A model generated the notes under the pieces. The model searched no databases, was not told the DNA's origin, and saw nothing but the letters and a program-made list of their open reading frames with translations. The position numbers and the translations under genes are program-made. Positions 1 to 64,000 of a stretch of DNA of 64,000 nt are shown here, piece after piece; the stretch's first letter is position 1; each line of letters starts with the position of its first letter. The stretch is from assembly GCA_043817315.1 (NCBI GenBank), contig JBDRGY010000016.1, positions 4,863 to 68,862 of the forward strand, read 5' to 3'. Source of the DNA: Patescibacteria group bacterium (lineage in GTDB: Bacteria > Patescibacteriota > Patescibacteriia > JBDRGY01).

Positions 1-963
1 CGAGAACAGAGAAAAAGAATTGCCCAAGAAAGTCTAGAGGTATTTGCTCCCATTGCCGATCGCTTGGGCATGGGCCAAATCAGGGGAGAAATTGAGGATC
101 TGTCCTTTCAGTTTTCTCATCCTCAAGAATATCGCTGGGTCAAGAAGGTGGCTGACCAGCGAATTCAACAGCAGCTCCCCTATCTTAAAAAAATGCAAAA
201 GAAACTCAATCGCCTATTAAATAAAACCGACGTCCAGGTCAAAGATGTTCATCTAAGATCAAAACACTACTATTCTCTTTATCAAAAACTATTGAAGCAC
301 AATTCCAATATTGATCGTATTTATGACCTCAATGTAATTCGTCTAATCGTCGGCACTGAAAAACAATGCTACAACGCCCTGGGTGTAATTCATGACCTGT
401 GGCGACCACTTAAAGGCCATATCAAGGATTACATCGCCCAGCCCAAAGCCAACGGCTATCAGTCTTTACACACTACCGTCTTAACCAAAACTCAGATAGT
501 GGAATTCCAAATAAGAACGGATTCCATGCACCAACAAGCCGAGAAGGGCCTGGTCGCCTTGTTAACCAGTAAAAAAAGAAAAGTGGCAGAAAACTTGCCG
601 TTCATCAAAGAGATTAAAAAAATTCAGAAAGAATTTCGAGGAGGAAAAAGATATCTGGACATTTTAAAAACTGATGTTTTTCAGAGACACATTGTCATTT
701 TTACTCCACACGGGGACATTATTACATTGCCAGAGGAAGCAAGCCCTATTGACTTCGCCTACAAAATTCACACAGATATCGGCAACAAGTGCCAACAAGC
801 TAAAGTTAATGATAAAACTGTTCCACTGGGCACTAAATTAAAAAGCGGTGATGTAGTAGAAATCATCACCGACCCCCGTAAGAAGAAACCGGACAAGAAA
901 TGGTTAAAGTTGGCCAAGACTCAATACGCGCAACATCACATTAATCACGCCCTGACTAAATAA
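1..963 (+). CDS. RelA/SpoT-family (p)ppGpp synthetase. 5' end lies outside the window: the open frame runs from nt 1, and the HD-domain end, synthetase domain and TGS domain are present
   Basis: Frame 1 is open from nt 1 (REQRKRIAQESLEVFAPIADRLGMGQI...). Synthetase-domain signature YQSLHTTV. C-terminal TGS-like segment (HIVIFTPHGDIITLPEEASPIDFAYKIHTDIG...GDVVEIIT). Confidence 0.85.
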   Translation, partial: REQRKRIAQESLEVFAPIADRLGMGQIRGEIEDLSFQFSHPQEYRWVKKVADQRIQQQLPYLKKMQKKLNRLLNKTDVQVKDVHLRSKHYYSLYQKLLKHNSNIDRIYDLNVIRLIVGTEKQCYNALGVIHDLWRPLKGHIKDYIAQPKANGYQSLHTTVLTKTQIVEFQIRTDSMHQQAEKGLVALLTSKKRKVAENLPFIKEIKKIQKEFRGGKRYLDILKTDVFQRHIVIFTPHGDIITLPEEASPIDFAYKIHTDIGNKCQQAKVNDKTVPLGTKLKSGDVVEIITDPRKKKPDKKWLKLAKTQYAQHHINHALTK

Positions 964-975
964 TTTGTATTACCA

Positions 976-1003
976 GGAGACTAGATAGTCTCTGTTTTTA
1001 TTT
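976..1003. terminator. Bidirectional rho-independent terminator between convergent genes
   Basis: Perfect hairpin gagact-agat-agtctc followed by tgttttta ttt. On the other strand it is followed by an A/T run. Confidence 0.55.
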
Positions 1004-3077
1004 GAGCCAAATAATCCAAAACGGTTTGATTGCCGGGATCATAAAGCAGTATCGTCTCCAATTCACTGATAATCTTCTCCTTGAGAATAGTTCTCTGTTC
1101 ATCGCTGGCCGCTTGCCCCATCAGGTCATACACCTGAGCTAAAATAAATCGTGCTTCGATAAAGTCTTTTTTGATTTCAACGGCCTTGAGCAGGTCAGCC
1201 TCGGCCAGATCCAGATATTGGTTGATGGTCTTCTGCTGCTCCGGTAGCTCCATAAAGTCTAGAGCATAAACCAGATAGCTCTGTCCTGCTTCGTAATAGA
1301 CAAGGGGGTCATTGGGGCTTATTAATTTTATCTGATCATAATTAGCAAAAACAATTTTCTCAGTTTCAGTTACGTACTGCCTGAAGTCCCGATAAATTGC
1401 CGCTTTTTTCCTCAGGGCTCTGGCGCTGTCATTTTCCAATTCAACGCCCTTATTAACCGCGGCGGCTGCCAATATTATCAAATTATCAATATCGTTTATC
1501 CCTTGCTGGACATTCAACCCGGCGTCAACCAAATAGCTCTCGGCTAACCCGAAATAATTGTCTGACATAAAAGGGTTAAGCCTCGAGGCTTTGATAAAAT
1601 GGTCCTCGACAGTCTTAATATCGTCTAGATTACTAATTGATTCCTGGGCTTTGACCACATGGTACTCGGCCATATAAAAACGAACAGAAAAAACCATAAC
1701 CACTATGACGAATCCTATTCCCAGGGCAAAACTAATTCCGCTGATAACATCTTTCTTCTCCTTTTTTACCACAGAAGAATCGTCTCGCGCTACTACCAAA
1801 AACCGGACAGTGCCCAAGGCCAGCATTAGCCAGAAAATGAAAGACATTACAATATTATAGGAATAGACAAAACCCAACAGTAGCAAGCTAAAAAAAGTGA
1901 TAACGATAGCCATATCGATAATCCAGTCTAGAGAAGGTTTTTGGGAAATTATCCTTTTCAACCCCTTGCTCAAAAAGAGGTAAGCGATAGTTAGAATCAC
2001 CAGGAAATTGATTATGCCGGTTGTGGCCAAAAATTGGCTCCACTGGCTATTGGCCTTTACAAAGCTGAGATTCCAATAAGGATGGGCATTGAAAGAATCG
2101 GGCCTATGAGTAACCAGATCATAATGGAAGGTTTGAGGACCAGAACCGGATAAGAAACGGGACCTCAAGACACTGCCTGTTACTTTCCAGGAATTTCCTT
2201 GACCCAGTACTATGTCGTTTTCCAAATCGAGATTGGTATAGTTATTGACCGACAGAAAAATCATCAGGATAGAAATGATTATCAAGAAAGTCGGTAAAAT
2301 CACCCAGCCGCTGGCCAATTCTCGAGATTGCCAGGCTATAAATATCAAAAACAGGAAGAGACCGACTACCAAAGCAAACCAACCAACATAACTATCAAAT
2401 AAGATAAGCAGAACAAAGCTGGCCAGTGCTAAACAAGATAGTAATATTCTTGGCGTTTTTTTGAGGAACATAATAAATCCCAAGGCTATGGGGATTATTA
2501 GGGCCAGGAAGACTGCAAAAACCGAAACAGAATTAGCCACCAGGTTGAATGACCTGGATTGGGTGGCTATCTGAGAAAAAAGATGAACATCAAATAATTG
2601 TAGGGTGCTGAAAATAATGACCAGGCCTGCCGAGGCAAATAAACTGTAAAAAATCTTTAAAATATCCTGGCGTCGCCAATTGGTGTTGATAATCACAAAG
2701 TAAAAAGCCACTAAAAAAATGGTTGTAATCAAAGTGGCATCATAGTATCCCAAGAGACCAAAGAGGCTTACTCGCCAGTTCAAGGAAAAAATCGTGGATA
2801 TGATATAGAGCAGCAAAAAAGATAAGACTAAAATGTTAATCTTGTTCTTGGTGGTTTTATATCGTTTTTCTACCACCATTTGTAATAAGTAGGTGCCGCT
2901 GGCCACTGAGACAAAAAAATAAAGTAGTATTGTTTTGCTGATTTCGATAAGGTCTTGGGAAAAGGGCAGCAGGAAAACCGGTAGCAGGAAGACTGAGAAA
3001 TATACAGAAGTTTTAATTATTTTTTCATAAATTGATTCGGCTTCTTTCCAAAATTTGAGTTTGGCCAATAACTTCAT
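981..3077 (-). CDS. Polytopic membrane protein with C-terminal TPR-like repeats (O-antigen ligase/Wzy_C-like)
   Basis: 698 aa, more than 10 predicted TM helices, then a soluble helical-repeat C-terminus. No catalytic motif is confidently recognised. Confidence 0.4.
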   Translation of the reverse strand: MKLLAKLKFWKEAESIYEKIIKTSVYFSVFLLPVFLLPFSQDLIEISKTILLYFFVSVASGTYLLQMVVEKRYKTTKNKINILVLSFLLLYIISTIFSLNWRVSLFGLLGYYDATLITTIFLVAFYFVIINTNWRRQDILKIFYSLFASAGLVIIFSTLQLFDVHLFSQIATQSRSFNLVANSVSVFAVFLALIIPIALGFIMFLKKTPRILLSCLALASFVLLILFDSYVGWFALVVGLFLFLIFIAWQSRELASGWVILPTFLIIISILMIFLSVNNYTNLDLENDIVLGQGNSWKVTGSVLRSRFLSGSGPQTFHYDLVTHRPDSFNAHPYWNLSFVKANSQWSQFLATTGIINFLVILTIAYLFLSKGLKRIISQKPSLDWIIDMAIVITFFSLLLLGFVYSYNIVMSFIFWLMLALGTVRFLVVARDDSSVVKKEKKDVISGISFALGIGFVIVVMVFSVRFYMAEYHVVKAQESISNLDDIKTVEDHFIKASRLNPFMSDNYFGLAESYLVDAGLNVQQGINDIDNLIILAAAAVNKGVELENDSARALRKKAAIYRDFRQYVTETEKIVFANYDQIKLISPNDPLVYYEAGQSYLVYALDFMELPEQQKTINQYLDLAEADLLKAVEIKKDFIEARFILAQVYDLMGQAASDEQRTILKEKIISELETILLYDPGNQTVLDYLAQIKTETI

Positions 3078-3080
3078 GGT

Positions 3081-3935
3081 TTAAGTAATCTTATTAATTA
3101 ATTCTTGTAATTCCTCATTAGAATAAAATTCGATAATAATTTGTCCCTTATTCCCCTCTCTTTTTATTTCTACTTTAGTGCCCAATGCCTGACGTAGCTG
3201 ATCTATTTTTTCTTCCAGGGCCGGATCTCGTCCAGTCTCCTGTTTCCTGGTTGGCTTTTTGGTTTTTCTGGCTTGTTTTTCGGTTTCTCTGACAGTAAGT
3301 TTATCCGATAAGACTTTTCTGAGTAACTTAAGACGGTCTTCATCGCTGGCCAGTCCTAAAATAGCCTTGGCCTGACCTTCAGAAATTTTTTCTTCAGTGA
3401 TTGCCTGTTGAATTTTTTCGGGCAAGGTTAGCAATCTTAAGGTGTTACTAACTGCCACTCGGCTCTTGCCTACTTTTTTGGCTACTTGCTCTTGAGATAA
3501 GTTGAATTGGTCAACTAACTGTTGGTAGCCCTTAGCTTTTTCAATGGCGTTTAAATCTTTTCTTTGGATGTTCTCGATTAAGGCTAATTCTAATCTGTCT
3601 TGGTCATTGGCTTCTCGAATAATGACCGGCACCGTAGGTAATTCTAAAAACTTTGAGGCCTTTAAACGCCTCTCGCCAGCAATCAATTGATAACCGTTCT
3701 TGTCTTTGGTTACAATCAAGGGCTGGATAATACCATGTTCTTTGATGGAGTCAATCAACTCTTCAAGGCTGGCATGGTCAAAGTTATGTCGGGGTTGACT
3801 GGGGTTTGGTTTAACCTTATATACCTCAACCTGGATAATCCTTTCTTTGTCATCAGTAGAATCACTGGTGATATCTTCTGGGGATCCAGAAATCAGTGAT
3901 CCTAGCCCACGACCTAATCCTTTATATTTTGCCAT
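3081..3935 (-). CDS. parB: Chromosome partitioning protein ParB/Spo0J
   Basis: GLGRGLGSL N-terminal motif. ParB box IAGERRLKA and HTH region. Overlaps parA by 14 nt. Confidence 0.9.
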   Translation of the reverse strand: MAKYKGLGRGLGSLISGSPEDITSDSTDDKERIIQVEVYKVKPNPSQPRHNFDHASLEELIDSIKEHGIIQPLIVTKDKNGYQLIAGERRLKASKFLELPTVPVIIREANDQDRLELALIENIQRKDLNAIEKAKGYQQLVDQFNLSQEQVAKKVGKSRVAVSNTLRLLTLPEKIQQAITEEKISEGQAKAILGLASDEDRLKLLRKVLSDKLTVRETEKQARKTKKPTRKQETGRDPALEEKIDQLRQALGTKVEIKREGNKGQIIIEFYSNEELQELINKIT

Positions 3936-4698
3936 TGTCCGTTACCTCTATTAATTCTTTTGATAAACGTTCGTATGCTTTGGCCCCCTTGCATCTCTTG
4001 TCATACTCCAGAATGGTTAATCCATGAGAAGGGGCTTCGGCCAACTTAATATTACGAGGAATAACTGTCCTGAATATATTATTGGGGAAATATTTGTAAA
4101 TTTCCATCATTACTGCATCTGACAATCGCTGGCTGTAGTCATACATGGTTAATAGAGCTCCCATAATATATAAGTCTGGTCTGATATTCTGCTTGACCAA
4201 GTTAATGGTGTCCACCAATTGACCCAAACCCTCCAGGGCGTAATATTCACATTGAACAGGTATCAATACTGAGTCAGCGGCTACCAGGCTGTTGATAGTC
4301 AGCAAGCTCAAGGAAGGAGGACAATCAATAATAACATAATCGTAGCTGTTTCTCACCGAAGACATTTCTTCAGCCAAACGAAACTCCCTTCTGGGAATAT
4401 TGACCAATTCAACATTAGCTCCCGCCAAAGACAAAGTTGATGGTGCCAGCTGATAACGAGCCCTTTTAATGTCATAGATTACTTCATTAAACTGGACATC
4501 AGTTACTAGGGTTTCATAGACTCCCCGGGCTAAGGTCTTGTGAGCTATACCCACTCCAGATGAAGCATTGCCCTGAGGATCCATATCAACCAGCAAAACC
4601 ATCTTGCCGGCCTTGGCCAGATAAGCTCCCAGATTAACTGCGGTGGTTGTCTTGCCCACTCCGCCTTTTTGATTGACTACTGCGATGACTTGCGACAT
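3922..4698 (-). CDS. parA: ParA/Soj partition ATPase
   Basis: Deviant Walker A KGGVGKTTTAVNLGAYLA. Typical ParA length and motifs. Confidence 0.9.
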   Translation of the reverse strand: MSQVIAVVNQKGGVGKTTTAVNLGAYLAKAGKMVLLVDMDPQGNASSGVGIAHKTLARGVYETLVTDVQFNEVIYDIKRARYQLAPSTLSLAGANVELVNIPRREFRLAEEMSSVRNSYDYVIIDCPPSLSLLTINSLVAADSVLIPVQCEYYALEGLGQLVDTINLVKQNIRPDLYIMGALLTMYDYSQRLSDAVMMEIYKYFPNNIFRTVIPRNIKLAEAPSHGLTILEYDKRCKGAKAYERLSKELIEVTDNGKI

Positions 4699-4866
4699 AG
4701 ATTACAATTAATAAGTAAGCAAATTATAGCAAAAAATGTCTTGTTCTACAAATTGACTAAAGAGACTTTTTGCTTTAATATAGACGATACTTGCCGCGGT
4801 GGCCCCGCTAGACAGCGGGGTAAACTCCACTGGTAGACTTTATGGCATTTTTCTGCCCTTGCTCCT

Positions 4867-4950
4867 GCCGGGATGGCGGAACCGGTAGACGCGCACGACT
4901 CAAAATCGTGTGGGATTTATCCCATGAGAGTTCGAGTCTCTCTCCCGGCA
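4867..4950 (+). tRNA. tRNA-Leu (anticodon CAA), type II with long variable arm, CCA not encoded
   Basis: Acceptor gccggga/tcccggc. Anticodon stem cacga/tcgtg with loop ctCAAaa. Variable arm tgggatttatcccatgagag. T-arm gagag-ttcgagt-ctctc. Flanked by a 10-bp inverted repeat ctgcccttgc...gcaagggcag. Confidence 0.8.
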
Positions 4951-5010
4951 GAGGCAAGGGCAGACAACGTGCGCACGGCCTGCCCCGCTGGAGCGTAGCG
5001 GAAAGCGGGG

Positions 5011-5066
5011 ACTCAAAATCGTGTGGGATTTATCCCATGAGAGTTCGAGTCTCTCCCGCGGCACCA
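5011..5066 (+). repeat. Partial 3' duplicate of tRNA-Leu (anticodon loop through T-arm) ending in a different acceptor 3' strand plus encoded CCA. Not foldable as a complete tRNA
   Basis: 45-nt exact direct repeat of 4898..4942 (actcaaaatcgtgtgggatttatcccatgagagttcgagtctctc) followed by ccgcggcACCA. The upstream sequence (gggga) cannot form the anticodon stem. Confidence 0.55.
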
Positions 5067-5140
5067 CCCTTGCAGAAATTAATATTTTCTGTATACTATA
5101 GAGACATTACTTATCAAAGTACTTAAAAACTAACTACGTT

Positions 5141-5214
5141 GCGGGGTAGAGCAGTGGCAGCTCGTCAGGCTCATAACCTGAAGGTCGGCGGTTCGAATCC
5201 GCCCCCCGCTACCA
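5141..5214 (+). tRNA. tRNA-Met (anticodon CAU), possibly initiator-like, CCA encoded
   Basis: gcggggt...ctCATaa...ggcgg-ttcgaat-ccgcc...ccccgct-a-cca. Resembles bacterial tRNA-fMet in the acceptor/T arms. The 1:72 pair is weak. Confidence 0.8.
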
Positions 5215-5239
5215 AACTATAAACCCTTGAATATGACTC

Positions 5240-5315
5240 GCCAGGGTAGCTCAGTTGGTAGAGCAAAGGACTCATAAGCCTTAGGTCGCGGGTTCAAGTC
5301 CCGCCCCTGGTACCA
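5240..5315 (+). tRNA. tRNA with CAU anticodon (elongator Met or Ile2/lysidine), CCA encoded
   Basis: gccagggtagctcagttggtagagc...actCATaagcc...gcggg-ttcaagt-cccgc...ccctggt-a-cca. Confidence 0.75.
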
Positions 5316-5321
5316 AATATT

Positions 5322-5843
5322 ATGATGATAACTACCCATGCCCTAGCCGGCGTTTATATCAGTCAACAGGTCGGACACCCAGCTTGGGCTTTTTTTATTG
5401 GTTTTTTATCTCACTTCCTCCTGGACTTCATCCCCCACGGTGATGAGTACATTGCCGAATGGATTCACCAAAAGAATTTTAAAAGAAGGGCCTTTTTGAT
5501 TGTTTTTTCTGATGCTGCTGCCTTGTCTCTTTTTGTGGTTTTTCTGCTATATAAAATTGAACTGCCCCAGCTCTCTATTCTGCTGGCCGGAGTAATTGGT
5601 GCCATCCTGCCTGATATTTTTGACAACGTCATCGGCCCCCCCGGCTCCTATCTGCTTAGTAAACATAACTATAATAAAACCCTAAAAAAGAATAACCCGA
5701 TCAAATCATTCATTATTCGTCATAACATCTTTCATAGTGTTGTTCACAATCCCTTTAAGAAAAAAATGAACACCCGGGCTGGTATAGTAGTGCAATTGGG
5801 TTTAAGTGTTTTTCTGATTGTTCAAATAATCCTCGGGGCTTAA
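5322..5843 (+). CDS. Hypothetical polytopic membrane protein (possible membrane-bound metal-dependent hydrolase family)
   Basis: 173 aa, 4-5 TM helices, conserved His/Asp (HFLLDFIPHGDE). Starts 7 nt after the tRNA cluster. Confidence 0.45.
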   Translation: MMITTHALAGVYISQQVGHPAWAFFIGFLSHFLLDFIPHGDEYIAEWIHQKNFKRRAFLIVFSDAAALSLFVVFLLYKIELPQLSILLAGVIGAILPDIFDNVIGPPGSYLLSKHNYNKTLKKNNPIKSFIIRHNIFHSVVHNPFKKKMNTRAGIVVQLGLSVFLIVQIILGA

Positions 5844-5891
5844 ATCAATAAAAAAATTCCCCAAAGCATTGAGGGATTTTTTTATTGTGGA

Positions 5892-6080
5892 TTATTTTAA
5901 GCTAATGGCTCCCTCGGGACAGCTGTCTTTGGCGGCCTGGCAATCGCATTTACCCTCATCACATCCTTTAGGATCGGTCACTTTGGCCATGCCGTCTTCG
6001 TCAACTTTAAAAACCCCGGGACAAAGCGCCTCACAGGTACCACAGCCTACACACTTTTTTGTATCGATAATTGGTTTCAT
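5892..6080 (-). CDS. Small 4Fe-4S ferredoxin
   Basis: 62 aa with CVGCGTCEALCP cluster motif plus additional Cys. The antisense ORF 5869..6111 is discounted. Confidence 0.85.
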   Translation of the reverse strand: MKPIIDTKKCVGCGTCEALCPGVFKVDEDGMAKVTDPKGCDEGKCDCQAAKDSCPEGAISLK

Positions 6081-6085
6081 ATTTT

Positions 6086-6889
6086 TTATACAGCGATATT
6101 TTTTCTTTTAAATATTATTATTGATAAAGCTATTGATACGATGAAAACCGAAAGGAAGATGATAATAGATTGCACCGGCCACTCCCCGGTTCTTAAAATC
6201 TCCTGGGGATTGTAATAGTTGAAAAGACTTAGCCATTCAAAGTCTTTGATCTTATCGATAATTTCAGCCAAAGAATTGAGAACGTAAGAAACAATCAAAA
6301 AGGCAATGGCGATTAAATTGGCCCTGCCCCTTTCGTTAAAGATTACTGACAGCAAAAAGGCAATTCCTCCAAGGGCCAACATCAAAAGAATACCTTCTAC
6401 CGCCCAGATCCAATAGGAACCTTGATTTAAAGTAACATCTACCAAAGAAGCCGAGGCGAAAGTACCAAGTACCGTGATCAAAGTCATGGCCACCAGTATC
6501 AAGACCATGGATATTACTTTAGCTGATAGAAATTTGGTACGAGAAATCGGCTGCCATAAAATTAGCTCGAGAGTACCTCGTTCGTGTTCTTGGGCAATGG
6601 CGGCCGTGGCAAAAGAAATGGCCAAGCCCCCCACAATGAATACCCAGACAAAATTGTAATACTCCAGGCTCATAAATCCTTCGAAGGTCATAAATTCCAT
6701 CATGTCGCCGCCAAAAAAAGCCATTAGATTTTCCGGGTAAGCATCCATCAGTTCGACAAATTGGTCAGCGTTTTCTCTGATCGTCGGATAAAAGCTGCCG
6801 ATTAACATAGTATATCCGAAAATTACCAGAGCGAAAACAACGATACTGGTCCGGCGCAACTTGATAGTTTTTAGAATTACTGTCCACAT
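6086..6889 (-). CDS. ABC-2 type transporter permease
   Basis: 267 aa, 6 TM segments. Immediately downstream of and overlapping by 1 nt the ABC ATPase gene. Confidence 0.7.
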   Translation of the reverse strand: MWTVILKTIKLRRTSIVVFALVIFGYTMLIGSFYPTIRENADQFVELMDAYPENLMAFFGGDMMEFMTFEGFMSLEYYNFVWVFIVGGLAISFATAAIAQEHERGTLELILWQPISRTKFLSAKVISMVLILVAMTLITVLGTFASASLVDVTLNQGSYWIWAVEGILLMLALGGIAFLLSVIFNERGRANLIAIAFLIVSYVLNSLAEIIDKIKDFEWLSLFNYYNPQEILRTGEWPVQSIIIFLSVFIVSIALSIIIFKRKNIAV

Positions 6890-6890
6890 A

Positions 6891-7769
6891 CTATTTTTTA
6901 TAAAACTCCATGAAGAAATCTTCTAAAGAAGCCTGATTAAAAATCAGATCTTTGATCTTATATTTGGCAACGTGTTTTATTAAAGTATCAACTTCACCCT
7001 GAACCGTAATGCGAATATAATGATTGATTTTGTTTACCGAGACCACCTGGGATAATACCTGAAACTCTTGGGGATTAACCTGGTCTTCAAATAAAACGTC
7101 CAGATGGCGTACTGTTTTAGAGCGCAAGCCATCAATCGTTTCAATGGAAACTAAATTACCGTCTTTGACGATACCCACCCTGTCACAAACCCTGTCCACT
7201 TCTGGCAGAAAGTGGGAAGAAAGAAAAATTGTTCCTCCATTCTCTTTAAATTCCCGCAAGATCTTGTAGATTTCCTGCTGCATTAGTGGGTCCAGGCCCA
7301 CTGTTGGTTCATCTAACACTAAAAGTTTTGGCTGATGCATCAGGGCAATAATCACCGCCAGCTTCTGCTTGTTGCCCTTGGAGTAAGCCTTGATTTTACG
7401 GTCCGGATTGAAATCTAACCTCTCGATCAACTGGTCTTTAAGGGCAGATTCCTTTTTAGGATTCAACTTGTCAATATATTCTATTAGCTCCCCTCCTTTC
7501 ATTTTGTCATACAGATGGACATCTCCAGGAATCAGACTGACATCTTTCTTAATCTGGACTGACTTTTTTTGGGTATCCAAGCTAAATATTTTGGCTGAAC
7601 CATTAGTTGGCTTAAGTAGGCCCATTAGCAATCTAATGGTAGTTGTTTTACCAGACCCATTGGGGCCCAGAAAACCAAAAATTTCACCTTCATTGATTTG
7701 TAAGGTGAGATCATCAATACCTTTAATCTTGCCGTAATACTTTGATAAATTTTTTGTCTCTATAACCAT
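6891..7769 (-). CDS. ABC transporter ATP-binding protein
   Basis: Walker A GPNGSGKTTT. Signature-like YSKGNKQKL. Walker B LLVLDEPTVGLD. Confidence 0.9.
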   Translation of the reverse strand: MVIETKNLSKYYGKIKGIDDLTLQINEGEIFGFLGPNGSGKTTTIRLLMGLLKPTNGSAKIFSLDTQKKSVQIKKDVSLIPGDVHLYDKMKGGELIEYIDKLNPKKESALKDQLIERLDFNPDRKIKAYSKGNKQKLAVIIALMHQPKLLVLDEPTVGLDPLMQQEIYKILREFKENGGTIFLSSHFLPEVDRVCDRVGIVKDGNLVSIETIDGLRSKTVRHLDVLFEDQVNPQEFQVLSQVVSVNKINHYIRITVQGEVDTLIKHVAKYKIKDLIFNQASLEDFFMEFYKK

Positions 7770-7863
7770 CTCGCTATTAGATTATCAAAAAATATTTAAT
7801 CAGTCAAAGGCGACCAAAAAATAAATCTAGCCGAGACACCAGGGCTAGATTTATTTATAAAGT

Positions 7864-8052
7864 CTACTGTTGAACTGGTGAAGTACCTCCTTTTTTGGAA
7901 GTGGCAGCCATTATTAACCCGATTACTGCCAAGACTATTACTACGTAATTAAGCCAAGCTGGTACCATTAAATCTTCCCATAAGTCCAGGAGGCTGACAA
8001 TAGAAATTGCAATTAATACAACGAATATCAAAGCTGAATACCATTTTAACAT
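7864..8052 (-). CDS. Small two-TM membrane protein (hypothetical)
   Basis: 62 aa, two hydrophobic helices. No homolog recognised. Confidence 0.3.
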   Translation of the reverse strand: MLKWYSALIFVVLIAISIVSLLDLWEDLMVPAWLNYVVIVLAVIGLIMAATSKKGGTSPVQQ

Positions 8053-8202
8053 TCTATCACCTCCCTTCTTAAATCTTGTTCTTTATAATCTATGCTCATA
8101 TTATAACTTAATTTTTTAACAAAAGAAACCTCTAAAAACGTTAATGAAAACCAATAATTAGCCTTGTGATAATATCTTTGTGGACAAAAACTGCAAGTTA
8201 TT

Positions 8203-11200
8203 TTATTTTTGCAAATAGATGTCAAGGCTGTTTAACTTCTTGGTGTCTTTGGGCACCTCCAGGCACAATTGAAACAGTTGGTAACCCGGATCCTCCACGT
8301 GCACCTGATACTTCGCCTCATTAATGTTGAAAAAGAAAAATCCAACTTCATTGGTATTGATAGCCCGCTTAACCTTTTGCCCCTCATGGTTAAGGATTAT
8401 GACGTTAGCTCTATCGCGAGGCAATTTTGTCTGGCCGTCTAGGACTATACCCCAATACTTCTTCTTTAGTATCCGGTGTAAGGCCAAACCAACAACAATA
8501 GCTGCCTGCAGTAGTAAGATTAATAGGGCAGATGTTTTGGGCCAAATTGTGAGATAAAGGAAATTAAGGATGAAGTTAACAATAAGAACGATTAAGGCGG
8601 TGTGATACAGTTTTTTGTTTAATCTTTCGATGCCAGGATTTATTTGGCTAATGGGAACATTGATAAAAGGCTGTTTCTCTTTTACTTCTACCACGGCTCC
8701 AATATTACTATGAGGGTATCCTTTTTGAGGAAATCTTTTGACGTAAGCTGAGGGAAAATAGTAGCCAAATTTCCTGGCGGCTAAACCGTAAGTACCTGAT
8801 ATCAAATTGAATCCGTATTTACCTTCAGAGTCGGTAACCGTCTTTTTGACCTCTCCAGTAAGAGTATTGGTAATTTTTACTAAAACTCTGCCCAAGGGCC
8901 GTTTAGTCTGATCGTCATAGACGACACCCCAATAGTTTTTCTTTTCTTTCTTTATTAAGGCTAAAATCCAAAGCCAAAGCCAGAATAACCAAAAAGGAAT
9001 ATCCAGCCAGGTTAATAGACTATTGAATAATAATCCTATTCCCACCAGCAGAAGGAGTATTAATAAGATCAGCCCACTGGTTTCTACTATTCTGGGAAGG
9101 GCATCGTTTATCCTAGAAATCAACTCTTTGAGAAAATTGGGAATTTCCCTGATTGTTCTTTTGGTCTTGTCTATTAACGGTAATTCCGGGTCAGACCAAA
9201 TTTCCTTTATTTTTTCTACGGCCGTCGGTGGTACCGGAACTTCTACCACAAAATTAATTTCATCTGACCACCTACTCGTCACTCCTCGCTCATCAACTGC
9301 CCTGGCAATCACCTTATACTGACCATTTTTTAGCGGCTCCGGTAAATCAATTTGCCAGTTTCCCTTGCTGTCCGACTCTGTTATTAAATCATAGATAATT
9401 TGATCATCCTGAATAATCCTGACACTAATGGTTGCATTGGGAACAGCGATACCCTTTATGGTTATCAGGGGGGTGTCAAAAATCTGTCCGTCATAGGCTG
9501 GCTGAGTAATGGTTGGAGGTGGAATTTCGTATGATTTCTCTGTAATCTCAAAAGTTGTAGCCACCCCACTAATCATATTAGGGGCAGCAGCCGTAACACT
9601 ATAAGTGCCAGTTACGTCAGTCGCCTCTTCTGACAAAGTAGCATCAGCTATACCAAATTGATTTGTGGTTCCCGACAAGGTAATAACTCTTCCGGTGGGC
9701 TTGACGACGTAAAAAGAAACGGTAACACCTGAAACTTTATTGCCGTAACTATCAGTAACTGCCGTTGAAGTAATGGTAATGTTATCTCCGATCAGACCGT
9801 CATGGCCAGAGGCCGTAATTGTGCCAAGTTGGATTCCGGCTACCACGTCGATTTCGGTTTGGCTGCCAAAAATCGTGGGGTCATCTACATCAAGAGCTGT
9901 GACTGAACAAACGCCGACTGAATAGAAAATTACACTGCTTAAAAAGGTATGACTGCCAGAATCAGCTGCGGTAAAGGTGTAGTGTCCTGGCAAGATGGAG
10001 TTACTGCAATCTGAGCTAAAAGAAATTGTCCCGGTATAATCAGTTACGACATTGTTAGCAACATCCAAGGCAACTACTGTTACCTGACTGGCTTGCCCGG
10101 TTGTAATCGGGTCGAGGATGTCTTTTACTTCAAAGTGTGTGATCCCGGGCACTGGAGGTGGAGGGGGCGAAGGGGGCGGAGGTACAACCGGTACGGTAAT
10201 ATCAAAGGTGGTAGCCGTCCCTGTTGTTAAATTATCGGCCACCGCGGTTACACTATAAGCTCCCCCTAAATTTGTATCGGTACCGGCTAAAGTGGCACTG
10301 GCTATTCCAGAACTAGCAGTAGTGCCGGTTAAAGTAACGATGGACCCATCCGGCTTTGCGATATTAAATGTCACTGTTAGTCCGGCTACCCGGTTGCCAA
10401 AAGAGTCCGTTACCACTGAAGAAGTAATGGTGATGCTATCTCCAACCTGACCATCATGGCCGGAGGCGGTAATAGTGCCAGACTGATAGCCGGCAATTAC
10501 ATCGATATCAATTTGACTACCGCTAATCGAGGGGTGGGTTACGTCCGCGGCAGTAACAGCACAGACTCCTGCCCTTAAAAAGGCCACACTGTCAGAGAAA
10601 GTGTGAATCCCGGAATCTGAAGAGGTAAAAGTATAATTGGCGGGTAAGAAATTATTGGAACAATCTGAAGAAAAAGAAATGGTACCGGTGTAGTTGGTTA
10701 CCACCTGGTTATTGCTATCTAAAGCCGTAACGATCACCTGGCTAAAGGCTCCGGCTTCAATAGGATCAGTAATTCCTTCCACCTTTAAGTGAGTGGCCAC
10801 GGGCGGACCGACCAGAGAAGTTATCTCAAAAGTAGTGGCAGCTCCGGTAGTCATGTTGGACGCCGCAGCCGTAACTGCGTAAGTTCCAGCACTACTGGTC
10901 TGGGCTCCTGGTAAAGTTGCTGTAGCAATTCCCGAACTATTAGTGATACCCGTTAGAGTAGCCACTGTGCTATCTGGCTTGGTAATACTAAAAGTAACAG
11001 TAACGCCGGATACAAGATTGTTGTAAGCGTCTTTGACTACCGATGAAGTGATGGTAATATCGTCCCCCACCTGGCCGTCATGACCGGAAGCGGTAATGGT
11101 GCCGGTTTGCTGACCCGCTACCACATCAATATTAGTTTGACTTCCGGTAATTGAAGCGTGGGTGACATCAGTGGCCGTTACCGCACAAACGCTAACCGTA

Positions 11201-12177
11201 TTAAAAGAAACTGCACTGGCAAATGTCTTAGCTCCAGAATCAGCCCCTAGAAAAGTATAATTACTTGGTAGCGTTGCCCCGGCACAATCAGAAGAAAAAG
11301 TGACGGTGCCGGTATAGGCGGTGGCCACGTTATTAAAATTATCCAGGGCAATAACTTCTACATTACTAGTTTGGCCAGCTGTGATCGGGTCGGTAACCCC
11401 GCTGACCTGCAGGTGAGTAGCTGCCCCCGGATTGAGGGTTAAGTCAATTGTTTCCGAAACCGAGCCGCTTAATGCCTTAATGGTTACTGTTCCGCTGACT
11501 GTGCCGGCAGTATAGATTATCTGAGCCTGGCCCGAAGTGGTTGTAGCTGTGCCAGACGATAAAGAACCAGTGCCCGTTTCGATAGAAAAAGTAACTGTAG
11601 TCCCGTCAGCCACTGTATTCCCAAACTGATCGGTTAAAGTGGCAGTAATGGTAGAGGTGTCACTGCCATTAGCAGTCATGCTCAGAGCGCTGGCTGCCAA
11701 ACTAATATTGGCAACTGGACCAGGCAGAACAGTAATGTTGGCCTGGGAGGCGGTAACTCCCGGATTACCTACTTCGGTGACTGTCACCGTCTGTTCGCCA
11801 ACTGTAATTAACCGAACACTATTTATAAATGTGTGGCTGCCACAATCAGTGACCCTGACAAAAGTATAATCCCCTGGCAGCACAACCTGGGCATGGGGAT
11901 CCGTGGTGGTAAAATGAACTGTTTCTTCATAGGGACAGTGTAAGCCCCCTCCGGAGATAATAGCTTCTACCAGTACATTACTGTACTGGCCGGCTGTAAT
12001 CGGGTCGGTAATCCCTGATATTTCTAAATGGTCAAATACGCCAACGATAGACTGATAAAGTTGCGTTTGAGAGCCCTGAATTTTTTCATCCAACTGAAAA
12101 AGTTCCTCGTCTACTAAAAGAGGAACTGATCCTATGAGTAAAGCTAATAATAAAGCTATAAGATGTCGTTTGGACAT
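8203..12177 (-). CDS. Giant cell-surface protein with tandem Ig-like/Big_1 (invasin/intimin-like) modules, Pro-rich linker, and C-terminal region with two carboxypeptidase-regulatory-like domains interleaved with TM helices
   Basis: 1324 aa. N-terminal signal peptide. Three near-identical ~205-aa modules (…ITASGHDGQVGDxITITSSVV…VTF…). PPPPSPPPPPVP linker. C-terminal WGVVYDDQTKRPLGRVLV…GKYGF and WGIVLDGQTKLPRDRANV… beta-sandwich-like domains, each followed by hydrophobic segments. Confidence 0.8.
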   Translation of the reverse strand: MSKRHLIALLLALLIGSVPLLVDEELFQLDEKIQGSQTQLYQSIVGVFDHLEISGITDPITAGQYSNVLVEAIISGGGLHCPYEETVHFTTTDPHAQVVLPGDYTFVRVTDCGSHTFINSVRLITVGEQTVTVTEVGNPGVTASQANITVLPGPVANISLAASALSMTANGSDTSTITATLTDQFGNTVADGTTVTFSIETGTGSLSSGTATTTSGQAQIIYTAGTVSGTVTIKALSGSVSETIDLTLNPGAATHLQVSGVTDPITAGQTSNVEVIALDNFNNVATAYTGTVTFSSDCAGATLPSNYTFLGADSGAKTFASAVSFNTVSVCAVTATDVTHASITGSQTNIDVVAGQQTGTITASGHDGQVGDDITITSSVVKDAYNNLVSGVTVTFSITKPDSTVATLTGITNSSGIATATLPGAQTSSAGTYAVTAAASNMTTGAATTFEITSLVGPPVATHLKVEGITDPIEAGAFSQVIVTALDSNNQVVTNYTGTISFSSDCSNNFLPANYTFTSSDSGIHTFSDSVAFLRAGVCAVTAADVTHPSISGSQIDIDVIAGYQSGTITASGHDGQVGDSITITSSVVTDSFGNRVAGLTVTFNIAKPDGSIVTLTGTTASSGIASATLAGTDTNLGGAYSVTAVADNLTTGTATTFDITVPVVPPPPSPPPPPVPGITHFEVKDILDPITTGQASQVTVVALDVANNVVTDYTGTISFSSDCSNSILPGHYTFTAADSGSHTFLSSVIFYSVGVCSVTALDVDDPTIFGSQTEIDVVAGIQLGTITASGHDGLIGDNITITSTAVTDSYGNKVSGVTVSFYVVKPTGRVITLSGTTNQFGIADATLSEEATDVTGTYSVTAAAPNMISGVATTFEITEKSYEIPPPTITQPAYDGQIFDTPLITIKGIAVPNATISVRIIQDDQIIYDLITESDSKGNWQIDLPEPLKNGQYKVIARAVDERGVTSRWSDEINFVVEVPVPPTAVEKIKEIWSDPELPLIDKTKRTIREIPNFLKELISRINDALPRIVETSGLILLILLLLVGIGLLFNSLLTWLDIPFWLFWLWLWILALIKKEKKNYWGVVYDDQTKRPLGRVLVKITNTLTGEVKKTVTDSEGKYGFNLISGTYGLAARKFGYYFPSAYVKRFPQKGYPHSNIGAVVEVKEKQPFINVPISQINPGIERLNKKLYHTALIVLIVNFILNFLYLTIWPKTSALLILLLQAAIVVGLALHRILKKKYWGIVLDGQTKLPRDRANVIILNHEGQKVKRAINTNEVGFFFFNINEAKYQVHVEDPGYQLFQLCLEVPKDTKKLNSLDIYLQK
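9520..11430. repeat. Three tandem ~650-bp coding repeats inside the giant surface-protein gene. A fourth divergent copy lies near 11700-12020
   Basis: Protein-level modules aa ~250-455, 455-680 and 680-885 are 60-80 percent identical. Nucleotide blocks visibly recur (e.g. ...ccatcatggccggaggcggtaat...). Confidence 0.7.
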
Positions 12178-12240
12178 TTGGGCCTTTTTATGTTTTTATT
12201 TTGGTTTCTGTGCTTATTATACCAGATTTTTGGGAAAAAA

Positions 12241-14406
12241 TCAATTCCTACGGTATATTCTCAAACTATTGGAGATAACCGTCACGTCAGAGAACCCCAT
12301 GGCCAAGGCCGCCACCATCGGATTGACAAAGCCTAAAATGGCCAGGGGAATGGCTAAGACATTATAGAAGAAGGCCCAGAAAAGATTTTGTTTGATAATC
12401 TTAAAAGTTTTTTGAGATAACTTTATGGCTTCTGCAATTTTTATGGGATTACTTTGCATTAGTATAATGTTCCCTGATTCTTTGGCAATGTCGGTCCCCT
12501 TGCCCATGGCAATGCCTAAGTCAGCTTGGACCAAGGAAGGGGCGTCGTTAATGCCATCGCCGGCAAAGACTACTTTTTCTCCCTCTTCTTGTAATTGCTT
12601 TACTTTCTGAGATTTCTGATCTGGTAAAACCTCAGCCAAAACATTTCTTATGCCTAACTTCTTGGCTACCGATTGAGCCGTATTTTTATTATCTCCGGTT
12701 ATCATAATTTCTTTCAATCCCATCTTCTTTATCTCCGCAATGGTATGAGCTGCTGTTCCTCGGACAGTATCGGCCAGGGCGATTAATCCGATTACTTTTC
12801 CCTCCAAAACCACAAAAACAGCGGTGTTACCTTCTTTCTCCAGAATCGTTTTCCGATTTATAACTTCTTGGTTTAATTCAATAGTATTCTCCTGCAACAA
12901 ATTTTTTGTGCCGATTATCATTTTCTTATTATCAACGTGACCGATCACCCCTTTGCCACTTATTACCTTAAAATCAGTCACCGGCAATAACTCGATTTTT
13001 TGCTTTTTAGCTTTTTGGTAAATAGCTTGAGCTAAAGGATGTTCTGAGTTTTTTTCTAAAGAAGCGGCTAAACGCAACAATTCTTTGGAATCAAAAGTGT
13101 TGTCTATTGGCGAAATCTTTTTTACTTCAACTTCTCCCTTAGTCAAAGTGCCTGTTTTGTCAAAAACTACAGTCGTTATGTTTTTGGCCCGTTCAAAACT
13201 TTCACCGTCTTTAATCAAAATTCCTGACCTGGCCCCCACACCCGAGCCAACCATTATAGCAATAGGCGTAGCAATGCCCAGGGCACAAGGACAAGCAATA
13301 ATTAAAACAGAAACAGCCGGAATTATTGCCTCGGTAATGTCATTTTTAAAGAAAAACCAACCGACAAAGGTGAGAATGGCAACTGCTATTACGATCGGAA
13401 CAAATATACCAGAAATTTTATCCGCTAATTTCTGTACTGGCGCTTTGTAAGCCTGGGCCTCTTCCACTGTTTTTATTATCTGAGCCAATACAGTGCCCGA
13501 ACCCACTTGGCTGACTTTTATTTTCAAGACTCCGTCCTGATTGATGGTTCCCCCAAATACTTGATCGTCAACAACTTTGGTTACTGGTAAACTTTCTCCG
13601 GTCAACATCGATTCATCAACTCCGGAAGATCCGTCTATTACTATTCCATCCAGCGGAATCTTCTCGCTTGGTTTGATCAACAAAATATTTCCGATATCAA
13701 TCTGATCAACTTCCACTTCTCTTTCCTGACCATTGTTATCAATTAATCTGGCCTTTTTAGCACCCAATTCCATTAATTTTTTCATGGCTAAAGAAGCCTT
13801 GCCCTTGGTTTTTATCTCCATATAGCGGCCCAGCAAGATCAAGGTGGTGATAGTGGCGGCTCCCTCAAAATACTCAGGGTGGCCAGCTATTATTGCCCAA
13901 ACGCTGTAAATAAAGGCAGTTAACGTCCCCAGGGAAATTAGAGTGTCCATGTTGGCCTTGAATCTTTTGAGTTGCTTCAACATTCCCACATGGAATTGCC
14001 AACCAAAAACAAAGACAATGATGCCGGTAACAATCATCAGAATCCAGTCGGTATATTCAATCCCAGCCAGTTGACCAACTATCTCCCACGACCAAAACAT
14101 CCGAATAAATATCGGTATGGTCAGGGCTGCTGATATTAAAACTTTGATTAATTCTTTTCGTTCTTCTTGGTTTTTTGCTGATTTCTCTTCGCTTGGCTCC
14201 TCGACAGTATAGCCCGCATCTTTAATAACCATCTTTAACCCTTCCAGTTTGATTGCTGATTCATCGTATTCAACCATGGCCTTGCCTGTGGCGAAATTAA
14301 CGCTGCTGGTTTTAACACCCCCCGCTTTCTTTAAGGCCTTATCAATACTAACGGCACAAGCCGCACAATGCATATCTTGGATTTTTAATACAGTTTTTTC
14401 TGCCAT
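12241..14406 (-). CDS. copA: Copper-translocating P1B-type ATPase
   Basis: N-terminal HMA domain [11 protein letters not shown] transmembrane metal site ([12 protein letters not shown]). DKTGTLT phosphorylation site. GDGINDAP hinge. Confidence 0.92.
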
Positions 14407-14431
14407 ATGTTTTTAATAAATAAGCACGTTA

Positions 14432-14460
14432 CTGGGAATAAACCAAGGGCTTATTCCCAG
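14432..14460 (-). terminator. Perfect 10-bp-stem hairpin between the HMA-DsbA gene and copA (partial terminator/attenuator)
   Basis: ctgggaataa-accaagggc-ttattcccag. On the minus strand it is followed by an A/T-rich stretch. Confidence 0.4.
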
Positions 14461-14526
14461 CCACCTAATTATTTTTAACAACAAGGATCCATGTTATTGT
14501 CTCCTTATATTAATTTTTTAACGACC

Positions 14527-15543
14527 TTATTCCTCATTTAGTATGCTGTCGATAAGGGATTGCATCTGGTCATAAGGCAAGGCCCCTGGCACTAATTGAC
14601 CGTTAATTATATTGCCCGGTGTTCCAGAGACCCCCACATTACCTCCTCCTTGAAAATCACCGTCTACCTTGGAGGCATATTTATCCGAATCAACACAATC
14701 ATCGAACTGACTTGTATTAAGGCCCATGTCTTTAGCTGCTTGTTTCAGATATGAAGGAGTAATGCTGGATTGGTTGGCAAACAGCTCGTCAGTGTACTCC
14801 CAGAATTTGTCTTGATCAGCCGCACACTCCGAAGCTTCGGCTGCATCCCTGGCATAAGAATGGAGAGAGTCTAGGGGGAAGTGTTTATAGATCCATCGGA
14901 CATCGTTGGGATAATTGGCCATTACTTGCTTCATAGTATCGTGGAATTTGCTACAGTACGGGCACTGGAAATCTGAATATTCTACGATGGTAACCGGCGC
15001 GTTAAAATCCCCTCTGATATGATCATCTTGGGTAACTTCGACATCAACAACAGTTGGCGAAGGAGTGGGACTGGGTGATGGAGAAGGGACCGGTGTAGGA
15101 TCTGCCACAGCAACATTATCTCCAGCTACCTGTGGCGTACCACTTGCTGAATCGCCCTCGTTTGAGTTCATTCCTAATACCACAAAAAAACCAACAGTCG
15201 AAATTACTGATATACCAATCAATGCCCCAAGGATCATTGCCTTCTTTGGTGAGTCGGTACTTTGTTCTATACCTTCATCACCGTCTGTTGTCTCACTTCT
15301 TCTATCAATTTTTTCTTCCGCTCCTTCCACCTCGTAGTCCCCCGCTTGTTCAACCACTTGATGAATTTCAGATTCTTTAATCTTTTGTTCGTTATAAAAT
15401 ACAGAACCCTTCCCTGAATCATAGTTTACTTTTACTCTGTCAATTCCTGGTTTATTTTTTAATCTTTCCTCGATTAAAAGAGCACAGGAATTGCAGTGCA
15501 TGCCTTGGATTTTGAAAGTTGTTTTTTGCATAGTTTTATTCAT
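14527..15543 (-). CDS. Fusion protein: cytoplasmic HMA metal-binding domain, TM anchor, Pro/Ser/Thr linker, extracytoplasmic DsbA-like thioredoxin domain
   Basis: MHCNSCALLIEERL (HMA MxCxxC). One hydrophobic helix. PTPVPSPSPSPTPSPT linker. DsbA-type active site FQCPYCSKFH and C-terminal SGTP motif. Confidence 0.75.
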   Translation of the reverse strand: MNKTMQKTTFKIQGMHCNSCALLIEERLKNKPGIDRVKVNYDSGKGSVFYNEQKIKESEIHQVVEQAGDYEVEGAEEKIDRRSETTDGDEGIEQSTDSPKKAMILGALIGISVISTVGFFVVLGMNSNEGDSASGTPQVAGDNVAVADPTPVPSPSPSPTPSPTVVDVEVTQDDHIRGDFNAPVTIVEYSDFQCPYCSKFHDTMKQVMANYPNDVRWIYKHFPLDSLHSYARDAAEASECAADQDKFWEYTDELFANQSSITPSYLKQAAKDMGLNTSQFDDCVDSDKYASKVDGDFQGGGNVGVSGTPGNIINGQLVPGALPYDQMQSLIDSILNEE

Positions 15544-15563
15544 TAATCATTTTATTAATTAAA

Positions 15564-17069
15564 TTATTTTTGTTTAACCCTTGCACAACCACACCCTCCT
15601 TGCTGAGCAGCGGCACAATCTCCTCCACACGAACCATCTCCTGAGCAACCCGAGCCGGCTGGCAGATCAACTGCCTCCAGCTCCAAATCTCCTTGGGACG
15701 GTTTAGCGTCATTTTCTGTTACCACGAATTTCCCCCAAACCATCTGCATCCAGCAGCTGAACTTGAGATCTCCTAATTCATCGGGTGTAAATTCAATGAC
15801 ATTTTCTCCATACTCTAGTGGTTTTCTAATGTTATATGTCGGCATGATAATTTCATCTGTACAACCACTCATCTGTTTCACATCAATAATCCAGCGAACC
15901 GGTATATCTTTCTTTACATACATTACATTCGGCGAATACCCCCGGTAAGTCAGCTCCATTTTGGCCACTTGATATTCTTCCACGTCTCCGGTTATTAAAT
16001 ATTCGGTTTGGCTAACTTCTTCCTGCGAAACAAAACCTCTAAAACCGTAGCCGAAATTGATCATGCCTCTGTTCAACATAAATAGTCCTAAAATTATTAC
16101 TATCGCTCCAGATATTTTCATCACTTGTTTAATCCGCTGCCGGCTAATCAGTGAAATGAAAGCACCAAACCCGAACATCAAAGGGACAGTGCCCAGGGCA
16201 TAAACCCCCATCGACAAAGCTCCTCTGGTGATACTGCCAGAAGCTAAAGCGTATATCTGCATGGCCTGTAAAGGTCCGCAGGGCATAAAACCATTTAGCA
16301 ACCCGATAATGAATGGCCCTTTGGGCTTTTTGGTGTGTCGCTGTTTAAAAAGAAAACGTGCAATAAACGAAGGGGTTTTTAGTTTTAGTTTCTGCAGCCA
16401 TCGAAACTCAGTGACCAGAGACAAGCCCATTAATACCATAAAACCGCCAGCCACTAAGGTAACCGTTCCAGTAAAAGTGGGATTGATCGCGAAAAACGAC
16501 CCAAAGCCACCTAAGATACCTCCAATTACGCTATATGAAATGAGCCGCCCTAGATTATACTGCCAGTGAGGTAGAGACGATTTTACTTTATGGTCTTTGT
16601 TGTCAGCTTGATGTTTGGCAGTATAAGTAACCACCAAACCTCCACACATGCCTACACAATGAAAACTGACCAAAAGACCAATCACAAATATTAACCAATA
16701 ACCGATTCTTTCTTCGTTTAATTTGGAAAGAATTTCTAAAACGCCGAATTGTTTTATTAAATAATAGCCTAAGACAAAAACAATTAATAAGATCCCGGCA
16801 ATAATGAATCTTTTGGGAATGTTTAATTTTTTTCGTGGCCCTGTTCTGCCTACGATTTTATCCTTTACTTGATAATCAAGTTTACTGATTGCCTCAAAAA
16901 TTTTCTTTTTGGAAATTTTCTGATCATCGTACTCTATCAGACATGCTCCTGTTTGATGGTTGACTTCAATATCCTTTACACCTCCTAAAACATCTACTTC
17001 TGTTTCAATTAAGGTTTTGCAACCTTTGCAGTAAGTTCCCTCTATTTGGATGTTTATTTTTTTTAGCAT
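15564..17069 (-). CDS. HMA-like N-terminal domain fused to a DsbD_2-like polytopic membrane domain and a C-terminal cupredoxin-like domain with a Cys/Gly-rich tail
   Basis: N-terminal YCKGC ferredoxin-like domain. Membrane core with HCVGMCGG and MPCGP motifs. Soluble beta-rich C-terminus. Tail GSGCSGDGSCGGDCAAAQQGGCGCA. Confidence 0.6.
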   Translation of the reverse strand: MLKKINIQIEGTYCKGCKTLIETEVDVLGGVKDIEVNHQTGACLIEYDDQKISKKKIFEAISKLDYQVKDKIVGRTGPRKKLNIPKRFIIAGILLIVFVLGYYLIKQFGVLEILSKLNEERIGYWLIFVIGLLVSFHCVGMCGGLVVTYTAKHQADNKDHKVKSSLPHWQYNLGRLISYSVIGGILGGFGSFFAINPTFTGTVTLVAGGFMVLMGLSLVTEFRWLQKLKLKTPSFIARFLFKQRHTKKPKGPFIIGLLNGFMPCGPLQAMQIYALASGSITRGALSMGVYALGTVPLMFGFGAFISLISRQRIKQVMKISGAIVIILGLFMLNRGMINFGYGFRGFVSQEEVSQTEYLITGDVEEYQVAKMELTYRGYSPNVMYVKKDIPVRWIIDVKQMSGCTDEIIMPTYNIRKPLEYGENVIEFTPDELGDLKFSCWMQMVWGKFVVTENDAKPSQGDLELEAVDLPAGSGCSGDGSCGGDCAAAQQGGCGCARVKQK

Positions 17070-17077
17070 GGTATTGA

Positions 17078-17893
17078 TTAAAAAAGTTCAGCCACTTGTT
17101 CTATATCTGATTGGTCAATGGCTAGCTTGCCGTTTACAACTTGCAAATTGGGATTTATCGGCCCGGGGTTGCAGCCACCTTTTTCTGATGCAATTTTGGT
17201 TAACGGATATTGATTCCCACACGTTTTGCAAATCATATTATCTCCCTGTTGGTAAAAACCCATTCGTGTATCAAAACAAACCTGGCAAGCATTGGCAGCT
17301 GCCCGATAAATTCCATTTTTATCTTTGACTACAAAAAAGTAAACGATTTTTTCACTAGGCATCTCTACATTATAAAAGTGGGCTTTTCCGTCATCAAGCG
17401 TGCTGGCTGTCACACTTACTTGTTTATTTTCCAGAGTAACTTTCTCTCCCTGCTCCCCTGTAAAATCAGGCTGGGTGGCTTGGCTTCCTTTTACGTTATT
17501 AACATTTTGAGCGGCTGATGATTTACTTTGATTGGAATCTCCTTGTCCGGAACTGAATAGCCAATAACCCGAAACTAGAACAACCAATGTCACTCCGGCA
17601 ATAATCAATCTTTTGGGTGTAAACATTTGTTTTTTTTGCTTGGCTTCATTTTGTTTTTTTTGTTCAGGCTTGTTCACGGGTTTCCCTTTGACTCGATAAT
17701 CGAGTTTATTGATTTCTTCAAAAATCTTCTTTTTAGAAATTTTCTGATCATCAAATTCTGCCCAAGCTTCTCCTGTCCCAGAATCAACCTCGATGTTATT
17801 TACTCCTTCCAGTACATTTATCTCGGTTTCTATCTTGGTTTTACATTTTTGGCAATGAGTTCCTTCTATTTGAATATTTATTGTTTTAAGCAT
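17078..17893 (-). CDS. HMA-like N-terminal domain fused via a TM helix to an extracytoplasmic CxxC...CxxC domain
   Basis: N-terminus MLKTINIQIEGTHCQKCKTKIE is about 65 percent identical to the N-terminus of the preceding gene. C-terminal CQVCFD...CKTCGNQYP Cys pairs. Confidence 0.55.
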   Translation of the reverse strand: MLKTINIQIEGTHCQKCKTKIETEINVLEGVNNIEVDSGTGEAWAEFDDQKISKKKIFEEINKLDYRVKGKPVNKPEQKKQNEAKQKKQMFTPKRLIIAGVTLVVLVSGYWLFSSGQGDSNQSKSSAAQNVNNVKGSQATQPDFTGEQGEKVTLENKQVSVTASTLDDGKAHFYNVEMPSEKIVYFFVVKDKNGIYRAAANACQVCFDTRMGFYQQGDNMICKTCGNQYPLTKIASEKGGCNPGPINPNLQVVNGKLAIDQSDIEQVAELF

Positions 17894-17899
17894 ATATTT

Positions 17900-18265
17900 T
17901 TACTCACACTTATTACTTGTAAATTCGCAAGATGAGCCAGTGTCTCTAATTAAACCACTTTGACACTGCGGACATGGCTTCTCTCCCCTAGCGATGAATT
18001 GATCACAGGCACAGGTGCCTGCCTGATGATTATTCCATTGGTTGGCTTCCATGAAACACATAGTACAGGGAGGATTAATACAGCATCCATAATCTCCAGC
18101 TGCTACCGCCTTGCTTATAGCTAAGTCTCTTTCTTCGATTATCCTACTTAACATTTCGCCTGGGCCCAAGTTTTCAAAAGCAGGATTCATAATTGTTAAA
18201 ATTAGAAATCCAATTACTCCCCCTATTAGAAACATCGTCAACCAGGTAAGAATTTTCTTAGTCAT
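17900..18265 (-). CDS. Membrane-anchored Cys-rich putative metal-binding protein (PCYCGC-like motif)
   Basis: 121 aa. N-terminal TM helix. 12 Cys including GCCINPPCTMC, TCAC and PCPQC. Confidence 0.45.
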   Translation of the reverse strand: MTKKILTWLTMFLIGGVIGFLILTIMNPAFENLGPGEMLSRIIEERDLAISKAVAAGDYGCCINPPCTMCFMEANQWNNHQAGTCACDQFIARGEKPCPQCQSGLIRDTGSSCEFTSNKCE

Positions 18266-18267
18266 GA

Positions 18268-18546
18268 TTACTTATTAAATAATTTGGTGACGGTTAAAAT
18301 TTCTTTAACCATCTCCTGTTTTCTTTTCTCGTTGGTTGTGCCCATAGCTTTTTTGAAGCAAGTATCGAGATGGTTTTCCATCAACATTTGATGGGCTGAT
18401 TTTAATAGCCCAATAACCGCTAAGTTTTGTTGCATAATGTCTATGCAATATTCATTGTCCTCAAGCATCTGGACAATTTTTGCGATGTGGCTCTGGGCTT
18501 TTTTAAAATTGATCAACGATTTCTCTTTGTGTTTGGTCATAGTCAT
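18268..18546 (-). CDS. csoR: CsoR/RcnR-family metal-sensing transcriptional repressor
   Basis: 92 aa, all-helical DUF156-type. Conserved Cys (YCIDIM), His (SAHQMLMENH) and Cys (DTC) in Cu(I)-CsoR positions. Confidence 0.85.
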   Translation of the reverse strand: MTMTKHKEKSLINFKKAQSHIAKIVQMLEDNEYCIDIMQQNLAVIGLLKSAHQMLMENHLDTCFKKAMGTTNEKRKQEMVKEILTVTKLFNK

Positions 18547-18561
18547 AAAATCAATGCTTAA

Positions 18562-18584
18562 TACCTATACCATAGGTATAGGTA
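18562..18584. promoter_or_regulatory. Candidate CsoR operator: perfect 10-bp inverted repeat with 3-bp spacer just downstream of a putative -35/-10 and upstream of csoR
   Basis: TACCTATACC-ata-GGTATAGGTA. Resembles the CsoR ATACC...GGTAT-type pseudo-palindrome. Preceded on the coding strand by TTGACT and an A/T-rich -10. Confidence 0.5.
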
Positions 18585-18637
18585 TAATAATACAAACAAA
18601 AAATAAGTCAATTAAGACTTATCAACAGTCCCCATTA

Positions 18638-19486
18638 TTAGCCGAACATCAACCAGGCCGGTTTGAATAACATTAGTAACCCAATTACTAACATCAATAT
18701 TCCCCCGATTAGAGCTGAGGCACGAGTGTATTTACTGGTCAGGCCTACTGCCCTAAGGGTAACCATAGCTACAATAAAGACAATCATATCATCCAGCATA
18801 AAGATGAAGATATACAGGGCTATATAGAGATAATATTGAGAGGTAGGAATTTCTGACATAGTCAGAATCTGGGTATAAACAACTGGCAAGCCGGCCGAAC
18901 AGATTACCTCAACTAAGTTAACTGCAAAGGCCAGCAGGATAATCCCGCCCAAGGCCAGCCAAAACTGTTTTTTTTGAGTAATGGTTCTCAGCTTGTCAAA
19001 AATCTGGCGCCTTTTCTCTCCTTCACTGGCCGGACAACCCGGTCGATTGTCCCACCATTTTTTCAAATTGTAATAGGCAGATCCCAGGGCTACTAAACCA
19101 ATTATGGTCCGGACCCATCGGAAAAATCCCAAGAAAGTGAGAACATTGAGCCAGGCCACCATAAATAGGAAATAGACAAAGGCCGAAGCCAAGATAAAAG
19201 TGGAGCCGAAAATCCACATTCTTTTTCGGTCTTTCATGTTCAGCAGTAGACTAATCAAAAATAACAACACCCACATAGCGCAGGGATTAAAGCCGTCCAG
19301 GGCACCGATAATCACTGTCAAAATTGGCAAGGACACTGATGCAGTTTTTAGTTCACCGATAAACGGTAAATTGATAGTTTCTGGAATTTCCGTAAATTCC
19401 TGGGCCGCAGCTCCTTGAACCAAACAAAATAAAAATAGGACTACTATTAATCCTATTAATAAACGTTTTGTTTTTTTATAACTCAT
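18638..19486 (-). CDS. ccdA: CcdA/DsbD-family transmembrane thiol-disulfide electron transporter
   Basis: Polytopic. Conserved GFNPC motif in TM1 and second Cys in a later TM (VICSAGLPV). Confidence 0.8.
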   Translation of the reverse strand: MSYKKTKRLLIGLIVVLFLFCLVQGAAAQEFTEIPETINLPFIGELKTASVSLPILTVIIGALDGFNPCAMWVLLFLISLLLNMKDRKRMWIFGSTFILASAFVYFLFMVAWLNVLTFLGFFRWVRTIIGLVALGSAYYNLKKWWDNRPGCPASEGEKRRQIFDKLRTITQKKQFWLALGGIILLAFAVNLVEVICSAGLPVVYTQILTMSEIPTSQYYLYIALYIFIFMLDDMIVFIVAMVTLRAVGLTSKYTRASALIGGILMLVIGLLMLFKPAWLMFG

Positions 19487-19989
19487 TGCTTGCCCAGCTT
19501 TCTAATCACAAAAACCACAACCACCACCAGAACTAACGTTCCTCCCAGAGTATACCAAACCAGACTACTATCTGATTGATTCCCCTGAAAGCTACTGATA
19601 ATTTCTGCTATCTGGTTGCTACAATTACCCGCCAAACATTTATCTATCTTTTCCTTGATCTGGGTTCCGGTCAGATCGGCATCGTAAAAGCCGCCTACGT
19701 ATTCATCGTTAATAAAAGTTACCGGTACTCCCCTAACATCAGCATCGAGTGATTTGCCTATTTCTTTGAGCAAATTTGCATTTCCGGGATCATTGTAGGT
19801 TTCGTACCTTATAATCTCTACCTCGGGGTACTGATCAGGCAGAGTGGCCAAAAACTCTTCTTCCTCAGCACAATGCGGGCAGCCCTCTCCATAAAAAAAG
19901 TAAAGACTAACCTCCTGAGCCAATACTGGTCCGGCTCGGAATATAAGTGATAAAAAAATGATTGCTAATAAAAATTTAAGTTTGTTCAC
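19483..19989 (-). CDS. Secreted, membrane-anchored thioredoxin-like oxidoreductase (CPHC active site)
   Basis: Signal peptide. GEGCPHCAEEEEFL. Second CxxxC (CLAGNC). C-terminal TM helix. Overlaps ccdA by 4 nt. Confidence 0.7.
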   Translation of the reverse strand: MNKLKFLLAIIFLSLIFRAGPVLAQEVSLYFFYGEGCPHCAEEEEFLATLPDQYPEVEIIRYETYNDPGNANLLKEIGKSLDADVRGVPVTFINDEYVGGFYDADLTGTQIKEKIDKCLAGNCSNQIAEIISSFQGNQSDSSLVWYTLGGTLVLVVVVVFVIRKLGKQ

Positions 19990-19990
19990 T

Positions 19991-20257
19991 CTATTTCTCC
20001 TTATTGTTCTCCAAGATTGAGATTAATTCTTGTTTATCCACTTCCCCATATATTCTTTTAAATTCCTGGCCCGATTTGTCTAAAAAAATAAAACAGGGGT
20101 AATCGGTAATGTTATAATTCTTAACATATTCTGGATTTTCGTCAACATCCATATATTTTGTTTCCAACCAAGGTAATTCCTTTTCAATCTCTTCCCAGCG
20201 CGGTTTCATCACCAGGCAGCCGGCACACCAGATAGCTCCGAACTTTAATACTTTCAT
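19991..20257 (-). CDS. Small thioredoxin (WCAGC)
   Basis: 88 aa. WCAGC active-site motif and thioredoxin fold pattern. Confidence 0.75.
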   Translation of the reverse strand: MKVLKFGAIWCAGCLVMKPRWEEIEKELPWLETKYMDVDENPEYVKNYNITDYPCFIFLDKSGQEFKRIYGEVDKQELISILENNKEK

Positions 20258-20259
20258 AT

Positions 20260-20538
20260 TTATTTCTTAATAATCTTTATTGCCTTTCCTTCTATTACGG
20301 CTTGACTGACCTTTTTATGGGCTGAGCTAATAATTCGTTGAAAAGTGCTTTGAGAGGTATTCATCATCTTGGCCGCCTTTATCTGGTCATAGTCTTTGAC
20401 ATCCTTTAATCTTAAGGATTCTACTTCTTCCGGTGTTAATTCGATTGAACGCAAAGAACGCAACGGCACCCCCTGTGGTTTAAAATAATGGGCCCGGGCT
20501 CTAAACCTTATTCGTCTGCACCTTCTTGGTCTGGGCAT
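20260..20538 (-). CDS. DUF134/UPF0251 family putative DNA-binding protein
   Basis: MPRPRRCRRIRF...F.P.G N-terminal signature and sigma-70 region-4-like HTH. Preceded by an extended -10 TGTTATAAT on the coding strand. Confidence 0.8.
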   Translation of the reverse strand: MPRPRRCRRIRFRARAHYFKPQGVPLRSLRSIELTPEEVESLRLKDVKDYDQIKAAKMMNTSQSTFQRIISSAHKKVSQAVIEGKAIKIIKK

Positions 20539-20633
20539 ATCTATTAGTTATTATAACAATTTTGACATTTAAATAAAGTTAACTAGAATATAAATGCGGG
20601 GAGCCCCCTGGAATTTATCCCAGAGGGCTCTAT

Positions 20634-20891
20634 TTACTTGGCTGAAGATAGGTCCTTTTTTACTTTAGTAATTTCAGCCAAATCTTCCTTTAACATCTTT
20701 TCTTCCTGGTTTAAGGCATCTAGCTCATCTGCCTTAGTCCAATTCATCCGATAACCACCTTGCCTGGAAAACCCGCGACCCAAACCTCTGCCACAACCTC
20801 TTGAGCCATAACCGGCTCCACAAGGACCCATTCCTCGTCCTGCTCCGGGACCACCGCCCCAGACCGGACCTTGTCCATCATATCCTGACAT
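20634..20891 (-). CDS. DUF5320-like small protein: Gly/Arg-rich N-terminus with two Cys, C-terminal coiled coil
   Basis: MSGYDGQGPVWGGGPGAGRGMGPCGAGYGSRGCGRGLGRG...coiled-coil tail. ATG at 20891 with RBS GGGAGG 8 nt upstream. The track's GTG at 20900 is probably not the start. Confidence 0.6.
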   Translation of the reverse strand: MSGYDGQGPVWGGGPGAGRGMGPCGAGYGSRGCGRGLGRGFSRQGGYRMNWTKADELDALNQEEKMLKEDLAEITKVKKDLSSAK

Positions 20892-20914
20892 CGTTCTCAC
20901 CTCCCTTCATAGTT

Positions 20915-20973
20915 AAATTCTAAATTCGAAGCACTAAATCAGAAACAAATTCAAAATTCCAATATCTAAATTC
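20915..20973 (-). promoter_or_regulatory. Array of five GAATTT hexamers (two GAATTTnGAATTT 13-mers plus one single) upstream of the DUF5320 gene
   Basis: Coding-strand sequence GAATTTaGAATTT-N21-GAATTTtGAATTT-N14-GAATTT immediately 5' of the RBS. Confidence 0.35.
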
Positions 20974-21214
20974 AAAACGTATTCTTTATATAGTTTGGAA
21001 TTTAAGATTTGGAGCATTGGATGTTGTTTAGTATTTCGGATTTAGGATTTATAATTTTCAATGAACAGGGGAGCTTATCCACAGAAACTGGGTTATGAAT
21101 ATTTACCCATTTGGCTAATCTTAGCTCTTTCATGGGGTTATGGGTATTTACCCATAACTAATCATATCATACTAAAAAAACCTGTCAAGAGGACAGGTCA
21201 AATTTTATTCGTCT

Positions 21215-21964
21215 TTACTCTAAAAGAAGCAGCAGTAGCATTAAACCGATTCCCACCAGAAAAATTAGCAACTGTAATATACTCCTGCCGATCTTGGTTT
21301 CTTTTTTTAATTCGGGGATTAAATCTGCTGTAGCAATGTAAATAAACCCACCAATGGTAAGCGGGACAACAAAACTTAAAATATTATCTAGTTGCTCGTT
21401 TAAAGACAATATTACTATTGCCCCAACAATCGCCAGAAGGGCGGTTAGAAAATTGGTGAGTAAAGCTTTCTTCCGAGAAAAACCAGCGTGCAGCAATACT
21501 CCAAAATCACCAATTTCCTGAGGAACCTCGTGGAGAATTACAGCGACACTGGTGGCAATTCCCACTGGGATACTAACCAGAAAACTTCCGGCGATGATCA
21601 TGCCGTCAATCAAATTGTGCAAGCCATCTCCGATTAAATTGGTATAGGCAAAGGGGTGGGGATGATCATCTGATGTCGGAATATGGCAATGCCGCCAATA
21701 AAGAACCTTTTCTAGAATGAAAAATATGACAATCCCCAAAAGAATGTATAGAGAAAGCTGCAGTTCAGTACCACAGGCTTCAAAGGCTTCGGGCAGTAAA
21801 TGGATAAAAGCACCGCCTAGCAGACCGCCCGCTGACAAGCTAACCAGAAAAAGCAGGGCTTTTTTTAATTTCTCTTGAGAAACGGAAAAACTAAATACCC
21901 CGATTAGGGAAATCAGGCTGATAACAACCACTGAACCTAAGGTATAAAGCCAAGTTTCGGTCAT
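21215..21964 (-). CDS. zupT: ZIP-family divalent metal transporter (ZupT-like)
   Basis: HEVPQEIGDFGVLLHAGFS signature. 8 TM segments. Confidence 0.85.
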   Translation of the reverse strand: MTETWLYTLGSVVVISLISLIGVFSFSVSQEKLKKALLFLVSLSAGGLLGGAFIHLLPEAFEACGTELQLSLYILLGIVIFFILEKVLYWRHCHIPTSDDHPHPFAYTNLIGDGLHNLIDGMIIAGSFLVSIPVGIATSVAVILHEVPQEIGDFGVLLHAGFSRKKALLTNFLTALLAIVGAIVILSLNEQLDNILSFVVPLTIGGFIYIATADLIPELKKETKIGRSILQLLIFLVGIGLMLLLLLLE

Positions 21965-22022
21965 AAAATCATTATAACAAAAAAGGCCCGATTATATAAC
22001 CGTGCCTCAATTAACAAACCCC

Positions 22023-23456
22023 TTATTCCCTTCTCAGGGCATCAATGGCATCCATTTTGGCAGCTTTGGCTGCCGGGTATAATCCAGAAACCAACCCCAC
22101 TAAAGTGGAAAAAGCAATCACTCCTACTAATAGATACCAGGGAATAACGATAATGCTATCAACGGAAAAGCTTTGGTCTGACATAATCCGGCCAGCCACC
22201 AAATTGACTATTTTAGACAACCCATAACCTGAGGCTGCTCCCAAAAAGCCGCCCCAAAAACCGATAAAGGCCGCTTCAATGGTAAATAGTCTCCTGACTG
22301 CTGCCCGAGAAGCACCCACTGCTTTCATCACACCAATCTCTCTGGTTCTTTCCATGGTAGCCATCACCATAGTATTAATAATGCCGATAGCTGCCACTAC
22401 CAGGGCAATGCCACCAATGGCACCCAAAACTATTTGGATTATTAAAAATAGTTTTAAGATATCGTCCAAAAAATCTTTGGCCGTGATTGCTCCCAATTCC
22501 AGCTCTTCAACGGCTGTGGCAACCGCTTCTACGTTCTCAGCATTGTTAACTAAAGCGATCAAAGACTGGTAGCCGTCCTCGGCAATCTTGTCTCTGGAGA
22601 CTAATTGTCCTATTGGCTGTGGCCAATCGGAATCAGCATATTGAACTCCGTATTGGGTTTGTTGTTCCATTTCTTGGCGGATAACTTCCACTCTCTGGTA
22701 TTCTTCCTCGGTTGGTTCTCCCCAATTCTGTTCCGTCATCAGTCGCCTAGCCCAGCCATCGGTGACGTAACTATTTCTATCATTCATTCCCGGATTAGAG
22801 ACACCTATTATCTCCGCTTCAATGTCGTAAGATCTCTGCCAATCTTCATTGGGGTCTCCCGGTTCCGGAACTCCTGTTTCTAAACTATGATAGCCCTCCC
22901 AAGTGGTAAAAGTAACTTTCTTACCCAAAACATCATTGGGATCTAATTCAAAATAATCAACAAAGGCATGGCCGAGAATTATTTTATTCATTTCATCATC
23001 AGAGGTAAAATTGCGGCCAGCAATTAAATCAACTTGACTAGCCTCGTTAATTCTCATACTTGATACATTGGCATTGGGTATTTTTTTCTCTTGTCCCTCA
23101 ATCAGCATGTTCTGTAGCGGGTGAACATGGACTGTAGGATTAACCGCTATTACATTAGTGATAGCTTCAACTTTGGCAATAATTTCGTCGTCTAATTTTA
23201 TTCCATCATCAGTCTCCCCAAATCCTCCGCCAAAAAAGGTGGCTTCGATATCTTGAGTGGGTAAGACGGTTACTTGATTCAAAACTCCGGCCTTTTCCAG
23301 CTGCTGCATAAATACGTTTTGGGCGCCCATGGCAATAGAAGTTAGGCTGACTACAGCCAAGGCACCGATTAATACAGCAATGATAGTCAAGAAGGTGCGG
23401 ATCTTTCTACGCCATAAGTTCTTGAAGGCCATTTTTAGATAATCAAAAAAGCGCAT
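22023..23456 (-). CDS. ABC transporter permease, FtsX/MacB-like with large periplasmic domain
   Basis: N-terminal TM, ~250-aa periplasmic insert, C-terminal FtsX-type 3-TM bundle. Confidence 0.8.
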   Translation of the reverse strand: MRFFDYLKMAFKNLWRRKIRTFLTIIAVLIGALAVVSLTSIAMGAQNVFMQQLEKAGVLNQVTVLPTQDIEATFFGGGFGETDDGIKLDDEIIAKVEAITNVIAVNPTVHVHPLQNMLIEGQEKKIPNANVSSMRINEASQVDLIAGRNFTSDDEMNKIILGHAFVDYFELDPNDVLGKKVTFTTWEGYHSLETGVPEPGDPNEDWQRSYDIEAEIIGVSNPGMNDRNSYVTDGWARRLMTEQNWGEPTEEEYQRVEVIRQEMEQQTQYGVQYADSDWPQPIGQLVSRDKIAEDGYQSLIALVNNAENVEAVATAVEELELGAITAKDFLDDILKLFLIIQIVLGAIGGIALVVAAIGIINTMVMATMERTREIGVMKAVGASRAAVRRLFTIEAAFIGFWGGFLGAASGYGLSKIVNLVAGRIMSDQSFSVDSIIVIPWYLLVGVIAFSTLVGLVSGLYPAAKAAKMDAIDALRRE

Positions 23457-24118
23457 TAGCGTATCCTCCCGTCATGCATTTTAATAATGCGCTCGGCGTA
23501 TTTAGCCATTTCCGGATCATGAGTCACCATCACAATGGTCACTTTTTGCTTCTTATTTAAATCTTGCAACAGGGCCATAATTTCTTTTCCGGTTTTGGTG
23601 TCCAGATTACCTGTTGGCTCATCAGCCAAAATAATTTTTGGGTTATTGATCAAAGCCCTGGCAATAGAGACTCTTTGCCGCTGACCAGCTGACAGCTGAT
23701 TGGGCCGATGCTTCAATCGATTTCCCAGTCCTACCACCTTTAATGCTTCAGCAGCTCGCTTCTTCTTTTCTTTGTCGCCCACCCCGGCAAAATACAGAGG
23801 AAGCATCACGTTTTCGACAGCAGTATAAAACGGCTGTAAATTAAAAGATTGGAACACGAAACCAATCTTTTGATTACGATATTTAGATAAGACCTTGTCT
23901 TTCAACCGGCCTAGGTCCTCATTATCAATCAATACTGTGCCAGAATCCGGAGAATCAAGTCCGCCGATTAGATTCAAAAAAGTCGTCTTACCGGAACCAG
24001 AGGGACCCATAATGGCCACGAATTCCCCGTCTTGGATTTTGAGATCAACGTGGAATAAGGCATTGATAGGGTCACCGCCCACTTCGTAGCGACGACTGGT
24101 GTTTTTTAACTCGATCAT
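23456..24118 (-). CDS. ABC transporter ATP-binding protein (MacB/LolD-like)
   Basis: GPSGSGKTT. LSAGQRQRVSIARAL. ILADEPTGNLD. Confidence 0.9.
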   Translation of the reverse strand: MIELKNTSRRYEVGGDPINALFHVDLKIQDGEFVAIMGPSGSGKTTFLNLIGGLDSPDSGTVLIDNEDLGRLKDKVLSKYRNQKIGFVFQSFNLQPFYTAVENVMLPLYFAGVGDKEKKKRAAEALKVVGLGNRLKHRPNQLSAGQRQRVSIARALINNPKIILADEPTGNLDTKTGKEIMALLQDLNKKQKVTIVMVTHDPEMAKYAERIIKMHDGRIR

Positions 24119-24185
24119 TTATATTTTATTTTTGTTTTTCTGTCTCTATTATAGCAGATTTTTGGTTAAAAATCAAGGCTAGTCA

Positions 24186-24683
24186 TCAAAACGGTTTCAG
24201 GGTATACGGTGTCATATTGTTCTGGGAATCATATACTTTTAAAGTAATTGTGGCCTCGACACACTCCCCCGGTGTGTCATAGCGCCACTCCTTTCTGTTG
24301 GTATATACATTGATAGGGTCCTCCTGGATCAAGTAACCGCAATCAACCGTCCAGCTATAGCTGACAACATCTCCTTCTGGATCTCGGACAATAGCAGTTA
24401 ACTGATAGCGATGCGGTGTATCCGGGTAATTTTGGTGTAGCTGAGAAATATTAATTCCCTGAATTTCCGGAGCCTGGTTGGTTGGTTCTTCTTCATCGGC
24501 ATTAGTATTTTCATTAGCCGTATTGGCGTTCTCGTTTTCCATCTGCTTTAACATTACGTTAGCGAACTCGGCATCTCTTTGCTGATCCTCCTCATCATCT
24601 TCGCAGCAATTGTCAATAAAGCCCGCAGTAAAAACAAAGGTGCCGATTAATATAATCAACGAGAAGGTTTTTGATTTCGTCAT
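24186..24683 (-). CDS. Secreted acidic hypothetical protein
   Basis: Signal peptide, Asp/Glu/Asn-rich region, Cys pairs. No homolog recognised. Confidence 0.45.
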   Translation of the reverse strand: MTKSKTFSLIILIGTFVFTAGFIDNCCEDDEEDQQRDAEFANVMLKQMENENANTANENTNADEEEPTNQAPEIQGINISQLHQNYPDTPHRYQLTAIVRDPEGDVVSYSWTVDCGYLIQEDPINVYTNRKEWRYDTPGECVEATITLKVYDSQNNMTPYTLKPF

Positions 24684-24685
24684 AA

Positions 24686-25657
24686 TTATTTTTTAAGCTC
24701 AATTACCTCAAAATCAGAATTGCTCACAGTCGAAGTAGAACCAGTAGAGGTCCGCCAAACCGCCTGAAAAGTATGATCACCTTCCAGAACCTGAGTCGTG
24801 CCAAAAAAAGCTAAACTGAAACTTTCGTCAGCCGTACCGGAAGTGCCGCGACGGGCGTAATCGCCGTACGAGTCCCCATCAATTTTCAAACCAATATCAG
24901 TATAACCGCCATTCTGATTGTTTTTAAATGTACCGCTGAACATAATCAAAACATTACTATTGCCAGTGGTCATGGTAAATTCTCCTTCTCCCATTACCTC
25001 ATAGCTGGTGGAAGTAGTGGTTTCACCTATACCAACTCCAGCACCCTGGATATCGGTTATGGCATTGTCAGCAAGATCATCTGTGTCAACTGTCCCGTCT
25101 AATATTTTAGCGCTGGTTACCGCGTTGCTGCCCAATTTACCTACAGAAATGGCTCCATCTTCAATCTTGATACCGCTTACCGCTCCTATGGCCAATTCAT
25201 CTGTATCTACTGCCCCATCAGCTATTTTGGCAGAAGTAACAGCATCAGTCGCCAAGTTAGCTGTAGCAATAATTCCATCGCCCAATAAACTACCAATGGT
25301 CAAAGACCCGGTAACCTCCATATTGTCGTTAACTATAAAAGGCATTTCATCATCTGTGCCAGCAGCCGCACCTCTAAAGACTCTTCCGTCAATCCGGACA
25401 TTGTCACCAAAGGTAACCGGGTTGTCAATATCACCTTCGGCAGTTGTTTCATTGACGATGGTTCCATTGAAGAAGGTAACCCCACCGACTCCTTGTTGAC
25501 CGATCCTGATAGAATCGAAAGGAACGGTTCCCTCTCCGGTAAAACTAGCGGCATAAACAATGCCGACGCAGGTCAGTAAAGAAACCCCAGCTACGGACAA
25601 TGAATAAGCTAATTTTTTCTTCATAGGATTTTTTGATGAATGATTAGTTGATTCCAT
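24686..25657 (-). CDS. Secreted repeat protein (paralog 1) with ~12-aa AVTxAKIxDGxV repeats
   Basis: Signal peptide VYA|ASF. N-terminal ~130 aa about 85 percent identical to the next gene. Internal D/A/T-rich short repeats. Confidence 0.6.
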   Translation of the reverse strand: MESTNHSSKNPMKKKLAYSLSVAGVSLLTCVGIVYAASFTGEGTVPFDSIRIGQQGVGGVTFFNGTIVNETTAEGDIDNPVTFGDNVRIDGRVFRGAAAGTDDEMPFIVNDNMEVTGSLTIGSLLGDGIIATANLATDAVTSAKIADGAVDTDELAIGAVSGIKIEDGAISVGKLGSNAVTSAKILDGTVDTDDLADNAITDIQGAGVGIGETTTSTSYEVMGEGEFTMTTGNSNVLIMFSGTFKNNQNGGYTDIGLKIDGDSYGDYARRGTSGTADESFSLAFFGTTQVLEGDHTFQAVWRTSTGSTSTVSNSDFEVIELKK

Positions 25658-25721
25658 TATATCATTTTTGTAAGAAAAGCGCCGCCTGGACGGCAGCGCC
25701 TTTCTTGCTCAATATCTTTAT

Positions 25722-26570
25722 CTATCTCTTTAACTCAATACAATCAAGGGTGTTGGCATATAGACTAGCTTCTTGGCCGACAACGGTATTCCAGCCCAAC
25801 TGGACTGTGTGATCACCGGACTCTACTTCAAAAATGGCCGAGGTAGTTAGGGTAACGAAACCGTTTCCCCCGCCATTGGTCTGTTTTCGGGCGGTCCTGT
25901 CAATAATCTCATCATCTAGCAGTATCGCTATGGTAATTGCCTGGTCTTCAGCGTCCACTGTCCCATAACCACTAAAAATGCAGAAGAGGTTGCTCTCTCC
26001 GGTGGTAATGTCCAGTTCAGCAGCAATATCGTAGTCGCCACCCGATTCAGTAGTCGTTTGGGTCTGAGTCTGTGAATCTTCAACGGCCTGGGTAACTGCC
26101 CCACCGAGAATCTTGGCTGTGGTAACGGCATCATCAGCTAAATCAGCCGTGGCGATCGTCCCGTCATCAATTTTGGCTGTGGTAACGGCATCATCAGCTA
26201 AATTAGTTGTGTCAATCACCCCGGTTGAGGCCAAGGAACCGATCGTTAAAGACCCCGTCACCTCCATATTGTCATTGACAATAAACGGCATGGTGTCTGC
26301 TGTCCCAGCCGTAGCTCCTCTAAAAACTCGGCCGTCAATTCGCACGTTATCGCCAAAGGTAACCGGGTTATCAGCATCACCAGCCGCAGTTGTTTCATTG
26401 ACGATAGTTCCATTAAAGAAAGTGACTCCGCCAACTCCCTGCTGCCCAATCCTGATGGAGTCAAAAGGAACCGTCCCTTCTCCGGTAAAACTGGCGGCAT
26501 AAACAATGCCAACACAGGTAATCAGGGAAACGCCAGTTACTGCTATTGAGTAGAGAATTTTCTTTTTCAT
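25722..26570 (-). CDS. Secreted repeat protein (paralog 2)
   Basis: Same N-terminal domain and repeat type as 24686..25657. Its own upstream TGaTATAAT -10 and GC hairpin are conserved with the paralog. Confidence 0.6.
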   Translation of the reverse strand: MKKKILYSIAVTGVSLITCVGIVYAASFTGEGTVPFDSIRIGQQGVGGVTFFNGTIVNETTAAGDADNPVTFGDNVRIDGRVFRGATAGTADTMPFIVNDNMEVTGSLTIGSLASTGVIDTTNLADDAVTTAKIDDGTIATADLADDAVTTAKILGGAVTQAVEDSQTQTQTTTESGGDYDIAAELDITTGESNLFCIFSGYGTVDAEDQAITIAILLDDEIIDRTARKQTNGGGNGFVTLTTSAIFEVESGDHTVQLGWNTVVGQEASLYANTLDCIELKR

Positions 26571-26672
26571 AGACCATTATTTAATAGTTAGTAACTATGC
26601 CCATTATATCATTTATTCTACTAAAAAAGAAAAGCGCCCTGTTATAGCTAGGGCGCCGTAAGAAGCTTCTGT

Positions 26673-27233
26673 CTATTCTCTGGCTTCTGCTTTGTTGAGA
26701 TTGTGAATCACCGGCCAGAGCCAAGCCCCCAAAAGGCCGATCAGCACCAGGCTGAATCTGTCCAGACCATGACCGAAGTCATGATAGCGGGTGAAGCAAA
26801 TGAACAGTTTACTGATGGCTAAGGCGAAGACAACGGCATCTAGACAAAGCAGGGTAATCCAGAGCTGCATTTCCTTCCAGTAGTAGCGCAGGAAGACCAA
26901 GATGTCCAGAGCAATCACCGCCTCAGCAAACATCAGACTTTTTTCCAGTTCCTCCATCTCCATCAGACCCAGGGAGACCAGGATCAAGCTAGACCCCAAG
27001 TAGATCCAGAGACCGAAGAAACAGAAGAAGATGATGCCAGAGACTGTTTTTCCCATCTCCAGACATCGTTTGAGGCTGATGCCGTGAGGAATAGCCACGA
27101 AGATCAGAATACACATCCCTCCGCAAAACAGCGAAATCAGCCCCAGCTTGGTGGCGATGTAGAAAACGCAGGCGGCGAAGATCCAGGGCAGAGCAAAGCC
27201 AATGGGATGAAATCCCTTTTTCTGTTCACTCAT
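26673..27233 (-). CDS. Hypothetical polytopic membrane protein in a GC-rich patch
   Basis: 186 aa, 5-6 TM helices. Local GC is clearly higher than the surrounding genome. Confidence 0.4.
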   Translation of the reverse strand: MSEQKKGFHPIGFALPWIFAACVFYIATKLGLISLFCGGMCILIFVAIPHGISLKRCLEMGKTVSGIIFFCFFGLWIYLGSSLILVSLGLMEMEELEKSLMFAEAVIALDILVFLRYYWKEMQLWITLLCLDAVVFALAISKLFICFTRYHDFGHGLDRFSLVLIGLLGAWLWPVIHNLNKAEARE

Positions 27234-27382
27234 TACTACCTCCCGTCCGAGTGGGACATAATATCAGTGACCTATTTGCCAAAGAACGTTATATCTTCTT
27301 ATCAAAACCTCCTTTATTTGTCAATAAAAAATGACCCTGTCAAAAACAGTGACAGGGTCTTGTCGCAAGACAGTTCTTCCCC

Positions 27383-27715
27383 CTATTCAGAAGGAGGTTC
27401 TACCAGGTCAAGCCCACAGATGTGACCACACAGCTCATGGGAAAAACCTGGGACTGGAACACTCTGCCGGCCGGGAATCACCACGAAGGTGCGTTCCTCT
27501 TGGCTGGAACCGAAACCATGCTGGGCTGAATGAGCGATTCTGTCTCGAGTTGTCTGATCGGCGGTGAAACCACCACCCTCTATCCAACCGTGCAACTTCC
27601 TGGCCTGGAAAGCGCCGGCATCCTGAGAAAAGGTAACAGCGATCCCTCTGTCATTCCTCATGGCCTCTCTGAGGGTTTGCTGCACCTCAACTCGGCCAAA
27701 GAACCTCTGGGGCAT
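27383..27715 (-). CDS. Small hypothetical protein with HExxH zinc-metallopeptidase-like motif
   Basis: 110 aa. FSHELCGHICGLD near the C-terminus. GC-rich. Confidence 0.3.
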   Translation of the reverse strand: MPQRFFGRVEVQQTLREAMRNDRGIAVTFSQDAGAFQARKLHGWIEGGGFTADQTTRDRIAHSAQHGFGSSQEERTFVVIPGRQSVPVPGFSHELCGHICGLDLVEPPSE

Positions 27716-27826
27716 AGACTACCTCCTTTTGGAGAAGAACTGTGACTTCAAGGAACAGATAGTAAAAAAATGATAACAAGGATATGGCCGACTGTCAATA
27801 ATATATAACCAAGTTATTCTACTCTG

Positions 27827-27899
27827 CTCCCCCGGGTGGTCTCGAACCACCACTCTTCGCATTAACAGTGCGATGTTTTACCAATTAAACTACAGGGGA
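27827..27899 (-). tRNA. tRNA-Asn (anticodon GUU), copy 1 (AT-rich, host-like)
   Basis: tcccctg-ta-gttt-aattggta-aaac...tcgca-ctGTTaa-tgcga...ggtgg-ttcgaga-ccacc-cggggga-g. Layout matches bacterial tRNA-Asn. Confidence 0.8.
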
Positions 27900-28059
27900 G
27901 CAGAAAAGAATAATCAAAAAACCAGTCGCTTACGACTGGCCAGTCAATCCAAACAAAACTAGGCCAGTCAGAACTGGTTGTTGTTATTGTTTAGTTGAAC
28001 TATTACTATCTTCATATTCTAAGTTTAGCGCATTATGGAGAAATTGTCAACTGATCATA

Positions 28060-28848
28060 TTAAAGAGCGGCCTCTTTTAGAGACTGGCTACATTGGCATT
28101 TTGCTTGTTCTGGAAAGTTTTCTATCATCTGTAAAATTAGTTTCTTCAGTTTCTGGTCATTTTTCTTGAAAGTTTTAATGATTGTTTGGGTGGTTGAAGG
28201 CTTGATGCCTTTTACTCCAACTAATCCTGAGTCGTAGTCGGTGATTAGAGAAATATTGAGATAACACATCTGCAGTTCTCTGGCTAAAGCCACTTCTGGA
28301 TATTGAGTCATATTAATAATATCCGCCATGGTGGCGTAATGTTTTGATTCCGCCCTGGTGGCAAAACGAGGCCCTTCAATTACTAAAACCGTTCCTTTGG
28401 GATGATGGACAATCTTTGTTTTCTGACAGCTTTTTATAGCCAGCTTTCTTAAAGCCGGACAATAGCTTTCAGCCACTGAGATATGAACCACTTTGGGTCC
28501 GTCAAAAAAGGTGTCGTTGCCCGCTTTGGTTTTATCAATAAACTGATCACAAATCACCATATGACCGGGCTTAATTTCGGGCTTGAGGGATCCTGCGGCA
28601 CTAGGCGAGATAATTTTCCTAAATCCTAACTTATTGAGCGCAAACAGATTGGCTTTGTAATTAATTTTATGAGGAGGATATTGGTGTTGCTTACCGTGTC
28701 TTGGTAAAAAGGCAATCTGGCTTCCTTGGTGAGTTGAGATTAATATTTTATCAGAAGGATTACCATAAGGAGTTTTGACCGTTACTTCTTTTCCTTTGAA
28801 AAATTGATAAAAACCTGATCCTCCAATTATGCCAATCTTAGTTGCCAT
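28060..28848 (-). CDS. mtnP: S-methyl-5'-thioadenosine phosphorylase / purine nucleoside phosphorylase family 2
   Basis: GIIGGSG N-terminus. Phosphate/ribose-binding region. 262 aa typical. Confidence 0.85.
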   Translation of the reverse strand: MATKIGIIGGSGFYQFFKGKEVTVKTPYGNPSDKILISTHQGSQIAFLPRHGKQHQYPPHKINYKANLFALNKLGFRKIISPSAAGSLKPEIKPGHMVICDQFIDKTKAGNDTFFDGPKVVHISVAESYCPALRKLAIKSCQKTKIVHHPKGTVLVIEGPRFATRAESKHYATMADIINMTQYPEVALARELQMCYLNISLITDYDSGLVGVKGIKPSTTQTIIKTFKKNDQKLKKLILQMIENFPEQAKCQCSQSLKEAAL

Positions 28849-28851
28849 AAA

Positions 28852-29373
28852 TCAAAATTTGATTAATGATTTGACTTGATAGTTTTTTATTTTAGCTTTA
28901 CCTCTGAGGTCTTTTAATTCAATAAAAAATAGAATGCCCACAATATCGCCTCCCATTTTTTTAACCAGATCAACTGAAGCCTTAATAGTACCGCCTGTGG
29001 CCAAAAGATCATCAACCACTAAAATCTTCTCCCCTTCTAATATTGATCTCTGGTGCATTTCGATAGTGTCGGCCGCGTACTCCAAAGAATATTTCTGGCT
29101 CAAAGTTTTATAGGGCAGCTTTCCCTTCTTCCGAACCAAGGCTAAACCGGTTTTCAGTTTGTAGGCCAGAGCTGAAGCCAATATAAAACCGCGAGCGTCA
29201 ATACCCACGATCTTGTCAATCTTTTTGTCCTGATACGGTTTGGCTAATTGATTGATTAAATATTGAAACATTTTTTGGTCTTCCAAAACCGGGGTGATAT
29301 CCCGAAACATAATGCCCGGCTGTGGCCAATTGGGAACGGTACGAATTTTCGCTTTCAGGGTAGTCAGGTTCAT
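28852..29373 (-). CDS. apt: Adenine phosphoribosyltransferase
   Basis: PRPP-binding motif VVDDLLATGGT. 173 aa. Confidence 0.88.
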   Translation of the reverse strand: MNLTTLKAKIRTVPNWPQPGIMFRDITPVLEDQKMFQYLINQLAKPYQDKKIDKIVGIDARGFILASALAYKLKTGLALVRKKGKLPYKTLSQKYSLEYAADTIEMHQRSILEGEKILVVDDLLATGGTIKASVDLVKKMGGDIVGILFFIELKDLRGKAKIKNYQVKSLIKF

Positions 29374-29477
29374 AGCATGATTATTCTAACAAAAAATGAC
29401 CGGCTTGGCGATTGACAGTTCAGCAAAATAAAAAAGCCCGCCTCGAGATAAATCTCTTGGCGGGCACTTAAGGAATC

Positions 29478-31253
29478 CTAGTTACTGGCCTGTTTCAGCT
29501 TGGTAACCCGGGCTGGCTTTTCTGTCAGCAGGCGCATTCGCTCCTGGACAGCGTCGTGGTGATTCAAGGGTTGATTCTCCTTGAAGACAGCAGCCACGGC
29601 CTCAATCAGGTTGTCGTCATGCACCCCAGTGGGCTGGCCACCAGCAGCCTTGTCTCGCTTGATAGCTAGACGGGCTGCCCGGTCGACAATCCCCTTGATC
29701 ATGGCGCCACTAACCAGATGACCTAAGGTGAAAGTCTCTGTCCGTTTTCCCTTGCTGTCATCATCTGGCAGCATCTCGATCCGGTAAAGACCATACTCCT
29801 CAGCAAATAGCCGATTGACTGCGATCTCCACCAGGCGATCAACGGTCAGGCCTTCGGCCAAGGGCAACTGCCCCAAGTAGAGTCGGAAGATAGCAGCAGC
29901 GGCTTCCCGATCGGGCCTGCCTACGTAGAGCTTGAGATCACAACGGCCGTCGCGAGTAACAGCGGGATCCAGGACATCAGGCCGATTGGTAGCCACCAAC
30001 ACTATGGCGCTACTCTCCTTCATGCCTGACATCTCAGCCAAGAACATGGGCACAATAGTATCGCGCACATCTGAGCTGACTCCCTCACCCCGCTTGGGCA
30101 GAATAGCCTCGGCTTCGTCGATGAATATCACTACAGGCAGGCCGTACCTTTTCTTGTAGTACTCGGCTCGCAGGAACAGACGGCGAATCCGGCCTTCAGC
30201 AGTTCCAACCCACTTCTCCAGGATCTCCGGACCCTTGACGTAAATGAAGCCAACCGGAATACTCCTGTCTTTGGCCAGACGAACGATCTCCGTGGCCAAA
30301 GCCTTGCCCAACATGGTCTTGCCACAACCCGGGGGACCGATTAGGGCAGCTCCGACGATCGGCTTCTGACCGTAGTGAGCATAGAGCTCTGGTTCGTCCA
30401 AGTGGCCGACTACCGCTTCCCGCAACGTCTCTTTGATCTCGTCCAGGCCAGCAATGTCTTCCCAAGTGACGTCAGTTTCATCGGTTAGAGTCAGGAAGGA
30501 TTCTTCCTCCCCCAAGCAGTCAACAATCACTGTAGCTGAGGAATCAATAATCACCCGGAAACCAACTTCGATTTCACCGGTAAACTGGCCGGCCAGGATC
30601 ATTCTGCGGGCACCATGAAAATCGATCTCACAACGGTCATCATCAACCACTCGCTGAACTGTGACGATTTCTCCGTAGTCTTCTAGACCAACAACGCCTA
30701 GGATCTGAGAAGTGCTGCGGCTCAGTTTGACCGTATCTCCGGGCTTGATCTCCAGGTCTTTCGGATATTCAACCTCCAGACGCTGGCTACTGATAGCCAC
30801 TACAACCTTTCGCTGGTTGATGGCAATCAGTTCGATCTCGCGATCTGGGTTTGTCATTTCAGCTATACCTACGCCGAAATACTCAGACGAACCATCGGCA
30901 AAGCCAACAAGGACTTCGCCATTGTCGTCAACATCTCCGAAAACATAGCCAGGCTGACCGACCAGCTGCTCATTGTGGCAGCTGGCAGTGATACGGACCA
31001 GAGTACCATAAGGCAGGTCGGTATAGTCAACTTCTACCTCAGATTCAGTCGGTTCCAGAATAGCAATAGCTACTCCGTAAGCTACTGGCTGAGAAAACAG
31101 CTGCAATACCCGACGAGCCATCTCCTGAACCTTGACTCTGGCTCTCATTCGGCCTCGTCGGCTACTGTGTCTGCCGGTCAGGATTTCTTCCTCTTCTGGA
31201 CCGGGAAAGGCGTCCATAAAATCTCTAATCGGATCATTAGAATTACCCACCAC
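29478..31253 (-). CDS. AAA+ ATPase with N-terminal tandem OB/beta-barrel-like domains (ARC/PAN/Mpa-like architecture), GC-rich
   Basis: Walker A GPPGCGKT. Walker B VIFIDEAEA. Second region of homology and sensor residues. About 280-aa non-ATPase N-terminus. GTG start with GGAGG RBS. Confidence 0.8.
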   Translation of the reverse strand: MVGNSNDPIRDFMDAFPGPEEEEILTGRHSSRRGRMRARVKVQEMARRVLQLFSQPVAYGVAIAILEPTESEVEVDYTDLPYGTLVRITASCHNEQLVGQPGYVFGDVDDNGEVLVGFADGSSEYFGVGIAEMTNPDREIELIAINQRKVVVAISSQRLEVEYPKDLEIKPGDTVKLSRSTSQILGVVGLEDYGEIVTVQRVVDDDRCEIDFHGARRMILAGQFTGEIEVGFRVIIDSSATVIVDCLGEEESFLTLTDETDVTWEDIAGLDEIKETLREAVVGHLDEPELYAHYGQKPIVGAALIGPPGCGKTMLGKALATEIVRLAKDRSIPVGFIYVKGPEILEKWVGTAEGRIRRLFLRAEYYKKRYGLPVVIFIDEAEAILPKRGEGVSSDVRDTIVPMFLAEMSGMKESSAIVLVATNRPDVLDPAVTRDGRCDLKLYVGRPDREAAAAIFRLYLGQLPLAEGLTVDRLVEIAVNRLFAEEYGLYRIEMLPDDDSKGKRTETFTLGHLVSGAMIKGIVDRAARLAIKRDKAAGGQPTGVHDDNLIEAVAAVFKENQPLNHHDAVQERMRLLTEKPARVTKLKQASN

Positions 31254-31409
31254 ATCCTCCTTGGCCTTAGGCCTGTTTATTTTCCATTCTCAAAGAACAA
31301 ATCGATTCCCCAAATTATCATAAACCAATGGTGCTGTCAAGCAGGGAGTGGGCAGGAAAAACTGAAGAAAATCTTGTTGGGTTACTAGAAACAATAGGTT
31401 AAATCGAGA

Positions 31410-31428
31410 TCAAGCCCTTAGGGCTTGA
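31410..31428. promoter_or_regulatory. Perfect 8-bp inverted repeat overlapping a TTGACA -35-like hexamer in the divergent promoter region
   Basis: TCAAGCCC-tta-GGGCTTGAca. A/T-rich -10 candidates lie 12-17 nt downstream. Confidence 0.3.
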
Positions 31429-31627
31429 CAAATCTAGATATTTATTATAAGGTAGACCATTCTATTTGGGACGAATTAGCTTCAAATAGAGGGTACTTTG
31501 ACATCTGAATAATCCAAGGAAAAAACGATAAAAACAGAAGAAAATCCCTTAGTTGGGAGGAAGGAGTTCTGATGGATTACTGCCCGTAAGCAACATTGGA
31601 AACACGCACCCGAAAGGAGAAACGAAA

Positions 31628-32281
31628 ATGGCTCCACGACGGAGTTTCAAGGATAGGTTCCTTGACATGGTCATCGAGCGAGAGGATCCGGTCACGCCGG
31701 CTGCTCCTCAGCCCAGACCTGGTTCTACTACATCCACCACACCCATGGTTGTTACACCTTCAAATCCATCAGTCAATCAGGAAATGTTGACAGCCCTGAT
31801 GGACGAGGTGCTCAGGCAGTCAGGATCTGACTACACCGCTTTTCACCAGATCTATGACTCGCTGGATGGAGTACCTGACGAAGCGACTCGCTATCGGGCC
31901 GCCTTCAAGAGTGCAAGTAAGATGGCAGGTCTGACCCGAGAACGCCTGTTGACTGCCCTGAGAAGACGCCCGGCCATCCTGGCCACTGAAATCCAGGAGA
32001 TCGAGGCTACTCTGGGACAGAAAGAGCAGGCCGAAGTCGGCAGTAAGCAATCCGAGATCCAGATGATCGACAGTCAGTTGGCTGAAGATCAGAGACGGAT
32101 CACTGAGATCCAGAGAGATATGACATCTCGCCAGACGCGCCGTACTCAGCTTATGGCCGAGAAGTCTGCGGGTGAAGCCAGCTTGGCTGCATCCAAGGCC
32201 AGAGTCGGGGCTACTGCTACTGCTGCTAAAGCCAAGATCGCAGATGAGTTGCGCAAGGTGGAAGCTTACATCACTACCTGA
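31628..32281 (+). CDS. Hypothetical coiled-coil protein with PspA-like N-terminal amphipathic helix and Pro/Thr-rich linker
   Basis: ATG at 31628 with AAGGAG RBS. N-terminus SFKDRFLDMVIEREDPV resembles the PspA/IM30 start motif (F..RF.D.V...EDP). C-terminal long helices. Confidence 0.5.
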   Translation: MAPRRSFKDRFLDMVIEREDPVTPAAPQPRPGSTTSTTPMVVTPSNPSVNQEMLTALMDEVLRQSGSDYTAFHQIYDSLDGVPDEATRYRAAFKSASKMAGLTRERLLTALRRRPAILATEIQEIEATLGQKEQAEVGSKQSEIQMIDSQLAEDQRRITEIQRDMTSRQTRRTQLMAEKSAGEASLAASKARVGATATAAKAKIADELRKVEAYITT

Positions 32282-32297
32282 AAGGGGGTAAAACCAG

Positions 32298-33359
32298 ATG
32301 GGACCTGATCTTACTAACCCGGGCGATCTTACCGCCAAGGTAAAATCGTTTTGGGAAAGACCAGAGGGTCGCCCTGGAGCTGTTATAGTGGCTCTACTTG
32401 CCGCTGCTGTCGGGGTAGGTTTTCTCAATTTCGTTCTACCTCATCTCCACCTCCTGTTCATGAACCTAACCCGCACTCTCATTTCCGGCACTACGCTGCT
32501 GGTTCTGGCCAAAATCATAACGGCCAAGCGAACCAGAGTTCTGTTCTGGAATATGCTCAAGAGTGTGTCTCGGCTGATCGCCAAGACCTACGCCGAGCTT
32601 GATCCCATTGGGATCATGAGAAACACTCTGGCAGATATGAGGGACCAGTACCGCAACCTGGATAAGCAGGCCGGTATTGTGCGTGGCGTGATGGAAACGC
32701 TGAATGAGTTGATGGAGAAAAGTGCCCGCCAGATGAAGGAATCTCTGGGTTTGCTCAAGCAGGCTCAGAAGCGCCAGATGACATCTCAGCTGGTGCTGCA
32801 AAGCCGTCGAGCGGGTCGCCGGAAGGACAACATTATTACCTTCCAGGAACTCCATCACAAGCTGGAACTGATTCTGCGAGTACTGATCAAGTACATGGAA
32901 GCAGCCAAAGTGCACATTGATGATCTTGAAGACGACATCATGGTGCAGGAACAGAAACGCAAAGGGATGCGGGCTGCTTCTTCAGCAATTCGTTCCGCCA
33001 GAAGCATCTTCGTTACCGATCAGCAGACCGAGCTTTTCAACCTGGCTACCGAAGCCTTGGCTGAAGACTACGGCCGTAAACTGGGAGAGATCAAGCATTT
33101 TGTGGAGATCTCCCAAGGCATGGTCGATGGTATCGATCTGAGAAACGGTAAGCTGGAAGAAGAGGCTCTGGAACTGCTGGAACAGTGGGAGAGCGATCCT
33201 AGCTCTTTCGCCATTCCCGGCATGGAAAAGCAGAGGCTGATTGCCGTGTCCAACGACCCCAATGAAGTCCTGGACATCGACAGTACTCAGCCCGACGTTC
33301 GCAGTATGCCAACAGCATCCGGAAGCAAAGATCAGAAGTGGGATGAGTTTCTGGAGTAG
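32298..33359 (+). CDS. Hypothetical membrane-anchored coiled-coil protein (PspA/IM30- or TelA-like, weak)
   Basis: One N-terminal TM helix then about 250 aa of heptad-like helical sequence beginning AELDPIGIMRNTLADMRDQYRNL (EDP..M...L.DM pattern). Confidence 0.45.
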   Translation: MGPDLTNPGDLTAKVKSFWERPEGRPGAVIVALLAAAVGVGFLNFVLPHLHLLFMNLTRTLISGTTLLVLAKIITAKRTRVLFWNMLKSVSRLIAKTYAELDPIGIMRNTLADMRDQYRNLDKQAGIVRGVMETLNELMEKSARQMKESLGLLKQAQKRQMTSQLVLQSRRAGRRKDNIITFQELHHKLELILRVLIKYMEAAKVHIDDLEDDIMVQEQKRKGMRAASSAIRSARSIFVTDQQTELFNLATEALAEDYGRKLGEIKHFVEISQGMVDGIDLRNGKLEEEALELLEQWESDPSSFAIPGMEKQRLIAVSNDPNEVLDIDSTQPDVRSMPTASGSKDQKWDEFLE

Positions 33360-33413
33360 TTCAGGTACCTGCAGCAAGACATTTGTTGGTTCTACTCAAA
33401 GGAGGGATCGGTT

Positions 33414-34961
33414 ATGCCTCGACTCACCAGAGGTGCTGGGAATTTCCTGTTGGTTATCGCCGTTCTGGCGATAGTCGCAGGTGGATACACGGCAGTTCAG
33501 AGAGGTTGGTTCGGCATCGGTACTAGCAACCAGGCAGCTCCAGCTGGTCCGGTCACGGTAGCTACCGGCGAGACCATTGACCCCATCAATGTCCACGTGG
33601 TCACTTGGTGGGGTTGCGCCGGCGGCGTTCTGGCCAATAACGGATTTTCTCCAAACGAAGACTGCGACTACTACCGTAAGCATAACATTCTGGTCAAGTT
33701 CAACCTGATAGATGTGTTGCCAAACTCATGGGATGCTTGGAAAACCGGAGAAATTGATATTCTCGCCTACACGGCAGAATCTCTGGCTCCGCTTCTCCCT
33801 ATCCTGTGGGACTATGACCCGGTGGTATTCTTCAGTGAAGACAGGTCTCAGGGTGGCGATGTCATTCTGGCCCGCGAAGGCATCAATTCAATGGTTGACC
33901 TTCGTGGCCGTCAGGTAGTTTACTGCCAGGATGCTCCTTCCCAGAGTGTGCTTCTGCATGCTCTGGACGCCGCCAACATGACTCTGGACGACATCATCCC
34001 CATTACGACCGATGATGTCATTCTGGCAGGCAACATGTTTGAAGCCGATCCGGAGATTGCGGCCGCCGCAGTCTGGAGTCCGGAAGATGCCAGAATCATG
34101 GCTGCTGATCCGCGTGTTCATGTCTTGTTCAGTACTAAGGACGCGGATCACATCATCTTCGATGTCATGCTGGTTAAGCGAGACTGGTACGAGGCCAATT
34201 TCGATGAGGTAGTGGCCTTCCTGGAAGGCTGGTTCGGAGGTGTAGCTAGGATCTACAACAACCCAGCCGACAAAAGAAAGGCACTGCAGCTAATGGCTGA
34301 CGGCACAGGCCTCGGCGTAGATTTCTTCAAGGATACGGCTGACGGTTTTCACCTCAATACCTACGGGGATAACGTCAATATCTTCAACCTCAATGGTAAC
34401 TACCAGGGTGTGACCGCCAAGGACGTCTACGAAGAAACCGCTGCACTGTACCAGAGAATTGATCGAGTTGGAAACGATCTTCCCCTCTGGCGCAGAATCT
34501 CTGACACCAAGGCACTCCGTGCTCTTAGTCACCTACGTGGACCTGGCTACGATGCGACAGAAGTATCTCGTTTCTCAAAAGCCGGTCCAGAGAAAAGAAC
34601 TGAGAGAGAGATCACCAGTAAGCCGGTAACTGTCAACTTCGGCTTCGATTCAAATGAGTTGGACGCCAACGCTCGAAACATCATCGATGCCGAATTTGGC
34701 GACCAGGCCCAGATGTTCGGCAACATGTACATCAGAATCGTCGGCAATACCGACAGTGTCGGTGACTACCAGTACAACGTCAGGTTGTCTGAGCAGAGAG
34801 CTCAGGCGGTAGCTGACTATCTGGCTGCCCGTTACCACATTGACCGGTACCGTTTCATTATCATCGGTAACGGACCCAACAACCCGGTGGCCAACAACAA
34901 CACCGATGCTGGCAAAACCAGGAATCGGCGTACTGATTTCGAACTGGTCCGGAGGGACTAG
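33414..34961 (+). CDS. Fusion protein: TM anchor + NMT1/SsuA-like ABC substrate-binding domain + C-terminal OmpA-like peptidoglycan-binding domain
   Basis: N-terminal hydrophobic helix. About 330-aa periplasmic-binding-protein-like region. C-terminal NTDSVGDYQYNVRLSEQRAQAVADYL...RRTDFELV OmpA_C signature. Confidence 0.7.
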   Translation: MPRLTRGAGNFLLVIAVLAIVAGGYTAVQRGWFGIGTSNQAAPAGPVTVATGETIDPINVHVVTWWGCAGGVLANNGFSPNEDCDYYRKHNILVKFNLIDVLPNSWDAWKTGEIDILAYTAESLAPLLPILWDYDPVVFFSEDRSQGGDVILAREGINSMVDLRGRQVVYCQDAPSQSVLLHALDAANMTLDDIIPITTDDVILAGNMFEADPEIAAAAVWSPEDARIMAADPRVHVLFSTKDADHIIFDVMLVKRDWYEANFDEVVAFLEGWFGGVARIYNNPADKRKALQLMADGTGLGVDFFKDTADGFHLNTYGDNVNIFNLNGNYQGVTAKDVYEETAALYQRIDRVGNDLPLWRRISDTKALRALSHLRGPGYDATEVSRFSKAGPEKRTEREITSKPVTVNFGFDSNELDANARNIIDAEFGDQAQMFGNMYIRIVGNTDSVGDYQYNVRLSEQRAQAVADYLAARYHIDRYRFIIIGNGPNNPVANNNTDAGKTRNRRTDFELVRRD

Positions 34962-35041
34962 GTAGGAAATGTTCATTGGGGCAGGCGTCTTCTATCGTCT
35001 GCCCCTGTTTTTTCCTTTCTAGCTAACCAAGAGGGGGAAAG

Positions 35042-35827
35042 ATGCAATTGTTCGAACTGCGCGGATCCCTCCCTAACCGGACTAGGCTGATTCTGCAACT
35101 GGGAGGAATGATCTTCTTTATTACCCTGTGGTGGGCTGTAGTTCAGTATTTTGAGATCAAACCCAGCCTGCTGCCCTCACCAGAAAAGGTGTTGCTGGCT
35201 TTCAAACCACTTTACTTCGAAAGCAACATCCTCTACCACTCCTCTATCTCTATCAAGCTCAATGTCTTGGGCTATCTGGAAGCTGTGGCCATTGCCATAC
35301 CGCTAGGATTTTTAATCGGTTTGTTCCCTTTCTTTCGGGGACTGCTGATGCGATATGTCATTGTCCTGCGCTACTTGCCCCTGACAGCACTCTTGGGCTT
35401 GATGATTCTCTGGTTCGGGATTGGGATCAATATGAAGGTCCAGTTCCTGGCTCTGGGTATCCTGGTCTATCTACTACCGGTAGTAGTCCAGCGAATAGAC
35501 GAGGTCAAAAAGATCTACGTCTACACCGCCCAGACTCTAGGCGCCAGTAAATGGCAGATCATCAAAGCTGTCTTTATCCCCGATGTCATTTCTAGGGTAT
35601 TTGACGACATCCGGGTGCTGGTAGCCATCTCCTGGACTTACATCATCATCACCGAGGTTATAAACCGTAACCAGGGTGGTGTCGGGGCTGTCATCTACGG
35701 AGCCCAGCGTCGCGGTAAGTTGGATGAGGCTTTTGCTGGCCTAATAGTCATCATCCTGATCGGCTTTCTGCAAGATCGGTTGATGGTATTCTTTGACCGT
35801 CGGTTCTTCCGGCACAAATACGTCTAG
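35042..35827 (+). CDS. ABC transporter permease (NitT/TauT/SsuC family)
   Basis: 6 TM. Binding-protein-dependent transport inner-membrane component pattern. Confidence 0.8.
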   Translation: MQLFELRGSLPNRTRLILQLGGMIFFITLWWAVVQYFEIKPSLLPSPEKVLLAFKPLYFESNILYHSSISIKLNVLGYLEAVAIAIPLGFLIGLFPFFRGLLMRYVIVLRYLPLTALLGLMILWFGIGINMKVQFLALGILVYLLPVVVQRIDEVKKIYVYTAQTLGASKWQIIKAVFIPDVISRVFDDIRVLVAISWTYIIITEVINRNQGGVGAVIYGAQRRGKLDEAFAGLIVIILIGFLQDRLMVFFDRRFFRHKYV

Positions 35828-35836
35828 GGGGTGGGC

Positions 35837-36652
35837 ATGGCAGACTCAAATACGACCCGTGTCGCCTTTCCCAACACCGAGCTGCCGGATGTTATCGATC
35901 TACGTAAAATCGGGATGATCTATGACGGACGGGTGGAGGTTCTAAAAGACTTCGACCTACTAATCGAGGATAAACCCGGACAAGGTCAGTTCGTGGTCAT
36001 CCTCGGCATGTCAGGTTGTGGCAAATCCACCGTTTTGCGGATCATCGCCGGTATACAGGAACCGACAGCCGGTGAGGTGTTCATCTATGGACATCCCAGA
36101 AAGGAAGTTGAACCAACTAGTATGGTGTTCCAAAGCTTTCCCTGCTATCCCTGGGCCACCGTACTAGAAAATGTCCGCCTAGGTCTGGACTTTAAGGGAA
36201 TTCCCCGGTATGAAGGCAATGAAAAGGCCCAGGAAATGATCGAGATGGTCGGACTAGGAGGGCACGAGCGTAAGCTGCCTGCCGAACTGTCCGGTGGACA
36301 GCAACAGCGAGTGGCAATTGCCAGGAGCTTAGTCTTCAACCCCAAGCTGCTGCTGATGGATGAGCCGTTTGGCGCCCTAGATACCTACACTAGGGGGAAA
36401 ATGCAGCAGCAATTAGAAGAGCTGTGGGAAAGGCTACAATGCACAGTCATCTTTGTCACCCATGACATCCAGGAAGCGGTTTTCTTGGGAGATGACATCT
36501 ACGTGATGGAAAGGCACCCCGGCTTTATCTGTCACCACTTCCCGGTTCCGCTGGGTTTCCATCGGGATCGGTCCACCAAGCATGGTGCTGAGTTTGTTAA
36601 GTTGGTCAATGATGTCGATGACTTCATTCACGACATGGCAGCTCACGACTAG
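35837..36652 (+). CDS. ABC transporter ATP-binding protein (NitT/TauT/SsuB family)
   Basis: [36 protein letters not shown]. Alternative GTG start at 35831. Confidence 0.88.
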
Positions 36653-36677
36653 TATCTCAAGGAGGAATCGTTCTTTC

Positions 36678-36714
36678 GGCAGGAGAGTCAACTGACGCTC
36701 CTGCCGATTTTTTT
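36678..36714 (+). terminator. Rho-independent terminator of the GC-rich ABC operon
   Basis: ggcaggag-agtcaactgacg-ctcctgcc followed by gattttttt. Confidence 0.6.
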
Positions 36715-36740
36715 ATATTAAAAAACCGCCCTAATGGCGA
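36707..36740 (-). terminator. Rho-independent terminator for the minus-strand tRNA-Asn cluster
   Basis: On the minus strand: atcgccattagggcgg followed by ttttttaatataaaaaaa. Confidence 0.5.
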
Positions 36741-36802
36741 TTTAATATTTGGCTCCGCCCTGCACCATTTGGTGCAAGACTCCGCTGGGCAAGTAAAATA
36801 TG

Positions 36803-36875
36803 TGGCTCCGCGAGACGCCTGCCTGCCGGCAGGCAGGGACTCGAACCAGCGACCCACTGGTTAACCCCGCATGTC
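36803..36875 (-). pseudogene. Degenerate tRNA-Asn-like copy with encoded CCA and an inserted perfect palindrome. Not foldable as a tRNA
   Basis: Minus strand: ...gggGTTAACCAGTGGGTCGcTGGTTCGAGTCC-ctgcctgccggcaggcagg-cgtcTCGCGGAGCCA. It retains the anticodon-loop-to-T-arm string and acceptor 3' strand of copy 2 but lacks a matching 5' acceptor. Confidence 0.45.
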
Positions 36876-36949
36876 CTCCTCGACTCCGCTCGGAGTCCTG
36901 CGGGACAGACAGCCAGGGAATTAATATCTTTTTACCCAAGAGCGCATTG

Positions 36950-37022
36950 CTCCGCGAGTCGGACTCGAACCGACGACCCACTGGTTAACAGCCAGTTGCT
37001 CTACCAACTGAGCTATCGCGGA
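36950..37022 (-). tRNA. tRNA-Asn (anticodon GUU), copy 2 (GC-rich, sequence distinct from copy 1)
   Basis: tccgcga-ta-gctc-agttggtag-agc...actgg-ctGTTaa-ccagt...gtcgg-ttcgagt-ccgac-tcgcgga-g. Confidence 0.8.
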
Positions 37023-37250
37023 GCAATGCGCTCTTCTATATAGTATAAAACAGTTGCGGCATTTACCCCGCCGTATGGCGGGGCCAACTGAGCTATCCAG
37101 GAAGACAAAATTCACTTATCTAATTAGTATGAGAGACCCATCCCGCCAACGGCGGGATTGCTCTACTTCTATATGGGAACTGCCAGCCAGAGGCTGGTCC
37201 GCCTCTGGCGGAAGCTATCGCGGAGCTTTGGGCACAATAACGATATTATA
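37023..37250. repeat. Cluster of tRNA-Asn 5'-fragments (D-arm and acceptor pieces) and GC hairpins between tRNA-Asn copy 2 and rpoD
   Basis: ccaactgagctatcc (37084-37098) and gaagctatcgcggagc (37216-37231) repeat parts of tRNA-Asn copy 2. Hairpins ccccgccgtatggcgggg, cccgccaacggcggg and ccagccagaggctgg are present. Confidence 0.4.
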
Positions 37251-37255
37251 AAATC

Positions 37256-38458
37256 CTAATAATCTCTTAGTTTCTTCATCCCTTCATGTTCCTGGATTCT
37301 TTCCAGGGCCTTGGCTTCAATCTGCCTGATTCTTTCTCTGGTTACTCCGAATTCCTGACCGACCTGTTCCAGGGTATGGGCAATGCCGTCAGTCAAACCA
37401 AAACGCATTTCCAGGATTTTCTGCTCGCGGGGAGTTAATTCGGTAATAATCTCCCTGACATGATCTTTGAGAAGCTGCAGGGCAGCGGATCGCGAAGGGG
37501 TAATCGTCTTGACGTCTTCGATAAAGTCTCCCAGAGTGGAATCTTCATCGTCTTCTCCCACTGAAGTTTCCAGAGAGACAGTGTCTTGAGATATTTTAAT
37601 AATGTGGTGAATCTTGTCAACCGGCTCACCCATCTCCGCGGCAATCTCTTCGGGCAAAGGCTCCCGGCCCAGACTTTGAATCAGCTGGCGCTGAATCTGG
37701 GTAAATTTATTGATGGTCTCCACCATATGCACCGGGATTCTGATGATTCTGGATTGGTCAGCCAAAGCTCTGGTAATGGCTTGGCGAATCCACCAGGTGG
37801 CATAGGTAGAAAACTTATACCCTTTCCTGTAGTCAAACTTTTCCACGGCCCGGAACAAACCAACGTTACCTTCCTGGATCAAGTCTAGTAAAGAAAGGCT
37901 GCGGCCGGTAAACTTTTTAGCAATGGAAACCACTAGGCGCAGATTGGCTTCAATCAATTTCTTCTGAGCCGCTACATCGCCCTTTTCTTTTCTTTTGGCC
38001 AGTTTGATCTCTTCTTCAGCGGTCAACAGCGGTACCTTACCGATTTCCCTCAAATACATCTGGATAGAATCAGAAGCGATGTCGGCCAAATCAAATCGTC
38101 TTTTGTCAGAAGATTTCTTGGACTGGAGCACTTCTTCTTTTAAAGGTGCGCCCAAAAGACTGGTTTCTGTCTCTACTACCTCAATTCCCAAATCATCGAA
38201 TTTATCCAGCAAATCTTCGTATTCCTCGATGTATTCTTCCAACTCGGGCAGGGCGTAGAGTACTTCTGTTTCCGTAATAAAGTCCCGGGAGCGGCCCTTT
38301 TGGATCAGCAGGCCAATCTTATCATAAGGAAACTCGGCCTTGACCCTCCTGGTCCTGGTGGTTTTAGCGACTTTGGCGCGCGGCTTGGCCTTTTTGAACG
38401 GCTTTTTGGCAACCGCTTTAGTCTTTTTCTTGGTTGTATTAGTTTTAGCTTTAGGCAT
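37256..38458 (-). CDS. rpoD: RNA polymerase primary sigma factor (sigma-70)
   Basis: Regions 2-4 conserved ([40 protein letters not shown]). Basic N-terminal tail. Confidence 0.9.
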
Positions 38459-38493
38459 ATCAAAAAATTGATCTATTTATCCCTAAAATAGAT

Positions 38494-40296
38494 TTATTCT
38501 AGCTGTACTAATTGTCTTGATAGTTGATCGAATTCCTCTAACAATTTTTTTTCTCCCTCTTTGGCCTCTGAGGAATCACTCTTTTCTAATTCCTTTAATC
38601 CCTTCTCAATCTGTATTAATTGAGAAGTAAGGTATTTTTTGTTTAAAAACCTGATAATGTTGTCAATTTCTGATTTGAACATGTCTTCATCAAAATCCGT
38701 GTACAGATCTTCTGCTAAAAGTTCCAATATGTCAATCTTTTGACTTAATTCTTCGTTCTCTGCTTTTAGTTTGGTTCTAAACTCGGCCGGATCAAATCTG
38801 TGCTTCTCAGTATAGTAAACTATTAGGCTTTTGTAAAGATTCTGCAGATCACGGTCAATTAAGAATTCTGACTTACAATTATCAATAATGTAATCCAGAT
38901 TTTCATAATATTTTAAAGCAATACCAAGCAGTTCCTCTGATTCAGTCAGGCTGCGGTCTTTCAGGGCTGATTTTTGTTTGAGGGGCGGTTTGATATCTTT
39001 AGTTTTTGTTTCAGGCTTTAACTCTCCTAGCTTGTCCCTTAATATTTTCTCTTCGACTTTCAATTTCTCGGCCAACTGCTGCAGGTAATGAGTTTGCTCT
39101 ACAGTGTCAGCAATCTTATCGATAATAGGAATCAGGATTTTAGCTGCTTCTTTTTTGTCTTCCACTTTATTTAAATTCAGCTTATCAAAAGTAGTTGTGA
39201 AATAGTAATCCATTATTGATTGATTATTGACAATGGCATCTTTCCACAGTTGAACACTCTTTTTAATACACTCATCCGGATCTTTGCCATAGGGCAAGGT
39301 GATTACCCTAACATTAAGACCTGACAGCATGGCCAGTTCTATGCCTCGTTTGGCTGCCCCCTCTCCGGCCAGATCAGCGTCAAAAGCAATGGCGATATTG
39401 GGAGAGTATCTTTTTATCAAATTTATCTGTCCTTCAGTCAGTGCAGTGCCTGAGGAAGCTACTACGTTGAGTACTCCGGCCTGATGCGAAGCTAACACAT
39501 CCATGTTGCCTTCAACCATTACTGCCAGCTTTTCAGACTTGATCGCTTGCTTGGCTCTATCCAGTCCATAAATAACAGTACTCTTGTTGTAGATTAAAGT
39601 TTGAGGTGTATTCACATACTTGGCAGCTTCTTCGTTACTTTCCAGAATGCGGCCAGTAAAGCCAATCGGGTTGCCATGTACGTCATTAATGGGGAACATC
39701 AGTCTTTTTCGGAAACGATCATACTGGCCAGTTCCTTTTTCTGATTTGATTGTAAGCCCGGACAGGAAGATATCTTCTTCTTTAAAACCTTTCTTCTTTA
39801 AAAAGTCATTGAGCCTTTCCCAGTCTTCCGGGGCAAAGCCCAGTTTAAAGCTGGTTATCGTTTCTTCGTTGACATCTCGTTCCGCTAAATACTCTCGGGC
39901 AATCTTGGCCGACTGAGCCTCTAATAAAACCTTGTGGTAATAACTGGCTGCCCATTTAGTAATATCCATTAGCTTGGTTTTTTGATTGTGCAGTTTGGGA
40001 TCACGCGGTACCAGTTTGACTCCGGCTCTTTTAGCCAGGATGCGCAAGGCTTCGGGAAATTCTACTCCTTCCATCTTCTGCACAAAACCAAAAATGTCTC
40101 CCCCCTCTCCGCAACCGAAGCAGTGATAAATCTGCTTGTCGGATGAGACCATAAAGGAGGGAGTTTTTTCCCGGTGAAAGGGACAGAGGGCCCGATGATT
40201 GGCTCCGGCTTTCTGCAATCGCAAGTATTCCTGAACAACATCAACGATGTCCAGCTTTTGTTTGATTTCGTCAACTGGTGACAAACTTGTGGCCAT
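38494..40296 (-). CDS. dnaG: DNA primase
   Basis: Zinc ribbon CPFHREKTPSF...CFGCG. TOPRIM domain (EGNMDVLASHQAG, DADLAGEGAA). Located upstream of rpoD in the classic arrangement. Confidence 0.9.
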   Translation of the reverse strand: MATSLSPVDEIKQKLDIVDVVQEYLRLQKAGANHRALCPFHREKTPSFMVSSDKQIYHCFGCGEGGDIFGFVQKMEGVEFPEALRILAKRAGVKLVPRDPKLHNQKTKLMDITKWAASYYHKVLLEAQSAKIAREYLAERDVNEETITSFKLGFAPEDWERLNDFLKKKGFKEEDIFLSGLTIKSEKGTGQYDRFRKRLMFPINDVHGNPIGFTGRILESNEEAAKYVNTPQTLIYNKSTVIYGLDRAKQAIKSEKLAVMVEGNMDVLASHQAGVLNVVASSGTALTEGQINLIKRYSPNIAIAFDADLAGEGAAKRGIELAMLSGLNVRVITLPYGKDPDECIKKSVQLWKDAIVNNQSIMDYYFTTTFDKLNLNKVEDKKEAAKILIPIIDKIADTVEQTHYLQQLAEKLKVEEKILRDKLGELKPETKTKDIKPPLKQKSALKDRSLTESEELLGIALKYYENLDYIIDNCKSEFLIDRDLQNLYKSLIVYYTEKHRFDPAEFRTKLKAENEELSQKIDILELLAEDLYTDFDEDMFKSEIDNIIRFLNKKYLTSQLIQIEKGLKELEKSDSSEAKEGEKKLLEEFDQLSRQLVQLE

Positions 40297-40337
40297 ATAT
40301 TATCTCAATAGTATCAAATATAAGATTATACTGGAAT

Positions 40338-40895
40338 TTAGGGCCTTGGCAAGTGGTAAAAGTGTGCACAGTGCCATTTTTGGTCGATTTTCATGCCCTG
40401 CTTCCGGCTCAAATAACGTGTAAAACCGCCACCTAGAAGCACTTTTTGGATTGCCGAGTTATCCCCAGCACAGTTAGCTTTAATCACTGTTGGCTTTAGA
40501 TTATTAAAGGCGTATCGGGTGAAACGCCTTACCACCTTGGTGGCAATCCCCTGACCGGCAAATTTGTTGAGAACGGCGATTCCTATAGAAAAGAATTGCT
40601 TCTGATAATTTATCCTGTTGACACTAAATCCCCCCACCAGCTTTCCCCGATACTTAATCAACCAATAAAAAGTTCTGCCCCGTTTTCTGCGCCAGAGACG
40701 AAGTGCCAATTGTTTTTTGGCCTCGTTTAAATTTTGGCAACGATTAACTCTTTGATATTTTACGGTGGTCGGAGATGAATACAATTTATAGTAGAAACTT
40801 AAATGTTTTTGCTCTAACGGGACTAAAATAACATCGCCCAACTTGATGGGCTTGATATTGTTAGAAAGATTTTGCAGAAATTTATTTTGAGTCAT
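40338..40895 (-). CDS. GNAT-family N-acetyltransferase
   Basis: Acetyl-CoA binding-like segment NKFAGQGIATKVVRRFTRYAFN. 185 aa. Confidence 0.55.
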   Translation of the reverse strand: MTQNKFLQNLSNNIKPIKLGDVILVPLEQKHLSFYYKLYSSPTTVKYQRVNRCQNLNEAKKQLALRLWRRKRGRTFYWLIKYRGKLVGGFSVNRINYQKQFFSIGIAVLNKFAGQGIATKVVRRFTRYAFNNLKPTVIKANCAGDNSAIQKVLLGGGFTRYLSRKQGMKIDQKWHCAHFYHLPRP

Positions 40896-41304
40896 GAAAA
40901 TTCTGGTATCTGCTCAGCGATCTTCTAGTCAAATATTCCAAATCCATGGTTTCGGCTTCCTTCAGGTCAACCCAGACAAATTCTTCCGCCTCATCATTGA
41001 GCTTGATGTCCTGGTTAACCGCTCGGCAGGTAAAATCAAAGCAGATAAAATGAGTATCTGGTTTATGATATTCTTGGGAATTAATTAGTTCTCCGAAGAA
41101 ATAGAATACAATATCAGCAATTTCTAAATTGGTTTCTTCTTTCATCTCTCTTCTCAAGGCTTCTTCCAGTTTTTCTCCAAATTTAACCTTACCGGAGGGC
41201 AGTAACCATTTATTGCTCCACTTATGAGATTTGACCAGCAAAAATTTTCCCTCTTCATTGAAGATTAAACCGCCAGTTGTTACTCTGGGAACTTTTTCAG
41301 TCAT
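40882..41304 (-). CDS. NUDIX hydrolase
   Basis: Nudix box GKVKFGEKLEEALRREMKEETNL. Confidence 0.8.
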   Translation of the reverse strand: MTEKVPRVTTGGLIFNEEGKFLLVKSHKWSNKWLLPSGKVKFGEKLEEALRREMKEETNLEIADIVFYFFGELINSQEYHKPDTHFICFDFTCRAVNQDIKLNDEAEEFVWVDLKEAETMDLEYLTRRSLSRYQNFHDSK

Positions 41305-41328
41305 CGTATTAACAAAATAGTAAACTGC

Positions 41329-41829
41329 TTAAAAATCAACGAAAGGATTCATAATCAACGGCAGGCTGGAAATATACAGATTGGGCTCAACACTCAGACT
41401 TTCTGTCAGTTTCACTTTATTAAACCATTTTACTTCGCTAATTTCATCTCTGTTGATTATAAACTCCTCTGTCATTTTATCTGTCTGATAGGTAAAAATC
41501 TGGGCAAAGAACTGGAATTCTTTCCTGATCCTGATTTTGGGTCCTTTAATCGGATCAATATTATCCAAACCGATTTCTTCCCTGGCCTCCTTTAAAACGT
41601 TGGTTAAATAAGTTTCACCCTCTTCTACTGTTCCTGCTGCTGCCGGGTGCCACTGGCCGGGACTATGGCTTTCGCTAAGGGACCTTCTGGATAACAAGAC
41701 CTCTCCCAGTGAATTAGTTACCCAGAGCACTGAAACCCGATAGATGTCTTTTTTGGCATCTACCTGGTCTCTCTGCTTGAAGCCGATTACTTTGTCGCTT
41801 TCGTCTACAATAATTACTTTTGGCTTCAT
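41329..41829 (-). CDS. NUDIX-fold hydrolase (or IPP-isomerase-like)
   Basis: GTVEEGETYLTNVLKEAREEIGL Nudix-like box. 166 aa. Confidence 0.6.
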   Translation of the reverse strand: MKPKVIIVDESDKVIGFKQRDQVDAKKDIYRVSVLWVTNSLGEVLLSRRSLSESHSPGQWHPAAAGTVEEGETYLTNVLKEAREEIGLDNIDPIKGPKIRIRKEFQFFAQIFTYQTDKMTEEFIINRDEISEVKWFNKVKLTESLSVEPNLYISSLPLIMNPFVDF

Positions 41830-41852
41830 GCTTTCTTTATAATTGTTTAACT

Positions 41853-42080
41853 TTATCCAACATATTTAAAATGAGTTCTTTTTTTGCCTTGATAAACCAC
41901 GTCATTCAGAAAATCATCTTTTGGTCTTACCCACAAAGCATTTTGGCCAAATTCTTCAGAATCATACAGGGCCCGGTAAACCACTAACTCTTCTTTGGTT
42001 TCTGAATGGCGCGCCGTGCCAATTACTTCATAGAATTGACCTTTATAATGCTGATATTTTCCTGGCTTAACTTCTACCAT
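41853..42080 (-). CDS. DUF1653-family small protein
   Basis: KYQHYKGQFYEVIGTARHSETKEELVVYRALY pattern typical of DUF1653. Confidence 0.55.
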   Translation of the reverse strand: MVEVKPGKYQHYKGQFYEVIGTARHSETKEELVVYRALYDSEEFGQNALWVRPKDDFLNDVVYQGKKRTHFKYVG

Positions 42081-42188
42081 ATTGATTACAGATTAACACA
42101 AATTATCTCGTGATTAAAGCAAGGGGTTAAATAAAAAAGCGGGTTTTGGCGTCTTGCCTCACCGTTTGGTTCCTTATATGTCAAGAGT

Positions 42189-42788
42189 TTATTTGCCCGT
42201 TATCATAAAAAAAGAATCTTTTAACCAGCCAATAGTCCAACCTTCCAATTTTTCTTCTGACAAATTGGCCACGTTTTTTATCGTGACATAATCCAAACGA
42301 CTAAACCAATCTTTTCTCGGTTGATGCAGTCCGGTCAGATATTCTTCAAACGAACTCCTCGAACGTGTTTTGTCGCTAGCTTTTCTGGAACGTAGTAATT
42401 CATCATTTCCATCAAGATAAAGTATAGTGGTCGATCGGTATTTTCTCAATTCGGTCAGCTCCTTTGCTAAACTTTTTTCCATATCCCAGTTCTGGCCAAT
42501 CAATTTTGGCCAACAGAAAGTATGAAATTCTGTTTCTTCGGGAGATAAATCCATAATTACCACTCCCGACGGAAGGTTTTGATATCTTTTAATTGATTCT
42601 TTAATAAATATTTTTTGGTTGGCAATAAAATCTTGTTCAATGCGCTTATCTAAATTGAGGGCTTTGGCTATGGCCGGTTTCGGATCCTCAAAACTAAAAT
42701 AAATATCCGGCAGGCGTTTCTGTAGTCTTTTGGCCAAAGTAGTTTTGCCCACGGCCGGTCCGCCTTCCAAAGATATTATTTGGCGCAT
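42189..42788 (-). CDS. P-loop NTPase, predicted nucleoside/nucleotide kinase
   Basis: Walker A EGGPAVGKTTLAKRL. 199 aa. Confidence 0.55.
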   Translation of the reverse strand: MRQIISLEGGPAVGKTTLAKRLQKRLPDIYFSFEDPKPAIAKALNLDKRIEQDFIANQKIFIKESIKRYQNLPSGVVIMDLSPEETEFHTFCWPKLIGQNWDMEKSLAKELTELRKYRSTTILYLDGNDELLRSRKASDKTRSRSSFEEYLTGLHQPRKDWFSRLDYVTIKNVANLSEEKLEGWTIGWLKDSFFMITGK

Positions 42789-43261
42789 TATTTTCCGGTT
42801 ATTAAATGATAAGAATCCTTCAACCAGGTTATCAATTCTTTATCAATTTCTTTCTTGGAATAAATATCCAGACTGGACATATATTTACTGCCGGAAACCT
42901 GGGCCGCTTTATCTATCCTCTTGCTACCAATTCTTTTATCATGGGCAAAGTGAATCCTGATCCGGTCCTTCCGGGCGTAAACACACATAAAAGTGTAATG
43001 GCTAACCAGATGGATACAACACGGTAGAGATTCAATCTTGATGGGGCCAACCTTTTTCTTTATTTTTGCCAACAAATGATCATAAAGCGGCCTGGCAATA
43101 TCGGTCTTACCAACAAAATGTTCTTGTACCGGAAAAATCACACAAGAATGCATTTGATTTTTATTAGTGAATTCTCTCTTACATTTTGGACACTGCCATT
43201 TTTTAGTCATATATTTATGCTTTACTTCTTCTCTGGACAATAATCGCCACCACCAAAGCAA
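42788..43261 (-). CDS. Hypothetical protein with N-terminal zinc-ribbon-like CxxC...HxC
   Basis: WQCPKCKREFTNKNQMHSC. Probable true start at internal MTKKW. Shares a C-terminal WLKDS..ITGK tail with the preceding gene. Confidence 0.4.
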   Translation of the reverse strand: MLWWWRLLSREEVKHKYMTKKWQCPKCKREFTNKNQMHSCVIFPVQEHFVGKTDIARPLYDHLLAKIKKKVGPIKIESLPCCIHLVSHYTFMCVYARKDRIRIHFAHDKRIGSKRIDKAAQVSGSKYMSSLDIYSKKEIDKELITWLKDSYHLITGK

Positions 43262-43365
43262 TGACCGCCGGGATTAAACTCCACCAGAATTCCGGATAAT
43301 TTCCTTGCCATAAATTATATGCCATTAACAGGATGAAGGCGGCAATTATAATCCACCAAATCATT

Positions 43366-44010
43366 TTAAATTTTTTGGGCATTGGTACTCCAATTAATGT
43401 TTAAGCTTCCATGCTCGATTTGATGCATGATAATGTCAGCCACAGTTTTTAAGATTAGAAAAACTATTAAACTAGAATTCCCGTTACTCAAAAACACGCC
43501 GAACAAGATAATGAAGTGCATAGGAATAATCCGGGCGTAAGGCCAAAACATAATTTTCCCAATATTAGGTCTTTTGGCAAGATCCTGTTGGAGATTGTGC
43601 CGGAAAGAAAACAGATGGTTGAAGAAAAAAGCGGCAATACTTATAAGAATCGGCCAAATTACTACCGAATTTAAGGGTGTTCTAACTAATAAAAAGATAA
43701 AATATGTAAGATGAAAGATGCCATAGTGGACCAGGAAGAAAAACCCGGCAAAGTTTTTGACCAGGCCGGTGGCTTTAACTGGTTGCTTGTTGATTTTAAA
43801 ATCTTGGGTGGAAAAACTTTCCAGTTTAAGGATGCGGACAAAATTGAACCAGCCGATAATAACACTTTGGGCCCAATAAACCCAAACTACTATGGTAAAA
43901 TCCCAACCCTGAGCCGCAGCTAAAATAATTGTTACTAAATTCGCTAGAATTAACCAAATCAGTGATTGGTCAAAATAAAGCAGTTTTTTTGATGTCGTTT
44001 GGCTATCCAT
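43366..44010 (-). CDS. Hypothetical polytopic membrane protein
   Basis: 214 aa, 6 TM helices. Confidence 0.4.
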   Translation of the reverse strand: MDSQTTSKKLLYFDQSLIWLILANLVTIILAAAQGWDFTIVVWVYWAQSVIIGWFNFVRILKLESFSTQDFKINKQPVKATGLVKNFAGFFFLVHYGIFHLTYFIFLLVRTPLNSVVIWPILISIAAFFFNHLFSFRHNLQQDLAKRPNIGKIMFWPYARIIPMHFIILFGVFLSNGNSSLIVFLILKTVADIIMHQIEHGSLNINWSTNAQKI

Positions 44011-44011
44011 C

Positions 44012-45487
44012 CTATTTTTTATAGATTAATCTTCCTTCTACTTTTTTGGCAATATTCTGATGATTGCGCAAATATTCCTCCAAGACACCCTGGGCCGAAG
44101 TGGAGACCACTTTGCCTTGTTTGGAGGCCAGCAATTCATCCTGGGCAATATTTAAGTACGCACCACAGCTGGAAAAATGATAACCTTGCAGGCAAATCTT
44201 ATATCGTTTATTGTCATCAACCGGCTCTCCATTATATTTAAGCGATTCCAGCTTTTTAGTTGTATCATTATAAATTGCCTCCACTCCCCGGTTGATTTGG
44301 TAACATTCTCCTTCACCGTCCCGGTTGGCAAGACGCATAATGTAGGCAAAGATCTTCTTCAGTTGTTGGCCAGTTATGGTAAATCTTTGCAAAGAGTCGT
44401 CATAGGGGAAACAAGCCATCAGATCACCTAAGGTTACCATCGGCCCCAATTCTTTAACTCGAATTGATCCGGCCCCTACCAGCATGACGTCGCACTCGGC
44501 CACTTCAGCAAAAGCATCAGCGATTAAATTACCCAGTGATGTTTCAATCTCCCGCTCCGGATGAGTCACCTTCTCGGCCAATTTACATATCATGGTGTTG
44601 TATTTACGATCCACTTCTTTTTTGAAAGAAGCGATATAATCGGTCAGCGCTTTATCCGGCTGGGCCAATTTGTCATTAATGGGAATTAGCTGCCATTTAT
44701 GTTCCACGATGCTGTTGGTATCATCATCCACCACAATATCAAAGCGTCCAATCTGGTTGGTCCCCACTCCGGCTTGAGCGATCAAGATATCGTTAACCTT
44801 TTTGGGCTGATCTAACATAGTATGAGAATGTCCACCGATAATCATGTCCACTCCCCACTCCGGCTTGAGCATTTTGGCCAACTCAATGTCCGATTCAAAA
44901 CCGATGTGCGACAAGATTATGGTCAAATCAATATCGTCATTCTTGTAGGCATCAGTGATCTTGCCGACTTCAGCGCTGGCTTCTTCCAAGCTGACAAAAC
45001 TGCCCACTAATTTATCTTGTTTTAGGGAGTCCATCACCTTCTCTGTGATAATACCGGTAAACATAATATCAAAACCGGCTTTTTTAATTATTAAATAAGG
45101 CCGCATCAGGCGCTTGTTGTATTTCTTGATATACAAATTAGCATTGACGATAGGAAAATTAGCCATCTTTTCCAGAAACAATAAATGGGGCAAGCCATAA
45201 TCGAATTCGTGATTACCCAGAGAGACTACATCCGGCGCCAGGTAATTCATAATCTCCATGGTGGAAATTCCTTTGTATTCCGAATCAATCAGAGAGCCCT
45301 GAACCATGTCACCAGAGATGAGATAAATTACATTCTCTTCTTCTTTCCTCACTTTATTAATGTAACCGGACAACAAAGCCAGCCCGCCGATCAGTTCGCC
45401 TTTGGCTCCCTCCACCTCAGCCAGAAAATCGCCGTGCATGTCATTAGAATGGAGGATGGTGAATTTTTTGGTATTACCTTTTTTCAT
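44012..45487 (-). CDS. Bifunctional metallophosphatase/5'-nucleotidase (UshA-like)
   Basis: Calcineurin-like motifs HSNDMHGD, GNHEFD, GGHSH. C-terminal 5'-nucleotidase domain. Confidence 0.8.
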   Translation of the reverse strand: MKKGNTKKFTILHSNDMHGDFLAEVEGAKGELIGGLALLSGYINKVRKEEENVIYLISGDMVQGSLIDSEYKGISTMEIMNYLAPDVVSLGNHEFDYGLPHLLFLEKMANFPIVNANLYIKKYNKRLMRPYLIIKKAGFDIMFTGIITEKVMDSLKQDKLVGSFVSLEEASAEVGKITDAYKNDDIDLTIILSHIGFESDIELAKMLKPEWGVDMIIGGHSHTMLDQPKKVNDILIAQAGVGTNQIGRFDIVVDDDTNSIVEHKWQLIPINDKLAQPDKALTDYIASFKKEVDRKYNTMICKLAEKVTHPEREIETSLGNLIADAFAEVAECDVMLVGAGSIRVKELGPMVTLGDLMACFPYDDSLQRFTITGQQLKKIFAYIMRLANRDGEGECYQINRGVEAIYNDTTKKLESLKYNGEPVDDNKRYKICLQGYHFSSCGAYLNIAQDELLASKQGKVVSTSAQGVLEEYLRNHQNIAKKVEGRLIYKK

Positions 45488-45499
45488 ATTTTAATTGTC

Positions 45500-45952
45500 T
45501 TAAAAATCTGAATAGCCCAACAAACTAAATTCTTTACTTTCTGCGTTATAAGACATCGAAAAGATGTACTTTTTCTCAATCACAAACTGGTCTGGATTAT
45601 CAGCCGAGATTCTCAACTGTTTGTCAGCTGGTGCGGAAATCGTTTCAGCTACCAAGATGGCGTCTTCCGGACAAGGCATACACACTGCCTGTACTGGACA
45701 AGGCGGACAGTAAGTGGTGTCAACCACCAAGCCGTCGGTGTTATACTGGCCACTCTGCAATTTACCGTCTTGGTTGTCCGTTATTAAAAAATCGGGCAGG
45801 TAATATAAGTGATCTCCGGCTTCCGGATAAGTCTTATTGGTTGCCACATTGGTGTTTTCGTTGCCGCTGTTATCAACGACCAAAAAATAGGCAATGACAC
45901 CTACTGCCAAAATGATAATCACCCCGATGATGATTTGAATCGGTTTAGTCAT
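45500..45952 (-). CDS. Membrane-anchored secreted protein with CPPCP...CMPCP Cys motif
   Basis: N-terminal TM helix. [17 protein letters not shown]. Overlaps the msrB stop by 8 nt. Confidence 0.45.
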
Positions 45953-46325
45953 TTTTTTCTTTATTAAAATCTAAAGCCAAAGAATTAATACAATACCTCT
46001 GGTCAGTCGGCTGAGGTCCATCATCAAAGACATGACCTAAATGGGAACCGCACTTTTTACAAACCACTTCAACTCTATTCATTCCATCAGTGCTATCGTC
46101 TTTTAATTCCACGCTTTGATCAACCGCCTGCCAAAAACTGGGCCAACCGGAACCGGAATCAAACTTGGTATCCGATTTAAACAACTGATTGCCGCAAGCG
46201 GCACAAACATACATACCCTTGGCCTTATTATTCAGCAGCTCGCCAGAAAAAGCCGGTTCAGTGCCCCTCTCTCGCAAAACCTGGTATTGCTCGGGGGTTA
46301 ATTTTCCCTTAAAGTCATCATTCAT
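45945..46325 (-). CDS. msrB: Peptide methionine sulfoxide reductase MsrB
   Basis: Zn-binding CxxC pairs ([21 protein letters not shown]) and SelR fold. Confidence 0.9.
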
Positions 46326-46427
46326 ATTACTACTATTAATTTACCAAATTCTTAAGGTTTTTACCATTGATTTGCTAAAATTCTAATTCTGCTATAATAC
46401 AAGATGTTAACAATTAACTGAAAAAGT

Positions 46428-47225
46428 ATGCAATCAAAAGGCCTAATCACCATAGTCATTGTTATTGTCATCATTGTCATCGGGTTAGTCTTTTGGTACA
46501 CCCAAACCGGCGAAGAAACCATCACCAATACCAATACAAACACCACAACCAATAACAACACTGTCGCCAACACCAATGCAACTACTACGGGTTATATGGA
46601 TATTGATGCTGACGCTGCTTATGATCTGACCGGCACTATCTTGGACTTGGTAATTTTAGATGTTTCTCCCAATTTCGAAAGTGGTCATATAGTTAATGCG
46701 GTAAACTACTACGTGGGTGACGGTTCTTTGGATGCCGCCATTCCCACCCTAGACGAAGTAAAATCTTATTTGGTTTACTGTCATGTTGACAGTGCCTCTA
46801 TTTCCGGGGCCCAAAAATTAATAGAAGCTGGCTTTCCCAATGTCTATCGCTTAGTGGGCAATTATGCCGCTTGGGAAAATGCCGGTTATCCCATCTCCAT
46901 TCCTCTTGATGCCGTTGGTACGGTATCCGGAGATGCCCGGGCTGATGTTAGCTACTTTAATGGGACCTTTACCCATGCAGTTATGGCTGACATTCCAGAA
47001 CCGGCTGAGGGAAAATTCTACGAGGGTTGGTTAGTCCAAGGCACTGACTTCTTTTCTACTGGCCGACTGGAAAACGTTGGTGGTGATGAAGCGGTTTATT
47101 ACACTTTGCTGTACACGGCAACTGAAGATCAGCGCGCTTACAATGAAGTAGTCATTACCGAAGAGACGGAAAGTGCTGGCCTTGATGACAATCCGGAAAC
47201 TCATATTTTCGAAGGAACTTTCTAA
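46428..47225 (+). CDS. Membrane-anchored rhodanese-domain protein with Thr/Asn low-complexity linker
   Basis: TM helix. TNTNTNTTTNNNTVANTNATTTG linker. Rhodanese active-site loop YCHVDSASISG. Extended -10 TGcTATAAT upstream. Confidence 0.6.
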   Translation: MQSKGLITIVIVIVIIVIGLVFWYTQTGEETITNTNTNTTTNNNTVANTNATTTGYMDIDADAAYDLTGTILDLVILDVSPNFESGHIVNAVNYYVGDGSLDAAIPTLDEVKSYLVYCHVDSASISGAQKLIEAGFPNVYRLVGNYAAWENAGYPISIPLDAVGTVSGDARADVSYFNGTFTHAVMADIPEPAEGKFYEGWLVQGTDFFSTGRLENVGGDEAVYYTLLYTATEDQRAYNEVVITEETESAGLDDNPETHIFEGTF

Positions 47226-47279
47226 AAACGAAATAAACTAAAAAAGTCCGCTATTGCCTGACGGGCTTTTTTATTCCAT

Positions 47280-47903
47280 TCAATTAATGATTATTACTTC
47301 ACCGTCCTGCAGCGCTTTATGGGGAATTTTATACCTAATATAATATTTCACCAGCCGCTTTATGGCTGATGACTCAAAATGTTTAGACTTGTAATGGGGC
47401 GCAATGGAGAATTTAATTAGATTCAACCCTCGCCAAATTATTCTTTTTTGTCCGCGATAGGGTTTTTGTGAGGCATCATCAACCAACTCCAGCCCTTTCA
47501 AGCTTGGCGCCATTACACAGCCACCAGCGCTGTAGCCGCCGTATAATAAATCTTTAGATTTAGCATATTGCCTCAAGATATTATCCAGACCACTTAATCG
47601 CATTGCCTGCCGCAGCACGAAAACATTGCCGCCCCTGACCCAGAGCACACCGAACTGATCCATTTTCTGTTTTAGCTGCTTGGATTTCCCAAAGTATTTA
47701 CGCAAATCAATATTTTCTGCCTTAAGCCCAACTCTAGTCAATTGCATGCGGTCAAACTGTTCACTTTTCTTTCTTCTGGCCAGATCCTTGGAATAATCTA
47801 AGGCATTAGAAATATAAGCGGTTTTTCGATTGTCTTTAGGGATCAAAGACTTAAACCTCTTGGGTTGGCTGATTACCTTATAGGATGATAGGTAAAACTT
47901 CAT
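47280..47903 (-). CDS. Peptidase S51 (dipeptidase E / cyanophycinase-like)
   Basis: GGNVFVL and GYSAGG nucleophile-elbow motifs. Confidence 0.6.
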   Translation of the reverse strand: MKFYLSSYKVISQPKRFKSLIPKDNRKTAYISNALDYSKDLARRKKSEQFDRMQLTRVGLKAENIDLRKYFGKSKQLKQKMDQFGVLWVRGGNVFVLRQAMRLSGLDNILRQYAKSKDLLYGGYSAGGCVMAPSLKGLELVDDASQKPYRGQKRIIWRGLNLIKFSIAPHYKSKHFESSAIKRLVKYYIRYKIPHKALQDGEVIIIN

Positions 47904-47919
47904 GAAATGAATGACAGAT

Positions 47920-48777
47920 TTATTTTGTCGCTATAATTAATCCGGTAACACAGGTTTCGATGAATTTCCCTTTATTTTTGATCTGTCTTTTAACAAAATT
48001 ATCTACATCCTTCAAAACAAAACTCCAGGTTTCTTGATTTGGCGTCGGTGAGTAACTGTCTTTAAAAGTGGCGAAATATTGGGTGAACAATTCAGGCTTA
48101 TTTACCTTTCCCGTAGATAATGAGGTTTTAATATTTGAAAATTTTGATAGAAATCTCTTTACATTTTCGACATTAACGACATCTTTTCCATGTTCAGTTT
48201 TTAGTTTATATTTTTTACAGATAAGTTTTTCGCATTTACATAATTGGGGCTTATCCCTTCTTGAATTTAAGGTGATAATAAAAATCCCTCCCGGCTTTAA
48301 ACATCTATAAATTTCGTTAATTCCTTTTTGGACATGGGCCAAATGATATAACATGTGTTTGGCAACGATTATATCAAAATGATTGCTCTTAAAGTATAAA
48401 TTTTCGGCATCGCCCACTTTTAAACTGATATTCAATTTTTCTTTCGCATTTTGCTTTATTCCAGGCATTATAATCCCGCCTGATATGTCGATTCCATATA
48501 ATTCGCCTTTAAACCCCGTTTTTCTGATTTGGATCAGCAAATCACCGTTTCCGCAGCCGACATCCAAAACCCGTTTTGCTTCAACTTTTTTAATTATATC
48601 GATTATCTTGGTTCCGAATTGAACCCTTGGTTTGGCGAAACTATTAAATTTTTTTCTGAAAACAAGTTTAGAATCGTCTTTGTAGTGATGACTTTTGAGG
48701 TATTTTTTATTTACAAATTTTTGCATATTCTGGTAATCATATTCGGCGGAAACATTAGTTCCACTAGTTGGCAACAA
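47920..48777 (-). CDS. Class I SAM-dependent methyltransferase
   Basis: Motif I VLDVGCGNGDL. Post-I acidic residue. 285 aa. Confidence 0.8.
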   Translation of the reverse strand: MLPTSGTNVSAEYDYQNMQKFVNKKYLKSHHYKDDSKLVFRKKFNSFAKPRVQFGTKIIDIIKKVEAKRVLDVGCGNGDLLIQIRKTGFKGELYGIDISGGIIMPGIKQNAKEKLNISLKVGDAENLYFKSNHFDIIVAKHMLYHLAHVQKGINEIYRCLKPGGIFIITLNSRRDKPQLCKCEKLICKKYKLKTEHGKDVVNVENVKRFLSKFSNIKTSLSTGKVNKPELFTQYFATFKDSYSPTPNQETWSFVLKDVDNFVKRQIKNKGKFIETCVTGLIIATK

Positions 48778-48779
48778 AG

Positions 48780-48866
48780 CGGAGAGGGAGGGATTTGAAC
48801 CCTCGAGACCCTTGCGAGCCTACTTGCTTTCCAAGCAAGCGCACTAGACCACTATGCGACCTCTCC
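48780..48866 (-). tRNA. tRNA-Ser (anticodon GGA), type II
   Basis: ggagagg-tc-gca-tagtggtctag-tgc-g-cttgc-ttGGAaa-gcaag-long variable arm-gaggg-ttcaaat-ccctc-cctctcc-g. Confidence 0.8.
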
Positions 48867-48894
48867 GCTCTGTTGCCAAATTATTAATAAACAC

Positions 48895-48922
48895 GCATTA
48901 GACCACTATGCGACCTTTCCGC
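48895..48922 (-). repeat. Partial duplicate of the tRNA-Ser 5' region (acceptor 5' strand + D-arm) about 30 nt upstream of the tRNA
   Basis: gcattagaccactatgcgacctttccgc versus gcactagaccactatgcgacctctccgc (26/28 nt). Confidence 0.4.
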
Positions 48923-49048
48923 GATGTTATTATAGCATAATAAATACAGGCCAAAAGTCAAAGGTTTGACAAAATTTATCACTGAAACTAAAATAAGGGC
49001 AGCTCAATCACCAGGAAAAAACTGCAGTTGGCCATAGGGGAGGTAATC

Positions 49049-49297
49049 ATGTTGGTTTTTCTCAAAGCAGACGCGACCTGGGAAGATCGCAAAGGCCTCA
49101 GGCAGCAGTTGACCAGATGTACCGTTAGCGGTGAAGTGGTTCCTCTGCGTGACGGTCGTTTCGGCTATGCCCTGGAGCATATGCGTCGTGGGCCCACTCC
49201 GGAAGAACTGGACTTCCTAGAGGGACTTCCCCAGGTTGACCACGTTGAACTAGGACAATGGCCTGATCCCAGGCCCCAGACAGTCAGGAGGACCTAA
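49049..49297 (+). CDS. GC-rich small protein, possible stand-alone ACT/RAM-like domain (paralog of the next gene)
   Basis: 82 aa. GGGGAGG RBS 5 nt upstream. Pattern ML..AD...QLT..VS...F...L...P.V..V shared with 49297..49527. Confidence 0.35.
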   Translation: MLVFLKADATWEDRKGLRQQLTRCTVSGEVVPLRDGRFGYALEHMRRGPTPEELDFLEGLPQVDHVELGQWPDPRPQTVRRT

Positions 49298-49527
49298 TGC
49301 TGATTCAAACGGTGACCGGAGCTGATACGGCCCTGGTTGAGCAGTCAGTCAGGCAACTGACCCAACACGGTGCCGTCAGCTGTTGCGGCAGCAATGTCAA
49401 GATCGACCTGGGTGATTCTGCCTTTTCGGCCAGTTTCCTCAGAGACCTGGAGTCGATCCCCGGAGTCACCTGTGTCCAGGTGGAAGAGGGCGAAGACGCC
49501 AACTACTGCCGCATGGGTGACGACTAG
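49297..49527 (+). CDS. GC-rich small protein, possible stand-alone ACT/RAM-like domain
   Basis: 76 aa. AGGAGG RBS. TAATG stop-start overlap with the previous gene. ...FLRDLESIPGVTCVQV resembles the AsnC-type RAM C-terminus. Confidence 0.35.
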   Translation: MLIQTVTGADTALVEQSVRQLTQHGAVSCCGSNVKIDLGDSAFSASFLRDLESIPGVTCVQVEEGEDANYCRMGDD

Positions 49528-49585
49528 ATCTTTCGAGCTTGGGGAGAGCGAGTTTACTCTCCCCCATTTTATTCCTCACAAATTT

Positions 49586-50641
49586 ATGATAACCCGAGTC
49601 AAAACCAAAGTAATCAAAATCGGTCAACAAGCAATCGGAGGCAACCATCCGGTTCTAGTTCAATCCATGTGCAATACAGACACCAGAAATGTTGCCAGCA
49701 CTGTCAAGCAAATCCGGGAATTACAACAAGCGGGGTGTGAAATTGTCCGAGTAGCTGTTTTGAACCTGGCTACGGCTCAGAAACTGGGTCAGATTAAGCA
49801 GAAGATCCAGATTCCCTTGGTAGCTGATATTCATTTTGATTATAAATTGGCTTTGGAGGCTATCAAGCAAGGTGTTGATAAGATCCGAATCAATCCTGGT
49901 AATATCGGATCTGCTGATAAGATAAAAATGGTGGTTGAGGCTGCTAAAAAGAACCATGTTCCTATCCGCATTGGCGTTAACTCTGGCTCAGTCGAAAAGC
50001 GAATTCTCCAGAAGTATAAAAATAAAGCCACCCCTCAAGCCATGGTGGAGTCAGCTCTGTATCACGTCAAGCTTTTAGAGAAATTTAACTTCAAAGATAT
50101 CGTTATTTCCCTGAAAGCCTCTGATGTCAATCGCACTATTGCCGCTTACCAATTAATTTCTAAGAAAGTTAATTATCCTCTGCACCTTGGTATAACCGAA
50201 GCCGGCACTAAATGGATGGGCACCATTAAATCAGCTATTGGTATCGGCGCTTTGCTTAATCAGGGGATTGGCGATACTATCCGGGTTTCTTTAACAGCTA
50301 ATCCTGTGGAGGAAGTTAAAGTAGCCTGGGAAATCCTCAAAGATTTGGGGCTAAGAAAACGGGGCCGCATGTTGATTTCTTGCCCCACTTGTGGCCGCAC
50401 CCAGATTAACCTAATCCCTTTGGCTCAGAAAGTGGAAGAGGCTACGGCTAATATAGAAAAGCCGATTACGGTTGCTGTGATGGGTTGTATTGTCAACGGA
50501 CCAGGCGAAGCCAGAGAGGCTGATCTGGGAATTGCCGGTGGTAAAGATGTGGGTGTTCTCTTTAAAAAAGGAAAAGTGCTAAGAACAGTCAAAGAAAAAG
50601 ATTTACTAAAAGAATTATTGAAAGAGATTAAGAAAATATAA
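49586..50641 (+). CDS. ispG: 4-hydroxy-3-methylbut-2-enyl diphosphate synthase (IspG/GcpE)
   Basis: RINPGNIG motif. TIM-barrel and C-terminal 4Fe-4S Cys (CPTCGRT, MGCIVNGPGE). ATG at 49586. The track ORF start at 49370 is an upstream in-frame extension. Confidence 0.9.
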   Translation: MITRVKTKVIKIGQQAIGGNHPVLVQSMCNTDTRNVASTVKQIRELQQAGCEIVRVAVLNLATAQKLGQIKQKIQIPLVADIHFDYKLALEAIKQGVDKIRINPGNIGSADKIKMVVEAAKKNHVPIRIGVNSGSVEKRILQKYKNKATPQAMVESALYHVKLLEKFNFKDIVISLKASDVNRTIAAYQLISKKVNYPLHLGITEAGTKWMGTIKSAIGIGALLNQGIGDTIRVSLTANPVEEVKVAWEILKDLGLRKRGRMLISCPTCGRTQINLIPLAQKVEEATANIEKPITVAVMGCIVNGPGEAREADLGIAGGKDVGVLFKKGKVLRTVKEKDLLKELLKEIKKI

Positions 50642-50657
50642 TTTCAAGATAAAAAAT

Positions 50658-50686
50658 GAGGGCGGTAATATATCGCCCTCTTTGTT
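50658..50686 (+). terminator. Rho-independent terminator after ispG
   Basis: gagggcg-gtaatatat-cgccctc followed by tttgtt. Confidence 0.6.
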
Positions 50687-50693
50687 ATGCCCC

Positions 50694-50963
50694 TTACCAG
50701 TTAGTACTTGAGGCGCTCTCGAATGTCTCCACCAGAGTTTCCCCTGACCCGGCCATTATCTCCACGGTACGAGGACCAGTGGAAACAGCTTGAATGATCG
50801 AATTGGGCGGATAATGCTGGGCCAGCATCTCCATAGAACCAACGGTAAACGTCTCGTTGCGATTCAGGATAGCTACGAAACCGTCCCGGCGCGCCTCTAC
50901 CCAGCAAGTTATTCCTTCGGGCAGATGGGGCTTGATCAAGGCCTGAATTTCCAGAGCTTCCAT
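50694..50963 (-). CDS. GC-rich small hypothetical protein (second of a coupled pair)
   Basis: 89 aa. ATG overlaps the upstream gene's stop by 1 nt. RBS present. Confidence 0.35.
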   Translation of the reverse strand: MEALEIQALIKPHLPEGITCWVEARRDGFVAILNRNETFTVGSMEMLAQHYPPNSIIQAVSTGPRTVEIMAGSGETLVETFESASSTNW

Positions 50964-51277
50964 TATTTCTTTCCTTTCCGGCCAAAGGCCTTCTCCACTC
51001 CCCTGACAATGACCGACAGGTTACGTGCCCTGATCTCGAAGCGGGCTCTGCCCACTGCCTTGACCCCAAACTGGTCCTTATGGCCGAAATGAGAGCGCAT
51101 CCGCTCTCTAAGATCATGGCTGTGACTAGGCACATTGATAACTATCCTGGTCAAATCAGGACCAGTTGCAGTTATTCTAGCTCTCTTGGTGAAAGGATCA
51201 GGCCAGCCAAACTCTGCGCCCAGGGCCGCTTCAATCCTACCGATGGCCTCACCCTTAGACAGCTGCTTTTTGGACAC
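50963..51277 (-). CDS. GC-rich small basic hypothetical protein (first of a coupled pair)
   Basis: 104 aa. GTG start with AAGGAGGG RBS. Near-consensus promoter TTGACA-N17-TATGAT upstream (51322..51350). Confidence 0.35.
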   Translation of the reverse strand: MSKKQLSKGEAIGRIEAALGAEFGWPDPFTKRARITATGPDLTRIVINVPSHSHDLRERMRSHFGHKDQFGVKAVGRARFEIRARNLSVIVRGVEKAFGRKGKK

Positions 51278-51321
51278 CGTACCCTCCTTGACTGATGTCC
51301 TCGGTTAATGAACAATTAAGT

Positions 51322-51350
51322 TATCATATTGTTTCTTATTTTCTTTGTCA
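51322..51350 (-). promoter_or_regulatory. Sigma-70 promoter for the small-gene pair
   Basis: Minus-strand TTGACA (51345-51350), 17-nt spacer, TATGAT (51322-51327). Confidence 0.55.
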
Positions 51351-51357
51351 AATAAAA

Positions 51358-51383
51358 CACCCCCCGCTCATAGCGGGGGGTGT
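51358..51383. terminator. Strong GC hairpin terminator downstream of ppsA (bidirectional)
   Basis: caccccccgc-tcat-agcggggggtg flanked by T-runs on both strands. Confidence 0.6.
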
Positions 51384-51395
51384 TTTCAGTAATGG

Positions 51396-53804
51396 TTATT
51401 TTTTGTTCTTTTTCATTTTTGATATTAATAATGTAGTCTTAATTACAGTATCAGGGTTTAGAGAAATACTGTCAATACCACACTCCACCAGAAATTTAGC
51501 AAACTCCGGATAGTCTGATGGAGCTTGGCCACAAAGACCGATTTTACGATTGTATTTGTGGGCGGTATCAATCACCTGTTTTACTAAATCTTTGACCGCT
51601 TTATTCCTTTCATCATAAACATGAGCTACCAGGGCCGAATCTCGATCAACCCCCAGAGTTAACTGAGTTAAATCATTGGTGCCTATGGAAAAGCCGTCAA
51701 AGATCTTGGCAAATTGCTCGGCCAATATCACATTGGAGGGAATCTCACACATTACATATAACTCTAAACCGTCTTTGCCCCTAACTAAGCCGTGTTTTTT
51801 CATTTCAGCAATCACTAATTTTCCTTCGGTAATCGTCCGGCAAAACGGTACCATTATTTTAACGTTGGTTAGGCCCATTTCTTCTCTGACTTTACGCAGG
51901 GCTTTACATTCCAGAGCAAAACCGGCCTTGAAGTTTTCATCATAATAGCGGGAAGCACCACGCCAGCCGATCATCGGGTTTTGTTCTTCGGGTTCGAAGT
52001 ATTTACCACCGATCAGATTAGCGTATTCATTGGTCTTAAAATCAGACAAGCGGACAATTACATCCTTGGGATAAAAGGCGGCTCCGATCATGGCAATGCC
52101 TTGGGCTAGTTTGTCAATAAAATACTTTTTCTTATCTTTGTAGCCCTTAGTCAACTGAAGGATTTCCTTTTTCTCCTTGGCTGATTTGACTTTGTTAAAG
52201 TGAATCAAAGCCATCGGGTGAATCTGGATGTAGGAATTGATGATAAATTCTTCCCGGGCCAAACCGACTCCCTGGTTAGGTATAAAGGAAGAATCAAAAG
52301 CAATGTCCGGAGAGCCTAAATTCATCATTATTTGGGTTTTGGTCTTTTTGATTCCTTTTAGGTTGGTCTTTTTTATATTAACCTTGGCCTTTCCTTCGTA
52401 TATAAAGCCGTTTTCTCCCTCAGCACAGGAAACGGTAACTGTCTGACCCGGCTTTATTTGGCGGGAGGCATTTTCTGTCCCCACGATACAGGGAATACCC
52501 AATTCTCTAGAAACAATAGCGGCGTGACAAGTTCTGCCTCCTTTGTCGGTAACTATTCCGGCCGCTATTTTCATAATCGGTTCCCAGTCCGGATCAGTCA
52601 TTTCGGTCACTAGGATCTGGCCTTTTTTAAATTTATGGATGTCTCTAACGCTTTTAATAACATTGGCCACTCCCGAAGCTACTTTGGTTCCAACCGGCGC
52701 ACCTTTAGCTAGAATCTTTCCTTTGCTCAAAACAGAATACTCCTCTAAGATATTGTAGTTTCTTTGTGACTGAACCGTTTCTGGCCGCGCCTGCACGATA
52801 TACATCTTACCGGATTGACCATCTTTGGCCCATTCCATGTCCATTGGCTTTTGGTAATGATTCTCGATAATGACCGCCCATTTGGCCAGATTTAAAACTT
52901 CCTGATCAGTCAGCATAAATTGAGCTTGCATTAGTTTAGACACAGGTACATTCTTGGTGGGCTCTTTGGGATCATCGCTATAAATCATTTTGATTCGCTT
53001 GCGGCCGATCCGTTTAGAAATTATCGGTTTATATTTATCCAAAGTTGGTTTAAAAACATAATACTCATCCGGATTAACTGCTCCTTGGACAATGTTTTCA
53101 CCCAAACCGTAAGCAGCATTGATTAATACCGCATTCTCAAAACCCGTCTCTGTATCGATCGAAAACATCACCCCAGAGCCAGCTTTGTCTGACCTGACCA
53201 TTTTCTGGATACCGATTGATAGACCAATCTTGAAGTGATCAAAGCCCTTATCTTCTCTGTAGGAGATAGCCCGGTTGGTAAATAAGCTGGCAAAACACTT
53301 GCGGCAAGCTAGCAGCAAATTCTGGGCTCCCCGGATATTTAGATAGGTTTCCTGCTGTCCGGCAAAAGAGGCATCCGGCAAATCTTCGGCTGTGGCCGAA
53401 GAACGAACAGCCACATCCACGTTTTTACCGTACTGCTTTTCCAACTGGCGATATGCTTTGATAATTGCCTCCTCCAGTTCTTTGGGCAAAGGTGCTTTGA
53501 GGATAATCTGGCGCACCGCTCGGCCCCTGCTCATCAGGTTCTTCAAATCGTGAGTATTTAGATCCTTGAGGATATCTTTAATCTGCTGGGCTATCTTGGC
53601 TTTTTTCAGTAAATAAAAATAGGCATAAGCCGTTACGGCATAGCCGTTGGGAATCAATACGCCTTTGGGCACCAAATAACTGTACATTTCTCCTAAAGAG
53701 GCGTTTTTACCTCCCACCAGGGACACATCTTTATTGTCTGTTTCCGAGAACCAGAGGATAAATTTTTTCTTCTTGGATAGTATGGCTTTCTTTGATTTGG
53801 TCAT
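51396..53804 (-). CDS. ppsA: Phosphoenolpyruvate synthase (pyruvate, water dikinase)
   Basis: 802 aa. N-terminal ATP-grasp/pyruvate phosphate dikinase domain. Phosphohistidine swivel GGRTCHAAIVSRELGIPCIVG. C-terminal PEP-utilising TIM barrel. Confidence 0.9.
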   Translation of the reverse strand: MTKSKKAILSKKKKFILWFSETDNKDVSLVGGKNASLGEMYSYLVPKGVLIPNGYAVTAYAYFYLLKKAKIAQQIKDILKDLNTHDLKNLMSRGRAVRQIILKAPLPKELEEAIIKAYRQLEKQYGKNVDVAVRSSATAEDLPDASFAGQQETYLNIRGAQNLLLACRKCFASLFTNRAISYREDKGFDHFKIGLSIGIQKMVRSDKAGSGVMFSIDTETGFENAVLINAAYGLGENIVQGAVNPDEYYVFKPTLDKYKPIISKRIGRKRIKMIYSDDPKEPTKNVPVSKLMQAQFMLTDQEVLNLAKWAVIIENHYQKPMDMEWAKDGQSGKMYIVQARPETVQSQRNYNILEEYSVLSKGKILAKGAPVGTKVASGVANVIKSVRDIHKFKKGQILVTEMTDPDWEPIMKIAAGIVTDKGGRTCHAAIVSRELGIPCIVGTENASRQIKPGQTVTVSCAEGENGFIYEGKAKVNIKKTNLKGIKKTKTQIMMNLGSPDIAFDSSFIPNQGVGLAREEFIINSYIQIHPMALIHFNKVKSAKEKKEILQLTKGYKDKKKYFIDKLAQGIAMIGAAFYPKDVIVRLSDFKTNEYANLIGGKYFEPEEQNPMIGWRGASRYYDENFKAGFALECKALRKVREEMGLTNVKIMVPFCRTITEGKLVIAEMKKHGLVRGKDGLELYVMCEIPSNVILAEQFAKIFDGFSIGTNDLTQLTLGVDRDSALVAHVYDERNKAVKDLVKQVIDTAHKYNRKIGLCGQAPSDYPEFAKFLVECGIDSISLNPDTVIKTTLLISKMKKNKK

Positions 53805-53919
53805 GGAAATTTTTGTATTAGTGAATTAATTTGGTTTAATTATAAACTAAATTAAGACTTTAAACAAACCAAAAGCTCGCAAACCGAAATGATTACGAGC
53901 TTGGTTCTTATGTTGACGA

Positions 53920-54243
53920 TTAAATGTTCAACTTCTTGGCGAACTGACCGATCAGCGGCATCTCCCAGTAGTTGCCTTGCAACGCCTGCAAAATTCCCAT
54001 GATGGCCAGAATAATAGTTCCCAGAGAAAGCAGCCAGCCAATGAACGGGATCCAGAACAAGAAGGCCAATATCACTTCCACGATGAAGAGAATCAGACCT
54101 TGCTTGGCATGGTGCTGGGCGAACTTGCTGTCTCTCTTTAGAAGCAGCGGAACAAAGCAAAGAATCCAGATGTAGCCGATAGCGGCAATCGTCTTGTTCT
54201 CTTCGATGTCATCGCCTCCTTTTTTGGGTTTGTCGTCGGGCAT
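53920..54243 (-). CDS. DUF4870-like small membrane protein
   Basis: 107 aa. Two TM helices with conserved HAKQGLILFIVE segment. Confidence 0.55.
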   Translation of the reverse strand: MPDDKPKKGGDDIEENKTIAAIGYIWILCFVPLLLKRDSKFAQHHAKQGLILFIVEVILAFLFWIPFIGWLLSLGTIILAIMGILQALQGNYWEMPLIGQFAKKLNI

Positions 54244-54267
54244 AAAGCACCTCCTTTAATAACAAAT

Positions 54268-54780
54268 TTATTTTTTATAATTGACTCTTTTAACTAAAGA
54301 AGATAGGTACGTGTCTTTTTTACCGGATGCGGGTTGGCTTTTGGTCAGAGATAAGATCAGATGAAGCAGCCAGACTACCACCAGGCCCAGGATACCCGTT
54401 CTCACCGGCTCGGCAATCAGATTGAATATCAAATAAACTTTCCTGAAATAGATAATTTTGAAGATGGCGATCAATAGCCCGATCAGCACCCCCATCATGG
54501 CTGCGGCTGTTCCCGCTTCCGTAAAGGAATCTCTGCGCCTCAGGTAAATGGCCCAGCCCACATAGATAAATGAAACTACATTGATAATCCAGAAAAAATA
54601 TACTTTAACTTCGAAAACTATCATCACTGCCTCAGCAATAGTTACCACAATAATCGGTAAAAGAATAATCCCCAAATAGTAATCAAAATTCTTGCCTCCC
54701 ACCAACTGAGCTGGTTTTTTCTCTTTAGGACGATATTCTTTCATATGTATCAGTATACAACTATTTAAGGTGTAAATCAA
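54268..54780 (-). CDS. Hypothetical 4-TM membrane protein
   Basis: 170 aa hydrophobic. Confidence 0.4.
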   Translation of the reverse strand: MIYTLNSCILIHMKEYRPKEKKPAQLVGGKNFDYYLGIILLPIIVVTIAEAVMIVFEVKVYFFWIINVVSFIYVGWAIYLRRRDSFTEAGTAAAMMGVLIGLLIAIFKIIYFRKVYLIFNLIAEPVRTGILGLVVVWLLHLILSLTKSQPASGKKDTYLSSLVKRVNYKK

Positions 54781-54833
54781 AAGCGCCCCATCGCATGATA
54801 GAGCACTTTTGTATCGATATCTTTACGCTTCTA

Positions 54834-56486
<1,653 letters not shown>

Positions 56487-56499
56487 TTATAATTTTAAA

Positions 56500-56787
56500 C
56501 TAATATTTAGCTAAAATATCCTCTTGCTTGATAATCAGCAGCTCCTCGTCATCAACCTTAATCTCATCCGGACCGTATTTGGCAAAGATTACTTGGTCAC
56601 CCGTTTTAAGATTCATGGGCACTCTTTTGCCGTCATCGGTTAATTTGCCTTCGCCTACTGCTACTACTTCGCCCTTCTCCGGCTTCTCTTTTTCTGCAGT
56701 ATCAGGCAAAACAATGCCGGATTTGGTTACTTCGTCTTCCTTAATCGGTCTGATTAAAACTCGATCTCCTAGAGGTTGAATTTGCAT
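56500..56787 (-). CDS. groES: Co-chaperonin GroES (Cpn10)
   Basis: 95 aa. Mobile-loop and roof hairpin pattern. Directly upstream of groEL. Confidence 0.95.
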   Translation of the reverse strand: MQIQPLGDRVLIRPIKEDEVTKSGIVLPDTAEKEKPEKGEVVAVGEGKLTDDGKRVPMNLKTGDQVIFAKYGPDEIKVDDEELLIIKQEDILAKY

Positions 56788-56816
56788 ATATTCCTTAGAT
56801 TAATGATTTTTAGCTA

Positions 56817-56843
56817 TTAGCACTCCCCTATATTGAGTGCTAA
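56817..56843. promoter_or_regulatory. CIRCE element (HrcA operator) upstream of groES
   Basis: TTAGCACTC-ccctatatt-GAGTGCTAA, perfect 9-N9-9 inverted repeat. Confidence 0.8.
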
Positions 56844-56917
56844 TTTATAGTTTTTTCATTATAGGTTACTGAAAAGGGGGCGTCAAGCCCCCAATCCCCT
56901 ATTATTTATCCACAGGT

Positions 56918-57724
56918 TTAGGATTCTCTGTCTAATATCTCCTTTTCAATAAACTCGTTGGATAACCTGAAGTTCAACTTTCTTTCTGTGCCGGCATCTA
57001 GCACTGGTCCTCTGACTATCTCCAGACTAACCCCCTCGATATCTGTAGGATGGGCCATGGAATCCGAACTTCTTTGGCCAAACTGACGGTTGAATTCATG
57101 GGAATAATCAGCCACCAGATCCTTAACTTCTCGGTTTTCGTCCAAAACACCCAGTTCTCTGAATAGCTGATTCTGCGCCTCTTCAGAAAGTTCGTGGTTT
57201 AATATTTCGAATCCTGGATATGGCTGGCCATTAATGGTACCTTTTTCGACTAATTCATCTCTAACTTCGGCTATATCCTTGGCCCGGCCCCAGGTGCCTA
57301 CACTACCATGTGGGGAAGCAATATAGCCGCCGCCCTCTCCGATCTCAGCACTTATCGTAATTCTGGAATCAACGCCATAATGTCGTCTCGCCCTTAGGTC
57401 CTCATTAGACATACTGCGGCCGGTTCTTTTTTCCCACTCTTCTTTGTGAGCCAAAACTGTTTTGGCATAGTGCTCCAGGCGCCCCCTAATTTTTCTTAGA
57501 ATCTCAACGTCTTTTTGATCTCCTCCATCTTCTAATTTGTCAGCTAATCTTTCTATACGGTTAAGAAGCTGACCGGTGGGACTGCTTTCTTTGTCTTCTA
57601 CATACTCCCGCATGGCGATTTCGCCATGCTTTTCCGCTATTCGGACTAAGGCCTCTTTGTCTTCATTGCTAATCTCGTCGATTCTACCTAATTTTCGAAT
57701 TTCTTCTTCTTTGTAAGCTCCCAC
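56918..57724 (-). CDS. Hypothetical soluble protein. Probably truncated at the N-terminus by a frameshift in an A6 run, with the true start likely at 57783
   Basis: GTG-start ORF in the track. ATG at 57783 with AGGAG RBS is in another frame, and a 1-nt change in the A-run at 57733..57738 joins it to this ORF. Confidence 0.5.
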   Translation of the reverse strand: MGAYKEEEIRKLGRIDEISNEDKEALVRIAEKHGEIAMREYVEDKESSPTGQLLNRIERLADKLEDGGDQKDVEILRKIRGRLEHYAKTVLAHKEEWEKRTGRSMSNEDLRARRHYGVDSRITISAEIGEGGGYIASPHGSVGTWGRAKDIAEVRDELVEKGTINGQPYPGFEILNHELSEEAQNQLFRELGVLDENREVKDLVADYSHEFNRQFGQRSSDSMAHPTDIEGVSLEIVRGPVLDAGTERKLNFRLSNEFIEKEILDRES

Positions 57725-57837
57725 TTCGGCTGTTTTTTATCTTCGATGCGGCCCTCTATTGATGATCCTGATTCTCTTGGCATAATATTGTCTCCTAATT
57801 AATTATTGATTCTTTTATAATATCAAGTTAACTTAAC

Positions 57838-59178
57838 TTATTCAGGGGAGTCTGTCAAGTCTAAACTTCTGGCCCATAATCCCAAAATTAACCAGAAAAA
57901 CAGCAAGCCAAATTGCAGGGTCCAATAGGTGTGGTCAAAGAATCCGGTGATCAAAAGCAAAATGACACCAATAGTATAAATGACAAACCAGAAATCTTTC
58001 TTGAGATCTAGTTTCTTGAATTTCTGGTAGACAATGCGAAATATCTCCCAGATTAACCATAAGAATATAAATAGTCCAAAAATGCTTGTCTCAGCTAAAA
58101 TTAAGATAAACAAATTATTGGGCGGTTGATAATTCCAGGCCTCCCGGCTGCCACTGATTTCTTCTTTGGCCGCTTCGGTAAAATTGTAAACACCCACTCC
58201 TTCATACCAATGTTCTTTAATCAATTGACTGGCATCTTTAATATAATAAGCTCTTTCTTCGAAAGAAACTTGTTCCAGTCGCTCTTCGGCCTGGAATCTG
58301 GTAATTACCAAATCCTGAAAGACCAGGCCAAAAACCAGGGCACCCAACAGCACTGCTCCTGTTAACCAAGTCAATTTTCGCTTGCCCCTTTTTGATAACT
58401 GCCACCAAATAAACATCCACAGGAGGACCAAGGCGACTAAGGTGGCCAACCAGGCCACTCGACCAAAAGCCAAGATTAAACCTAAGACTATCAAATAGAG
58501 AGCGGCATAAACGAATAATTCTTGGCTGCGCTTCTGGGCCATGAAGTACAGCCCCAAGACTATGATCAGGGTAATTGTCAAAAAATAGGATAAAATAATG
58601 GGATGCAAACTACCGTAAGCTCGCAGAAAACGGCCCATAATATTCTCAATAACATAAACTCCACTCTCCAGAGGAAGTTGTTCGGATAGACCCAACCATT
58701 TAAAAGGCACCACCTTCTGGGCGAAAAATTGCCACAAAGAAAAAACCACCTGTAGAGAGGCGCTTCCTACCAAAACCAAACTGGTTTTCTTGATAGAGAT
58801 GGGCAGACGCAGCACTAAGTAGAACAGAACAACCGCTTCCAGAATCTTGATAAAGCCATAGGCAGCGATTCCTTTATCAAAAGCGATTAAGATAGAAATA
58901 AAATTGATAAAAAGGAAGGCCAGGATCAGGGGCCACAATTTATTGACCATCTTGCCCAGCTGGCGGTGACGTTGACCGTTTATTAAATAGGCCAGTAACA
59001 AGATAACCAATAAAATATCTGTAGCGTAGAGACTAAAAGACCCGTACTCCCAAAACTGACCAGCGATTTTTCCTGATTTGATTATCCAACGAGTTTGCCA
59101 GGGTAATAGAAAAACAAAAATATAAAAGAGATATTCGGTTAGTCTGGATAAGTTGGTCTTGGTCTGTTTTTTGGTCAT
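57838..59178 (-). CDS. O-antigen ligase/polymerase-like (Wzy_C) polytopic membrane protein
   Basis: 446 aa, about 11 TM. Conserved loop ...FGRVAWLATLVALVLLW... Confidence 0.5.
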   Translation of the reverse strand: MTKKQTKTNLSRLTEYLFYIFVFLLPWQTRWIIKSGKIAGQFWEYGSFSLYATDILLVILLLAYLINGQRHRQLGKMVNKLWPLILAFLFINFISILIAFDKGIAAYGFIKILEAVVLFYLVLRLPISIKKTSLVLVGSASLQVVFSLWQFFAQKVVPFKWLGLSEQLPLESGVYVIENIMGRFLRAYGSLHPIILSYFLTITLIIVLGLYFMAQKRSQELFVYAALYLIVLGLILAFGRVAWLATLVALVLLWMFIWWQLSKRGKRKLTWLTGAVLLGALVFGLVFQDLVITRFQAEERLEQVSFEERAYYIKDASQLIKEHWYEGVGVYNFTEAAKEEISGSREAWNYQPPNNLFILILAETSIFGLFIFLWLIWEIFRIVYQKFKKLDLKKDFWFVIYTIGVILLLITGFFDHTYWTLQFGLLFFWLILGLWARSLDLTDSPE

Positions 59179-60137
59179 TAGCTATTAGTAATCAGTTTCT
59201 CCATTTTTTCCTGAAACATTTCTTTAAACTTGCCACGACGATCATTGTCGTGAAACTTTAATACTGAATCGTTGATAACTACCTTATTGTCCTGATTGGC
59301 TATTTGTTTCAATTCATCGGGCAAGCCTTTGAGTTGAACTTTTTTGATGATTGACTCCTGCCAGTGCCCCAAGAAGCTAAAGGCCACTATTTGGCCTGGC
59401 AGTTTGATGATCCGAGACAGCCAATTATCCTCTACCTTTCTACGCGGAGCTACGCTGGATTCCAAGAAATTGGGGAAGTGGTGGCTAGCCCAATTGTTAG
59501 CTTCAATAAACCGGTGATAAGTTTTTCCTCTGTCATAAATGGGCATCACTTGGGCGATCCAATGGGCTAGGTAGATATCAAAGGAATCGTACTGCAAGCT
59601 TTCGATATTGAGCTGATCTTCGGCGATAAAAAAGGTAAGGCAGAGTTTGTCTTGGGTGTCCGACTTAGTCGGCCTTAAGCCAAAAATCCGGGGCAGCAAG
59701 CTAGCCCAAAATCGAGCCAGCCAGATTCTGCCTTTTTGGGTAATAATAAAAAAATCGATATCTGAATAATCCCCGGCATTGGAAAAAGCCAGGGTATTGC
59801 ATACCGCCACCATTTTTATAAAAGGAATACAGCGCAGAACTTTGATAAAGCGCTTGGCTTTTTTGAACTTACGTTCAGCTACTTTGTAATTTTCTAGCCG
59901 CGAAATAACTATTCTTTCTCGATTCTTCAAATAATAGAAACCGTTTTTCTGGTCAATTAAATCATGCAAGGTTGAACTTTGGCGGAGACTGGCTTGCACC
60001 TGGCGAAAACTAACCTTGCCCTCTTTCTCCTTTTCAAAAAATAGCCACTTCCAGACTTCCAAGCTAGTTAAGGGAAAATCAAAAATATCAAAATAGCAGA
60101 TAGTGGCTAAAATTGCTTTTTCCAAATCAGATAACAT
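59178..60137 (-). CDS. Hypothetical protein
   Basis: 319 aa soluble. Start shares a nucleotide with the downstream gene. No motif recognised. Confidence 0.4.
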   Translation of the reverse strand: MLSDLEKAILATICYFDIFDFPLTSLEVWKWLFFEKEKEGKVSFRQVQASLRQSSTLHDLIDQKNGFYYLKNRERIVISRLENYKVAERKFKKAKRFIKVLRCIPFIKMVAVCNTLAFSNAGDYSDIDFFIITQKGRIWLARFWASLLPRIFGLRPTKSDTQDKLCLTFFIAEDQLNIESLQYDSFDIYLAHWIAQVMPIYDRGKTYHRFIEANNWASHHFPNFLESSVAPRRKVEDNWLSRIIKLPGQIVAFSFLGHWQESIIKKVQLKGLPDELKQIANQDNKVVINDSVLKFHDNDRRGKFKEMFQEKMEKLITNS

Positions 60138-60183
60138 ATTATATTTCTATTATAGGTTAAAAAAATGATATAGTATAATCGCT

Positions 60184-60723
60184 ATGGCCTTTATTAAACA
60201 TGTTCCCAATATTCTTTCCAGTTTTCGAATATTGATAGCCTTTTTACTCTTGTATTTTATTTCCCAAGAGCAATTCTCTGCTGCCCTGGTGGCTCTGTTG
60301 ACCGGCTTTTTGACCGATTTAATGGATGGGGCTATCGCCCGTCGCTGCAACGCTGTCACTAAATTGGGAGCTAATGTCTTGGAGGTGGCTGCTGATTCTT
60401 CTCTTATTTTCCTGACTATTCTGGGCTTCATCTTTCTGGGCAAGCTACCGGCCTGGATCTTCTTGGTTTTTTGCATTGGCCTGGCGCTCTATCTTCCTAT
60501 TACCAAATTTTGGCTTAAAGAAAAAGGTAAATGGATTACCGAGTTTTATATTCAGCCGATTGCCTACGGAATCTTTATCCTGTTTGTGCCTATCTATTTG
60601 GCTACTCGGGTTTTTGGCAGAACCATCTCCATTGTCTTGGTGCTGAGCTTTTTGGCAAGCGTGGCTTGGCTTAAAAGAAAAAGGTTATTATATTTTCTGA
60701 AAGGGGCCAGGCCGCCAAAATAA
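60184..60723 (+). CDS. CDP-alcohol phosphatidyltransferase family protein
   Basis: Motif DLMDGAIARRCNAVTKLGANVLEVAADS (D-G-x2-A-R-x8-G-x3-D-x3-D). 4-5 TM. The antisense ORF 60150..60476 is discounted. Confidence 0.75.
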   Translation: MAFIKHVPNILSSFRILIAFLLLYFISQEQFSAALVALLTGFLTDLMDGAIARRCNAVTKLGANVLEVAADSSLIFLTILGFIFLGKLPAWIFLVFCIGLALYLPITKFWLKEKGKWITEFYIQPIAYGIFILFVPIYLATRVFGRTISIVLVLSFLASVAWLKRKRLLYFLKGARPPK

Positions 60724-60764
60724 AAAACTCCTTGTTCCTACCACTTTTAATCAAGGAGCTTTTT

Positions 60765-63629
60765 TTATTTCTTGGTAAAAAAACGTTTTAGATACTGGCC
60801 GGTATAGCTCTTTTTTACTTTGGCAATTTCAGCCGGCGTTCCCTTAGCTACAATCTCTCCACCTTTATCTCCTCCTTCCGGGCCCAGGTCAATCACCCAA
60901 TCAGCTGATTTAATAACATCTAAATTGTGCTCGATGATCAAAACGGTATTTCCTTTATCCACCAATCGACTAAGGACATGCAATAATCTTTTAACATCGT
61001 CAAAATGAAGACCGGTAGTCGGCTCATCTAAAATATACAACGTCTTGCCGGTGGAATGCCGGGATAACTCAGTGGCCAGCTTGATTCTTTGAGCTTCGCC
61101 GCCCGATAAAGTAGTAGCTGGCTGCCCCAAGTGGACATAACCCAGGCCGACGTCATACAAAGTTTTTAATTTCGTGTGAATTGCCGGGATGTTGACAAAG
61201 AAGTGCTGAGCTTCTTCGACAGTCATGTCTAAGACGTCAGCAATGTTTTTTCCATTATAATGAATCTCTAGGGCTTGTTTGTTGTAACGCTTGCCTTTGC
61301 ATTCCTGGCATTCAACATAGACATCAGGCAAGAAATGCATTTCGATTTTAACCATACCTTCTCCTTCGCAAGCTTCGCAGCGTCCTCCTTTGACGTTAAA
61401 ACTAAAGCGCCCAGCTTTGTAGCCACGGATCTTAGCTTCAGGTACTTTGGTAAAAAGATCCCGGATATAGGTAAAGACTCCTGTATAAGTGGCTGGGTTT
61501 GATCTGGGAGTACGGCCAATCGGTGACTGGTCAATATCAATTACTTTATCAAGATTTTCCAGGCCCTCAACCTTCTTGTGCTTGCCGGGTAAATCTTTGG
61601 CGTTATAAAAATGCTGCCGTAGAGCCTTAGCTAAAATCTCTTCCATTAAAGTTGACTTGCCCGAACCAGAAACTCCTGTAATACAAACAAATTTAGCCAA
61701 AGGAATATGAACATCAATGGTCTTTAGGTTGAATTCAGCGGCTCCCCTGATAGTAATTTCTTTACCACTGCCTTGGCGATAAATCTTGGGCAGGTCAATC
61801 TGCTTTTTTCCGGATAGATATTGACCGGTAATTGATTTGGCAGATTTAGCTATCTTGGCCGGACTGCCCTGGGCCACTACTTCGCCTCCGTGTTCTCCGG
61901 CCCCCGGGCCGATATCAATAACTTCATCAGCCGCCATGATAGTATTTTCATCGTGCTCCACTACGATAACCGTATTGCCCAGCTCTTTTAATTTAGTTAA
62001 GGTGTCAATTAACTTGGCATTATCTCTTTGGTGCAGACCGATTGAGGGTTCGTCTAGAATATATATAACCCCCATCAAGGAAGAACCAATCTGGGTAGCC
62101 AGACGAATCCGTTGTGCTTCCCCGCCGGCCAAAGTAGCCGCCGCTCTGTCCAGGCTCAGATAATCTAAGCCAACATTATGTAAAAACTCTAACCTGGTCT
62201 GGATTTCTTTGAGAATTTGGTTGGCAATCTTTAGATCTCTTTTACTCAAAGCTCCTTTCTGATTCTTGTTACCGGCTAACTTTTTGAAAAATCCAATTGC
62301 TTGCTCAATAGTCAGAGCAGTGGCATCAGCTATATTGAGATCGACAACAGTAACGGCTAACATTTCCCTCTTTAATCTTTTTCCTTTACAAACCGGGCAG
62401 GGTAAAACTCGCATGTATCTCTCGATCTCGGTTCTAATATAATCAGAATCAGTTTCTTTATAGCGCCTTTCCAGATTAGGAATTACTCCCTCATAGGTAG
62501 AATGAAAATCCCCTTCAAATCGTTCACTGCCGTATTCCATCGTATACTTTTTACTGCCGGTACCGTATAAAACCATGTCTAATTGTTTTTTGGATAAATC
62601 TTTGACTGGAGATCGAGTAGAAAAATCATTTTCTTTAGCCACTGCTTCCAAAATGCGGAAATACCAGGTTTGAGTAGAGGAAGTTCTGGACCAGGGCCGG
62701 ATAGCCCCCTCAGCCAAAGACAATCTGGTGTTGGGTATTATTAATTTGGGATCTACTTCCAGCTTAGTGCCCAGGCCAGTGCAGGCCGGACAAGCTCCGT
62801 GGGGACTATTAAAGGAGAAGTTGCGCGGTTCGATCTCTGGTAGATTGATTCCGCACTTAGGACAGGAGAAGCTCTCGGAAAAAATCAGATCATTATCATT
62901 ATCCGCCTTTTGGATATAGAGTAGTCCGTCTCCCAGCTCCAAGGCAGTCTCGATTGATTCGGTCAATCTCTGTCTTAAACCATTTCCCTGCTCCATCACC
63001 AACCGGTCCACCACCACCTCCAGGCTGTGCTTTTTATTCTTGTCTAAAGACAACTCTTCGGCCTCTTCAATACTATATACATTTCCATTGATCCTGACGC
63101 GGGCGTAACCGGCCTTTTTGATTTCCTCTATGACGTGTTTGTGCTCACCCTTTTTGTCTCTGATTACCGGAGCTAATAGTAGTATCTTGGTTTTAGCCGG
63201 TATCTCCATCACCTGACTGGTGATTTGGTCAATAGTTTGTTTGGCTACTTCTTGGCCGCACTGGGGACAATGGGGAATGCCGATCCGGGCATACAATAAC
63301 CTCAAATAATCGTAAATCTCCGTTACAGTACCCACGGTAGAACGAGGGTTTCTGGTGGTTGATTTTTGATCAATAGAAATAGCCGGTGATAAACCGTCTA
63401 TCCTCTCCACATCTGGTTTGTCCATCAAACCCAAAAACTGCCGAGCGTAAGAAGATAAGCTTTCTACATATCTTCTCTGTCCTTCGGCATACAGTGTATC
63501 AAAAGCCAATGAAGATTTACCTGAGCCGGATAAGCCAGTAATTACTACTAATTTATCGCGAGGAATATCGACATTGATATTCTGCAAATTATGGACTTTG
63601 GCCCCTCTGATTTCTATCTTGTTATGCAT
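60765..63629 (-). CDS. uvrA: Excinuclease ABC subunit A
   Basis: 954 aa. Two ABC ATPase modules ([22 protein letters not shown]), zinc-finger Cys clusters, LSGGE signatures. Confidence 0.95.
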
Positions 63630-63786
63630 AGCGGAATTAACTGAATAAAAAGAGTATGAGCATTATACACCCCCTGTCAAGATTTGGCAAGTCCTGCCCC
63701 CTGCGACACAGATAAGGGGCAAAAAAAATAAGGCCCCACCTCGTCAGTGCTTTCGCAAAGACGAGGGGGACCCGACCTGTGTTGGT

Positions 63787-64000
63787 CTAGTTGTTGTCAC
63801 CGCCCTGGGCAGCCTTGGTCTGCTGGTAGCGCAGAGTGCGGCAGCGCTTCAGGCCCCAGGTGTAGAGACGACAGCGCTCACCGTTACCGCGACCGGCCGT
63901 GCACTTGCCAGCTAGACAGTCCTCGCACTTGGACTCCTCGAAGTAGGTGGGATCCAGGCACTTGGCGACCGTATCGGCGATGCGCTCCAGAGGGATCTGG
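63787..64000 (-). CDS. 3' end of a GC-rich gene running off the window. Cys-rich C-terminus (possible zinc ribbon)
   Basis: Minus-strand frame open to the window edge: ...QIPLERIADTVAKCLDPTYFEESKCEDCLAGKCTAGRGNGERCRLYTWGLKRCRTLRYQQTKAAQGGDNN*. Stop at 63787-63789. GC far above the genome background. Confidence 0.35.
   Translation of the reverse strand, partial: QIPLERIADTVAKCLDPTYFEESKCEDCLAGKCTAGRGNGERCRLYTWGLKRCRTLRYQQTKAAQGGDNN

Follow-up and report, generated by a model that had tools for sequence, protein, structure and literature searches.

Positions 29478–36652 of the analysed window (the whole stretch of 64,000 nucleotides from contig JBDRGY010000016.1 of a Patescibacteria group bacterium) carry six genes, an AAA+ ATPase gene and a five-gene cassette, which together form a GC-rich island of 7.2 kb (Table 1) and which, on balance, we are inclined to regard as a single horizontally acquired module with ESCRT-III/Vps4-like roles. 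The combination of an ESCRT-III-like protein with an AAA+ enzyme is a computational prediction, and a well-supported one. The cassette begins with ORF2 and ORF3, divergent from the AAA+ gene, and continues with the genes for an OmpA-fused solute-binding protein (SBP-OmpA), an ABC permease, and an ABC ATPase. The three ORFs discussed in an earlier note on this DNA were all recovered, while the unit that it had delimited as 29478–33359 proved too short, since the genes continue to 36652, and the ABC importer attached to the unit had been overlooked.

Table 1. Features of the island and its flank (window coordinates).
Feature	Position	Strand	Basis or remark
ARC/Mpa-like AAA+ ATPase	29478..31253	-	591 aa from GTG 31253; Pfam AAA, TIGR03689, PDB matches
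AAA+ N-domain (putative substrate recognition)	30468..31253	-	Marks rare subclade; diverges between near-identical strains
Divergent intergenic region	31254..31627	.	Palindrome and two TTGACA boxes
ORF2, cytoplasmic coiled-coil partner, 217 aa	31628..32281	+	GGAG RBS; NCBI protein P0159
ORF3, membrane-anchored, predicted PspA/Vipp1-like fold (ESCRT-III superfamily), 353 aa	32298..33359	+	Alignment, AF2, Foldseek, hhalign
Solute-binding protein (NMT1/SsuA/TauA-like), extracytoplasmic, N-terminal signal anchor, C-terminal OmpA-like peptidoglycan-binding domain	33414..34961	+	Pfam, NCBIfam
ABC importer permease (BPD_transp_1; TauC/SsuC/SaoP-like)	35042..35827	+	Domain matches; conserved in cassette
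ABC importer ATPase (TauB/SaoA/PhnT2-like)	35831..36652	+	Domain matches; last island gene
tRNA-Asn	36949-37022	-	Beyond the island's last gene

The island genes have GC contents of 0.50–0.57, against 0.39–0.40 in the adjoining APRT/MTAP genes. An imported, GC-deviant island beside a tRNA gene would also suit a role in stress or in defence against phages, with the AAA+ and membrane proteins as the effector of an abortive infection; serine recombinases and restriction-modification genes give the surroundings of related mainstream AAA+ genes a mobile-element-like character, and PADLOC gave weak AAA matches to IetA and TRIP13. Those matches, however, reflect generic P-loop, AAA, and OmpA similarities, with none for ORF3 or the permease, the island encodes no nuclease, toxin, or sensor domain, and in Bacteroidota and Myxococcota the cassette is a stable part of the chromosome in hundreds of species, all of which makes a defence role very improbable.

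The ESCRT-III-like part of the proposed module is ORF3, which the earlier note had rightly described as a membrane-anchored coiled-coil protein. As seen in the family alignment (A2) and the AF2 model, a KSFWERPEG motif and two TM helices are followed by an LDPIGI motif, a long helical hairpin (α1, residues 103–158; α2/3, 162–239), a further helix (α4, 241–299), and a disordered tail. Short motifs are conserved in the tail, namely VLD(I/L)D and, at the very end, one of aromatic-acidic-hydrophobic type, which reads KWDEFLE in the window's ORF3. The model has a pLDDT of 77 overall and 97–98 in the α1-α2/3 hairpin (residues 103–239), and in a Foldseek search of the PDB its best 12 matches were all Vipp1/PspA, with E-values from 5e-3 to 0.1 and, in the first eight, target-normalised TM-scores reaching 0.67. 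Sub-threshold Pfam PspA_IM30 matches in the same register were found in 7 of 38 family members (for example, residues 95–231 on model positions 21–150), and hhalign aligned ORF3 with the PspA alignment at 80.5% probability, as compared with 27–42%, and up to 54%, for reversed controls, bringing the DP and AR.A motifs into line. The window's own ORF3 gave no match in a Pfam search and only generic coiled coils in an HMM search of PDB sequences, and the sequence evidence for ESCRT-III homology lies under every curated threshold. The modelled structure and the profile alignment together point to a PspA/Vipp1-type fold, and the PspA/ESCRT-III relationship suspected by the earlier note is borne out for ORF3.

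ORF3 shares with PspA, Vipp1 (IM30), and LiaH the α1-α2/3 hairpin starting at a D-P motif and AR.A at the start of α2, and may act similarly on the membrane's inner face, whereas it has a TM hairpin in place of the amphipathic α0 of PspA/Vipp1, it falls short of the Pfam gathering threshold, and the PspB, PspC, and Toastrack genes of Psp systems are absent from the island. E. coli PspA also has an AAA+ partner, PspF, but this is an NtrC-type transcription activator inhibited by PspA and not an unfoldase. As in archaeal CdvB/CdvC and eukaryotic Snf7-CHMP/Vps4, the island links a predicted ESCRT-III-fold protein to a classical-clade AAA+ protein with a substrate-threading pore loop, and the terminal motifs of the ORF3 tail sit where ESCRT-III proteins have MIM motifs. 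Unlike ESCRT-III proteins, which are recruited peripherally, ORF3 is integral through its TM helices, and its nearest fold matches are PspA/Vipp1 and not CHMP proteins.

The protein for which the earlier note had proposed a PspA/IM30-like start helix is ORF2. Its N-terminal amphipathic motif is indeed kept across the family, but profile comparisons gave no PspA signal, only generic coiled-coil similarity, so that ORF2 was rejected as a PspA homolog and is better described as a coiled-coil partner. It comprises an N-terminal basic amphipathic helix, an acidic patch, a Pro/Ala/Thr linker, a small 4-helix domain bearing SDYxxF...PDEATRYRAAF, and a helix of ~100 aa; its AF2 model, built from a single sequence, is of modest quality. 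TTG 31553 was rejected as the start codon in favour of ATG 31628, which has the GGAG ribosome-binding site ahead of it. Of 80 loci, 62 have a member of the ORF2 family directly upstream of ORF3; counted by HMM, the figure is 66 of 83.

The AAA+ protein (579 aa from ATG 31217 in the NCBI annotation) has the architecture of ARC, Mpa, and PAN, as the earlier note had seen: the N-terminal ~260 residues (~1–262) were interpreted as a helix that leads through a conserved Pro56 to predicted beta-rich barrels, followed by a single classical AAA module (Pfam AAA, residues 304–445, E 6.9e-31) and a C-terminal helical domain. A few homologs show OB or KOW Pfam matches. The proteasome-ATPase model TIGR03689 is collinear from end to end (residues 39–588 on positions 28–510 of 512) at 295 bits, under its cutoff of 504.75, and PDB matches include Cdc48/VAT D2 and Mpa chains (5kwa_A, residues 167–584). 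Walker A (GPPGCGKT), Walker B (DE), the pore loop (KWVG), and the arginine fingers are invariant in alignment A5. The C-terminus reads ...KLKQASN and thus lacks both docking motifs, HbYX and GQYL, in agreement with the earlier note. The protein also differs from Mpa/ARC in a predicted small extra barrel of variable copy number inserted in the N-domain (A5) and in its neighbours, which are membrane and transport genes and not those for Pup, Dop, PafA, or 20S subunits. Nor is it a Vps4 ortholog, the CdvC model matching at 121 bits within the AAA module alone, and it lacks the MIT domain.

An exhaustive HMMER search among 1.84e9 representatives yielded 7 cluster representatives (50% identity) of the window's AAA+ subclade, which is set by the N-domain, at E<=1e-30. 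The survey of other genomes suggested by the earlier note showed that the three genes do co-occur elsewhere: all five subclade members with readable context adjoin cassette genes, in hosts with GC contents of 0.41 to 0.61. Three gene orders were seen, with the AAA+ gene divergent from ORF2-ORF3-SBP-permease-ATPase (window and L088), ahead of ORF2, ORF3, and the SBP gene on the same strand (L091 and L093), or following the complete cassette (L158 and L160). Moreover, in L096/L097 the same cassette shows translational coupling to a second, unrelated AAA+ gene, of the SpoVK/CbbX type.

Conceivably, the AAA+ protein serves the host as a general ARC-like unfoldase, acts on unrelated substrates, and was brought beside the cassette by island co-transfer with no partnership between them. 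CPR genomes abound in ARC-like AAA+ genes (7207 matches at E<=1e-20), mainstream members occur in other contexts, with the cassette absent near all three that were inspected (L092, L156, L157), and the window's AAA+ gene is oppositely oriented, with a promoter-like box to itself. An AAA+ neighbour is missing from most ORF3-bearing genomes as well: at least 550 species have the ORF2-ORF3 pair, in most cases with no AAA+ gene nearby, and no classical AAA+ gene was found within 10 kb of the pair in 83 loci, mostly of Saprospiraceae and Myxococcota, which indicates that in most lineages the pair works without a neighbouring ATPase. The linkage in five of five subclade members, despite three gene orders and the range of host GC, nevertheless argues against mere co-transfer, as do the definition of the subclade by its N-domain, the part presumably concerned with substrate recognition, and the joint divergence of this domain and ORF2 in L088, and we consider a general unfoldase quite unlikely.

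The sister strain L088 is 99–100% identical in nucleotide sequence up to the ATPase domain. Identity falls to 50–75% at about 30430–30520, where the ATPase domain meets the N-domain, and beyond this junction divergence is shared by the N-domain, the intergenic region, and ORF2. The palindrome that the earlier note had placed between the divergent genes is real (TCAAGCCCT-T-AGGGCTTGA, 31410–31428), but it is not conserved in full in the 83%-identical relative L088, where only the arm overlapping TTGACA is kept. Both TTGACA blocks, but not the whole palindrome, are kept in L088/L089; in the window, TTGACA-N15-TATAAG (31425–31451, + strand) faces ORF2 and TTGACA-N15-GATAAT (31340–31314, − strand) faces the AAA+ gene, and a consensus promoter scan of the region with 16–18 nt spacing gave no match. 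The window's AAA+ gene is divergently transcribed from the cassette and not co-transcribed with it, which counts against the proposed module.

The ORF2-ORF3 pair is most widely found together with the genes for SBP-OmpA, the permease, and the ATPase, not with AAA+ genes. The SBP-OmpA protein carries Pfam OmpA (residues 409–505, E 9e-17) and NMT1 (150–285) domains, and the permease is kept in the cassettes of L001, L007, L014, L017, L029, L044, L096, L158, and L160. The pair could accordingly be read as an accessory scaffold or regulator whose coiled coils gate or position the ABC importer beneath a binding protein anchored in the wall, with the AAA+ protein as its assembly or quality-control chaperone; ORF3, with its invariant KSFWERPEG motif and TM hairpin, would fit the part of an intramembrane partner, and the similarity of ORF2 is generic. 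Of the 71 loci with enough flank, however, 40 have SBP-OmpA downstream of ORF3 and the other 31 lack it directly downstream, so that the core unit is the pair itself. Structurally, ORF3 is best matched by Vipp1/PspA and not by transporter accessory proteins, and no need for such partners is known for Type I importers. An importer accessory is, in our judgement, an unlikely identity for the pair.

Operons with a TM-Snf7, a coiled-coil protein, PBPB+OmpA, an ABC permease/ATPase, and an AAA+ protein have been described by comparative genomics (Ravi et al. 2024, mSystems, PMC11237479). In these, the membrane-anchored divergent Snf7 is designated 'SIG+TM+Snf7' and the coiled-coil protein 'Rmar_0091-Coiled-coil', PspA is also included, exemplars are OGG56892.1 (Cand. 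Handelsmanbacteria), AKJ06548.1 (Archangium), and CBH24266.1 (Salinibacter), and the function proposed is a Vps4-like remodelling of membranes that depends on ATP and is tied to the transport of solutes. As the operons are described, the island has the same parts list, with the coiled-coil gene directly upstream of the TM-anchored ESCRT-III-superfamily gene, and the same proposed function, but its gene order is different, and the published AAA+ proteins have two domains (an inactive and an active AAA), whereas that of the island is of the ARC/Mpa type, in which one AAA module follows a helix/beta-barrel N-domain. Since these operons were already known, the island is a variant with an ARC-type ATPase and without canonical PspA; the AAA+/PspA-like pairing that the earlier note had thought noteworthy is present, but had been reported, together with the Vps4 analogy.

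In the ESCRT-III/Vps4-like reading that we favor, the helical-hairpin domain of ORF3 would face the cytoplasm and most likely polymerise on the inner face of the membrane, and ORF2 would be a cytoplasmic partner, the conserved amphipathic helix at its N-terminus either assembling together with the ORF3 polymer or regulating it. The AAA+ hexamer, with its catalytic and pore-loop motifs intact, would recognise ORF2/ORF3 through the N-domain and spend ATP to extract or unfold their subunits, turning over the polymer as Vps4 does for ESCRT-III. Presumably, the ABC importer, of a family of taurine-, sulfonate-, or phosphonate-type transporters and with its solute-binding protein tethered to peptidoglycan by OmpA, would couple membrane maintenance or remodelling to small-solute uptake at the wall-membrane interface.

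The three genes singled out in the earlier note, namely an AAA+ ATPase gene and, divergent from it, genes for a coiled-coil protein (ORF2) and a two-TM helical-hairpin protein (ORF3), were all found where they had been placed, but the true unit comprises six genes, the other three lying further along the plus strand. ORF2, ORF3, and these three genes, which encode an SBP/OmpA fusion, a permease, and an ABC ATPase, are hereafter designated the cassette. The minus strand carries nearly all other genes of the window. GC content is 50-57% in the AAA+ gene and in the five genes of the plus strand, against 39-40% in the neighbouring APRT and MTAP genes and 43% in the whole window, and thus positions 29478-36652 form a 7.2-kb compositional island, bounded by APRT/MTAP on one side and, on the other, by a tRNA-Asn gene located after rpoD and dnaG. 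The module is mobile. Two tRNA-Asn(GTT) genes flank MTAP, APRT, and the island; that they represent duplicated attachment sites was ruled out by their clearly different sequences.

Features of the window in and around the six-gene module.
Feature	Position	Strand	Remarks
282-aa secreted protein	25722-26570		tandem 'DDAVTTAKI / DGTIATADL'-type repeats
Gene-poor segment	27240-27825		GC-rich; beside tRNA-Asn
110-aa ORF	27383-27715	minus	inside the gene-poor segment
tRNA-Asn(GTT)	27826-27899 and 36949-37022	same strand	9 kb apart
AAA+ ATPase	29478-31253	minus	divergent from ORF2/ORF3
AAA+-facing promoter-like block	31314-31340		TTGACA-N15-GATAAT
Palindrome	31410-31428		19 nt
ORF2-facing promoter-like block	31425-31451		TTGACA-N15-TATAAG
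ORF2	31628-32281	plus	start ATG 31628; 217 aa; GGAG ribosome-binding site; agrees with NCBI call
ORF3	32298-33359	plus	begins 16 nt after ORF2
Solute-binding protein	33414-34961	plus	signal-anchored NMT1/SsuA-type, fused to OmpA peptidoglycan-binding domain
ABC permease	35042-35827	plus	TauC/SsuC-type
ABC ATPase	35831-36652	plus	TauB-type

The NCBI start of ORF3 (P0121, 323 aa) lies 30 codons downstream of ATG 32298 (window 32298-32390) and would eliminate the N-terminal KSFWERPEG motif, including two family-invariant residues (F18 and E23); the longer ORF3 from ATG 32298 is almost certainly correct. Between the AAA+ gene and ORF2, the palindrome from which both sides had been proposed to diverge is real and of a length that makes chance origin unlikely, but it is not conserved, since L088, the corresponding locus of a sister strain, retains only the arm overlapping a TTGACA box. 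Conserved between the window and L088 are the ORF2-facing and AAA+-facing blocks, each with a perfect TTGACA and an unusually short 15-nt spacer before a -10-like hexamer, the same in both strains; a consensus scan of the divergent region, which requires a 16-18 nt spacing, gave no promoter. Two independent promoter-like boxes are plausible from these sequences, and one operator common to both directions is not supported.

Elsewhere in the window, Rfam has no match for the gene-poor segment, which was checked as a possible ncRNA and folds far better than shuffled sequence (z = -4.5); the 110-aa ORF inside it has an AAGGAGG ribosome-binding site and a strong downstream terminator hairpin, with no Pfam match. 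The 282-aa repeat protein, likewise without a Pfam match, may be a surface protein. No specific match came from PADLOC.

The AAA+ protein has a single ATPase domain, as the earlier note had described: one classical AAA module (Pfam AAA at residues 304-445), whose Walker A (GPPGCGKT), Walker B (DE), pore loop (KWVG), and arginine fingers are all intact and do not vary among relatives. Collinearity with TIGR03689, the NCBIfam model of the Mpa/ARC proteasome ATPases, extends over the whole protein (residues 39-588 to model 28-510 of 512), at a score (295.4 bits) that misses the equivalog cutoff of 504.75, and the best PDB matches of the protein are Cdc48/VAT D2 domains and Mpa. In an alignment of relatives, the first ~260 residues have the look of a helix followed by an invariant proline and by beta-rich barrels, one of which is an inserted small barrel, the copy number of which varies among relatives. 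This N-domain (residues 1-262) is collinear with Mpa (5kwa) and with TIGR03689, aligning to the coiled-coil and OB region of the latter. A few homologs have OB or KOW Pfam matches (P0009 and P0088 carry PF16450), and an N-domain-only profile matched no solved OB domain among PDB sequences; the putative "tandem OB-like" character of the N-domain is therefore supported by the collinearity. The protein ends ...VTKLKQASN, without GQYL or HbYX, and thus lacks a proteasome-docking C-terminal motif, as had been noticed; the family consensus at this end is KLRQ plus about 3 residues.

Of the families suggested for comparison, ARC is the one that the ATPase resembles, in its full-length, sub-cutoff alignment to TIGR03689. 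For Vps4/CdvC, the CdvC model NF041006 scored 121.5 bits against a cutoff of 650, over residues 252-477 only, and a Pfam search found no MIT domain, which rules out a Vps4 ortholog. A Pup-proteasome system is ruled out by the sub-cutoff score, the missing docking motif, and the unrelated neighbours.

ORF3 belongs to a family with an invariant N-terminal KSFWERPEG, two TM helices, a nearly invariant LDPIGI, and then long helices. An AlphaFold2 model computed from the family alignment has helices at residues 103-158, 162-239, and 241-299, with pLDDT of 97-98 in the hairpin, and this predicted, not solved, structure contains the ESCRT-III core fold, that is, a long alpha1-alpha2/3 hairpin followed by alpha4/alpha5. 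When the model was compared with the PDB by Foldseek, ranks 1-12 were all Vipp1/PspA chains (probability, 0.89-1.00; E, 5e-3 to 0.12; target-normalised TM-score up to 0.67), E. coli PspA (4WHE) being a lower-ranked match. At the sequence level, the window ORF3 has no Pfam match at E<=0.1, and PF04012 (PspA_IM30) matches 7 of 38 relatives, in every case sub-threshold (best E, 0.0023; 16.5 bits versus a cutoff of 33.9) and with a constant register, residues 95-231 falling on model 21-150 in one example. Using hhalign with a six-sequence PspA/Vipp1 alignment made from PDB-verified and plasmid-annotated proteins, we obtained a probability of 76.9% with 38 ORF3 relatives and of 80.5% with 120 (E about 1e-5); ORF3 residues 101-240 were aligned to PspA 23-155, with the D-P motif of the family on PspA E-D-P and the invariant Arg170 and Ala172 on PspA AR.A. 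Reversed alignments still gave 27-54%, indicating that much of this score comes from coiled-coil periodicity; column-shuffled ones gave <=2.5%. With a two-sequence PspA alignment, too thin a template, the probability was 2%, and when PDB sequences were searched with an HMM of the ORF3 family, generic coiled coils were the only matches. Collectively, membership of ORF3 in the ESCRT-III superfamily is probable from the predicted fold and only suggestive from the sequence. Thus, of the PspA/ESCRT-III relationship that the earlier note had envisaged for both coiled-coil proteins, a predicted fold and a sub-threshold profile signal emerged for ORF3, but none for ORF2.

Amphipathic helix alpha0 is absent from ORF3, and two TM helices stand in its place (model helices 24-55 and 57-75). 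To judge from the sequence, in which the charges that follow TM2 obey the positive-inside rule, the hairpin domain is cytoplasmic. Two short motifs are conserved in the disordered tail, VLD(L/I)D and, at its end, an aromatic-acidic-hydrophobic one (KWDEFLE in the window); by analogy, they may correspond in placement to the partner-binding motifs of ESCRT-III proteins. An annotated PspA/IM30 protein on plasmid pNSMS104 of Nostoc sp. MS1 (L084; NZ_AP023445.1 13311-14432), in which the N-terminal amphipathic helix is replaced by a long Gly/Ala-rich hydrophobic region, probably membrane-embedded, is a precedent for membrane-anchored PspA proteins.

A homology search with the ORF2 protein returned the query alone, and its relatives were taken from neighbouring genes in the fetched loci. 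Family members share a basic amphipathic helix, conserved at the N-terminus, then an acidic patch, a linker rich in Pro/Ala/Thr, a small domain of helices with the consensus ...GFDYxEF...MDExTRYxSA..., and finally a helix of ~100 residues. The amphipathic start, for which ORF2 had been taken as PspA-like, is therefore present, but the remainder does not resemble PspA. A PspA mimic was ruled out: hhalign gave 11.8% over 13 columns, and profile searches of Pfam and the PDB found generic coiled coils only. A single-sequence model consists of the small helical domain and one ~100-aa helix without a hairpin, and Foldseek found nothing for it below E 0.36. In one further locus (L095), the partial gene upstream of ORF2 is not an AAA+ C-terminus.

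The ORF3 family occurs in at least 550 GTDB species representatives, mostly Saprospiraceae and Lewinellaceae, and also in Calditrichota, a Geobacter bin, Paceibacterota, and, by protein search, Polyangiaceae (Myxococcota); Flavilitoribacter nigricans DSM 23189 and Neolewinella litorea are cultured hosts. ORF3 is immediately preceded by an ORF2 relative in 62 of the 80 loci with enough flank (66 of 83 by HMM) and immediately followed by the SBP-OmpA gene in 40 of 71, often with the permease and ATPase genes next. No classical AAA+ gene was found within 10 kb in any of the 83 ORF3 loci, from which alone the AAA+ protein would look like a bystander. This impression is reversed when the system is approached from the ATPase side. 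When 1.84 billion cluster representatives were searched exhaustively with the N-domain by HMMER, only seven matched at E<=1e-30, and all five AAA+ subclade clusters with readable context adjoin the cassette, in agreement with the expectation that the genes co-occur elsewhere. The five are the window protein, P0003, P0004, P0161, and P0162; P0002 of L088, 83% identical to the window protein, was not counted as independent.

Gene order around members of the AAA+ subclade.
Locus	AAA+ protein	GC	Arrangement
Window, L088	P0001, P0002	0.43 (window overall)	AAA <-> ORF2-... (divergent)
L091	P0003	0.61	AAA -> ORF2 -> ORF3 -> SBP
L093	P0004	0.42	AAA -> ORF2 (contig ends)
L158	P0161	0.42	ORF2-ORF3-SBP/OmpA-permease-ATPase -> AAA -> Band_7
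L160	P0162	0.59	permease-ATPase -> AAA

The gene order is thus of three kinds, and the hosts differ widely in base composition. Moreover, in one Bacteroidota-like locus (L096/L097), the five-gene cassette ends with a different AAA+ gene, whose start overlaps the stop codon of the preceding gene; its product (L096 13354-14904, L097 13300-14850; 516 aa) is of the SpoVK/CbbX/EccA type with an N-domain that looks TerB-like, and with it the cassette has recruited a second ATPase, unrelated to the first. A neighbourhood kept through repeated rearrangement, together with recruitment of a second ATPase type, is a classic signature of a functional link. Small ORFs, HTH regulators, and serine recombinases, not the cassette, surround three mainstream ARC-like genes of CPR (L092, L156, and L157). 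Metagenome scans added no further member of the AAA+ subclade with the N-domain alignment, and the 58 matches to a hand-made degenerate pattern, GEI[VA][TV]V.RV[VI][DN], were all due to chance. The present analysis adds to earlier knowledge the tie, seen in all cases examined, between a rare subclade of ARC-type AAA+ proteins and the cassette, together with the mobility of the module and the covariation described next.

Comparison with L088 is consistent with this link. The two sequences are 99-100% identical from MTAP through APRT and the entire AAA+ ATPase module, and identity falls to 50-75% at about 30430-30520 (residues ~245-275), where N-domain and ATPase domain meet, and stays low across the N-domain, the intergenic region, and ORF2. 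These features indicate that the N-domain and ORF2, its putative client, were exchanged together while the motor was kept. The recombination junction fits the AAA+/cassette link, and the recognition domain of the AAA+ protein co-varies with ORF2.

Two features of these neighbourhoods were noted separately. The mainstream ARC-like genes in L092, L156 (6001-13995), and L157 (6001-13100) have a neighbourhood in common that looks like an integrative element: a small ORF overlaps the start of the AAA+ gene, and a DUF1360 gene or small ORFs, regulators of the HTH_36 and HTH_3 types, and a serine recombinase gene are also present; restriction-modification genes lie near that of L157, and dnaG adjoins the L156 block. 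A Band_7 (SPFH/flotillin-like) gene adjoins the AAA+ gene upstream in L091 (1054-2118, 354 aa) and downstream in L158 (8212-10932, 906 aa), and none is near it in the window. Band-7 proteins are among the known neighbours of PspA (PMC11237479).

The AAA+/PspA-like pairing that the earlier note considered noteworthy does exist, but it has already been published as a prediction by Ravi et al. (2024), who propose an ATP-dependent membrane remodelling comparable to Snf7/Vps4 (PMC11237479). Their operon, like the window, contains a TM ESCRT-III-like protein, a coiled-coil protein, NMT1+OmpA, BPD_transp_1, ABC_tran, and AAA in one neighbourhood, a component set that recurs in L158 and L091. Their AAA+ protein has two domains ("inactive AAA + active AAA"), whereas that of the window is a single-module ARC/Mpa type, and the window island, unlike their operon, has no canonical PspA gene. 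The window module and these operons are the same kind of system, ORF3 being likened to OGG56892.1 by architecture and neighbourhood. Our literature search found no experimental work on TM-Snf7/coiled-coil/PBPB-OmpA/ABC/AAA+ operons.

The observation of the earlier note is confirmed, and its interpretation as a membrane-remodelling module is supported with the corrections described. The component genes, the predicted fold of ORF3, the linkage, and the island composition are what the present data show; beyond these, we infer the following course of events. ORF3 would polymerise on the cytoplasmic face of the membrane, like other superfamily members, and ORF2, through its amphipathic helix and coiled coil, may co-assemble with ORF3 or regulate it. 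The AAA+ hexamer would recognise ORF2 or ORF3 via its specialised N-domain and thread this client through the pore, turning the ORF3 polymer over as Vps4 does for ESCRT-III, and the wall-tethered importer may couple polymer turnover to solute uptake. It is conceivable, although we rate it somewhat below an even chance, that a rare lineage of ARC/Mpa-type AAA+ proteins came to serve, independently of Vps4, as a motor dedicated to the ATP-driven disassembly of an ESCRT-III-like polymer integral to the bacterial membrane, and that polymer and motor move from phylum to phylum in a single cassette together with an ABC importer tethered to peptidoglycan. This would be a bacterial ESCRT-III/AAA+ machine at the wall-membrane interface that arose by convergence.

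PspA and Vipp1 were reportedly recognised as ESCRT-III relatives in 2021. A Vps4-like ATPase "appears absent in bacteria", according to a 2025 review (PMC7619361), so that the disassembly of polymers of this superfamily in bacteria still lacks an explanation. The module is a compact test case, with six genes, at least five independent contexts, and an AAA+ protein with a cassette-specific putative substrate-recognition domain; since the cassette, without the ATPase, is present in the two cultured Bacteroidota, genetics and biochemistry are feasible. If the AAA+ protein does act as the motor, it would answer how ESCRT-III-type polymers are actively turned over in bacteria. If the whole mechanism is true, ATP-driven ESCRT-III turnover would extend beyond archaea and eukaryotes, and membrane remodelling would be tied to a transporter.

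Follow-up and report, generated by a model that had tools for sequence, protein, structure and literature searches.

Four small, GC-rich open reading frames (ORFs) surround the ispG gene in the 64,000-nt stretch of Patescibacteria DNA that was analysed here (the window). ORF1 and ORF2 lie on the plus strand, ORF3 and ORF4 on the minus strand. The question raised by this locus is whether such short, coupled frames are genes at all and, if so, whether they are toxin-antitoxin cassettes of foreign composition, as a sequence-only reading had proposed, or something else. The answer to which the evidence points, with moderate confidence, is that they form two separate, lineage-specific small-protein operons in a narrow Parcubacteria-like clade: a leader pair of ispG, and a basic binding protein (ORF3) accompanied by ORF4.

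Layout and expression signals of the two gene pairs

The locus of the first pair is bounded on the left by a tRNA-Ser(GGA) on the minus strand (48779-48866; ARAGORN; Rfam tRNA, 60 bits). On the plus strand, a promoter at 48966-48994 (TTGACA-N17-TAAAAT, 11 of 12 consensus positions) precedes ORF1 (49049-49297), which encodes a near-neutral protein of 82 aa. The existence of this gene had been recognized correctly; however, its start had been placed at a TTG at 49028, and the ATG at 49049 is more likely, with the ribosome-binding site (RBS) GGGGAGGT 5 nt upstream. ORF2 (49297-49527, plus strand; 76 aa, acidic, pI 4.2) is joined to ORF1 by a TAATG overlap and has an AGGAGG site. In the gap between ORF2 and ispG, a terminator scan detected a hairpin with a short U-tract (49541-49564, plus strand). 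The ispG gene itself (GcpE; 49586-50641, plus strand; Pfam GcpE, 4e-157) is host-like in composition and has no RBS.

ORF3 (51277-50963, minus strand; 104 aa) has a GTG start with AAGGAGGG upstream, and ORF4 (50963-50694, minus strand; 89 aa, acidic, pI 4.7) is attached to it by another TAATG overlap. The near-consensus promoter that had been noticed for this pair (TTGACA-N17-TATGAT) is indeed present at 51351-51323 on the minus strand and matches the sigma-70 consensus in 11 of 12 positions. Just downstream of its -10 element lies the inverted repeat TTAATTGTTCATTAA (51305-51319, minus strand), a candidate operator. The pps terminator, seen as an inverted repeat in the sequence, has a perfect 15-bp stem (51354-51386, minus strand); in the strain variant L001 the stem is kept and the loop is different. 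The convergent ispG and ORF4 have a hairpin terminator in common (50658-50680, both strands; found by the scan on the plus strand; on the minus strand, TTTTTT comes after it).

The TAATG overlap and the strong RBSs that had been noted for the first pair are found in both, and each pair has a terminator hairpin and a sigma-70 promoter with 11 of 12 positions matched. Across the 64 kb, the two pair promoters are the only instances of the pattern TTGACAAA-N14-16-TANNAT (0.05 expected).

Coding status

A codon model ranks the annotated frame of each of ORF1 to ORF4 first among the six, and GC1 exceeds GC2 in all four. The GC-rich stretches might nevertheless be non-coding (structured RNA or decayed fragments) and the ORFs accidental, as a GC-rich segment of an AT-rich genome often turns out to be an RNA gene and GC-rich DNA gives longer random ORFs. 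This explanation is hardly credible in view of the homologues. Proteins are recovered despite nucleotide divergence, the library search giving E 1e-10 to 1e-17 and tblastn on the fetched loci 1e-14 to 1e-28. All indels among the homologues keep the frame, and start codon and RBS are conserved. The dN/dS of the small ORFs is 0.15-0.35 (ORF1: 0.15-0.22) and thereby well below 1, versus 0.01-0.04 for pps and ispG. Furthermore, no RNA family was found by Rfam within the ORFs, at the gathering threshold or at E<=1, and the AlphaFold models of ORF3 and ORF2 are confident. What is conserved is the protein, while synonymous sites are saturated: the opposite of conserved nucleotides without conserved ORFs.

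In L001, ORF3 is intact and in frame; its GTG start is replaced by ATG, and the codon changes comprise 8 synonymous and 8 non-synonymous ones. A diversity-generating retroelement was considered for the variable tract of ORF3 and rejected, since the changes affect all bases and are mostly transitions, half of them are synonymous and they reach into the 5' UTR; the tract is one of recombination. The four ORFs are genuine protein-coding genes, confined to a narrow clade and under moderate purifying selection, and the view that they are real rather than decayed holds.

Homologues and synteny

Searched exhaustively with HMMER, 1.84 billion proteins yielded only 10 matches: 3 near-self ones (the window's own ORF2 and ORF4, and the ORF3 cluster of the strain variant; 92-100% identical), 6 homologues in relatives and 1 repeat protein (P0010; 4205 aa, 16 stretches, 23% identity), which was taken as an artefact. 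Looking for the pairs elsewhere yielded few homologues, which occur only in related Patescibacteria and at the same positions: ORF3 after pps, and ORF1/ORF2 between tRNA-Ser and ispG. No Pfam, NCBIfam, PHROG or PADLOC family was matched by any of the four at E<0.01, and PDB sequence-profile searches gave nothing below E 0.03, in keeping with the earlier statement that no family could be named.

In the first locus, ORF1 homologues occupy the same position in L091 (62% identical) and L090 (41%). For ORF2, the ispG of L086 is directly preceded by a homologue (P0009, 45-47% identical), and L090 has a positional one. In all three loci, the homologous cassettes are preceded by a tRNA-Ser of the same sequence. 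L086 has ORF2 but no ORF1, and L091 has ORF1 but no ORF2; these contigs, like that of L089 (see below), are short but cover the whole intergenic interval. In more distant Parcubacteria, among the matches listed, ispG resides in its normal ispD/E/F-uppS-dxs neighbourhood without ORF1/ORF2-type genes. Likewise, the relatives listed from ispG-anchored contig scans of genomes and metagenomes had at most 67% identity and none carried the cassettes.

In the second locus, the ORF3 homologues P0004, P0005 and P0007 (44-51% identical) lie immediately downstream of pps. In L084/L085, after a pps with 95.5% amino acid identity come an ORF3 homologue (49-51% identical) and then a coupled gene of 173 aa, and in L089 the ORF3 homologue is the sole gene between pps and ispG. 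A 98-aa gene in L091 was also tried as an ORF3 homologue and is unsupported (hhalign E 0.33). For ORF4, the exhaustive HMMER search gave no independent homologue; along its full length it aligns, weakly (BLASTP E 0.07), with the N-terminal half of the 173-aa product encoded after the ORF3 homologues in L084 and L088.

The promoters and the CAAGGAGG RBSs are conserved in relatives as well. For pair 1 the -35, the -10 and the start region are retained in L086, L090 and L091, and for pair 2 the promoter is retained in L001, L084, L088 and L089. Both loci are syntenic and appear to be vertically inherited.

These data bear directly on the proposal that both pairs are type II toxin-antitoxin modules, with for example a basic ORF3 toxin and the acidic ORF4, and ORF1/ORF2 likewise. 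The likeness to such operons is clear: two coupled genes, both short, under a strong promoter of their own, a palindrome over the pair-2 promoter region, a basic and an acidic product and a variable downstream partner. Type II operons are, however, mobile or patchy, whereas the loci described here are clade-restricted and keep to fixed, syntenic places throughout a clade whose dS is saturated. No toxin or antitoxin family was matched in Pfam, NCBIfam, PADLOC, PHROGs or PDB profiles, homologues included (only a trace of VapB30, E 0.99), and scans of viral contigs with all four family alignments found no relatives. The obligate gene linkage expected of such modules is not seen in the ORF1, ORF2 and ORF3 families: the putative toxin ORF3 is partnerless in L089, ORF2 stands alone in L086, and ORF1 lacks ORF2 in L091. 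Since these homologues occur without the partner they have in the window and the loci are syntenic, the toxin-antitoxin proposal is disfavoured and appears decidedly improbable.

ORF1 and ORF2 as probable leader genes of ispG

ORF1 and ORF2 had been described as paralogues, which could not be substantiated: BLASTP gives E=0.25, and the match between the two family profiles is limited to 21 columns in a C-terminal helix-strand motif (probability 6.9%, E 0.005). On these comparisons, they are not demonstrably paralogues. Between ORF3 and ORF4 there is no similarity.

For ORF1, a β-α-β-β-α-β pattern is suggested by the sequence alone. The AlphaFold model of ORF2 (pLDDT 74.6, from an alignment of only 2 sequences) shows the same order in a ferredoxin-like fold (E2-7 H11-21 E26-30 E33-37 H45-52 E57-64), followed by a disordered C-terminal tail. 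This flexible tail contains, within NYCRMGDD, an aromatic-Cys that is invariant across all three ORF2 homologues. The ACT/RAM-like character previously attributed to the pair stands for ORF2 at the level of the fold, with best TM-scores of 0.58-0.61 to the IlvN ACT and Lrp/AsnC RAM domains (5ypp_E, 2cyy, 1ri7). It does not extend to a sequence, profile or significant structural match: the best Foldseek E is 0.024 (none <=0.001), Pfam gives no match at E<=1, neither to PF01842, PF13291 or PF01037 nor to any other family, and PDB profiles give E>=0.09. With the ACT/RAM domains (the IlvN regulatory subunit and the PH1519/FFRP RAM domain) ORF2 shares its topology, a similar size, a helix-'IPGV'-strand motif and a metabolic enzyme as gene neighbour. 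Unlike them, it has the extra disordered, Cys-bearing tail and no recognisable ligand site, and its model fits RRM, HMA, acylphosphatase and de novo ferredoxin folds about as well.

A pattern scan predicted no further promoter on the plus strand between the pair-1 promoter and ispG, and the hairpin at 49541-49564 ends about 22 nt before the ispG ATG. This hairpin is kept in L090 and L086, where two pairs are changed on both sides (compensatory), and both loci repeat the order of promoter, ORF1 and/or ORF2 homologue, hairpin and ispG. The ispG of L091 has an upstream region of its own. Judging from the spacing and the scan, ispG is probably transcribed from the pair-1 promoter, and the hairpin is likely a leaky terminator or a stabiliser. 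ORF1 and ORF2 are most likely the leader genes of the ispG transcript. Pair 1 would then make up the part of the ispG transcription unit that is nearest to the promoter: a single conserved consensus promoter, the coupled ORF1 and ORF2, the conserved weak hairpin, and ispG 22 nt further on. Such an order would deliver the small proteins in excess and ispG by read-through.

Alternatively, ORF1 and ORF2 could be dedicated accessory or regulatory subunits of IspG, either as ACT/RAM-like ligand sensors or as a Cys-tail carrier for this [4Fe-4S] enzyme. The apparent transcription unit with ispG in the window, L086 and L090, the top TM-scores of ORF2 to regulatory domains and the invariant aromatic-Cys would agree with such a role. 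However, the ferredoxin-like fold is generic, either ORF can be absent (L086, L091), and the distant Parcubacteria listed manage ispG without such genes, so a dedicated IspG subunit is an unlikely assignment. The preferred assignment is that of leader genes.

ORF3 as a putative nucleic-acid binder of basic charge

ORF3 is strongly basic (pI 11.4, net charge +13), and a pI of 10.4-11.4 is found across all members of its family. Its AlphaFold model (pLDDT 83.6, pTM 0.77, from an alignment of only 5 sequences) has an α-ββ-α-ββ-α two-layer fold. The Foldseek comparison of the AlphaFold models, which had been suggested as a check, thus provided folds for ORF2 and ORF3 but no significant structural match. 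For ORF3 the matches have a probability of 0.98-0.99 and are all non-significant (E 4.5e-3 to 3e-2, TM 0.43-0.50). The best alignments are to 7ok0_L (82 columns, rmsd 2.5, TMq 0.47) and 9mu9_K (TMq 0.50), and the lowest E values are 4.5e-3 to 8e-3, with 4.5e-3 reached by a Marseillevirus Rpb3/11 domain.

The DCoH-like/Rpb11 (RNA polymerase subunit L) fold likewise consists of two ββ-α units that form a four-stranded sheet packed by helices. Folds of this type dimerise, and some bind DNA via the sheet. In comparison, ORF3 is far more basic, shares 7-20% sequence identity and lacks an RNA polymerase context. The same topology is also found in the α-ββ-α-ββ-α saddle of LAGLIDADG and MotA-CTD. A LAGLIDADG homing endonuclease was rejected: the catalytic acid is not conserved, helix 1 ends in ALGAEFG, ALGNKFS, ALNNEFY or ALKRQFY in the family (E, K or Q at the helix-end residue), and the TM-score is 0.26-0.37.

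Pair 2 would act as a unit of its own, beyond the pps terminator. The ORF3 protein most likely forms a dimer and uses the basic face of its sheet to bind nucleic acid; as the fold matches are non-significant, it is the charge and the architecture that argue for this binding. The inverted repeat TTAATTGTTCATTAA is present at the same place in five of five homologous upstream regions (arms of 5-9 nt). It is possibly bound by ORF3 on its own promoter, which would amount to autoregulation, or it could merely mark a conserved start region, the palindrome being AT-rich within an AT-rich spacer. ORF4 would be the acidic, dispensable partner, which in relatives is absent or replaced by the 173-aa, two-domain version. 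ORF3 is most likely an autoregulated nucleic-acid-binding protein with an acidic partner.

Composition and origin of the cassettes

All four ORFs are more GC-rich than ispG, as had been noted: their GC is 0.53-0.58 and their GC3 0.55-0.70, compared to 0.427 and 0.418 in ispG. Their codon usage is closer to that of GC-rich island genes than to that of host genes, and in both GC and codon usage they agree with the 8-kb GC-rich island at 29.4-37.2 kb. The ordinary genes of the genome are AT-rich and without RBS, unlike ORF1 to ORF4, a 110-aa cassette at 27383-27715 and the 8-kb island; an RBS of at least 5 nt was found in 6/10 GC-rich genes versus 5/50 host-type genes. A third cassette of similar type adjoins tRNA-Asn.

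The term 'foreign composition' is therefore apt as a description, but a recent insertion does not follow from it. In that scenario the cassettes would be cargo or remnants of a tRNA-adjacent integrative element, without a role in the host. Besides the island-like GC and codon usage and the RBSs that host genes lack, it could draw on the tRNA genes: pair 1 adjoins tRNA-Ser with a duplicated 35-nt fragment of its 5' part (48894-48928, a partial direct repeat, 89% identical), and a similar cassette stands next to tRNA-Asn. The 17-mer TAGACCACTATGCGACC of this repeat occurs twice in the window (0.03 expected). The fragment, 54 nt from the tRNA, is the sole repeat and does not bracket the cassette; it may be a pseudo-tRNA or an old att remnant. 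A tRNA-targeted integrative element was rejected, as no integrase is present among the ORFs of 47-53.5 kb and no att repeat pair flanks either cassette; nor are there viral relatives. The genes, promoters and RBSs are identically placed in relatives whose pps and ispG are saturated at synonymous sites, the GC excess is seen there too, and dN/dS is below 0.4. As high GC and RBSs are kept over such divergence, the insertion is not recent, and this scenario is quite unlikely.

The cassettes were probably acquired from a higher-GC, RBS-using donor before the clade diversified, and then kept. Such an ancient transfer would account for the persistent GC excess, as would selection on amino acid composition or expression level. 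A further, rather doubtful idea is that the lineage may long retain distinct GC-rich, RBS-bearing, consensus-promoter genes (ORF1 to ORF4, the 27383-27715 cassette and the 8-kb island) as a separate expression regime for acquired small proteins, with ORF1/ORF2 as IspG-specific accessory factors with a flexible Cys tail.

Implications

None of these small-gene results overturns current understanding. If correct, they would add three to four tiny, clade-restricted families to the pool of uncharacterised Patescibacteria proteins, which together count no more than about 10 clusters in 1.84 billion representatives. Two of these families would gain a modelled fold together with a testable role, one as a leader protein of the ispG transcript and the other as a basic protein that binds nucleic acid and regulates its own expression. 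The anti-SD motif is reported to be absent in about half of Parcubacteria (PMC9297842). The difference between host genes without RBS and GC-rich genes that keep theirs bears on translation initiation in this group.

Gene layout and regulatory signals

The ispG gene (49586-50641, plus strand; Pfam GcpE 4e-157) is surrounded by four short ORFs arranged in two coupled pairs. The first pair precedes ispG on the plus strand: ORF1 (82 aa, best start ATG 49049, preceded by GGGGAGGT) ends in a TAATG in which ORF2 (49297-49527, 76 aa, preceded by AGGAGG) starts. The second pair follows pps on the minus strand, where the TAATG at the end of ORF3 (51277-50963, 104 aa, GTG start, AAGGAGGG) contains the start of ORF4 (50963-50694, 89 aa). 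Each pair has its own sigma-70 promoter with an 11/12 match, namely TTGACA-N17-TAAAAT (48966-48994, plus) and TTGACA-N17-TATGAT (51351-51323, minus). These two are the only sites found in the 64 kb by a pattern scan for TTGACAAA-N14-16-TANNAT, against 0.05 expected. Pair 1 is closed by a hairpin between ORF2 and ispG (49541-49564), and pair 2 by one that is common to ORF4 and the convergent ispG (50658-80).

The small genes have a GC content of 0.53-0.58, compared to 0.427 for ispG and 0.425 for pps; the GC3 comparison proposed with the ispG frame gave 0.55-0.70 versus 0.418. The layout described in the sequence-only reading (coupled pairs, promoters, high GC) was accurate except for the ORF1 start, for which ATG 49049 with GGGGAGGT upstream is better, and the supposed paralogy of ORF1 and ORF2. 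In a Patescibacteria MAG at NCBI, the genes are annotated as "hypothetical proteins" (ABIB97_05875-05895).

Related genomes keep both promoters and the CAAGGAGG ribosome-binding sites, while the remaining leader sequence drifts. The hairpin in the 58-nt gap between ORF2 and ispG is retained with compensatory changes in two related loci (L090 and L086), its U-tract being weak or absent. Because the promoter scan predicted no further plus-strand promoter ahead of ispG, we infer that ispG may be transcribed by read-through from the pair-1 promoter. An inverted repeat directly past the -10 of the ORF3 promoter, TTAATTGTTCATTAA (51305-51319), occupies the same spot in 5/5 homologous loci and is a candidate operator. 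Separately, the 5' part of tRNA-Ser(GGA) recurs as a 35-nt direct repeat 54 nt upstream of that gene (48840-48928); L086 and L090 carry related but rearranged tRNA-like fragments at this place.

Coding evidence and homologues

The annotated frame ranked top of six in the codon model for all four ORFs, and their codon usage is closer to that of the GC-rich island genes of the window than to that of its AT-rich genes. An exhaustive HMMER search (the four proteins concatenated as query, 1.84 billion representative proteins) returned 10 matches. Three belong to the locus itself (a strain-variant ORF3 cluster at 92%, and the window's ORF4 and ORF2 at 100%) and six to relatives: three ORF3 homologues (44-51% identical), two of ORF1 and one of ORF2. 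The tenth, a repeat protein, was discounted. ORF4 has no independent homologue in this search; it can be aligned end-to-end with the N-terminal half of the 173-aa proteins described below, though the match is weak (BLASTP E 0.07).

The locus also occurs on three short metagenome contigs at ~99.6% identity. In one of these, the strain variant L001, a 182-nt tract (51131-51312; L001 3150-3340) spanning the 5' UTR and 5' half of ORF3 is ~14% divergent, although the two population variants are otherwise 99.7% identical. ORF3 remains intact there: its start stays in place but reads ATG instead of GTG, the ribosome-binding site is retained, and the codon changes are 8 synonymous versus 8 non-synonymous. 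Transitions predominate among the differences, half of which are synonymous; the tract was therefore probably imported by recombination from a diverged allele.

All homologues of the small genes come from related Patescibacteria, at positions matching those in the window. In L084 and L085, an ORF3 homologue only 49-51% identical is flanked by pps and GroEL, which are 95.5% and 90% identical to those of the window at the amino acid level; a coupled 173-aa gene follows the ORF3 homologue, and the same pair occurs in L088. L089 carries the ORF3 homologue without partner, between pps and the end of ispG. Homologues of both ORF1 and ORF2 precede ispG in L090, while L086 shows the order promoter, ORF2 homologue alone, hairpin, ispG. 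In L091 (GCA_018818805.1), the ORF1 homologue is followed by a different 98-aa cassette in opposite orientation. That cassette (4100-4545, minus, before ispG) encodes a basic protein (pI 11.2) without significant similarity to ORF3, and carries a TTGACAAAAT-type promoter, a ribosome-binding site and a terminator. Among the matches listed, none of the small genes occurs in more distant Parcubacteria (ispG 66-67% identical), where ispG lies in the standard ispD/E/F-uppS-dxs neighbourhood.

Synonymous sites are saturated between the window and its relatives (dS >1 even for pps). The small genes have dN/dS values of 0.15-0.35, compared to 0.01-0.04 in pps and ispG, and are therefore under real but relaxed constraint. 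Together with the best-of-six frames and the homologues, these values bear out the view that they are real genes rather than decayed fragments; the four ORFs very probably form real lineage-specific operons.

Predicted structures and possible roles

Neither the window proteins nor their homologues had a significant match in Pfam, NCBIfam, PHROG, PADLOC or PDB profiles, in line with the earlier statement that no family could be named. ORF1-4 represent new families of small alpha/beta proteins, tiny and confined to one clade. Coupled small gene pairs of foreign composition had been called typical of toxin-antitoxin or regulatory cassettes. The toxin-antitoxin reading is disfavoured, since no family was matched, homologues of ORF1, ORF2 and ORF3 each occur without the window partner, and the synteny of the loci is fixed.

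As modelled, the folds of two of the four proteins are generic. The AlphaFold model of ORF3 (5 sequences; pLDDT 83.6, pTM 0.77) has an a-bb-a-bb-a topology without a Foldseek match at E<=0.001. Its best superpositions, which are not significant, are with RNA polymerase subunit L/Rpb11-type (DCoH-like) domains (TM 0.43-0.50); LAGLIDADG and MotA-CTD saddles superpose more weakly, and the position corresponding to the LAGLIDADG catalytic acid varies within the family. The ORF2 model (2 sequences; pLDDT 74.6) consists of a b-a-b-b-a-b ferredoxin-like domain and a disordered tail in which an aromatic-Cys is conserved (NYCRMGDD in the window and L086, HFCPWRT in L090). The ACT/RAM-like character guessed earlier agrees with this fold, and the top TM-scores (0.58-0.61) belong to IlvN ACT and Lrp/AsnC RAM domains, but no structural match reached E<0.02, and RRM, HMA and designed ferredoxins gave comparable scores. 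Paralogy of ORF1 and ORF2 found no backing (BLASTP E 0.25; hhalign probability 6.9% over only 21 columns), although a common fold is plausible.

All members of the ORF3 family are very basic (pI 10.4-11.4, net +10 to +14); ORF4 and the 173-aa partner are acidic, as is the ORF2 family. In the preferred reading, ORF1 and ORF2 would be leader proteins that the ispG transcript yields in abundance, and ORF3 would be a basic protein that dimerises, binds nucleic acid and possibly regulates its own expression, accompanied by an acidic modulator. These mechanisms, taken jointly, are tentative and rather doubtful; the preferred reading as a whole, lineage-specific operons with these mechanisms, falls just on the probable side.

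Composition and genomic context

Several other GC-rich segments were observed in the window. Besides an AAA+ ATPase (29478-31253) and two unknown proteins, the 8-kb island (29400-37250; 50-54% GC in a ~42% GC genome) codes for a fusion of an NMT1-like binding protein with OmpA and for an ABC permease and ATPase. Two tRNA-Asn(GTT) genes bracket it (27826-27899 and 36949-37022); their sequences clearly differ, and the second is GC-richer. Directly downstream of tRNA-Asn is a third, self-contained cassette in the style of ORF1-4 (27335-27800, minus), comprising a TTGACA-N17-TATCAT promoter, an AAAGGAGGT ribosome-binding site, an orphan 110-aa ORF (27715-27383, GC 0.556) without Pfam match, and its own terminator. 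At 20260-20900, a small DUF134 gene (92 aa) adjoins one for a DUF5320 protein rich in Gly and Arg (88 aa), where GC peaks locally at 55%; thioredoxin-like ORFs lie beside them. The right edge (63651-64000, 62% GC) appears to hold the end of a GC-rich minus-strand gene running off the window.

With starts taken mechanically, ribosome-binding sites of at least 5 nt precede 6 of the 10 GC-rich genes (island and ORF1-4), compared to 5 of ~50 AT-rich genes, GroEL included. Roughly half of Parcubacteria are reported to lack the anti-SD motif (PMC9297842), and the scarcity of these sites in AT-rich host genes agrees with such a loss or rarity in some members of the group.

The cassettes of the relatives are likewise GC-richer (0.49-0.55 versus 0.40-0.44). 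The "foreign composition" noted earlier stands as a GC and GC3 excess, but a recent insertion is argued against, because this excess, the ribosome-binding sites and the promoters were kept through saturated divergence. The pattern would suit genes acquired long ago that remain under constraint, or else a special class of highly expressed genes. This conserved dichotomy of ribosome-binding sites and GC content is the one mildly curious feature of the locus; the remainder is ordinary hypothetical-protein territory.
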